A DNA stretch of 64,000 nucleotides from Squalus acanthias (Eukaryota): positions 310,001 through 374,000 of the forward strand of contig JASTWF010000333.1 of NCBI GenBank assembly GCA_030390025.1. Reading direction: 5' to 3'. The notes under the pieces were generated by a model. That model was not told the DNA's origin. It was given only the letters and a program-made list of their open reading frames with translations, and ran no database searches. Positions within the stretch are counted from its first letter, which is position 1. Each line of letters begins with the position of its first letter. Below, piece by piece: positions 1 to 64,000 of this stretch. The translations under genes and the position numbers were made by a program.

Positions 1-989
1 CACTCTCAGCAACTCTGTCCTGTTCTTTACTCGAAATTCTACTACTCTTCACTCTGAAGACATGTTTTAACCAAATGATTTCTGTGAGTAATGATCAATT
101 AAAGACTGTCTTCATTCACTCACTCAATGTTTGAACAGTGTTTCTAATCTGCTCTTCGATGATCTTCCAAAATTTGGATAGATTTGATGAACACACTTGT
201 CTTTAAGCTCTCCCCTCATTGCTCTCTCATGCACAAATGCACAGTTTGTACCACTTTGCTGTATGTTGTCCACACCTCCGGTTTCTGTGTTGTCATGGTT
301 TTCATTGTGAGGCCAGGTTACATAGCCCCTCTGTTGTGATGTGCCCTGGGTCATGTGCCCATTTAAGTCCTGCCAGCTGTTTGTGGCAGTTTAAGGTGGA
401 TGGTGCGGGTTAAGGCCCAGACCTGAGATACAGACCATGCGGGAAAGACAACCCTTGGCAGCCATATTGGATCAAGCAGCTGTTTGTTCCTAATAAAGAA
501 CCTACCGCACCACAGACTCTCAAAGTACTTGTGACAAAAGATGTAGAGATGTAGAAAAGATGTAGGGCAGACATTTCTAGCAGAATTGCCCCCAAATTGA
601 GATGTTCATGTGACTCAAATCAATTTTAAATACACTAGAAATAAAAAGATCTGAACTCATGAGATCATTCCGGGGTTAGAATGGGAAAGCATAATTTCCA
701 GCCCAGTAGGATAGTCTCAACTAATATGGATCGGGTTAGATACCATTTGCATTTGACTAGAAAGGATGATTTTATAATTCCGGAGTAAACACAGTTGTGG
801 GTTTGTACGTTCATCACCGTCTAAACAAATGATTCCACTGTTTTTATTTGTGTGTTGACATGAAGTAAATTCCAAAGGGATTGAAACTGCTTCATGATGT
901 AATGAGAAAGATGTTGTGACATCAGAGCGGTCCGTTGTGACATCAGAGTGGCTGTTCCACACTTCTCTCCTTTAAAATCCTTGTTCTCT

Positions 990-2465
990 ACTGCCTACCA
1001 ACTCAGGTTTCTCACCCACATATCCTCCCTGCTTTCCTCCTTCAGTCTCTGGACTCAGTGACTCCTCCTCCTCAATCATTTCAATCTCCATCTCAACTCC
1101 CTTTGCCCTCTCTCCTCTGATTTTACTGCCCTCCTGTCGTCCCTTAAGCTCTCCTACCCATATTCATGGCCACCCCCTCAACTTTGCCATCTTGCCTTGC
1201 TTCACTACTTCCATGGTCTTAATCACTGTCAAGACCATCTCTGGACAATTCCTTGTCTCACCCACAACCCTCTATCTCTTTCCAACCCAACTTCCTTCTG
1301 CATCCACCCCTGCAAAAAAACTCTCTCTCATAGAAACAGGAGGAGGCCATTCAGCCCCTTGGGTGCTCCACCATTCACTTAGATCACGGCTGATCTGCAC
1401 CTCAACTCCATTTACCCACCTTTGCTCCATATCCCTTGATACCCTTACCTATTCAAATTCTATCTATCTCAGTCTTGAAAGCTCCAATTGTCCTAGAATC
1501 CAGAGCCCTTTGGGGGAGAGACTTCCAGATTTCCACTACATTTTGTGTGAAAAAGTGTTTCCTGATTTCAACCCTGAATGTCCTAGTTCTAATTTTAAGA
1601 TTATGTCCCCTTATTCTTCATTCCCCCCACCAGAGGAAATAGTTTCTCATTATCTACTCTATCAAACACTTTCAACATTTTAAACACCTCAATCAAATCA
1701 GCCCTCAATCTCTTATACTCAACTCACTTACAAGGACACTTTCAAACTCCTCATTGCCTAGCCTTTGACCTTCCATTTGTCACAATACTTCTGCAGTTAT
1801 TAATCTGTTTAACCAATGCTTTTGATGCCTTGTCCCCAATAAAATCCTTACTCTCTTCCACCCTGGTTGTTTCCCCTGGTGCGGCCCCATCCTCTGCCCC
1901 CAAATCCAAGGGGCACAGACTTAAGCATCTCTGATGCACAACTGGTTTAGCCATTCACTGTCAGATCTGGCTGGACCACATCAAGCACCATTGGATCCTG
2001 CTCTACTCTGCCAAAACTAATCATCCTGAAATGCAACAATAACCCCGGCTTCTCTTTCAACCGTTTTCTTAAACCCCTCTCCCCTGTGCCCTCCACTCTC
2101 ACCACCAAGTGTGAGGAGCTCATGGACATCTTTGTCATTAAGATTGAGACCACCCGTTCAGCTGCCTCTGCCACTTCCCTCCCTTCCTCTTGCACTCCGA
2201 GCCAAGCTTCCCACAAGTTTTCTACCACCTCCCCCGCCCTAGCCCTGAACTTGCATCTTCCTCTACTTTCTCTCCAACCTCCCTTCATGGTGTCTCTGAG
2301 CTCATTTTCTCCATGAGACCCACCTTCTGCACTTTTGACCCTACTCCCACTAAACTGCTGATCACCCAACTTACATTCCTAGCCCCAATGTTAGTTGATA
2401 TTATAAATGGTTCCCTCACCTCGTGAACTGTCCCCCCTCTCTTTCAAAGCCATCATCAATCCCCT
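990..2465 (+). mobile_element. Degenerate L2 LINE ORF2 fragment interrupted by a CR1 3' end (about 1330-1720, minus)
   Basis: CEELMDIFVIKIE, T...DP.PTKLL, DIINGSL motifs; C/T-rich composition; CR1 tail embedded. Confidence 0.7.
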
Positions 2466-3795
2466 ACTATTACTGCCATATTGTTTTTGCACTTCTCAGA
2501 AATGTGCCTATATATTTGCTCTTCTATCTCCCTCTGACTGTTTGGGATCTATAGTCCACTCCCAGCAGTGTAATTGCCTCTTTTTTGTTCTTCAGTTCAA
2601 CCCATATGGCCTCATTTGATGATCCTTAGAAACATAGACATTTTTTTCCTGCTGGCCACAGTCCATACAGGGTTAAAATCAGTTTCCACTAGGTGTTTCT
2701 GCAGGTTTCAAAGAATACACATCTCAGATAGCTGATATAGACACCTCAGGACAGACAAGAGACAATGTGTAGTTCAAGAAGACCTAGCATGGGTTGATTA
2801 CTGCCATTGGCCTTGAAAGGGGACCTGCCTCACAGATCATTCAAAACATTTGGAACTGATCAACTAGTCAAGGCGTTCCATTTAATTGCAAGCATCCTTG
2901 CGGCCGTTTACAGCACATGTTTGTTTGGCAGCTGTATTTATGTGGACAAATGTTGCTTTGAATCCTATGTTAAGGACCACCTAGGTTAAGGATTTCCTCT
3001 GAGCTGCTCCAGCTTTGTCACCATAACCTCACCGGTAGTGCGGTGTAAATACGCATGTAAATATGGTTTCTTCCACACTCCGGTGAAGTTACGCCGGCGG
3101 AGCAGGACCAGTGCTGAGGAAATTCCTGCTCCTGATCTAGCTTTGAGAGATACAATTTTCAATATCCCTTTGTTCTTTCATATCTTCAAAGAAATTTGAA
3201 GCTATATTTTGGGTGATATTCAACCAGATCGCAGCCAGTCTGAAACCAGCAGTGATAAGGTTAGAATGATAGAATCTTACAGCACAGATGGACAACATCT
3301 GGCCCATTGTGCCTGTGACAGCTCATTTAAAGAGCTATCCAATTAGTTCCACGCCCCCTCTCTTTCCCGATAGCCCATCAATTCCTTTTCAAGTATACAG
3401 CCAATACCATTTTGAAAGTAAGTTAGTCAGAAAACTCCATGGTAATGGATAGCTGTGCAAGCAATCATATTTCAAGGGAAAGTTTTATGTTGAGAGTTAG
3501 CAAAGGGACAAGTCCTTTTGTTGTTTTGATTCCAAAAAGAATAGTAAAGACTGAATTTATTGTAAATCTACTGGCCAGGATTTTGCAGTCAGCGACGAAG
3601 GAACGGCACTCGCCATTCACTACGCTTACAGCTGCCAACATACTTTTTGTGGGCTTTTGAGCAGCGACTTTCTGTCATCAGGTGTCTGATCCAGCACGGT
3701 GCCCTCTACAGAGGATCTGTGGTGAGTATGAACAGGGAAAGTAACAGTGAGGCTCTTCAACCAATTAAATTGAAGAATCCTCATTGAGGCACGCA

Positions 3796-4491
3796 GGGCT
3801 GGATTTTCATTGACCCATGGAGGTGGGTTTGGAGGCGTGTGGGGGGTTAAAATTGCGAAAACTGGCGGGCGGGCACAAGCCCGCCTCCATCCCGCCTCCA
3901 CGCAATTTTCATTAAATCGTGTCTGCTGGTCCCGACTCCGTGAGGCGGGATAGGTTGTTAAGGCCCTTAACAAGCACTAAATTGCCTCTATAATGCCATT
4001 TTGAAAGGCCTTTGTGATTTTAACTCTTTTTCTACGTGAAGCACGCCTGTTCTGAACCACGAATATGAAACCTGGCGGGAGCACATTTGGGGCGGGCGGG
4101 CTGGTTGGCTAGCTGGCTGTGGGGATGCATATATGGATGGCTATGTGGATGGATGCATATATGGATGGATGGGGAGGAGACATATCTGGGAGCAGTGGTG
4201 TAAAAATATCTGGGAGCAGACTTAGGGCTGCTGCTCATTTTGCATCCAGGTCCTCTCACAGCAAAGGCCAGGCAGTCTTTGAAGACCTTCAATGCAGCAG
4301 CAATGATGACATCATCAGAGGCGACTTTCAGACTGAAAACACTAATTGGTTCATGGGTTCCCACATGCTGGAACTCAATTGCCCAATTAGGTGAAAATTG
4401 CATCAATCTCCCACATCCAATTGCAGTCGGGTAGATAACACGAAAAGTGGATGACACGACCCCAACCCGCCCCAGTATCAAAATCCAGCCA
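3796..4491. mobile_element. Harbinger-type MITE
   Basis: GGGCTGGATTTT / AAAATCCAGCC termini; related inverted copy at 60371-61214. Confidence 0.7.
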
Positions 4492-4589
4492 GCAGAGTCT
4501 AAACCAGGAAGTATAAACCAGGAAGTATAAATTGGATTTAAATCATGTACAGAAAGCGAAATAAAGAGAGGGAAAGAATGATGGGATTA

Positions 4590-5350
4590 ACAACAACAAC
4601 AACAACTTGAATTTATATAGCACCTTTAACATAGTAAAACATCCCAAGGCGCTTCACAGGAACATTAGCAAATAAAATTTGACACCGAGCCACATAAGGA
4701 GATATTAGGGCAGATGACCAAAAGAGAGAATTCCAGAGATTAGGGCCTTGACAGCTGAAGGCTGTTCAAGAGACGAGAAATGGCAGAGCGCAGAGATCTC
4801 GTGGGGTTGTAGGGCTGGAGGAGATTACAGAGATAGGGAGGGGAGAGGCCAGGGAGCTATTTGAAAACAAGGATGAGAATTTTAAAATCAAGGCATTGCT
4901 TAACCAGGAGCTAATGTAGGTCAGTGAGCACAGGGATGATGGGTGAACGGGACTTGGTGCGAGTTAGGACACGGGCAGCAGAGTTTTGAATGAGCTCAAG
5001 TTTACAGAGAGTAGAACTAGGGAGGCTGGCCAGGAGTGCGCTGGAATAGTCAAGTCAAGAGGTAACAAAGGCATGGATGAGGGTTTCAGCAGCAGATGAG
5101 CTGAGGCAGGGGCGGAGTCGGGCGATGTTCTGGAGGTGGAAATAGGCGGTCTTGGTGATGGCGCAGATATGTGGCAGGAAATATAAGACCAAGGTTGTGA
5201 ATAGCCTGGTTCAGCCTCAGATAGTTGCCAGGGAGAGAGATGGAGTCAGTGGCAAGGGTACGGAGTTTGTGGCGGGGACCGAAGACAATGGCTTTGGTCT
5301 TCCCAATTTTAAGTTGGAGGAAATTTCTGCTCATCCAATACTGGATGTAG
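4590..5350 (-). mobile_element. L2-clade LINE 3' portion
   Basis: NFLQLKIGKTKAIVFG RT C-terminal motif; (TTG)n tail at 4590-4607. Confidence 0.8.
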
Positions 5351-5798
5351 TGTACGAAAGGCTGATATTTAGAGATATTTAGTAGACAAGAATCATATAC
5401 ATATAGGCCCAGAAATTCGCCTCTCCGGCTTGTCGCGGGGGTAAGGATCGCGCGCGCACTTACCTATCGCGTCTGACACCGCCCAGGAGCGCAGCGTGCG
5501 CAGAGCCTCCGGAGCGGAGGGCAGTGAAGACACGCCCTCCAAAGTCGCATTTGCATAGGCCACGCCCCCGATTTTTTTTCACATGCTGCAAACCTTTTTT
5601 ACAAGCAGAACAGCATGGTAAGTTGTCTCTTTGTATTTTAATGAATGTTTTGCTAACTTTTACAAACTTTTAAAGACTTTTGCATGAATTGGAAGAATTT
5701 TAAACAGTTTTAAAGAGATTTGAAGTAATTTAAATAGTTTTAAAAGCTCTGAAAGCATTTTTTTCATTCATTTTATTTTATTTAATCAGCAAAGTGAA

Positions 5799-7453
5799 AT
5801 GGCTGGAATGAGCACAATTCACATCATTAAGAGAGCTCAGAATTTCAGTGACGATGATCTTAGCACACTCCTCAACGAGGTTGAGGCGAAGCGCCTGCGG
5901 ATCATTGGGAATGAGAAGTCCAGGGCGCCGCGCAAAGGACAGATGACAGCTTGGTCTGAAGTTGCCCAGGCTGTCAGTGCGAACTCCACCATTCCACGGA
6001 CAGCGGAACAATGCCGCAAGAAATTCAGTGATTTATTGTGATCTGTCAAGGTTTGTACAGTTATTACAAAAGTCAACTGTAAAATGTCTTTAAATTTAAC
6101 TGAACTAGTTTTAAATATCTATATGCATGTGTTTAGTCAAGTGACTTCATCATCCAGGCACATGAGCTTGCCATAGATTTTTATGGCTTTGGGGCCAGCT
6201 CAGGGTCATCCATTGTGCTCTTATCTTGATTCCACTGGTTTGAGTTGTAAAATTTCATTTAGTGAGTGGAAAAAAAAACCCTCTGCAAAGCAGGCTCTGT
6301 CCATGTTTCAAATGCAGGTGGGTGTAATCTGCAGAAAAAGCTGACGATTCATGACGTTTCATATTTTCTGTTTTTATTTTAGAATAAAACTGCTCACAAC
6401 GCCAGAGAACGTGCACTGACAGGCGGTGGTGTTGTCACGTTAGGGCTTTATCCGAACATGAGGAAAGGGTCGAGCATTTGTTTGGATTTAGTCGCGGTTG
6501 CCCCTTGGCTGGTGTAGAAATAGACATTGGTATACATAAACGTGAGTTGCTCTGGCCAGCTATATGTTTAAAAATGTTAGATGTGCGTTGAATATCAGCT
6601 TCTGTGATGTGGCAGATCATGCTTTACCTTTGCAAATGTTTACTGTTTCCTTTCCACAGGTGCACAGCAGACTTCTCATACACGGGATGAGCAGTGCTTT
6701 GAGTCTGCAGCTGCAGAGGGCATTGGGGAAGGGGTTGCTGATGCAGCGGGAGCAGTGAGTGAGGTGGTGGTGGTGGAGGAGCAGGAGCAACTTGTGCTTT
6801 GTCATCTAGTGGAAGAGGAGAGTATGGAACCTGGGTTGCTGCAGAGTACCTCTCCATCTCCTGGCCCCTCTGGCTCTGTGCGAGACAGACACCAGCTTGA
6901 TACTGCAGAGCATGTGGGAGAAGCAGAAATACATTCAACAGAACAGAATGAGTTACAAGCTCAGATGCAGCATATTGAAGGGTTGAAGGACAAGATGTGG
7001 TCTCTTACTGAGAAGAAAGTTGACTCTCTTGCCTCGATCAGGCAGGGAATTGATTATATTGGCATGTCACTTAATCAAATAAATGAGTCTCTCGTTGGAC
7101 TCTTGCATATGCTTAAACCACTTTCTGCTGCCATTACTTTGACTCCCGCAGAACCGCCCTTACCTGCTCCCAGCGCAGAAACAGTGCGGGCCCAAGAGCC
7201 AGCTGCTCCTCCAGTTGTGATGCAAGCAAACGTTGCCTTGCCTTGCAGCAGCAGCAGCAGCAGCAGCAACCCTGTCAGGAGGCAATTGCTGAAGGGCAAG
7301 AGATGGCACACAGGGCCTTTCAAGTGGCAGCAGAGGGCTCCGGTCACGGGGAGCGGGAAAGCGCAGGAGACAGTAGGGTGTCACCTTTTGAACTATGCAC
7401 ATCCATTGACCCTCAGGCACAGATGCGAGGGGGCAAATCGTTCAATTGTTTAA
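5799..7453 (+). pseudogene. Harbinger A Myb/SANT-like DNA-binding protein, 3 exons (about 5799-6050, 6383-6530, 6660-7453)
   Basis: NFSDDDL..L...W..VA..V....RT.EQCRKKF.DL motif; in-frame TGA at 6039 (probable CGA decay); exon 2 NKTAHNARERALTGGG. Confidence 0.8.
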
Positions 7454-8124
7454 TTTTTCGTTTTATTTAAATGTTAAATGTTTTCATTGCTTTTTTTATT
7501 GAAATATATATTTGTGACTGAAAGTGTATGTAGCCTTTTCATTTAAAAAGTACAGCCTCTAGTCACTTTGAAAAAATTCAACTTTTTTATTTGCAAAAAA
7601 ATTTAACATTACAAGGGGTAAAAATTCACTTGGTTGCGCCTCCCGTTAGCGCCTTAAGAGGGCGCTAATGGGGCGTTAAGCCGCTAACGCCCGGGCGCAG
7701 CGATGTTTGCGCCGCTCGAGAACTTACTTGAGATTGTGCGGCGGCGCTAAAACTTACCGCTGCGACCACCTGCGCGCGCAGATTATGACGTCATTCCATG
7801 GTGCAACGCCCTTGGGGCGCCCCGGAGCGGAAATTGAGTGGCGCCCCCTGCCTTACCGCCTGGCGCTTCCAACGACCGGAAGACTGGAACGCTATCAATC
7901 GGTGTGGGGCTGGGGGGGGCGCTATTTAAAGGGGGCGTCTTCCTGTCTTTTTCTGTGGTCGACATTTATGCACCACTCGTTCTGAGAGAGCGAGAGAGAT
8001 TCGGAGAGAGAGAGAGAGAGACTTCTACATTGACTCAACGCTTTGTGAGGTAGTTTTGCCCATTCATCCTAACTTTGTTGCTACTTTAGTTGCTGTACCT
8101 CATTACTTTTCTGGCAAAGAGAAT

Positions 8125-9285
8125 ATGGGGGCTGCACTGATTGGGGGCGTCGTCCTGCTCCAGCTGAATCGGAGGATACAGAGACGCAGACAGAGAGTGG
8201 CAATGATGGCCAGACGGAGGAGGGCCATCAGGCGCATGTACAGGAGAGCTTACCCTCCCAGGGTATATCGTGAACAGCTCTCCTACATCCATATGTCCGA
8301 GGAGCTGTGTTTGCGAAGGCTGCGATTCAGCAAGGAGGTGGTCACTGAGCTCTGCCACCTGCTGCAGCCAGATCTGCAGCCTCAGCTGAGGTCCAGGACG
8401 TCTCTGTCGGTGGCAGTGAAGGTCACAGTGGCTTTGAACTTCTACGCCACTGGCTCATTCCAAGCTGCTGTTGGGGACCTCGCCAATATCTCCCAGTTTG
8501 CGGTGCATCGCTGCATCCGGCAGGTCACCAATGCCCTCTTCAGAAGGAGACGAGACTTCATCTCTTTCCCTATGACCCCAGACAAGCAGCGTGACCGTGC
8601 TCTGGGCTTTGCGAGGGTAGCGGGCTTCCCCATGGTGCAGGGCGCCATTGACTGCACGCATGTGGCTTTGCGTGCTCCGCGAGAGAATGCAGAAGAATTC
8701 AGGAACAGAAAGGGGTTCCATTCCTTGAATGTGCAGTTGGTCTGTGACCACAGACAGGTGATACTCGCTGTCAATGCCCACTATCCGGGCAGCTGCCACG
8801 ATGCTTTCATCCTGCGCCAGACTACTGTGGCAGAAGTTTTCGAGGCACCGCATCAGCCAGTTGGTTGGCTTCTCGGGGACAAGGGGTACGCATTGAGCAC
8901 CTGGCTGATGACACCGCTCCGTACGCCAAACACCCCTGCTGAGCTGCGGTACAATGAAAGCCATCAAGCAACCAGGAACATTATTGAGCGCACAATCGGC
9001 GTGCTGAAACAACGGTTCCGCTGTCTGGACCATTCCGGAGGAGCCCTGCAGTACTCGCCTGAGCAAGTTTCGAACTTCGTAGTCGTGTGCTGCATGTTGC
9101 ACAACATGGCAATCCTCAGGACCCAGCCAATGCCACCAGGCCTTGTAGCACCACCAGAGGAGGAGGAGGAAGAGGAGGAAGAGGACGAGGACGATGATCA
9201 TCAGCAGCACCAAGGCGGGAGGGCGGCCCACAATGGTCAAACTGCAAGGGCCGTCCGTCAACGACTAATAGCAAGCCGCTTCTAG
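8125..9285 (+). CDS. Harbinger B DDE transposase (386 aa)
   Basis: Uninterrupted ORF with GAIDCTHV, NRKGFHSLNVQ, HDAFIL, LGDKGY, IERTIGVLKQRFRCL and acidic tail. Confidence 0.95.
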   Translation: MGAALIGGVVLLQLNRRIQRRRQRVAMMARRRRAIRRMYRRAYPPRVYREQLSYIHMSEELCLRRLRFSKEVVTELCHLLQPDLQPQLRSRTSLSVAVKVTVALNFYATGSFQAAVGDLANISQFAVHRCIRQVTNALFRRRRDFISFPMTPDKQRDRALGFARVAGFPMVQGAIDCTHVALRAPRENAEEFRNRKGFHSLNVQLVCDHRQVILAVNAHYPGSCHDAFILRQTTVAEVFEAPHQPVGWLLGDKGYALSTWLMTPLRTPNTPAELRYNESHQATRNIIERTIGVLKQRFRCLDHSGGALQYSPEQVSNFVVVCCMLHNMAILRTQPMPPGLVAPPEEEEEEEEEDEDDDHQQHQGGRAAHNGQTARAVRQRLIASRF

Positions 9286-9579
9286 GGCCCCTGCCATTGC
9301 TACAAACACTAATCAACCCAGCACGCAACCCCTAAGCCGGCCAAGGCACCAATAATTCCAACCACCAGCCATGTATATTTTGAATACAGAAACTTATTTA
9401 TTTTACAAACTCTGTGTGTGTCAATTCCTCATGACAAACTCATAGAAATAAACACAAAAAAACAGTCAATAACATAACTGGTTCTCACAACCTGGAGATA
9501 ATGTCCAAAACACTAAACAAAAGTTGGACCATGAACCTCGGCCTTTAATAAAAAAATGACCAGCATTTTGTCACACCTC

Positions 9580-11618
9580 CTACTTTTTGCCCTTCGAGGG
9601 TGATCTCCTTCCCTTGCGCACTTCCCCCCTTCTAACCCTACTGCTCCTCCGTAATGGGACCTCAGTGGCTGCAGCAAGGCTGGTGGAAGGCTGCTGCTCG
9701 TCAGACCCTGACACTGCAGATGCCCCTGAAGGACGGCCTCGACCACTTCTGGGCCTGGAGGGCCCGGCTGCAGACTCCACCAACTCTGCATGGGCGGCAG
9801 CAGTCTGTCCTACAGGCGGTGGCAAGTGCAGTGGAGAAGTGACAGTGTTGGCAGCAGGAATGCTGTCATCGAGCGAGAGGACAGCAACTCCCTGCTCGCC
9901 CGACACACTGGCACTCCCACGGGGCAGCACTTCAGCATCCGGAGCAATCTGCCGGAGAACAGATTGCTGGCCTGCTGCGGCGCGGTGACAGCCCCGGGGA
10001 CATGTGCATGAACCATCGAGGTTGGCAGCAGTCTGTGCTCGCGTGGCCTCCATCTGAGTCTGTATGAGAGCAGTCAGAGGTGAGATCACGGCAGCCAGTG
10101 ACTGAATTGCAGCACTAAGCGTTAGTGTGGCATCCGCCTGTGCTACAGCGAAGTGCTCCACACTCCTTGCCAGTGACTCAATGCATTCGGGCACCCTTCC
10201 CACTGCACCCATGAGCTCAGTGTGCATGCCCACCGCCTGGGTGTTCATTTCTGCAATCAGCCGCTCCTCCTCTGCGTCCATTGCAGTAGGAGTGTCTGGC
10301 ATACTCTCCCTCTGGGGAGAAGGCCCCCGTTCTTCCCTACCCCCCCCATGGCGTTGCTGCAGCCCGCTGGGTCCTGGAGCTTCACCATCATCAGCCCCTT
10401 CCCCCCTGCTCCCTTCCGGGGAAGGCGTGTTCCCAGTGTGGGCATGGGCTTCCTCGGGAGAGGGTGGCACTGATGCTCTGGCTTCCTCTTCCTCCTCAGC
10501 TGCAGCATCACTCCCAGTGGCAGCTTCAGGGCCCGTCTCCTCAGCTGGTGAATCACCATCTGAAAGCAGGGAGGTACAAGAGTGGCTTTAGCGTGAGGAC
10601 AGGGTGGCAGTAAGGGAGGAATAAGTGCAGCGAGTTAGCAAGTTGGATTGAAAGTGTCAAAGGCTGGTGTTGTGAGGGACAAGTGGAAGGACAGAGGACA
10701 AAAAGGTGATGACCTTACCATTGCTGTCCAGAACGGGGTCGGCGTCTCCAGTGGCGACGGGACCGATCACCCGGCTTGCCACAATCCTGTGGACGCGCTC
10801 CTCCAGATCGCTGAGGGGTTGCAGCTGAAGCCGCCCTCCACCTGTCCGTTGCTGCTGTCTCCTATTATGAGCCAGCTTAGCCTGCAAGAAAAAGGACAGC
10901 ATCTGAGTAAATATACAGCCATGGTCTTGCCTGATGTGCCTCCCATAGGTGAATAGCCCTTACAATATGCAGCCATGGTCTTGCCTGATGTGCCTCCCAT
11001 AGGTGAATAGCCCTTACAATATGCAGCCATGGTCTTGCCTGATGTGCCTCCCATAGCTGAATAGCCCTTACAATATGCAGCCATGGTCTTGCCTGATGTG
11101 CCTCCCATAGGTGAATAGCCCTTACTGTATACAGCCATGGTCTTGCCTGATGTGCCTCCCATAGGTGAATAGCCCTTACAATATGCAGCCATGGTCTTGC
11201 CTGATGTGCCTCCCATAGGTGAATAGCCCTTACTGTATGCAAAGTGTGGAATGTGTGTGTGTGTTTCATGAAAGGGCCATAGGTGTTGGATGAGTGTTGT
11301 GCATTGGGGTTTTAAGACCCTCTGGCCATATAGTGAGGTTGAGATGGAGGGATGGAGAGGTATTGAGAAAAAGCCACTCACCCTGACGACCCGAGTGAGG
11401 TCGTTGAACTTTTTGCGGCATTGAGTATGGGTCCTGGGCACCATGCTCCTGGAGGAGACGCTCTGAGCCACCTCCCTCCACACTCTTCTGAACTCGCGTG
11501 GCAAAGACCTCCTGCCACTCTCAGGGAAGAGCATACATCGTCTGCGCTCCACTGCGCCAACCAGAGCATCCAAGGCCCGCTCGGTGAAGCGATGAGCGCG
11601 TTCTCTCACCCTCTCCAT
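9580..11618 (-). CDS. Harbinger B Myb/SANT-like protein, exons 11618-11382, 10881-10719, 10559-9580 (459 aa)
   Basis: Canonical GT-AG sites splice in frame (phases 0 and 1); RFTERALDALV...WREVA...QCRKKFNDL; exon 2 AKLAHNRRQQQRTGGG. Confidence 0.88.
10911..11240. repeat. 54-bp minisatellite, 6 copies, in intron 1 of the Myb/SANT gene
   Basis: AGCCATGGTCTTGCCTGATG... recurs at 10917, 10971, 11025, 11079, 11133, 11187. Confidence 0.97.
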
Positions 11619-12266
11619 GCTTGGCAGCAAAATGGATTCACAGGTCTCTCCAGGCTGAGATTCAAGGCTGCAATGAGCAGGGTGTGGCTGGGGAGCAAGT
11701 GGCATCCCCCGCTTTAAGCAGTGTCCGGCGCCAGTGTGTCTGTGTTCCCTCGCTAACTGGCAGCAGCTGCGCTGCGCTCGCGCGCTGAGTTAGCGCCTCA
11801 CTCCTTGGCCTTTGCGCCTTAAGACAGGTGTGCAGCGCCTGCTTTAGCGCTCCACTCACCTCCCGGGGCGGTAAAAGTGAAGTTTCCTGTCAGTGCCGAT
11901 AATTAGCGCCAGGCGCTAATATTTGCGTCCAGACGATATTTGCGCCCCAAATGGGGCGCGACCTAATTTCTACCCCCAACTGTTTGAAATTTAGAAAATA
12001 GCTAGTTTCCATCTTGAATGTCTTTATTGCACTAAGAAACCAAAAAAGTCACTTTAAACTGTTTACAAATTTTATTCTAAACTATTTATGTTTACGAATG
12101 TTTGAAAAGTAGAAAATAGCTAGTTAACATTTAAAAGTTATAAACTATGTACATCAAAACTGAACCTCAAAAGTCTTTGATGCTGTAATAAAAGTGGGAG
12201 TTTCACTTTAAATTGTGTCTGTTCCTTTCTTAGCCTTGCTGGGGGAGGGGGAGGTACAAGGCGACA

Positions 12267-13415
12267 CTACCTCGTGAAGGTGTTGGCTACTAGCTGTTCC
12301 AAAGCAGCCTTACTTTCAGCAGCACTTGGCTCCTCCCCATCAGGCCTGGCCACAGGCACATTGGCATCGTCCACGTCCTCCATTTCAGCAGGGAGCTCCT
12401 CTGCACCGTTAAGGGTCAGTCCTTCCCGCAGGGCAAAATTATGCAAAGCACAACAGGCCACCACAATCCTTCCCACTTTCTGAGGAGAATACTGCAAGGT
12501 CCCCCCTGAGCTGTCCAGGCACCGGAAGCGTGATTTCAGAACTCCGATTGTCCTCTCCACCACTTGCTGTGTGGACACGTGTGCCTGGTTGTATCTCTCC
12601 TGAGCCTCATTATTGGTCTTGCGGCAGGGAGTCATCAGCCATGGTCTTAGCGGGTAACCCTTGTCGCCCAATATCCATGCGGATCCTGGAGGCAATGCGC
12701 TGAGGGCGCCATATAAGTTCGAGTTACGGAGGACGAAGGAGTCATGAGCACTTCCCCGGTGATCTGCATTCACGTTTAGGATCCTGAGGTGCGCATCACA
12801 GACTATCATGACATTCAATGAATGAAACCCCTTCCTGTTGATGAATGTCACAGGTGCATCCACTGGTGCCTTCAATGCAATATGGGTTCCATCGACGGCC
12901 CCAATCACTTTGGGGAATCCAGCAATGGTATAAAATGCAAGGGCCATCTCCTTTTGATGGCGAGTGGACAAGTCAAAGTCAATTAACTCTGAAGCCCTAC
13001 GGAAAATGACATCTGTGACCTGGTAAATGCAGGCCCTCGCAGCATTCTTGGAGATGTTGGCAATGTCACCATTGCCTGAAATGACCCACTTGCAAAGAAG
13101 TTCAATGCTGTGGTTACCTTCATGTTCACTGACAAGGCAGTGCGGGTCTTCGAGCGTGTTTGAAGGTCCTCCTTTAACATGTCACATAGTCGGCCGATTG
13201 CCTCTTTACTGAAGCGCATCCTCCTCACACACAACTCCTCCGACCAACAACATCTCAAATGACAGCCTCTCCCTGTACACTCTCTGGGGTGGGTAGTAGT
13301 TTCTCCTTCTCAGGAGACGGTTATGGTTCCTCAGTCTTCTTTGTTGTTCCCTGGTGTTTACAATTCTCTGAAGCAAAATCGCACAGAGGATCAGGGCAAC
13401 ATTCTCAAAGGGCAT
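12267..13415 (-). pseudogene. Harbinger A DDE transposase, frameshifted
   Basis: Three overlapping ORF pieces; GAVDGTHI, NRKGFHSLNV, LGDKGYPL, VERTIGVLKSRFRCL motifs. Confidence 0.92.
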
Positions 13416-13734
13416 GTTTCTCCCTCACAGGCTTCCTCTTTAAACAGATTAAGTACTTGTAAGGAAAAATGGAAAGAGTTGTAAAAGTAATTTTAATAAA
13501 GTGAGTGGCTAGAGAATCACGTCGGGCTATGGTGGGAAACGTGCGGGATCGGATTGGGAACACGTCATACCCGCCTGATGAATATCACGGCCCGAGATGA
13601 TTTTCCAATAACTAACATTTTCAGAAAGTCATACATACATACTTACTTAAAGGAATATAATTGATGATCATTTTCTTTTTTTAAACTTTTGGAAATGTTA
13701 AATAATTCATTTTTAAACAGTCATTTTCATATTT

Positions 13735-13995
13735 AAGAAAAAGATCTAATTCAATTAGGCCTTGCACACAGCAAGAGTTGCTCCTTATAACTACACTACT
13801 CAAAACAAGGTCCAAACTCGTTTTTAACAAATTTTTAAAGTTGGAAACTTACCTCAGACTTTCTGAAAGAAAAAAATCTAATTCAATTAGGCCTTGCACA
13901 CAGCGAGAGTTGCTCCTTATAACTACACTACTCCAAATGGTCAAAACCCGTTTTTAAAAATTTTTACAATTGGAAACTTACCTCAGACTTTATGA
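13735..13995. repeat. Tandem duplication of about 130 bp within Harbinger A
   Basis: ATCTAATTCAATTAGGCCTTGCACACAGC...GGAAACTTACCTCAGACTTT occurs twice. Confidence 0.9.
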
Positions 13996-14319
13996 AAAAA
14001 ACTTTGCTCCCTTTCAGAATTAAAAATTTTCAGTTTAGTAGCCCCACTGGTGAAAGATTTCTTCTTCCTGGTTGTTCCAGAGCTTCTAAAAAGGCTTTAC
14101 TCTTGCTTTTTAAAAGCGCAGCTGCCGGGGATTTACCCGCACTGCACCAATTGAGAAAAATACCGAATTTCAATGCGCATGCGCTTCAACTACGAACCCT
14201 TTCCTTCAGGCCACCGGAAGTTCCGGTTTCCCGCGCATGCAGGAAACCGGCACTTCAGGAGGCCTTACGGGTGAGTTCACAGTCCCGGCAAGTGCCAAAT
14301 TTTTGGCCCATAAATTCAA

Positions 14320-14640
14320 GTGAAACTGACAGTAAATGAGATGCTTAAGTATGAGCTGCACAATTATGTGGCACAATTCGGATACGACATTCCCCTGTTG
14401 TTTGAGCGTTTCAGTGAGCTCATGATGCGACTGAACTCCTCCCTAAAGCATTTTTATGTTTTGGAGCAAGACAACTCGAAAATGGATATTGAAATTGACA
14501 GCATAGAGGACAACTCACACTGGTGGGATATTCGGCTTAATATATCAGCACACCCTTAGGTTCGTATTATTTCACATGCTCTGGTAGTTCACCAACTTGT
14601 AATGATAGTGTATTTGATATATGTATACCCTATGTAGTAA
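14320..14640 (+). pseudogene. env C-terminal remnant (HR2/TM)
   Basis: YVAQFGYDIP...KHFYVLEQ...WW...RIISHALVVHQLVMIVYL aligns with FVAHFGYLIP...KHFYTLEQ...WW...RIASHILVVCQVFIVVYL of the intact env; one in-frame stop. Confidence 0.85.
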
Positions 14641-15185
14641 GACTTTGATACATAAGCCAATTGGGTACTCATGCCTATGACTAACCAGCACCAACAAATT
14701 AATTGAGCACACCGAAAGAGAAGATCCGAAGTTGAGGAGACCCCAGGCGGGGTAACATCAGGAAAGATAGAAGAAACAGAGAATACCCCACGCAGGGCAG
14801 AATTGGAACACCCGAACAGTGAATTGAATTTAAGTAAGGGTCAGATCAGGGCCGATACTGCCAGATCGTATGCAGCAATAGGAGTAGCGGGCGGAGGAGA
14901 AAGGATAGACTGGGACGCACTAGAAGGCAAGACATATCAGCATAGCCGACATGATGGTTGGGGAGACCCCGGGGTGTCCTCCAGCCATGAGGATAGGCGG
15001 TCAGCCCCTGTGAGTGTCATAGTTAGCACCCAGGCCTATAATGAAAAGGGGGATAAAACCTCATTTGAGAAGTGTTCCGTTCCCCTCAATTAGTGGACTC
15101 CAATTTGCAGCAACGCTTGTCAGAGAATAGATTGAAGTAGTCGAGGAATCAATGTTTAAAACATTTCATCCTCGGGGTGGGGACT

Positions 15186-16631
15186 TGTACGAAAGGCTGA
15201 TATTTAGAGATATTTAGTAGATGAGAATCATATACATATAAATTCAAGTGTAGCCATTGACCAAATAATATTACCCATAATTACTCCTGGGTAACTAAAA
15301 AGCTAAGACTTGTTCAAAATGTAGCTGCAGACAGTCAAAAGCAGTTTTGACTAAGTTTTGATAACAAACAGCCACAGACTGCAAGTTGTGGAAGTGCAGT
15401 TTTTGTCTTGGACACAAAATGGCTTCCTTGAACAAAGAATGATACAAAATGGCCGAATCTGACTTGTTTGGAAAGCAAGAATCCGTTGTTATGTTTCTCA
15501 TGAAAATGTATTTAAAGTTTTAGACTATGCTGTCAGCAAAGTCTGCCAGCACAGAGAAATAACAGGCTTCTTCTAATCAACTTGAGATAACCAAAGGCTA
15601 GTGAAGTAAACAACCAGACGCCTTGGCCTTGGTGAGAGAAGAACAGATAGATAGACTCCATTTTGTAGAGATTAGCTAGTCTCATTGTAAGGCATTTCTT
15701 ATGTTTTTTTAACTCGTAACTTAGCTTACCTTAAACAACATGTCATGTGATATGGGAAGCTTGTTTTCAGTGTATAAGATCTTCCATTTTCTGTTTGATT
15801 CTTCAGTCTGTAGTCATAGCTATTTGGCTATGGTTGCATTCGCCTTGCAAGTAAAATATAATAATAAAGCCTTCTTTGATGATATTGTTTAAAGAGTCTT
15901 ACTCGGAAGTCGAAACTTCGACAGAGTGAAGGTTAAATTGCTAAAAAAACATATTATGATGCTAAGTAGAAATTAAAATTCGCTTACCAAAACGAATTAC
16001 AATGATATTTAAAAAATAATTAGTATAAGGACATAAAATGAGAGAGATCATGGAGATAAGGTATTTATCTGGTAGATTAAAGTGAGATAGTTTGGATACC
16101 TCAAGACTCGTGAAACAGCGCTGATATGGGCCCCAGGTATAAAGGCCTTGTACCAGGGAAGCTAGAAATGAAAGAGATAAAGTAAATTCCAATGGGGTGA
16201 AAAACTATAAACAAGATAACACTGAACATGGCAAAGTTGGTGGAAAAATACTGGAAAGGCGGGATGCTACCTTAGTCTGAGTGACAATGGTATTTTGACC
16301 ATTAGAACCAATTATAAAAGGTGATTTTGTTAAAAACCATATATGGACACTGGCCAAACCAACTTCTGATAAGAAAAGGGTTAAAACCTCGATACTCAAA
16401 GAACAACTTTACACAGATGTACTGCGAGAACAAAGGAACTGACTTAAGACGACGTCATCTGTGTCTGAGAGGTTCCAGAGACCAAGGGCTGCGAGCTACT
16501 CGTTAAAACTATCGCCTAATATTAAGTATATTATGCTGTATGCTTAATAAATCTTGATCTATTGCTCAAACATACTGGCTGCTGCCTATTGGTGTCTTGT
16601 CCAAGAACTCAGAGATCATTAAGATCTTACA
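15186..16631 (+). repeat. 3' LTR of second ERV (about 1.45 kb)
   Basis: TG...CA ends, upstream PPT, AATAAA near 16546; first ~65 nt match the stub at 5351. Confidence 0.75.
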
Positions 16632-16649
16632 AAGTTGTTGTTGGTGGTG

Positions 16650-17188
16650 GTGGTCACCATATTATAAAAAGGATATAGAAGAACTGGAGTGGGTGCAGAG
16701 AAGATTTTCAAGGATGATACCAGAAATGCGAGGGTATACCTATCAGGAAAGGGTGAACAGGCTGGGCATCTTTTCTCTTGAAAAGAGAAGGCTGAGGGGT
16801 GACCTAATAGAGGTCTTTAAAATTATGAAAGATTTTGATAGAGTGGATACAGAGAGAATGTTTCCACTTGTGGGGAAGAGCATAACTAGAGGCCATCAAT
16901 ATAAGATAGTCACCAAGAAATCAAATGGGGAATTCAGAAGAAACTTCTTTACCCAGAGAGTGGCGAGAATGTGGAACTCGCTATCACAGGGAGTGGTTGA
17001 AATGAAAAGTATAGAAACATTTAAGGGCCGGTTAGATAAGCATATGAGGGAGAAGGGAATAGGGAGTTTTGCTGATAGAGTTAGATGAGGAAAGACAGGA
17101 GGAGGCTCGAGTGGAGCATAAACGCTGGCATGGACTGGTTGGGCTGAATGGCCTGTTTCTGTGCCGTATATCCTTTGTAATCCTATGT
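16650..17188 (+). mobile_element. CR1 LINE 3' fragment
   Basis: WSPYYKKDIEELEWVQRRF...RRLRGDLIEVFKIM...RNFFTQRVARMWNSL. Confidence 0.9.
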
Positions 17189-17189
17189 A

Positions 17190-17705
17190 GTGTTTTCAGA
17201 TGATGTTGCCGAGGGGCAGCATGCAGATGAGAAATAGGAGGGGCCAAGGATAGGGACACCAGAGGTGATGGTGCGGGAGCGGGAAGAGAAGCCATTGGAG
17301 GTGATTCTCTGGCTACGACTGCATGGATAAGAATGGAACCAGACAAATGCAGTCCCACCAGCTGGACGATGGTGGAGAGGCGTTGGAGCAGAATTTTGTG
17401 GTCAACCATGTCAAAGGCTGCAGATAGGTCAAGAAGGATGAGGAAGGATAGTTTACTTTTGCCTGTGACAACTAGGATGTCATTTGTGACTTTGGTAAGA
17501 GCCATTTCGGTACAGTGGCAGGGCGGAAACCTGATTGGAGGGATTCAAACATGGAGTTCTGGGAAAGATGAGCATGAATTTGGGAGGTGACAACACGTTC
17601 AAGGATTACAAGGAAAGGGAGGTTGGAGTTGGGACGTTAGTTTGCAAGGTTGGAGGGGTCATGGTTTGTTTTTTTGAAAAGAGGGGTGATGACGGCAGAT
17701 TTGAA
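17190..17705 (-). mobile_element. L2-clade LINE RT fragment (upstream part of the 4590-5350 copy)
   Basis: [10 protein letters not shown]...[22 protein letters not shown]. Confidence 0.85.
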
Positions 17706-19589
17706 GGGGAGAAGAGAGAGAGAGATAAAAGAGACAGAAAGAAAAAGGAAATGAAATTATTTTAATTTAAAAAAAAACCTGCAACACTAAATAAATTCTG
17801 AAGGAATAACATTGCACTCTTGTAAAATTAAATTTTCAGTGCCAGAGAGCTTGTTTGGCAGTAATAATGACTTATCAATCATGCTGTTAAAAATTCACTT
17901 ACACCTGAATGCACAGCCCTAACTTTTTCTGGCATGTTTAGTGGGTAACTAGTGGGTAAGTACCCCAACTCCATGCACTTACATGGATTTCAATGCCAAG
18001 TCTCTCGGCGAGGTACTGTTATAGCGCAGCCTCTGGAGGAGCAGGGCAACTCGGACAACAACTTCGGAATTTGCGCGTTTAACTGCACATGTGCAGACTC
18101 TGGAAGTTGCTGTCTGATTTACTCCATAATAACGGTGAGTGCTGACAGCCTCACCCTTATTCTTAACGCAAAATCCGGGCCATTGTTTGTGTTCGGTACT
18201 GCTCATCTACTTGTTGAACGTTCAGTAAATTAATCTAGTGGTTTATAGCCTGAGCCATGATCTGATAGTGTGCATTTTATTCCACCTACCAAAGATGAAG
18301 TGATCACTTGAAGGAATGTAATGTATTCCATAAGCCAGAGTACAGTGCCAAGGCTTGTTGGATTGACCCTGGGCCTTTTTACATTTACCTAAATATTGGA
18401 CAGTTAATGGTACACTCAGATTCAGGGGTTATGAGGTCCACCTCCAGGAGTGGCCAGTGGCATTGAACCTAAGGATATAGCAAGTGTTAAAACCTAAACC
18501 ATCAGAACTATTTCTGCATTCCACTATCTCGTTAAAGGCAATAAACATCTAATTACAAAAGCAGCCTTGTGGGCTCTGGCGAAGAGTATCCCCCCAAATT
18601 AACTTATCAGCAATGCGACATTATCTATTTTGATGCACTCAGGATTAAAATTGCACTGTACCATTTACCTCCTACACAGTTGTTTTATGAAATTGAAATA
18701 TGGATTAGTTAAAACAATTATTGCATGTTCCAACAAAATGAGTTCAATATCTCAACCAAGCATCTCTCCACACAAACACTTAACTGAAGGGATGCTAGCG
18801 GATTGACTAGTAATTGTAACAATGCATATAGCCCAGCTTTAATTAATGGCGCCACATCCAAAGATATTTGTCACACTTCCAATTTCTTGTAGTTACCAAA
18901 TGTTTAGATTGAAAACTGATGAATGTTTGCAACAACAGCACACCAATTTGATAATTTCTTGAATTGCACCAACAGTAAACCTTTCAGCCTAGATATTTTG
19001 GCATCAAAAATCTGAGCAGAAAAATGATGGAGCACTATTTGTGCTTCCTGAGCGAGTAGTGTGCTGACCCCATCAGAGTCTCCGGAGGCAGCCAAATTAA
19101 CAGTACCTGGATGAGATCCCACATAGTGGGAGGTCACCATTGTAGAGCAGAAATGCATGTGCGGCTGCTGGATTTAAAAGACAGAACAGCAAAACTTTAA
19201 ATTTCTAGCAATAAAAGAAAAGGATCTCAAAAATCCACCAGCCTTTGAAACTGTCGTAAGTGCTGAATCAGCCCTCCAGGAACCTCCACCACTGACTCTG
19301 TGGAATACCGAGGTCAGTGAGAGGTTCTCTGAGCTACATAAAACTGAGGGGCACTTTTGCCACGATGAGCACATCTCAGGCACTTGCCAGAGAAAGGGCG
19401 GTGGTTTGGGGTAGACAGAGGTCCCATCCCAAAAAGGTCTCCCTAAAATCTAGTAGCATATCCAGGTCTCGGCCTAATTCTCGTGCTTTCCATTGTACTC
19501 CCAGAAGACGTACAGTGTGAACATGCTAGATTTTTGCAGCCAAGATTTGTAAAAATTCTGGAGATTGAATGAGGTCCCCATGTTCACAA

Positions 19590-21696
19590 ATTAAGCATTG
19601 GAAGTGCTTCTAAGTAAAACTGGGCACAGGAGAGGGTCATTTGGAATCCCACAACAATGCCCAACAAGGAGAACAGCACAGCACCAATAGCAGAAGGTGG
19701 CCACAGCAGCCAGCGCTAATTGCACAACCCCACACAAGCCAACAAAGTGTCGCAAAAAGTTTAACAACCTTACAAGGTCTGCCAAGGTAAGAGGAGCCAG
19801 GCTCACCTTCTAAGAATACAATGAATTAAGGATGTTTGCAACTTACAGTCACCTCCCCTTCATTGTGTTAGAGTGCTTCAGTTGCTCATCATCAATCCCC
19901 AAGCAAGACTGTTTACACCCCCAACATCCACCTGCAAGTGTTCCTTCATTCACATCCTCACATGGTATGTAATTGCTTGGTTGATGCACATGTCATCACT
20001 CCCATTGTGTTCTGTCTGCTGACGTCTGGGTTTGACGGCATTTCACGCCAACTAGAAGTCCTTAATACTTTTTACATTCTTTTTAAAAATAGAAGACACT
20101 CCAGAACACCAGAGAGAGAGAGAGAGGGAGAGTGACAACAGGTAGTGAACCTGCCAACCTGCACCTCATCACCTCCTACGAGATGGAAACTTTGATGTGG
20201 GTGGAAGAAACAGTAGAAAATCGGACGGGCAAAAAAGTGGTCTGGTTCTGGATCCCGTTCACAATTCCCACTCCTACCCATCGGGTGTGCCAAGCAAAAA
20301 ATCTGCCTTTGGCACAAGTAAAGGGGTTGTCAATGAAATAACACCTTAGTTTAACCACTATGGCTTAATCCAAAATGTAAGCAGTCAGTAGTAGAATAGC
20401 CAATTGTTATTTTTTGGTAACATTGTTTTTCTTCCTTTCTTTTCTAATCAGTGATAACTCATCTGACTCTGGCACGTTACATTGTTTGTGGTGTCTGACT
20501 CCAAAGTAATGTTTAGGGAATCCTATCTTATGCAGGCTGGCCAAATTGTCAAGTTTCTTCATTATTTATTTGAAACTTGCATTCCTTGGATCAATGAAAC
20601 AAAAGCTAACAAGCTCATTACAGCAACAACAACATACATTTCCACAACACTCCTCACGTAGAGAGAGAGATATCTCAGCGTGCTTTACATGGTGATTGAC
20701 AATTAGTGGACTCTCAGCAGCAGGAACAAAAAGGTGGGGGTTAGGAGGGGACAAAGAGAAAGATCTTCAAAGGCAAAGTAAGGACAGAAGTGACACGGTA
20801 GAGTTGCTAAGGAAGTGCTCTGTGGTTGAGCAATTAGTTCACATCCGAGAGCTATATTCATTTTGTTTCTCCTTCACCTTTCTTGCCATGTCATAAGTTT
20901 CTGCTTATGTTGCTGTCTGAATCCTGTACTATCCACACAGGATGATAATTCTCCAAGATATATTTACTTTTTTTTTTCATTCTCAGAATGTGGGTGTTGC
21001 TGGCAAGGCCTGCATCAATGTCCTGACGCTGAGATGACTGGCCTGCAATAACCGCAACCATCTCCTTTTGAACCAGCTCTGATCCCAGCCACTGGAAAGC
21101 TTCCCCCCTCCCCAAATCTCCATCGACTTCAATTTTACTAGGGCTCCTTTGTGCCACACTCAGTCGAATGTTGCCTTAACGTCAAGGGTAGTCACTCTCA
21201 CCTCACCTCTGGAATTCAAGTCTTGTGTCCATGTTTGGATCAAACCCGACAACTACAGGCGGTCCTGGAGAAACTGGTCAAGGCGCCCGAGAAAGATTTG
21301 GGGAAGATGGCTCACATCATGGAAGCGATGAAGAGCATTATGGACATGAGGCAGGTGGCTGCTGAGAACAGCTCGTCGGCCCTTCACGTTCTCACCTACC
21401 AGATGCGACAAAACAGCAAGAAAAGGAGGCTGCTGGAGGACTCCGAGATGGTTCGGAAGTCACCCAAGATCAGGAAGAGCCTGGATTGTGGAGGGAAAGC
21501 CCAGGGCAGAACACCTGCAGACAGCACCACAGGTTACAAGAGACACAGTGCAGAGTTGTCTAGCACAAGAAAAAGACGTCTTTGTGACTCTTCATTGGTT
21601 CAAAATCGAGGAGAACATGAGGCTGACGATCCTCCCTCCGATAAGAGAAGGATGGTAAGATCAGAGTCTTGTGATTTTAGTTCCTTTGAAAAGTGA
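19590..21696 (+). pseudogene. Decayed Harbinger Myb/SANT gene (exon remnants near 19590-19786, 20090-20280, 21270-21696)
   Basis: KCRKKFNNLTRSAK followed by GTAAG donor; downstream exon assignments are tentative. Confidence 0.55.
20985..21270 (-). mobile_element. Fragment of the LINE family seen at 43.2-55.8 kb
   Basis: Shares GACTTCAATTTTACTAGGGCTCCTT...CTCACCTCACCTCTGGAATT with 53860-53950. Confidence 0.8.
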
Positions 21697-21995
21697 GTTG
21701 ATCGCACTACAATGAAATATTTTCCGTAGAATTACACTGAAGTTACAACATGGGAAACAGGCCGTTCGGCCCAACCAGACAATATTGGTGTTTATCCTCC
21801 ACACACACGAGCTGTGATCCTAACCTTGCTCTGTTCCCAAATCCCTTTCACTCTCCCCCCCTTTACTTCAACCACCTGCCTAACCTATTCTTAAATGTTG
21901 ATGTTGGCCCCGATATTAACGTGGAGACGGGAACGGGGCGGGGGGTGAGGCCGATAGCAGGTGACGTAAGCGCAACATCGTGGGACGGGTAGGAG

Positions 21996-22460
21996 GGTAC
22001 GGTAGCATAGTGGTTATGTTACTGGACTATTAATCCAGAGGCCTGGACTAATAATCTGGAGACATAAGTTCAAATCCCACCACGGCAGCTGGGGAATTTA
22101 AAATTCAGTTAATTAAATAAATCTGGTATTAAAAAGCTAGTATCAGTAATGGTGACCATGAAACTACCGGATTGTCATAAAAACCCAACTGGTTCACGAA
22201 TGTCCTTCAAGGAAGGAAACCTGGTCTGGCCTATATGTGACTCCAGACCCACAATGTGATTGACTGTTAACCGCCCTCTGAAATGGCCTAGCAAGCCATT
22301 CAGTTGTACCAAAGTCAGCACTGTGGGAGTACCTTCACCGCAAGGACTGCAGCGGTTCAAGGCGGCGGCTCACCACCACCTTCTCGAGGGCAATTAAGGA
22401 TGGGCAATAAATACCGGTCTTGCCAGCAATGCCCACATCCCGTGAACGAATAAAATAAAA
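21996..22460 (+). mobile_element. tRNA-derived SINE with LINE-derived tail
   Basis: A box GTAGCATAGTGG, B box AGTTCAAATCC; tail matches the 3' end of the LINE at 43230; further copies at 23588-24000 and 58246-58670. Confidence 0.85.
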
Positions 22461-22629
22461 ATCTGATTTCAACAGGGATGCCTCTTTATCATTTTACCTC
22501 CGGTTTTTGCGTCTCATGTGCGCGAGTAGATGTGACGCCAGCCCGCATGGCACGACTTCCCGTCGCCTATTTAGAGGCCCAGTTCAGAGATGAAACGGAG
22601 GAGGAGGTTTGTAGGGTTTTGTTGTAAAA

Positions 22630-22880
22630 GAACAACCGGGAAGCTGAAGAATGAGTGGGAGTAGATGAAAGGCTGCACCAAGATTTTCAGATGGATTGCT
22701 GGATGTGCTGCTGGGGCAGGAGGGAGGTGCTGTTCCCAGCCAGTGAGATAAAGAAGCCTGCTGGCACGACCATGAAGGCATGGCTGGAGGTGGCGGAGGA
22801 GGTCAGCAGCAGGAGTGTGACCCGGAGATCATGGATTCAGTGCTGCAAGCGGTTCAATGATCTGACCGGGTCAGGAAAGG
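22630..22880 (+). pseudogene. Harbinger Myb/SANT exon 1 remnant
   Basis: RREVLFP...AWLEVAEEVSSRSVTRRSWIQCCKRFNDL then GTGAG donor. Confidence 0.8.
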
Positions 22881-23174
22881 TGAGCATATGGCTATATTCT
22901 CCCAGATACTGCACTGCACCCCCTCTCACTCTGGCTGGTCAGTCCTACTCCATTCACACTACTCCTCACCCCCACATCGCTCTCATCATGACCAACTGGA
23001 CCAAATCAATGCACCTCCTATCGCCCTCACTCCCTTGGCATGCTCGCCTCCTATTTGCTCCCTCCACCACTGCCAGTGACTGCAATCCTCATCTCATCTC
23101 ATATGACCTCCGTCACCTCCAACCACTCTCAACACACATCCTGAAAAGGCACCATTAGCACAATCCTCAAACAT

Positions 23175-23555
23175 TGAAACATATAAGATACTGAGGGGGC
23201 TCGACAAGGTAGATGCAGAGAAGATGTTTCCACTCATGGGGAAATCTAGAACTAGGGGGCATAGTTTCAGAATAAGGGGTCACCCATTTAAAACTGAGAT
23301 GTTGAGGAATTTCTTCTCTCAGAGGGTCGTAAATCATTGGAATTCTCTGCCCCAGAGAGCTGTGGAGGCTGGGTCATTGAATATATTTAAGGTGGAGATA
23401 GACAGATTTTTGAACAACAAGGGAGTGAAGGGTTATGGGGAGTGGGCAGGGAAATGGAGCTGAGCCCAAGATCAGATCACCCATGATCTCATTAAATGGC
23501 AGAGCAGGCTCGAGGGGCCAAATGGCCTACTCCTGCTCCTATTTCTTATGTTCTT
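23175..23555 (+). mobile_element. CR1 LINE 3' end
   Basis: TRGHSFRIRG...NFFSQRVVNHWNSLPQ and conserved 3' UTR. Confidence 0.9.
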
Positions 23556-23587
23556 AGGAGGTCTGGAGCTGGGTGGTTCTGGCAGAT

Positions 23588-24000
23588 CCTGGACTATTAA
23601 TCCGGAGACGCAAGTTCAAATCCCACCATGGCAGTTGGGGAATTTAAATTCAGTTAATTAGATAAATCTGGAATTTAAAAAAAGCTACTATCAGTAATGG
23701 TGACCATGAAACTACCATAATGTTGTAAAAACCCAACTAGTTCACTAATGTCCTTTAGGGAAGGAAACCTGCCGTCCTTACATGTGACTCCAGACCCACA
23801 GCATTGTGGTTGACCCTTAACTGCCCTCTGAAATGGCCACTAGCAAGCCACTTCGCCGTATCAAAAAAAACCTGCTACAATGGACTGAAGCAGTTCAAGA
23901 AGGTGGCTCACCGCCACCATCTCAAGGGCAATTAAGGATGGGCAATAAATGCTGGCCTTGCCAGCGACGCCCACATCCCGTGAATGAATAAAGAAAAAAA
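23588..24000 (+). mobile_element. tRNA-derived SINE (5' truncated)
   Basis: Colinear with 21996-22460. Confidence 0.85.
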
Positions 24001-25137
24001 ATCCCAAACTTTGCATTGGTATAGGAAACGGGTAACTGAATGAGAATAATAGTGAAAAAACCTCAGAAGAAAATATTTCAAATTATCTTATCTGTACATT
24101 CTTCAGTGAGCCGTGGTAACCATTGCTACCTAAAACCCCTGAGGAAATTGTACTGAGTTCCACACAAACAAATGAGCTCACAAGCAGGGCCTCGGTGATG
24201 CATCATTTCTGTGGTTTAATATGATCAAATTGCTCTTCCTTTCTTATCTTCTTGCGGCAATTTATGAGACCCAGTCACCAAAGAACAGCAAGATTATTTA
24301 TTTTGTTGCTCTCCCCCTACATTATATATTGATTTGTATATGTGTGTGAGCGTCTCCCTGTCATCAGGAAACTCTATCTGCTTATTAGAGAGGAATATTT
24401 ATCTCCATTTGCAGGAAATGTGTGCCTCTCCATCAGTTTGAGAGGGAATGTGCTTCTCTGTTAAAATATATTTGACAGATAGAATGTTATTTTTTGATCA
24501 AATATGTACAGGTAGAAATTCCACCCTCAGTGACAGAATTGCAGTGTAGTTGTGCTGATGGGGTGGGGGTTGCAGTTTGGAGCAGAATCCACACCCACAG
24601 GGTTTCCGCTCCATTTAAGTTCAAATCCAGATTCTGACCTAGTGGGGCAGATGCTTCTTTTGGCCGCTCTCCCACATATCGAGGTAACTGTCTGGGCGAC
24701 GTCTGGGGACATTCCCAGGCTACTCCAGGAATTCTGCGCAGCTCATCCCTGTTCGTCCAGTTATTCGCACACCTTTTGAGAGCAGGCTTGAGTTCCATTC
24801 TAGTCCTTAAGTGGGAGCTACAGTAGACCCAGGAGGGTCAATTGCAGTTGGAGGAAGGGCCAGAGAATGCCCCAAAAAAACATACATTTTTATCTTGGTT
24901 TTCTTCAGTGCAGTCTGGGCCTCGGGCTTCCACTCTCAGAGCAGCAGGATGCTGCTCCAATTGATAATGGCCCCATCCCCTGGATTTGGGATTGAGTAAT
25001 GAGAAGGCTAAAGTGGTGGGCAGAAGTTTGCCCCACTGCACCCCTGTCCCCCTCTGCAGGGCCCACAGAGGTTTTAGCCTGTAATGTGTTTGATCACAGA
25101 GTTGATATTAGTAAACAGTAATCCTTTGGAACCTTAC

Positions 25138-25536
25138 ATAGAAACATAGAAAAATAGGAGCAGGAGTAGGCCATTCGGCCCTTCGAGCCTGCTCCACCAT
25201 TCAATATGATCATGGCTGATCCTCTATCTCAATACCATATTTCCCCTCTCTCCCCATACCCCTTGATGCCTTTCGTGTCTAGAAATCTATCTATCTCCTT
25301 CTTAAATATATTCAGTGACTTGGCCTCCACAGCCTTCTGTGGTAGAGAATTCCACAGGTTCACCACCCTCTGAGTGAAGAAATTTCTCCTCATCTCAGTC
25401 CAAAATGTCCTACCCCGTATCCTGAGACTGTGTCCCCTCGTTCTCGACACCCCCAGCCAGGGGAAACATCCTCCCTGCATCCAGTCTGTCTAGCCCTGTC
25501 AGAATTTTATACGTTTCAATGAGATCCCCTCTCATT
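25138..25536 (-). mobile_element. CR1 LINE 3' end
   Basis: TRGHSLRIRG...FFTQRVVNLWNSLPQ. Confidence 0.9.
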
Positions 25537-27134
25537 GCTGTCAGGGAGCATCGAGGGAGTTCTCAGTTTTTTTCTACTTCGGTCAATAGGTTATAAACTG
25601 TAGTTTCAGGAAATTACAGTCACTAAACCAGTATAGGAAGTTCTTCAATTGCACTAATGTTAAATGTTTGCACGTACAGAAAAACAGGAAGAGGAAGAAA
25701 GAATTACTGTGTGTGCAAAATGTAAAGATATTGGTGATTTTTAAAAATCTGATTAAAGGCAGCAAATTAAAACAAGGAAAAATCTGGTTAATGGGATTTC
25801 TAATGAGTTACCAAAGGGAGTACAAATGTCTGATATAATCATAGGCCCTGAAATTCCTGTAGGGATTCCGCCAGTCTCCTGCCCCTTACATGGCAAATGA
25901 TGTATGGACTTCTTAAGCTGGGAGCTCCTGCTCCAGATCCACCATAGGGACCCGACGGTTCTGTGGTAACCGGTGCACCGAGTGAGTGGTGGTGTACTGG
26001 CCTCAGGGCTGCATGTGGGCCCCACCAGTGGCGTCCAGGCCAGGCAAAGATTTTAATTTCCACCAGTTATCTCCTTTGCTCAGGCAGTCAATAGAAGGAT
26101 TTCCAGGATCGAAGGGTGTAGGCCTGGGAAACAACATCCCCCACCCTCCCCCCCAAACAGTCAGGAGGCACCAAGATTTCCATGGGCATGGGATAGACGG
26201 GTGCACATACCCTATGCTAATGCGGTGCCCTCCCACTGGCCCCATAAACAATGGAGAGGTCAGTGCCAGAGGGCAGCAATGGGTACAATCCTGGCATAAC
26301 TGCTGGGATCATGACCCAAGGAATATCGGATCAAAGCCTTGAGAAATGTGGAGCAGGAAGAAATTGGTTGGGGAGGGGGGAAGAAATGAAGGAGTTAAGG
26401 TCACAGAGGAAAATGTCCTGAGCAGGCAGGTATTGACAGAAGTACATGGAAAATTCAAAACCGTCAGCATATTCAATAATTAATTACGTGGACAGAGAGT
26501 GTGTAGCGGAGATAAGACAAATTGCGCAGGTTTCTGTTTACAAAAGACTAAAAAGTGAGCCAGATTATGGGAGATAGTGGATTATAAATTGGAGATGTAG
26601 AAGAGCTTGACTGAGCTTTCCATGTGGGATTAAGCAATGTTGAAGACAGGCAATCTGACGCAAAGAAGAGTTAAACTTATGAAGTAGATCCTTAAAAGAA
26701 TATGGCTGCCTAAAATTTGAAACTTTAATCCCCAGTGGTAAAATTTTTCAAGATGGTATGCAAAGTCATTTGAGGGGGAAAAAAAAAGTAAAAACCACAG
26801 CAGATAAAGGAAGGGGAGATGTAAAAGCATTCTTTATATTCACTGTAGTCCAGACTGAAATAAAATTGACCTAGTAATAAACAAACATTTTCTTCCAATA
26901 TGATATTTGAAACCATTCATGTGGTATAAATAAAAATACTCAATGAATGCAATTCAATACAATACGTATTCCCTTCAGCTACAAACCTCACTTTATGCTA
27001 AAGTTACTTGAGCCCCAATTTTAACCTAAGCCACTCAGCGAGATCGAGGCGGGTTGGGGTCAGATGCTTGTTTTCACACCCGCCTAAGTTTATGCTCCAT
27101 TGAAGTCAGTGAACGTAAAATCGGGCAGGTGTAA

Positions 27135-27560
27135 AGAACATAAGAAATAAGAGCAGGAGTAGGCCATACGGCCCCTCGAGTCTGCTCCGCCATTCAAGAA
27201 GATCATGGCTGATCATCGACCTCAACTCCACTTTCCCGCCCGATCTCCATATCCCTTGATTCCCCTAGTGTCCAAAAATCTATCTATCTCAGCCTTGAAT
27301 ATACTCAAAGACTCAGCAATCACAGCCCTCTGGGGCAGAGAATTCCAAAGATTCACAACCCTCTGAGTGAACAAATTCTTCCTCATCTCAGTCTTAAATG
27401 GCGTACCCCTTATCCTGAGACTATGCCCCCTAGTTCTAGACACTCTAGCCAGGGGAAACAACCTCTCAGCATCTACCCCGTCAATCCCCTTCAGAATCCT
27501 GTATGTTTCAATGAGATCACCTCTCATTCTACTAAACTCCAGAGAGTATAGGCCCATTCT
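27135..27560 (-). mobile_element. CR1 LINE 3' end inserted in a short TIR element
   Basis: GLYSLEFSRMRGDLIETYRIL...WNSLPQ. Confidence 0.9.
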
Positions 27561-27738
27561 ACACATAAAGTGGGCGCCTGACCCAGTTCCCGCCAGGCAG
27601 GTTAGATTAAAATTGGGGTTCAATGGTTCTCTTTGACCAGTGTGTTAAATTCCCTATTCAGTGGTTCAAAACCAATAAAAAACTACGCCTATGATAATTC
27701 AGTACAAGAGATGTCTTCATGCAACCATCAGACACAAG

Positions 27739-28541
27739 GGCCGCGATTTTATCGGCACTGAGAGGGTTCTGATCCCGCCATCAACCCGCCTCCAAGCAAT
27801 TTTCCCAAGTGTCGGGTCCCCGATTTGCACATGGACCCAACACCTAGCGGTGGGAAGAGGATTAAAACCACTTATCTGCTTGTTAACAGGCTCTTTTTCA
27901 ATTTTGCCGCGTCTGCCTCGGGGTTCCCGACGCCCGGAACCATGCCAGGTAAGTGTGGTGTGTTGTGAGTCTGCTGTAAAGTTTCTGCATTGATGACAGC
28001 TGCAGAAGTGGTGTGAAGGATCCAATGGTGCACTGGTGAGTTTCAGAGGTAAGAAAATGTTGGGAAAATCATTTTTAATGCATTTACACTTTTCTGCAGG
28101 TAACAAGTTTTGAAATCGATGTCTAGTCCCACCTCATTGGGAGAACCTCTCTCACCAGTGACAGATCACTCCTGTCACCTCACCTGCAGCTGCCATCGGT
28201 TCCAGCCTATGGAGAGAGTCATGGAGAGCCTGGGTGCAAGAGCTCACCTCTGTACAGTGATTGTCAGTGTTTGCAGCACCTCAATGCTGTCAAACACTGA
28301 GAAATGAGCTGTCAAAAAAAAATTGTGTGTGGTCCCTTTAAGAAAACCGGCAGATGACGCATCATCAAATGACATCATCTGACCGGTTTCCTCTTAATTG
28401 GCCGGCAAGCCCGCAGGGCGGGCTTAACAAGGTCAATCAATGTAAAATCACGTCCATGGGCCGGATGCAGTTGGGCCGGGACTGGAACCTGGAAACCACC
28501 TGACCCGCTCCCAACCCGCATCCAATGACAAAATTGCAGCC
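27739..28541. mobile_element. Harbinger-type MITE
   Basis: GGCCGCGATTTT / AAAATTGCAGCC termini, AAG 3-bp TSD. Confidence 0.7.
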
Positions 28542-28735
28542 AAGGATTCAGTGAGCTCCCACACTGGCAAGGCAAACTGGATTTTAAATCTTTTCTCATG
28601 AAAACCTACGCCTCACACATTTTTAATCAGGTCAGTTAGCCAGACAGTCATCATATCCAGGCTGGAATGTGTTACAAGGCAGTAAACACATTAAAAATTA
28701 AGTGGGCATTATAAACCATATGAGAAAGATATATT

Positions 28736-29479
28736 GGCCCAGAAATTAAACACTGAAGTGTTCACGCGGGGGTAAGGCTTCCCCGCGATATCTCACTCCG
28801 CGCCTACCTTTTTCCTCCGGGTCCACACGAACTTTAGTTTCAAGGCTGCAGCTGTGCAGTGCTTGCGTGACCCAGAGACGCAATTAGTTTGTGCGAGCTC
28901 TGGGATCACATGATTCAGTTAGAGTCAATGGCAGCACACCATCTTTCATTCATAGTTTTGACAGCAAGGGCTGTCAAAGCTATGAATACTATACCCCCCC
29001 AAAAGAACAGCTAAACCTCAATTAAATTTTAAAAAAAGCCATCACTTTAATAAAATAAGTATAGTTAAATAAATTAACCACTTTAAACAAAAAATTAAAT
29101 TTTTGAAAAAATTTAAAAATCTTTTTAAAAGTTATAAAAATAAACTTACCTTTCTTTAAAGTCTCTAAAAAAGATATACCTGTTGAAAAAAATTTAAAAT
29201 ACTTAATTAACTACTTACCTTGTTAAAAGAGGGTCTTACGCCTCCTTTCTTTATGTGTAAAATCTTCCATGCTTACCTGCACGTTCAAAGCACTAAGTGC
29301 ACTGCGTGCGCGCAGCCTGTAGCGCGCACACGGTTCACTTAGGAACCAGCCCCCTTTTGAATTCACGAAGTGCCGGTTTCCCGCGCATGCGCAGTGCATG
29401 CAGGAAACCGGCAATTGGAGACCTAAAACGCGAGAGTACACAGTGCGTACTCTCGCGTATTAGGTCTAATTTTCGGGCC
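28736..29479. mobile_element. Non-autonomous relative of Harbinger A
   Basis: Same GGCCCAGAAATT terminus, CGCGGGGGTAAGG motif and CCGGTTTCCCGCGCATGC...GGAAACCGG palindrome as 5406-14309. Confidence 0.8.
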
Positions 29480-32400
29480 GTTATGTCTTTGAAACACATC
29501 CTTGCCTGTGTTGTTCTCTATAGTAAATAGTTAACAATTCTGATTTGGATCCCTTTTCCTGGATAAACATCATGGGATTGAAATTGTGCTGAGAAATATC
29601 AGTAGCAACTAATCAATCTTGCACGGTAGATCAGAGAATAAGGCCATTCTGTTATCGGTTTCTGATGTCATCATGTTGCTGTTTTTCTCAGTCTCTTCTC
29701 TCCTCTTTTCTCCTCTTTACTCTGCTTGGTTCTCTCTCTGTCCTCTTCTGCTTCTCTCTGTCTTTTTTTTTAGGTGGGAGCATGGCATAGTGTAGTGGGG
29801 AAAGGAGCACCAACAGTTTCAGGCGGCATTTGGGGTAGGGTTTGCAGGGAAACTGTGGCCCTCAATGACTCCATTCTGTCACCCAATCACTTATGTTTCC
29901 CCATCCACTGGCTCTCATTGCATCATCTATACATTCACCTTTTCACTACGCATATTCCTCTTGCTACCACCAACTCACTTCCATCACTACCCCTACACTT
30001 TCTTTAAACTACCTGCTCAACCAATGTATCCTCCCCTCCCCTGCTCTGCTGTGACTCACCTCACACTTAACTTTCTATCCAGTCATACTCGCTCCCCCCC
30101 AAGGGCAGATGGTGAAAGGCCAGAGGTTCCTTCACCCTCAATTAGTTTCCCTCCATGCCTCTCCTACCTACTCTCCCTTCCTATCTGTTTCCCTCAAAAG
30201 AGACATTGTTTGCTTTCAAAATTCAACTTGTTCAGGGTGAAGCTCAACTTCAGCAGGGGCGCAAAACAGGTGATAGTGGATCAGCCGTCTGTTATACACC
30301 ATACCCAAATTTCCTTTCCAATGAATTCCTGCCTCTTTTGTGCCACGCCAAAGCTGAATTTCACTCTTGTGGTTTTAAAAAGAAGTCAAATTAGAATGAG
30401 GAAAGAAATTGTCTATCTCTATCCCTCCCTCCCTGTTAGGTGTTAGAAACTATGTGGGTAATTTTAATGTAACCCGCCCAGCATGAAGTTGATGGCATCC
30501 TCTTGGCTGCTGATTTAAACACATTTTTACTTTCCATTGACTTCAATGTCTTCTTGTTTTTCAAAATTATATAAAGAAAAATCACAGCATAGAAAATGCT
30601 AGAAGCAAATGAAAAATATTCCATTAGTATAGCTGACTGAACAGACTTGTATTCTGGGGAAATAGGTACATTGAACATGTTCAGACTGCACAATCCAAAT
30701 TCAGCTCAGAGTCACAGTGTTGGCCAGGAATATCAGTTCAACCTCAGGCATTAAAAGGCACAAAAGTCAATTCAATGGATAAATTTAATCGTGTTATTGT
30801 GAAATATGTCATTTTTTGAAAAAAATTGTTTAGACCCTTATTGTGAATATTAGAAATTTCAGTTACTAAGAACAAGAGTGGCAGAAAACATTTTGAACAT
30901 TTTGTTGGAACCAGGTGACCAGATTCTGCAATCAGGGAGTGATAGATTCTCACGATAAAATGATAGCTATTGTGTGTCACGCAGTGTGACAGCTTTAACA
31001 TTGAAAATACCCATCACAACACCACCTACAGGAGTAACAAGCACTGTAGGTACTTATGATGAGTTTACAATGAAGCACATAACCTATTATCAAATTTTAT
31101 ATATAGTAGATGGATGTGATACTGCATTTGTATGAAATTCATTTGTCCACTATTTTACTGAAGACATTGACTAAACAGATTAACAGATTTGCTAAAGTAG
31201 CGGAGAGAGGGATTTCATACAAATACATTAACATGTGCCATACAATAAAAAAGGAAGGTTGGAATGGGAATAGGGCCATTAAGGGATAGACAGGATAATA
31301 CCACAGGTAACGATAGAGAGATGGTAGAAATATTAAATAATTATTTTGCTTCAGTATTTACCAGGGAGATAGAACAGGAGGACATGACATTGGATGATGA
31401 GATTAGTAATGAGATAAGTGCATTTAAAATTAAAAAAGGGGATAGATTAAATAAATTTATCAAACTCAAAGAGGATAAAACACCTGGTCCGGATGGATTC
31501 CATCCACGCATTTTAAAAGAATCTAGGGAAGAGATAGCAGAGGCATTACTACACGTATTTAATAATTCATTAGAAAAATGTGTAGTGCCAGAGGACTGGC
31601 GGATAGCTAACGTAATACCGATATTTAAGAAGGGGGATAGAACATGTCCAGGGAATTATAGACCAGTCAGCTTAACATCAGTTGTATGAAAAATAATGGA
31701 ATTCCTACTAAAGGAGTAAATAGAAGAACATCTGGAAACCAAAAACATAGTAATGAATAGTCAGCATGGATTTCAAAAGGGAAAGTCTTGCTTCATTGAA
31801 TTTTTTGAAGAGGTAACAGAGAGAGTAGACAATGGTAATGCAGTAGATATAATTTATCTAGATTTTCAGAAGGCCTTCGATAAGGTACTCCATAATAGAC
31901 TGATGAACAAGGTCAGAGAATGTGGAGTCAGGGGACAAGTTGCAGAATGGATAGCTAGCTGGCTTCAAGACAGAAAGCAGAGAGTAGGGGTAAAAGGTAC
32001 CTTATTCACAGTGGCAGAAGGTGGATAGTAGTGTTCCACAAGGATAAGTGCTGGGACCACTGTTGTTCACAATTTGTATTAGCGATTTAGACTTTGGAAT
32101 CAAAAATGCAATTTCTAAATTTGTGGATGACACCAAATTTTTTGGGGGGCATAGTCAATACTGAGGAGGACTGCAACAAATTACAGGAGGACATTAATAA
32201 ACTTGCAGAATCGCCATATAATTGGCAAATGAAATTCTACACAGATAAATATGAGGGATTACATCTTGGTAGGAAGAATAGGGAGGTCACTTATTACTTG
32301 GAGGGTGCAAGTCTAGGTGGGGTAGAGGAACAAAGGGATCTCGGAGTACAAATACACAAATCACTAAAAATTGCGACACAGGTTAGCAAGGCCATAAAAA

Positions 32401-33681
32401 GAGCAAACAAGCACTCGGGTTTATTTCTAGAGGTATAGAATTGAAAAGTAGGTGAGTTATGCTAAACCTGTATCGAACCTTGGTTAGACCACACTTAGAG
32501 TATTGCGTACAGTTCTGGTCGCCATATTATAAAAAGGATGTAGAGGCACTGGAGAGGGTGCAGAGAAGACTTACAAGGATAATACCAGAAATGCGAGGGT
32601 ATACATATCAGGAAAGGATGAACAGGCTGGGTCTCTTTTCTCTTGAAAAAAGACTGAGGGGTGACCTAATAGAGATTTTTTAAATTATGAAAGGTTTTGA
32701 TAGAGTAGATAGAGAGAGCATGGCCGCGAATTTGCCGGCGCTCAGAGGGCGGGTTTGGAGGCGGGTCGGGAGTAAAAATCAAAATGATTGAAGGCGGGTT
32801 GTTAACCCGCTGCCATCCCGCCTCCACGCAACTTTGCAAAGTGTCGGGTCTGCGAGTCCCGATCAGACCCGACACCAAGCGGTGGGAGAAGCACTTCAGG
32901 CAGTTAACAGTTTGTTAACTGCCTACACAATGCCTTTTTAACTGGCTCGTCCCATTTTAAGAAATTTTCAGCGTGTTGCCCGTTGTGCGACAAACACGCC
33001 AGCTGAAGGTGTCGGGTTCAGCAAGGATCTCAATTCATGACAGCTGCTCCTGCAGCATTAAAGTGGAGGTGCAACATGGCTGACTTTCAGATGACAGAGC
33101 TTTGTGCTTTGAGGTTTTGGAACACTTTTTGCTGGTCTATTGAGCTTGTGAGTGTTTAAGCTGAGATTATTTGCACTTTGACCTCCTTGGATGACCCTCT
33201 GGCCACATTGACATCTCTTCCTCAACTGAGATATATACCAGCGGAATGGGAACCATTTATACCCTCTCCTCCTGGTCCTCAGAATCAGAGGAAGAGCAGC
33301 CACGACAGCAGCAGAATGAGGCACAACAGGAGCGCTAGCCTTCTCCTCAGCCACCTGATGCTGCACAGGGCAGAGGCCATCAGCGCAGGGCTGCACCTTG
33401 CCGCAGGAGATACCCCCAACACAGGGTTTACAGGCCGAGGATCAGCTTCCTCAACATGAGTGAGCAGCACTGCCAAAGGAGGCTGAGACTTTCGCAAGAG
33501 GTAGTCGCTGACATCTGCACAATGCTGCACCAGCACCTGTAGCCCAGAGGAGCGGGTGGACACTCCTTACCAGTGGCCGTTAAAGTCACCACCACACTCA
33601 ACTTCTTTGCTTCAGGGTCATTCCAGGGATCATCAGCAGACATCAGCGGCATCTCCCAGTCGGCCGCACACACTTGCTTCA

Positions 33682-35190
33682 AGCAGGAAACGGCACCGAT
33701 ACAGTCATCAATGTACCGGAAAAAGAGGTGAGGGAGGTACATTGATGACTATCGGTGCCGTTTCCTGCTCTTGCCCTGAACCAGACAATTTCATTCACTT
33801 TGCCTCCAATTTCCACCCTTCCCTCACCTTCACATGGTCCATCTCCGACTCTTCCCTTCCCTTCCCTTCCTCGACTTCTCCGTCTCCATCTCTGGGGATA
33901 GGTTATTGACCAACATTCACTACAAGCCCACTGACTCCCACAGCTACCTGGACTACACTTCCTCCCACCCCGCCTCCTGTAAGGACTCTATTCCCTTCTC
34001 CCAGTTTCTCCGTCTCCGCCGCATCTGCTCCGACGATGCCACCTTCCATACCAGTGCTTCTGACATGTCTTCCTTTTTCCTCAACCGAGAATTCACCTCT
34101 ACCGTGGTTGACATGGCCCTCGACCGTGTCCGTTCTATCTCCCGCACTTCTACCCTCACCCCGGCCCCTCCCTCCCAGAACCACGATAGAGTTCCCCTTG
34201 TCCTCACCTTTCACCCCACCAGCCTCCACATTCAACGGATCATCCTCCGCCATTTCCGCCACCTCCAACGTGATCCCACCACCAAACGTATCTTCCCCTC
34301 ACCTCCCCTTTCAGCATTCCGTAGGGACCGCTCCCTCCGAGACACCCTAGTCCACTCCTCTATCACCCCAGCACCCCTTCCCCCTCACCCGGCACCTTCC
34401 CGTGCAAGCGCAGGAGATGCAACACCTGCCCTTATACATCCCCCCTTCCCACTCTCCAGGGCCCCAAACACCCCTTCCAGGTGAAACAGCGATTTACTTG
34501 TACTTCTTGCAATCTAGTATACTGTATTCGCTGCTCACGATGTGGTCTCCTCTACATTGGGGAGACCAAACGCAGATTGGGTGACCGCTTTGTGGAACAC
34601 CTCCGTTCAGTCCGTAAGGGTGACCCCGAGCTTCGGTCGCTTGTCATTTTAATTCACCGCTCCACGCCCACTCAGACCTCACCGTCCTCGGCCTCGTGCA
34701 TTGTTCCACGGAAGCTCAGCGTAAGCTCGAGGAACAGCACCTCATCTTTCAATTAGGCACTTTACAGCCTTCTGGACTCAATATCGAGTTCAACAATTTC
34801 AGATCATAACCTCGACCCCTAATATATATATATATATTTTTTATCCACACTTTTGGTTTGTGCCTTTTCCCTTTTTTTTTCTCCCTCCCCCATGGCAGCT
34901 GTCTCTCATTCTGCCAGCATTTCACATTTCACACTTCTGAGCCATCTTTTGTTTCTTAACCTGTCCTATTACCATCTCGTCTCACCTTTAGCATCTCTTA
35001 ATGTCTCTACTCCTCACAGACCTCCCCTTTTGTTCTTTTATTCCTTCCCCCAGCCTCCAACTTCATCTGTTTCATTTCCTGCTTTTTTCTCAGTTCTGAC
35101 GAAGGGTCTTCGACCTGAAACGTTAACTCTGTTTCTCTCTCCATGGATGTTGCCTGGCCTGCTGAGTTTTTCCAGCGCTTTCTGTTGTTA
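33682..35190 (+). mobile_element. Penelope-like element, 5' truncated (RT C-terminus and GIY-YIG endonuclease)
   Basis: YIDD, FLDFSV...HYKPTDSHSYLDYTSSHP, NLVYCIRCSRCGLLYIGET.RRL.DRF.EH; inverted head; hammerhead motif in the 3' region. Confidence 0.92.
35090..35132 (+). ncRNA. Minimal hammerhead ribozyme-like motif
   Basis: CTGACGA, stem II (AGGGTC TTCG ACCT), GAAA core. Confidence 0.7.
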
Positions 35191-38100
35191 TACCAGAAAC
35201 AACCTCTTGTGCAGATGATCAGAACTCAATCTGTATCAACATCAGATGCATTATCAGTCACTCATGAAATCTAAATGAGAGGGTTGCAAATCTATTCTGT
35301 CACCAGCTTGCTGTACTACGCACGTCTCTACGTCCCCCACTTCCAGCTCCTTTGCACCTCCGACGATGTCGTCAGCAGCCTCCTCAGCGCTTGTTAAAGT
35401 GGCCAGGGATGGTGGGCCTCCTCCTATCCTCGCTCTCTCCCTCTTTTTGTGGGCTCTCTTTTCCTGCAAGGAGGGACACAAGTGGAGTTTCAGCGAGATT
35501 GATGGCGTGAGTGTAAAGATTCCATACCATAGAAGCTTAGAGGGAGACAAAGATAGAGTGAAGTGCCAATACTAAGGTGCCTCCCTGTGCGTTGTTAGAT
35601 GTTGTCATTGCGTAACAGTGAGAGCGAGTGTGAGGGGTGGTGAAGTGATTCTGTACATAGAGAGAGAGGGATAGGTAAGGGTGCAAGGGAAGTAAAGGTA
35701 AGGTGGAATGTGCAGGAATATGCTGACAATGCAGAGTGATGGGGATGAGAACAGATGGGAAGCAGATTGAAGGTAAGTGTGATGTTCTACTCACTTTTGC
35801 TGAGCGTAGCAGATCATTGAACCATTTTCGGCACTGAACCCAGGTGCGTAAGCACAAGGACCTTGCGCTTACCTCCTCAGCAATTTGCAGCCAGGCTGCC
35901 TTTCTCTGCTGAGGAGGCTTCCTCCAGCCATCGGGAGGGAACAGAACCTCCCTGTGCCCACTTACTCCCTCCACAAGAGCTTGGAGGGAGTCATCATCAA
36001 AACGAGGAGCAGCCTTACATCTTGGAGCAGTCATGTTGCAGTGGGCCATTTTCAGGAGCAGCACAAAGGAAATGAAAAGCAAAGGCTACATGGACCCCTT
36101 AAAACCAACTGAATCGATGACGTCAGCAGATGCGAGCAGCAGACCAGCACCCACTGATTAAGCCTGCCGTGGGCGCTACCCGGCCCAATGAGTCCAGTTC
36201 AATCAAAATTGTTATTTGGGAGCAGCTGAAACCAGCAGCAGGACCGGAACCCGTCCACCAGCCAACCCGACTCTGACCCGCCTCCTGTGGCAAATTCATG
36301 TTTCCACTTGTGGGGAAGAGCATAACTAGAGGCCATCAATATAAGATAGTCACCAAGAAATCAAATAGGGAATTCAGCAGAAACGTCTTTACCCAGAATG
36401 TGGTGAGAATGTGGAACTCGCTACCACGGGGAGTGGTTGAAGCGAAAAGTATAGATGTATTTAAGGGGAGGCTAGACAAACATATGAGGGAGAAGGGAAT
36501 AGAGGGTTATGCTGATAGATTTAGGGAGGAAGCTCAAGTGGAACATAAACGCTGGCATGGACTGGTTGGGCCGAATGGCCTGTTTTTGTGCCGTATATCC
36601 TATAAACATAAAGAACATAAAAAATAGGAGCAGGAGTAGGCCATTTGGCCCTTTGAGCCCGCTCCGCCATTCAATAAGATCATGGCTGATCTTCTACCTC
36701 GTCTACACTAGGCTCCCTGGGCCTGATATTGTGGAGAGCCACTCTCGCCGGGCTGCCCGCCTGCGGGGCCGGTAATCAGGGACCTTCACACGCTCACTCA
36801 CACACTGTCTACACTGGGCTCCCTGAGCCTGGTATTGTGGCGATCCTATGTAATCATAAATCACAATTTCAATCCCAATATTAGCTGCTTTTCAGTCAGA
36901 TGGAACAATGCCAAGGGACAATTAATTGTAGAGATAAGGCTTTGTGAACCAAAGAAGCTGTGACACTGGGCCACTTTATTTTCTGGGAATAAGCTACCGA
37001 AAGCGATGTTTAATTTTATTGTGCCTGATCTTGAATTGGCTAATTAGCTTGGGATGGTTCAATAGTGTGTCTGGTATTTGACCTTGGATTTCAAACAACA
37101 CTTCAGCAACCTTTAGCAGTGATAATGGATGGGGGATGGGCAGTAGCAGCAATTCCCCCTGTGGCAAGCTCCTCAGTGCAGCCACAAACCCAACTGGGAG
37201 CTCCCAAAAAATTTAAATTAGGCGATGCTCACCTGCCAAATTAACAAAGTTGATTCTGGCTACAGGAAAATCCATGCTGCAGCATGCAATTTTATCCTCT
37301 ACAGAGGGGGAATTAGTGGCTTATCTCTCAACTGTCGGGATTCAAACACGACATTCTGATTTTGCAGGATATTTTCAATCCTGCTAAGGAGTGACATCCA
37401 CTGTTTTAAAATATTACGGCAACTGTTGCAACCTTCAAGACTGCTTTTTGGAATTAAGGAAGTTGGGACTGAAATTCCTCGGCCCAGTTTCACTGGTAGA
37501 AGTGCAGTGGAGCAAGTGTTAGTGACCTCTGTTCGTTATCCCATTGGAGTATCCAGGGTCAGGGTGGGTCACCTAATTTAAACGGTATCAGTCGGCGCCC
37601 ATACCAATGAGTTGCATCTTGGGTGCCTGCCAGAAGGGAAGGTAGGAAAAGTGACATTGGCAAACTTCCCAGTTGCTCCCGCCCCTTTATAAAGGGAGCG
37701 GTATCAGTCTTGCTGCCAGAATTTTAACTGGTGGTCTAGGGCAGGACCGAGCACAACAACAACTTGCATTTATATAGCAGTTTTAAAGTAGTAAAACATC
37801 CCAAGGAGCGTTATCAAACATAACTTGGCACCAAGCCACGGAAGGAGAGATATTAGGCCTGGATCTTCTTGTGAGCTCCATTTCTGCCGCTCAAAGTATC
37901 TGCATGCCAAGTATATTTTGAGTATTCAGGTCCCTGGACAATAGAGAGCCAGAGCTATGGAAATTCTCAGCATGTGAATTCCCTCCTCTGGACTCCATCC
38001 CCCCCAATGTCATGGGCTGTGTTTAGAGTGGACAGAGGTGCCACCTCAACCAGGCCCCATCAGAAATTCACAGCCTGGGCAGGAACCTGGCATATCTGGG

Positions 38101-38289
38101 GCCCACCCAATTTTCCGGAGGCGATGCTGCACTCCCAGCCACCTCACACCAGGAGTGTGCCTCTGGCTCCACAGAAAATTTGCCTTAAATTTAAATAGAT
38201 TGATTTAATGGAAGGAGTTAATCAAAATGTTGCTATTTAGATTAAAATGTTCGTTACTGAAAATTATTTGTTATTCAATGAACACACTA

Positions 38290-38427
38290 AATTGCTTTGA
38301 CGAAGGGTCATCGATCTGAAAAGTTAACTCTGTTTCTCTCTCCACAGATGCTGCCTGACCTGCTGAGTATTTCCAGCATTTTCTGTTTTTATTTCAGATT
38401 GTCAGCATCCGCAGTATTTTGCTTTTG
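38290..38427 (+). mobile_element. Solo Penelope pLTR-like fragment with degenerate hammerhead core
   Basis: TTGACGAAGGGTCATCGATCTGAAAAGTTAACTCTGTTTCTCTCTCC matches 35096-35190. Confidence 0.75.
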
Positions 38428-41400
38428 TACACCATATTGCTTTATCATTTATGATCTATATTATATCCCCAAATGTATAAAACGATACTTGGACCACAAA
38501 TTATGTGCTGAGAAGGTGCATAAAGCGGTAAAATAAATGCTGAATACAATAAATGGTTACTAGACCAAGCTGTATTTGCAATTAATTTCCCCCTCACCAA
38601 ACTTGTCCATCAATCTTATCTGTATTCTGTTTTTTAAACTGTTTAATTAATTTTCAATGTATGTTGATCCACTCTGTTGCAAGGAGGACAACCTAATTGT
38701 TTCCTTATAGATTATTTTTCCCAACTAGACTTGTAATGTTCAGTGAGCCCTGTGGATAAACAATAAACTCCATTAAGGATTATTGTCTGTGAATAAATCG
38801 TAACACAATATGATCTCCATAAGGTACTGACCTTTTCTAAAGCACCTCTTTGGCCATCTTAATCACAAGGTTTAGAATGTGCAGTCCCTATGGAGTGTCA
38901 TGATTCATTCTTCAATAGGTAAATGTTTCTGTGGTGCAGTTTATAAACTCTTTTGTGCATTGTGCTAATTATCAATAGGGACAATTTTATTGACATCAAC
39001 TTCTATTAAGCATTGAAAGGTTATATCGAGCATGGACGAGCTCTCAAGTGGAGCTTGCCTGCATGACCCCAGCACTGTGCCTCATCTCCAAACTCAAAAG
39101 AGTTAACAGGGATAGTTCAATTACATATGGCTATTGGGGTAAATTTTATGAGTTAGAACTTCAGACGTAGAGTCTCAATTGACAAGACAATTGAACAACT
39201 GGGCTTGGAGGTTAGTGCTCCTGATTTGTGGCCCGTCCTAGTTGGTAAATCAGGCGGGCTGGGAATTGTACACACCAATCCCTGTGCCCGATTGTCCAAT
39301 TTGCCCTATTTGTAAAATATACCTCGCTATTCAATTAAGTTGTGGCTTTTCTGATTCAGAGTGCCTAGGTGTTTTTTAATCCTCTCTGCAGTAATGTTAT
39401 CGCTTCTGGAGGCAACCTGCAATCACTGTTTTCAGTCATTTACCTTCATTACCAGACACAGAGCCATACTTATTAACAAAAGTCAAGTGGATCCTTTTCA
39501 GTTGTTCTGTTGTTTAATTTGCATGATTACGTAGCCATTGCATCAGCTGTCTTAACCTATTTTGGGCAATAAATTATCATTTGAAAAAGCAGAAAGTGAC
39601 TTCCTAATGGTTGGACTGTAAATTAGTGTAATTGCCACACAGTTTTCTGCCCATTTGGCCTTAATGACTGCCAGCAGCACAATTCTGGACTATCAGGTAA
39701 ATTACCAATCCCTCACCTGCAATGGGGAATCCTTGCTCAAAGGCAGCACTGGTCAAAGAAAGGCCCCCAACACAGCAGCCCAGACTCACTGATCTGTGTT
39801 TTCTTTGAGCTGGGAGTGCAGGATCACTGAATGTATCCTCGAAGCTTGGAACAATTCTTTGTGAGGTGGAAACACTAGGCATGGGACCAAGGTTGCCCAA
39901 GTCATTTTTACACATGGCTCATAACTACCATCAAAGATAGGAGACCTCAGACCTCATCCCATCTTGGGGCTAAATTTAAACCAACTGCCAAAGGCCACAA
40001 CAGGAAAATTGGATGAGGAGAATCACACACACACATAATAGATCCCACCCAATCCGCAAAACTACAATTAATACCATTACAAGGTCAAGTATTGATAATT
40101 ACAATAAAAGTAAGCTGATATATAATATCAAGCAGATTCTAAATCACCATAAGCACAATAATAACTTAAGTGTATCACAATGGTTCAGCTATAACTGGGT
40201 TTGCTTAGTAACTGGATAATTAAATTACATTTGATATCTAAGATTAGTGTGGACTTCAGTTTACACTCGGTATTCAAAGTATCACTGACAGATTTCCAGT
40301 GTTATGGCTATTCCTTTATGATGTGAGCATGAAGTTACACAACCTCTTTCCTTGAGTATTAGACTGTTGTGGTGTGAGGCAGATCTACCTTTGTCTGGGT
40401 TGCTTTGGCTTTCCCTCTGGGGACACCAACAATGGGCATTTATCTGTGGCCATTGTTTTCTTTCTTTGATCTTCTCTTCCTAGCTTTAGCTAACTGTGTT
40501 GGGGAAATTGTAACTCCCAGGCAGTCGATCGGTGAAATGCACACAACTGTCACCCGGGATTGTGCTGCGAGAGGACCGGCCTAATTTAACGACCAGGCCT
40601 CACTAAAATAGATGTGGTGAGTTGCCCACCAAAACAAGTGCCCAGAGGCAGTGCACTGAGTTCCAGCCAGCACTCAGATAACTCGTTTGAGGGTGCAGGG
40701 GGGCTTCGCAAATGCGTGGGAGGGGACCAGGAACGTTAGCAGCCAAAGGCTTTCTTTATGGGGCTCGGAGGAGCATTCCTGCTCTCCCTGGACCAACAGA
40801 AATCATTTTTACATTTAACTGGAAAGGCCTCCGTTTCTTTTTAATGAGTGGACTGTCTGCGTCAGATGCTCCGCCCAATATGCCATTAGAATGCCTTTAC
40901 TTGTATTCACATGTATTCACCAGGTTCCCGCCTGAGTCAAGCAGGCGCATCAACTGCCCAAGAAATCAGCAACGTTAAAATGGCTGTGGGGGCGGTAAAA
41001 GAGTGGCAAATGTACCGCTTGAGTTTGTAAAGTTAATTCTTAGAATATCTAAAAGAGATCCCACTTTAGTCAGTGAACCAATTCAGCCACCAGTGTAACT
41101 TTCCAAGGTATCATTCTTCTAAACAGAAATGTGCCAGAAATGAGAATTGCCAGATTTGAATGGAGTTTACAAAACTCAGATTTCCCATTATCTCTCTATT
41201 CCTTTATTCCTTCCCAGACCTTAAGTCACTAGCAAGGAGGCATCTCCTCTGATAGCAGTTTTCTTCTAAGATCTCAAATAGCTCATTAAGGCGTTGCTTG
41301 GAGATGTGCTGTGATAGCAGCTTTTTGAAAGTCCCATTAAGTGTCAGCTGTTTAACTCACAGCACATGAATTGATCTTTGCTCTTCATTGCTAGAAGGCC

Positions 41401-44056
41401 CAGCTCAAGTTGGTACAAGAATGCTAATTAAGCCTAGCTATACCAGAATGTATGCCTTGTGTGTCTTATGAAGATATCCCAGAATGTGATTAATCCTTCA
41501 CCTTGAGCATTTCCTACACTTACAATGAAAGCTGTGTTTGAAGATGTCTCTTGGAGCCAACACATTTTACCCTTTCTGTCATTGTAGGCCTGGAAGAGCA
41601 GCCTGCCAGAACTGCCAGTGGCAGAGAACAAGACAACACTTAACAGAACCCTGCATCCCCTCTCATCAATGTTTGCAAGCACTGGCACAGCTTCACACAT
41701 CCCAGAGGATGCAGTTAGCGAGCTTGCAGAGGTAGCACCGGGTAAAGCACAGTGCACAAGTGAGGTGGAACAAGTGGGAGTACCTGAGGAGGAGCGTGAA
41801 CCTGTTGCCTAGATGATTACATGGTTGCTGTTAATGACCCCCTGTACTTTGGAAAGTGCGGTGAAATTGGCAGACATGTAATGCGCCTCTTCCTGTTCAG
41901 TGGGAAAGAAGATGAAAGTGCTGGACCTAAGAACATAGGATCATTAAGAGCAGGAGTAGGCCATTCAGCCCCTCAAGCTTGCTCCGCCATTCAATTCGAT
42001 CATGGCTGATCTGCACCTCAACTGATGATCAATTTAACGGGTGGGAGTACATTAACCACTGCTCCAAATAACGCCTATGTTAGCCTCAAAGGAGGCCCAG
42101 GCAGAAAAGTTGAGAGTGATGATTACCTTGACTGCTGCCAGCAGTGCTGTTCCTATGGTGCGGGTTGCTGGCAGTGTCTTTGCAGCAGAATGCACAGCTG
42201 CGTCACTGCTTCCCTGCTGACCTGAGGAGGCAGTTGTCTCTGGAAATTGCTAGGTAGGGCCTACAGATACAATTGGTGGCGTAATGGTAAGTGCAGGCAA
42301 TTAATTTCTGGTAGCTGATGAGCTCCCTGATAGGCCTTCTTGCATCATGTACTACTTCAACCATACTTTAAAAACAACCACATTATTAATTTTACCATCA
42401 CCTGGTACATATCTCTGTGGCTTACAGTTAGATACCTTGTCCCTTCTGATATTTTTAGTGATAGAATATTAAAAATGAAGCCGTCATTTGCACCAACTGT
42501 AAACTCTACACAGATTCAAGCACAGGGTGAAGGAGGACGGGAGATGAAAATGCGGAAAAGAAATGCATAAAAATATTGCGAGTAGTGTTAGTATTCTATG
42601 TGTGTTAGATATTCTGCAGGGTTAGCTGATGACTTTTTATGAGCATGTCCTTCATGTAAATCAGATTATAACCTTATAGATTTTTTGAGTCATTTCAACT
42701 ACACTAAGGTGAGTGTAATAATCACCACTACTTACTTAGCGCAGCCTTAACATTCAGTCTTTGGATTTGAAATATTTTGCTGTAATTGAATCTGAACTTG
42801 CTTCTCCTCCATTACCTCTTTGCATTATTCAGCAATACAAACATGATTTAGCTATGGAAGGATTTCATTTTAACTTGATTGTATTACTAATAGGCTTTCT
42901 CTGCTTCCACAGGCACCAGTGTAGCGGGAGATGTGTCGTCATTTTGCCTGCCAGCTATATGGCATGAAAAAGTTTAACGATAGTTAGTCTTGCCTCACTT
43001 TGATAAGGCCTCTTTAGTTATGTTTTCTGTCCTTATTATAGATGTTAAAAATGAAAATACACAGGGGACTGGAAACACTTCTGGAAATTTACAGAATTTA
43101 AGTCCATGCAGAATTATTTTCCAGAATCTGTCATAAAATAACAAGCTTTTCCAGCTAATTCATTATTCCTTACATCGGAGCTATTGCTTATTACAAAGTA
43201 TTACAATGTATTTTTTAAATTAGTTTATGGGATGTGGGCGTCGCTGGCAAGGCCAGCATCTATTGCCCATCCCTAGTTGCCCTTGAGAAGGTGGTGGTGA
43301 GCTGCCTTCTTGAACCGCTGCAGTCCGTGTGGTGAAGGTACTCCCACAGTGCTGTTACGGAGGGAGTTCCAGGGTTTTGACCCAGCGATGATGAAGGAAC
43401 GGCGATATACTTCCAAGTCAGGGAGGTGTGGGACGTGGGGGGAAACTTGGAGGTGATGGTGTTCCCATGCGCCTGCTGCCCTTGTCCTTCTAGGTGGTAG
43501 AGGTCGTGGGTTTGGGAGGTGCTGTCGAAGGAGCCTTGGCGAGTTGCTGCAGCGCGTCTTGTAGATGGTACACACTGCAGCCATGGTGCGCCAGTGGTGG
43601 AGGGAGTGAATGTTTAAGGTGGTGGAGGGGGTGCCAATGAAGCGGGCTACTTTGTCCTGGATGGTGTCGAGCTTCTAGAGTGTTGTTGGAGCTGCACTCA
43701 TCCAGGCAAGTGGAGAGTATTCCATCACAGTCCTGACTTGTGCCTTGTAGATGGTGGAAAGGCTTTGGGGAGTCAGGAGGTGAGACACTCGCCACAGAAT
43801 ACCCAGCCTCTGACCTGCTCATGTAGCCACAGTATTTATGTGGCTGGTCCAGTTAAGTTTCTGGTCAATGGTGACCCCCAGGATGTTGATCGTGAGGGAT
43901 TCGGCGATGGTAATGCCGTTGAATGTCAAGAGGCGGTGGTTAGACTCTCTCTTGTTAGAGATAGTCATTGCCTGGCACTTGTGTGGCGCGAATGTTACTT
44001 GCCACTTATCAGCCTGAATGTCGTACAGGTCTAGTTGCCTGCGGGCATGGACTGCT

Positions 44057-45779
44057 TGTAGAATTCGCAATATATCGCGATTTGATTAATAAGGAGAAAA
44101 CACAAAGTTTCGTTCAAACAGCTTTTATTTCAGCAGAATGCTGGCAGGTTTAAATTGGACACAAGCAGCCTGTAAAATGGCCGCCGCACCTCGTGACAGA
44201 ACATTCTAGACTTTTCAACAGGCAGACAAGATGGCGTTCCATTAAACATTTGTGCAAGATCGATAACGATTCAGCACAGTGAAGATAATACACGAGACAT
44301 TATGGGTTTGCAGTATAAACATAGATACTGGAATCGGTCTCCCAGGTACAAAGGAAAGCCATTGTACCGAGTAATCAAGGGCCCATCCAAAAGACATTAA
44401 TATGTAAAATCCCAACGACTCTACGATGAGAGAGCTGTTAGCAGGTAGTTATACAGGACACTTGGAAGCCCCAAACCCCTCCAGGGAGAACACCGACCGA
44501 TTTAACAATGGGAGAAATATTAACAGGTACTCAGACATTTATGAGTAGCCCCGAAACCCATTAAGAACGGAGATCACCCATACAAGACATTTGGGCGCCA
44601 AACCCTAAACAAAAGAATGGACATTATAGTTGGGCGGGAAACGGAAGATTTTTGCACTATAATTGCAGGCTCCAAACCGTCCATTCTCTCTCTTGCTCTT
44701 GCATTCGCTCGCTTGCTCCTGTGTTTTTATCCGGTCGATTCGTAACCTCGTGGCTGCTCCTGTGTACTCGTAGTTGGGCTTCGGCTTGCCTGTTGCCTCT
44801 TCTGAAAAGACTGTTGAACTTTCTGATCCGTTCGGATCTACCTCGTGTCGCGTAACGAAGACCTATGTTGGTAACTGGCAGCGGAACCAAAGGCCCGAGA
44901 TGAGATGAGATGAGATGAGATGAGATGAGAAGAGAGGAAGACCATATCCATCGCCACGGTCAGTAAATCCCGACCGCGCCTGTAGGTCGATCAGCCAAGT
45001 TTTCCTCGCCAGGAAGATTTCTATTTTGAACTTTTAACAAAACATATTGCATCGACGATAACGGGACTGTGTCCAAGGAGATTGGAACGTGAAAACACAT
45101 CGTATCGATGATATTGACAACTGTGCTCCAAGAGTACCTGTTAAACCAACCAACACAGGTCTTCATCACAGCAGACGGTCCAGCCTGCTAGCCGGAGCAG
45201 CAGAAGCAAGTAAACAAGTGGGACCAGGAGATCTCCTGACCGACACGTGGGTGCTGCGGTGAAAAACATCCGATCAGCTATTCGGAATTTCTCCGAGTTA
45301 TCACGAGTGGTGAGCATGAGTCTCGAGATCCTACGAAGCTAGTTTAGGATAGATATTGATAGGGGAGGGTTTAAGGATTAAGGATATTTGTAATGTGTGC
45401 CCCTATTTACTTTGTGCCGTTCGTTCCTCGTTTCCCTAAGATCGACTATATAACTGTTTGTAAGATTGTACTGTCATTAATCTGTGCTTATGACATGTAT
45501 TTCATAATCTTAAGTATCATGCAATAAAGATTTTCCATTTCGTACCATTCAAACCAAGTCTACATGAGTTTTATCTCCATTACTGCTCTCGCATCTAAGT
45601 CCAGTGTCTAGAACCGTAAGGGAGAGTGATTCGAACCACTCACAGGTGTGTCTAGTGTTCCCAGACTGGCTGGAGACCAGAACAGGCAACCAGGCCTAGA
45701 CCCGCACTGACATACAGGCTGCACAGAGCCGCGTGAATCTCACAGGCTGCGAGACACGCAGGGTCAGGAATCCCTTACA
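44057..45779 (+). repeat. 5' LTR
   Basis: Starts TGTAGAATTC, ends CCCTTACA. Candidate TATATAA at 45447-45453, AATAAA at 45523-45528, internal (GAGAT)n tract. Confidence 0.95.
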
Positions 45780-45783
45780 GAAA

Positions 45784-47595
45784 ATGGCGACCGCGGCAGG
45801 ACACTGGCAGCGAGAGGGTAGTGTGTTAGATTTTGGAATGACTGTACGAAATGTTATGCAGGAAAAGATAGCGGATTATGTGTTTGGAAAGGTTAATCTA
45901 ACTAAGAAGTGGATAAGTGAATTGTTAGCGGATAAGAGCCCACTAGAGGCAGCTGAAAGGTGGACAGATAGTAAAGAACATAGAAAGACACTTGAGAAAG
46001 CAGTCTGGCTTATGTGCTACAAAAGGCAGGTTCAGATTTCAAACCAGACCATTACAGCGCTAGTAGCTCGAATCAGTCATTTAGAGGGAGAAATGGAGGA
46101 GAAGGTTTCTGGAGGAGAGGTGCTCATTAAGAATTTAAATGAGTTACACCAAGAAAGCCAGGAAGTCTCCAGTCACCTTAAAACAAGGATAGATTATCTC
46201 GAGTGCCAGGTCACTGAGGCAAAATTGAATGAGAGCAGGTTAAAGGAAAGATGTAACCGCCAAGCTGCCCAGATAAGAACTCAAGAAGAGAGCTTAATGG
46301 GGGTTAGGTCGGCATATAAGTTGGCCCTTGAGGATAAGTTTCAGGGAGCCGACCATAGCGCCTGCCAAAGGGAGATAGAGAACCTCAAAAAGGCCGTGAA
46401 CAATGCGAACGGCATGGTGTGCCTTATCAATCCGTCGGCGCACCAGCCGCTAGTAAATGAGAGATTTAGAAAATCCCCACCAAGTAAAGCAGAAGAAGTA
46501 GTAGCCACTGCGCCCTCCGCGCCACCCAGCTATTCAGAAACCTGGGTTAGGGAGGAAGCAATGGAAGAAACAAAAGAGCCCATTGAAAAGGAAGTAGAAA
46601 AGGGATCGCTGTATCCAGTAACGGGTATTAAAAGGGGCCCAAGCAGAAACGGTGGGGAAGAACCGGGGGATCTCCTCGGACAGCTGGTGTTGCCTCACAG
46701 TTCACATCAGCTGAGAGCTATGATAAATCACGTACGGAAGCTGACCGAGATAGACGACCCTTCCGTACATTTCAGAGAAGTTGAGCAAGCCGCAGCCATT
46801 AACGGCTGCGATGATGGGGAGACAGCAAAAATGCTGCTGTTCTCATTAGACAGCTCGGTCCTTCAGTGTCTCTCAGGCGAGAGCAAGAGGGGAAACAAGA
46901 GTTATGAGGAATTAAAGAATGAGGTCCTAGAAGTGTTGGGGGCGAACGACGGAGGTCCGTTTGCTAGAGTGGGACAGACAGTGCAGATGGAGGGAGAACC
47001 CCCGAAGGTTTTTGCCGACAGGCTGTGGCCAGTATATGAGCGCAGCTGTCTAGGTGCGCCCGAGCGCGAAGATGTGGAAGGCGCCGCTTTAACTCATTGG
47101 CTTAGGTGCATAATAGCCAACAGTTTACCAGCCGTTAGAGAGCAGGCAAAAGCATGGTTTGATCCCAATGACCTCAACCTTACGGAAGAGTCGGTCTTGA
47201 ATCGACTCACGTTAGGTTATCGCAATATAAGGGGTATGACGACACGTCCCCTTAAGGGAAGAGTACATGAGGTACGACCCGCAGCCCCGTATCAAAGAGA
47301 GTGGCATCAGGAGGGTAATCGCGCCCCACAGGCAAGTAATGCTTGTTACGGGTGTGGGAAGACAGGGCACTGGCGCAAGCATTGCAGGAACCCTTGGAAG
47401 GATTCCAAGGATAAAAATCCCGCGGTCCGAGCCCAGGCGCCTGTCCCGGCTAAGGAAGCCAAGGCACCCACCCCTCCCGACGACCTCGAAGCAGTGTTAG
47501 GAGCCATGCGCAAGCTGGTCTTGAATGCGCGTGGACAGGTGGCGGTCGCAACCGGCCCCGTAGGTGCCGCAGGACCGTCTAATAGTACCCAATGA
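45784..47595 (+). CDS. gag: Gag polyprotein (about 603 aa)
   Basis: Open frame with N-terminal coiled coil, overlapping PSAP/PPSY late-domain motifs (46513-46533), MHR-like QMEGEPPKVFADRL, CCHC knuckle CYGCGKTGHWRKHC. Start taken at the first ATG (strong context AAAATGG). Confidence 0.9.
   Translation: MATAAGHWQREGSVLDFGMTVRNVMQEKIADYVFGKVNLTKKWISELLADKSPLEAAERWTDSKEHRKTLEKAVWLMCYKRQVQISNQTITALVARISHLEGEMEEKVSGGEVLIKNLNELHQESQEVSSHLKTRIDYLECQVTEAKLNESRLKERCNRQAAQIRTQEESLMGVRSAYKLALEDKFQGADHSACQREIENLKKAVNNANGMVCLINPSAHQPLVNERFRKSPPSKAEEVVATAPSAPPSYSETWVREEAMEETKEPIEKEVEKGSLYPVTGIKRGPSRNGGEEPGDLLGQLVLPHSSHQLRAMINHVRKLTEIDDPSVHFREVEQAAAINGCDDGETAKMLLFSLDSSVLQCLSGESKRGNKSYEELKNEVLEVLGANDGGPFARVGQTVQMEGEPPKVFADRLWPVYERSCLGAPEREDVEGAALTHWLRCIIANSLPAVREQAKAWFDPNDLNLTEESVLNRLTLGYRNIRGMTTRPLKGRVHEVRPAAPYQREWHQEGNRAPQASNACYGCGKTGHWRKHCRNPWKDSKDKNPAVRAQAPVPAKEAKAPTPPDDLEAVLGAMRKLVLNARGQVAVATGPVGAAGPSNSTQ
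45785..45802 (+). promoter_or_regulatory. Primer binding site, tRNA-Arg(TCG)-type
   Basis: TGGCGACCGCGGCAGGAC is the reverse complement of GTCCTGCCGCGGTCG-CCA, which I recall as the 3' end of a vertebrate tRNA-Arg(TCG); lies 5 nt after the LTR end. Confidence 0.85.
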
Positions 47596-48744
47596 CTAGA
47601 GCCCACGCAGCCTGCCTACCTGTGTCCTTTTAAAAGACACGCACAGGAGGGGGTCTGCGGTGAGGAGGCCAGGTTAAAAGAGCAGGCCTTGCGGGAGGAG
47701 AACGCCCGCTTAATAGGGAAAATAGATGGGCTGGAAGGGCAGCTTAGAGAGCAGGCCCTGCGGGAGGAGAACGCCCGATCAATGGGAAAGTTAGACGTGC
47801 TCAGGCTAGAAGGGCAGCTTAGAGAGATAAAAGCAGCCTACAGGGTAGCCAAAAGCCGGGAGTACGAGGATGTAAACCAGTGCAAACTGTACAAGCCAGG
47901 TGCGCAAGGGAAAACTACAGGGGTAAATCCCGCCAATGGGAAAGCACAGCCCCAGGTAGGACCACAAGGCACACAGGCAGGCATAGCAGCTTGTATCAGG
48001 GGAAGGGACATCCCGGACGATCATGCAGCGTTTTTCTGGAGTTGGGGGTTAGATGAGGAAGAACCCAGGGTACCCTGGTCAGATGAGGATAGTGCAGATG
48101 AGCATAGTGATGATGACGGGTGGTTCCTGAGGAACGGTCTGGAGGGAATGGGGCCTATAGGTAGAGATCCACACAGGGTGGACACACAAGCTGCAGGTCC
48201 CGAGGACAGGAGGGAGGAGCTAGAGGAGGCAGGGCCAGCCGCTATAGGAGCACAGAGAGTACCGATGTGGCTCCCAGAGATGTGGCCGCCCGCTTTGAAC
48301 GTCCAGTCCTCAGGGGAGGCAGAGATCACGAGTGAAGGGCCGCTTGCTGGGCCGAGCAGGGCGGAGCCACGAACTGCCAGCCCCGAGGTTAGGGAGGCGG
48401 AGTCAGCGGAGGCGGAGCCGGCGACTGTGATGGAACCCCAGGTCATCCCGTTGGAGGTCTCGGAACCCGGTCCGTCCGTCACGGAACCCCCGCCCATAGC
48501 AACTCCCCGTAGGTCAAGTAGAGAACCCCAGCCCAGGAGGATGTGGTCATGTCCCCAGACTGCCCCAAGGCGTAGACTTCAGGTTAAGATAACCCGGGTA
48601 CAGACCGGCCACATCGCAGCAGTAACAGGCTGCGGCAGATCAGAGGGAAGGGTCAGCGCAGCAATAGGCTGCGGCAGATCAGAGGGAAGGGTCAGTGCCC
48701 TCCCACCGTCGGGAAGAGCTCGCAGCAGCCTTCTCAGAGTTTAA
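47596..48744 (+). CDS. ORF X, in-frame readthrough extension of gag in the position normally held by pol (382 codons, unknown function)
   Basis: No stop from the codon after the gag TGA to 48744; TGA-CTAG context; no protease, YxDD, RNase H or DDE motifs visible. Confidence 0.65.
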   Translation, partial: LEPTQPAYLCPFKRHAQEGVCGEEARLKEQALREENARLIGKIDGLEGQLREQALREENARSMGKLDVLRLEGQLREIKAAYRVAKSREYEDVNQCKLYKPGAQGKTTGVNPANGKAQPQVGPQGTQAGIAACIRGRDIPDDHAAFFWSWGLDEEEPRVPWSDEDSADEHSDDDGWFLRNGLEGMGPIGRDPHRVDTQAAGPEDRREELEEAGPAAIGAQRVPMWLPEMWPPALNVQSSGEAEITSEGPLAGPSRAEPRTASPEVREAESAEAEPATVMEPQVIPLEVSEPGPSVTEPPPIATPRRSSREPQPRRMWSCPQTAPRRRLQVKITRVQTGHIAAVTGCGRSEGRVSAAIGCGRSEGRVSALPPSGRARSSLLRV

Positions 48745-49084
48745 AGGGGCCGCCCTGAGAACGGGCGGCACTGTAAAGTTATAGTTCTAAGTTTTAAGTT
48801 TATAAGTAACAAGGTTAAGTTTTAAGTTTATAGTAACAAGGTTAAGTTTTAAGTTTATAGTTCAAGGTTAAGGTTGTAGTTTTAATAAGGCTAAGTTTGT
48901 AGTGTTTTTAACAGAAAACGATAAAATGATGGGAGTTTTAAGGTTAGGTTTAGAGGAAGCTTATTCAGCAAACGTTGAAGTTTACGTGAGGCGAGGTCAG
49001 GGGACCCGCTCACCCTTCACAAAAGCCAGAGACTCTTGCGAGGCTGGCTACCTCATTCTATCTGATCACAGGAACCAAGGAAGG

Positions 49085-64000: not shown

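Follow-up and report, generated by a model that had tools for sequence, protein, structure and literature searches.

Organization of the Element

The window, by which we mean the whole 64-kb stretch of shark DNA analysed, contains a provirus composed of gag, an open frame directly downstream of it that we call X, and env, enclosed between a pair of long terminal repeats (LTRs; Table 1). Both LTRs begin with TG and end with CA, and a 4-bp target-site duplication (TSD), TGCT, borders the provirus on each side, as is expected of an endogenous retrovirus (ERV) or a non-autonomous LTR element. TATAA at 45449 and AATAAA at 45523 in the 5′ LTR suggest a long U3, with a putative U3/R/U5 split. tRNA-Arg(UCG) is a candidate primer for the putative primer-binding site; no tRNA gene was found within the 64-kb window.

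Table 1. Coordinates of the features of the shark element
Feature	Position	Strand	Basis
Left TSD, TGCT	44053..44056	.	sequence
5′ LTR, 1,723 bp, TG...CA	44057..45779	+	sequence
gag, 603 aa	45784..47595	+	ORF translation
Putative primer-binding site, starts with TGG, overlaps gag ATG	45785..45802	+	sequence
Gag CCHC knuckle, single	47344-47385	+	motif scan
TGA-CTAG readthrough-type context at gag stop	47593..47599	+	sequence
X part 1, 11 codons common to a pol-like form, which departs here	47596..47627	+	contigs X18, X20
Predicted RNA hairpin past gag stop; 5′ arm in X part 1, 3′ arm in filler	47606..47659	+	
X part 2, filler derived from a Gag coil, internal duplication of ~69 nt	47628..47872	+	profile, model
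8-nt overlap, integrase-end-like form enters, another filler-bearing form exits	47873..47880	+	contigs
X part 3, second half of integrase-end motif and ~285-aa tail	47873..48744	+	contigs, model
env	48929..51436	+	ORF translation
Likely env start Met, with signal-peptide-like stretch	49085	+	
Env Ig-like domain	~49346-49585	+	
Env F-type fusion part, putative	from ~49796	+	
Env RQRR site	50063	+	motif scan
Env TM helix	~51284-51343	+	
Short polypurine run preceding 3′ LTR	51872..51879	+	
3′ LTR, 1,723 bp, TG...CA	51881..53603	+	sequence
Right TSD, TGCT	53604..53607	.	sequence

The frames of gag, X and env are all open in the provirus. The LTRs differ at 150 sites, 147 of which are A>G changes within one tract, and since the pair differs at 3 sites once this hyperedited tract is set aside, the insertion is young. 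An earlier note on this DNA had described a recent insertion with a clean TSD and three open frames; this description stands, with the correction that the LTR pair contains the 150 differences and the A>G tract just mentioned. The 147 changes are of the ADAR type, occur only in the 3′ LTR as compared with the 5′ LTR, and are confined to ~51940-52789; no long inverted repeat that could account for the tract was found.

Gag has a putative N-terminal coiled coil, whose matches to coil families were weak, and a capsid-like region, which matched the MLV capsid weakly (6hww, E 0.25). It has 30 relatives at E ≤ 0.001 in a protein collection; 9 of them were looked up and 5 could be named, the names being Scyliorhinus, Heterodontus and Xenopus. 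The MATAAG at its start is also found in the proteins P0005 and P0034. A Gag search of viral and metagenome contigs found no locus. Env has three relatives in the protein collection, from skate (75%) and sawshark (53–59%). The language-model features of its C-terminal part lie at 0.93–0.95 to the Gypsy/Baculo_F/Fusion_gly clusters; this likeness to the F proteins of Mononegavirales (PF00523) had no counterpart among Pfam or PDB matches, and the predicted fold of Env had a pLDDT of 33.8. Both sets of relatives point to a cartilaginous fish as the probable host.

None of the three genes encodes a recognizable enzyme. At E ≤ 1, Pfam detected no protease, reverse transcriptase (RT), RNase H or integrase family in gag, X or env, and patterns of protease and RT motifs matched nowhere in the six frames of 45780-51880. 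The same scan gave one integrase-HHCC-like match, which is on the minus strand and interrupted by a stop, and the tripeptide GPF in three places, once within Gag and twice on the minus strand, which we counted as chance matches. By both kinds of scan, coding capacity for protease, RT, RNase H and integrase is absent, as in non-autonomous elements, in agreement with the previous remark that no enzyme motif is visible between the LTRs. Since the enzyme genes have been lost, the element probably borrows enzymes from intact relatives.

The gag Stop Codon and the Frame Beyond It

The last sense codon of gag, CAA, is followed by TGA at 47593-47595 and then by CTAG, and X continues in the gag frame, so that a UGA-CUAG context is combined with an open frame downstream, as in stop codon readthrough. 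The end of gag given earlier as CAA TGA CTA G, with 382 further codons, was read directly at 47593-48744: X is open over 47596-48741 and closed by TAA at 48742-48744. The other five frames contain 5–24 stops across X, and from the local base composition a stop-free run as long as X has a probability of about 8e-7. TGACTAG occurs three times in the 64 kb and once within the element. Past the stop an RNA hairpin is predicted, in which 15 of 17 pairs have a probability of at least 0.89 and which has a z of -3.2 over 168 nt; it ranked 20th and 36th among the 162 windows within the element and is thus not exceptional.

The same heptamer is found in lokiretroviruses. In the first 300 of the 318 pages of the supplement of PMC7947760, 17 matches to TGACTAG were found within single lines, and 4 of them stand between gag and protease, in frame as judged by eye; one of these four is the annotated stop of the Loki-Ofa gag. 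A coelacanth match was rejected as a gag–pol signal, being out of frame with the annotated pol, and the remaining 12 matches of the 17 are internal, upstream or at the end of pol (PMC7947760). The signal is not universal in lokiretroviruses, because gag and pol form a single annotated ORF in at least three of these elements (PMC7947760). Its occurrence at the gag–protease junctions of four published lokiretrovirus sequences suggests that it was inherited, and the TGA-CTAG of the shark element is best read as an inherited gag–pol junction, a switch of the helper kept together with 11 codons.

The UGA-CUAG of some lokiretroviruses points to a gag–pol readthrough switch. The main text of PMC7947760 makes no mention of readthrough, stop codon or translation, and loki elements are nowhere mentioned in a 2026 readthrough review (PMC13517186). 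According to that review, UGACUAG allows at least ~1.3% readthrough in human genes; UGACUA(G) is named there for alphaviruses, PSIV and human genes. Gamma- and epsilonretroviruses, in which Pol is made by suppression of a stop located past the knuckle and followed by a downstream structure, are comparable to the arrangement predicted for the shark element, but the retroviral contexts named in the review are UAGGGA and UAGGGC, with UAG, or UGAAGA, UGACGA and UGAAGU, in contrast to the UGA-CUAG of the shark element (PMC13517186).

X Has Both Ends in Common with pol-like Forms

We compared contigs of 4 of 24 listed runs (X3, X6, X18 and X20; organisms A, B, C and E) over 46500-49600, all 30 bins of which were covered in each of the four. 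More broadly, 20 runs from 8 studies and 5 coded organisms contain 53–75% of the internal region's words. The gag–X junction was bridged by record 28 of X6 (47557-47763, 0 differences, organism B) and by record 3 of X18 (47592-47880, 6 differences, organism C). The deleted layout is thus present in more than one copy, as in non-autonomous elements, and since the junction is bridged in both runs, the gag–X layout is a family trait; the possibility that it is unique to this locus, against which the earlier note had measured its own proposal, is refuted. The presence of this junction in two other coded organisms, as well as the intact TSD and the three open frames, also makes it hardly credible that we are dealing with a one-off decayed provirus, in which the deletion would be local and X an accident.

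Contigs that leave the sequence of the window were compared by their loose ends, of which 24 of 263 rows were listed, with 30 letters of each displayed. Among the rows listed, one contig of X18 and two contigs of X20 exit after 47627, that is, 11 codons past the TGA. The sequence beyond this point is open in the X frame and contains a Trp-Arg-Arg-Pro stretch, which is similar to the first strand of retroviral proteases. Loose ends before 47872/47873 were present in all four runs (208 and 177 letters in X6 and X18, respectively); they are open in the X frame as well, and end in Lys-Trp-x-His, the first half of an integrase-end motif. Its second half, N-Q-x-K, belongs to the window and corresponds to X residues 94–97, the joined K-W-x-H-x-N-Q-x-K being read by eye. 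In the supplement of PMC7947760, the motif K-W-V-H-R/A-N-Q-I/L-K is found in seven lokiretrovirus Pol ends, the consensus K-W-x-H-x-N-Q-x-K being our own reading of that supplement and not a published criterion.

The evidence for pol-like sequence comes from separate contigs, and among the rows listed the two pol-like ends were not seen on one molecule. The search for pol-bearing helpers, as had been proposed, gave pol-like sequence at both ends of X, but no contig with a whole pol. A pol-bearing partner of the element was likewise absent from the viral and metagenome contigs and the 670-2000-aa proteins searched. A second form, in X6 and X20, contains the filler, exits the window sequence at 47880 and returns at 47937. 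Since 47873-47880 is common to the entering and the exiting form, this octanucleotide is a candidate template-switch microhomology.

The Middle of X Is Derived from a Gag Coil

Profiles of related Gags matched X residues 46–94 with 20–28 bits, as compared with shuffle maxima of 4.5–7.8; the score of X was reached by none of 600 controls, heptad-preserving shuffles included, and by none of 200 controls per test when the filler or all of X was used. The match aligns the filler with Gag residues 145–190 and ends at the 47873-47880 junction. Judging by these profiles, the 245-nt filler is derived from the Gag of related elements. Its source was probably another Gag lineage or an old duplicate.

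Two other origins were rejected. A recent copy of the element's own gag would not be expected to be so distant from it: 11 of 46 residues are identical (24%), the lowest of 11 rows, as compared with 20 of 45 (44%) for P0029, in a comparison that is biased towards other Gags, from which the profile was made; the nucleotide identity is 40%, the pairwise score is 41 versus up to 75, and the local DNA score is at the level of shuffles. The whole front half of X as a diverged Gag, based on a by-eye likeness at residues 110–115 and 185–188, was rejected as well, since residues 96–382 and 115–200 scored no better than shuffles.

Downstream of the motif, X is an acidic tail of ~285 residues, rich in Pro, Gly and Ala and predicted to be disordered; the model of X as a whole has one helix, at residues 20–93, and predicted disorder elsewhere. 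The tail has no Gag homology when profiles are compared with shuffles, and no database relative of it was found, nor were relatives of residues 90–382 found among 670-2000-aa proteins, which is a weak test. The last ~290 residues of X are probably the C-terminal tail of Pol. The Pol ends of lokiretroviruses stop ~30 residues or less past the motif in seven of seven cases in the supplement (PMC7947760), and a 285-residue tail would thus be unusual. Moreover, given that the second form exits at 47880 and returns at 47937, the part of the tail that follows 47937 may be of different origin.

The exit and return of the filler-bearing form, and the fact that loki integrases end shortly past the motif, about where 47937 falls, would also be consistent with a former accessory ORF, derived from gag and situated between pol and env, that comprised the coil and the tail from ~47937. 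Different deletions would then have fused it either to the start of pol or to the end of integrase, and the copy in the window would be a recombinant of both forms. We consider this quite improbable, as residues 96–382 and 115–200 are without Gag homology, no loose end lies past ~47936 among the 24 of 263 rows listed, and protein and atlas searches found no stand-alone relative of X.

Weak tests, namely a protein search for relatives of near-equal length and a search of a language-model atlas, gave no relative and no usable match of X, respectively. This lack of a homologue and of a Pfam family would be compatible with an entirely novel gene that has nothing to do with pol, but such an origin is very improbable given that both ends of X are common to pol-like forms and its middle is Gag-derived. 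X is most likely a chimera of three parts in the frame of pol, and not a new gene. The view in the earlier note that pol had been replaced by an unknown ORF is therefore not supported, and the opposite possibility mentioned there, an off-frame pol remnant, comes close: X is probably a remnant of pol, but it is in frame.

Frame-Keeping in X and the Possible Role of a Gag-X Fusion

The reading frame of X is maintained in the indels listed for it, namely -21 nt in X6 and X20, four 1-nt indels in X20 that add up to zero, and a joint of net -75 nt in X3. Seven other indels among the 12 of 18 rows listed are of 1 nt, and all of them are in the non-coding tract 48781-48923 before env. X3 also has joints of low depth across X, with losses of 614 and 916 nt. 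Of 306 variant rows 40 were listed, in which helper-type and X-type copies are mixed; synonymous and non-synonymous sites in these rows numbered 14 and 6 in gag, 5 and 6 in X, and 4 and 5 in env, and four of the env sites precede the likely start Met. Under neutrality, ~0.33 of transitions would be synonymous. Thus, the keeping of the frame in X is suggestive, and the 5 synonymous and 6 non-synonymous sites do not establish constraint at the protein level.

We think it highly probable that X is a chimeric remnant of pol and that the element depends on a helper, a pol-bearing relative being the source of Pol. The non-autonomous satellite with gag and env that had been postulated earlier is in keeping with the lack of enzymes and the recurrence of the gag–X junction, the use of a helper being presumed. 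Recombination, probably by template switching in co-packaged RNAs, would have built the chimera, as the 8-nt overlap at the 3′ join suggests; it would have taken out the region from protease through most of integrase and left an in-frame patch. The unspliced RNA would be translated into Gag and, through the UGA-CUAG, into a few percent of an enzyme-less Gag-X of ~986 aa, which is a plausible prediction from the frame, while Env would be made from a spliced RNA. Gag and Env would then package and spread the RNA, with the pol-bearing relative providing protease, RT and integrase in mixed particles.

X probably owes its open state mainly to inheritance of the frame or to being tolerated as a passenger. 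Because the family is young, an open X frame needs little selection. A selected role of Gag-X is compatible with the same chimeric origin from pol: Gag-X would be a functional decoy of Gag-Pol, whose second coil and Pol tail would aid the entry of its own RNA, in cis, into particles that contain the helper. The frame-keeping indels listed in X, the in-frame insertion of the filler, which completes the hairpin directly past the stop, and by analogy the cis role of the fusion protein of the mouse IAP 1Δ1 (PMC6466679) argue for such a role. On the other hand, X has 5 synonymous and 6 non-synonymous sites in the variant rows listed, as compared with 14 and 6 in gag and with the neutral share given above, the hairpin ranks only 20th and 36th among the 162 windows, the intergenic tract used for comparison is T-rich, repetitive and hence indel-prone, the -614 and -916 nt joints occur in X3, if at low depth, and the family is young. 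On balance, we hold a selected Gag-X to be rather doubtful. In its widest form, the proposal would be that a satellite retrovirus keeps the readthrough switch of its helper to make a decoy Gag-Pol, in which a second, foreign Gag coil and a Pol tail, brought into particles at Gag-Pol stoichiometry, recruit the enzymes of the helper or favour its own RNA, and that it is part of a cartilaginous-fish lineage, similar to lokiretroviruses, that employs UGA-CUAG readthrough of the alphavirus type and has reached several species with hardly any change; taken as a whole, this is unlikely.

Relation to Known Elements

Non-autonomous ERVs with in-frame pol deletions are already known. The shark element would work like mouse IAP 1Δ1 and the non-autonomous Bik-2 of zebrafish, and differs from both in having whole gag and env and a remnant that would be gated by readthrough. 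In mouse, IAP 1Δ1 has an in-frame internal deletion and a gag–pol fusion ORF, is mobilised in trans and is more prolific than its helper, and its fusion protein is reported to act in cis and aid spread (PMC6466679). It is thus similar to the shark element as a non-autonomous ERV with an in-frame pol deletion and a fusion frame (PMC6466679). However, IAP 1Δ1 has lost part of gag and has no env, whereas in the shark element gag is whole and env open, the fusion would be produced through readthrough only, and the gap is occupied by a foreign Gag coil (PMC6466679). Among the titles and openings of abstracts searched, we found no published account of this family, of a gag and env satellite with a patched pol frame, or of readthrough in loki elements. 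The element represents a probably helper-dependent provirus that keeps gag and env and gives up the enzymes only, and in which the joins made by recombination are still legible. If Gag-X proves useful, it would join IAP 1Δ1 as a second case in which the spread of a parasite is driven by its own defective fusion protein.

The traits of the shark element fit lokiretroviruses, membership of which rests on the grouping of RT, with a tether and a second RNase H, parts of pol that the element lacks. Lokiretroviral Gag combines a coiled-coil head with an MLV/Ty3-like capsid, and lokiretroviral Env, similar to Mononegavirales F, has a signal peptide, an RXKR site, a coil and a TM helix. As in lokiretroviruses, Gag is probably headed by a coiled coil, Env is putatively F-protein-like, has an RXKR site and, where its F part begins, a P-G-P-x-x-G-x-V-L-like stretch, TGACTAG stands at the end of gag, as it does in some members, and the integrase-end motif is similar (PMC7947760). 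Unlike them, the shark element has a CCHC knuckle in Gag, which is absent from the two loki Gag ends compared, an extra N-terminal part of ~240 aa with an Ig-like domain in Env, and a long post-integrase tail (PMC7947760). Four cartilaginous-fish genomes in the lokiretrovirus table of that study are not marked positive (PMC7947760). The zebrafish BHIKHARI elements Bik-1 and Bik-2 are similar in being recently active, related to lokiretroviruses and equipped with a coiled-coil Gag, and Bik-2 is non-autonomous (PMC12067270). In contrast to the shark element, they have a single gag ORF, Bik-2 is without env or a pol remnant, and Bik-1 has a Gly-rich patch in place of the knuckle (PMC12067270).

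Editing Pattern of the 3' LTR

The alignment of the two LTRs revealed 150 differences, 147 of which had A in the 5' LTR and G in the 3' LTR, and all 147 fell within one tract (see the table below). Adenosines preceded by G were spared, with 14 of 71 changed as compared with 132 of 181 of the others (Fisher p 1e-14), which is the pattern of ADAR editing. During normal reverse transcription, U3 is copied into both LTRs. Thus, the presence of the tract in only one of them points either to a plus-strand transfer that involved two co-packaged RNAs or to gene conversion afterwards. For avian retroviruses, A>G hyperediting is cited in a passage of PMC8586724.

Coordinates of features in and around the provirus
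Feature	Window position	Remark
Tandem array	10856-11287	54-nt unit
Sequence resembling right flank	21010-21243	79% match
Decayed LINE reverse-transcriptase frame	43700-44056, 53604-53960	minus strand; interrupted by provirus
Internal region	45780-51880	
Likely primer-binding site/gag ATG overlap	45784-45802	
Second filler-bearing form	47880, 47937	departure, return
T-rich repeated tract	48770-48870	between X and env
Candidate env splice acceptor	~48900-48914	picked by eye
Probable Ig-like domain	~49346-49585	upstream of F-type fusion part of env
A>G tract	51940-52789	LTR positions 60-909

Features of the Internal Region

The Gag start encoded at the overlap was retained in the Gag relatives P0005 and P0034, at an overall identity of 38%. 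Downstream of gag, contigs of other runs contained a second form bearing the Gag-coil-derived filler, which leaves and re-enters the window sequence within X, so there are at least two types of X junction. Several length variants of the T-rich tract were also present among other runs.

The Ig-like assignment in env is probable, as indicated by a weak match to Pfam Ig_3 (E 0.09), by 41 weak PDB matches (best E 0.095), the majority of them Ig domains, and by Cys-Trp-Tyr-x-Cys spacing. In contrast, in those lokiretroviral Env starts that were examined, the signal peptide is followed directly by a P-G-P motif.

Distribution and Insertion Site

Between 53 and 75% of the 31-mers of the internal region were present in five coded organisms, with a divergence of about 1-2%, which may reflect either a close relationship to the host or a recent transfer of the element from host to host.

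The LINE frame disrupted by the provirus is presumably CR1/L2-like. Elsewhere in the window, the tandem array bears no relation to the provirus finding.
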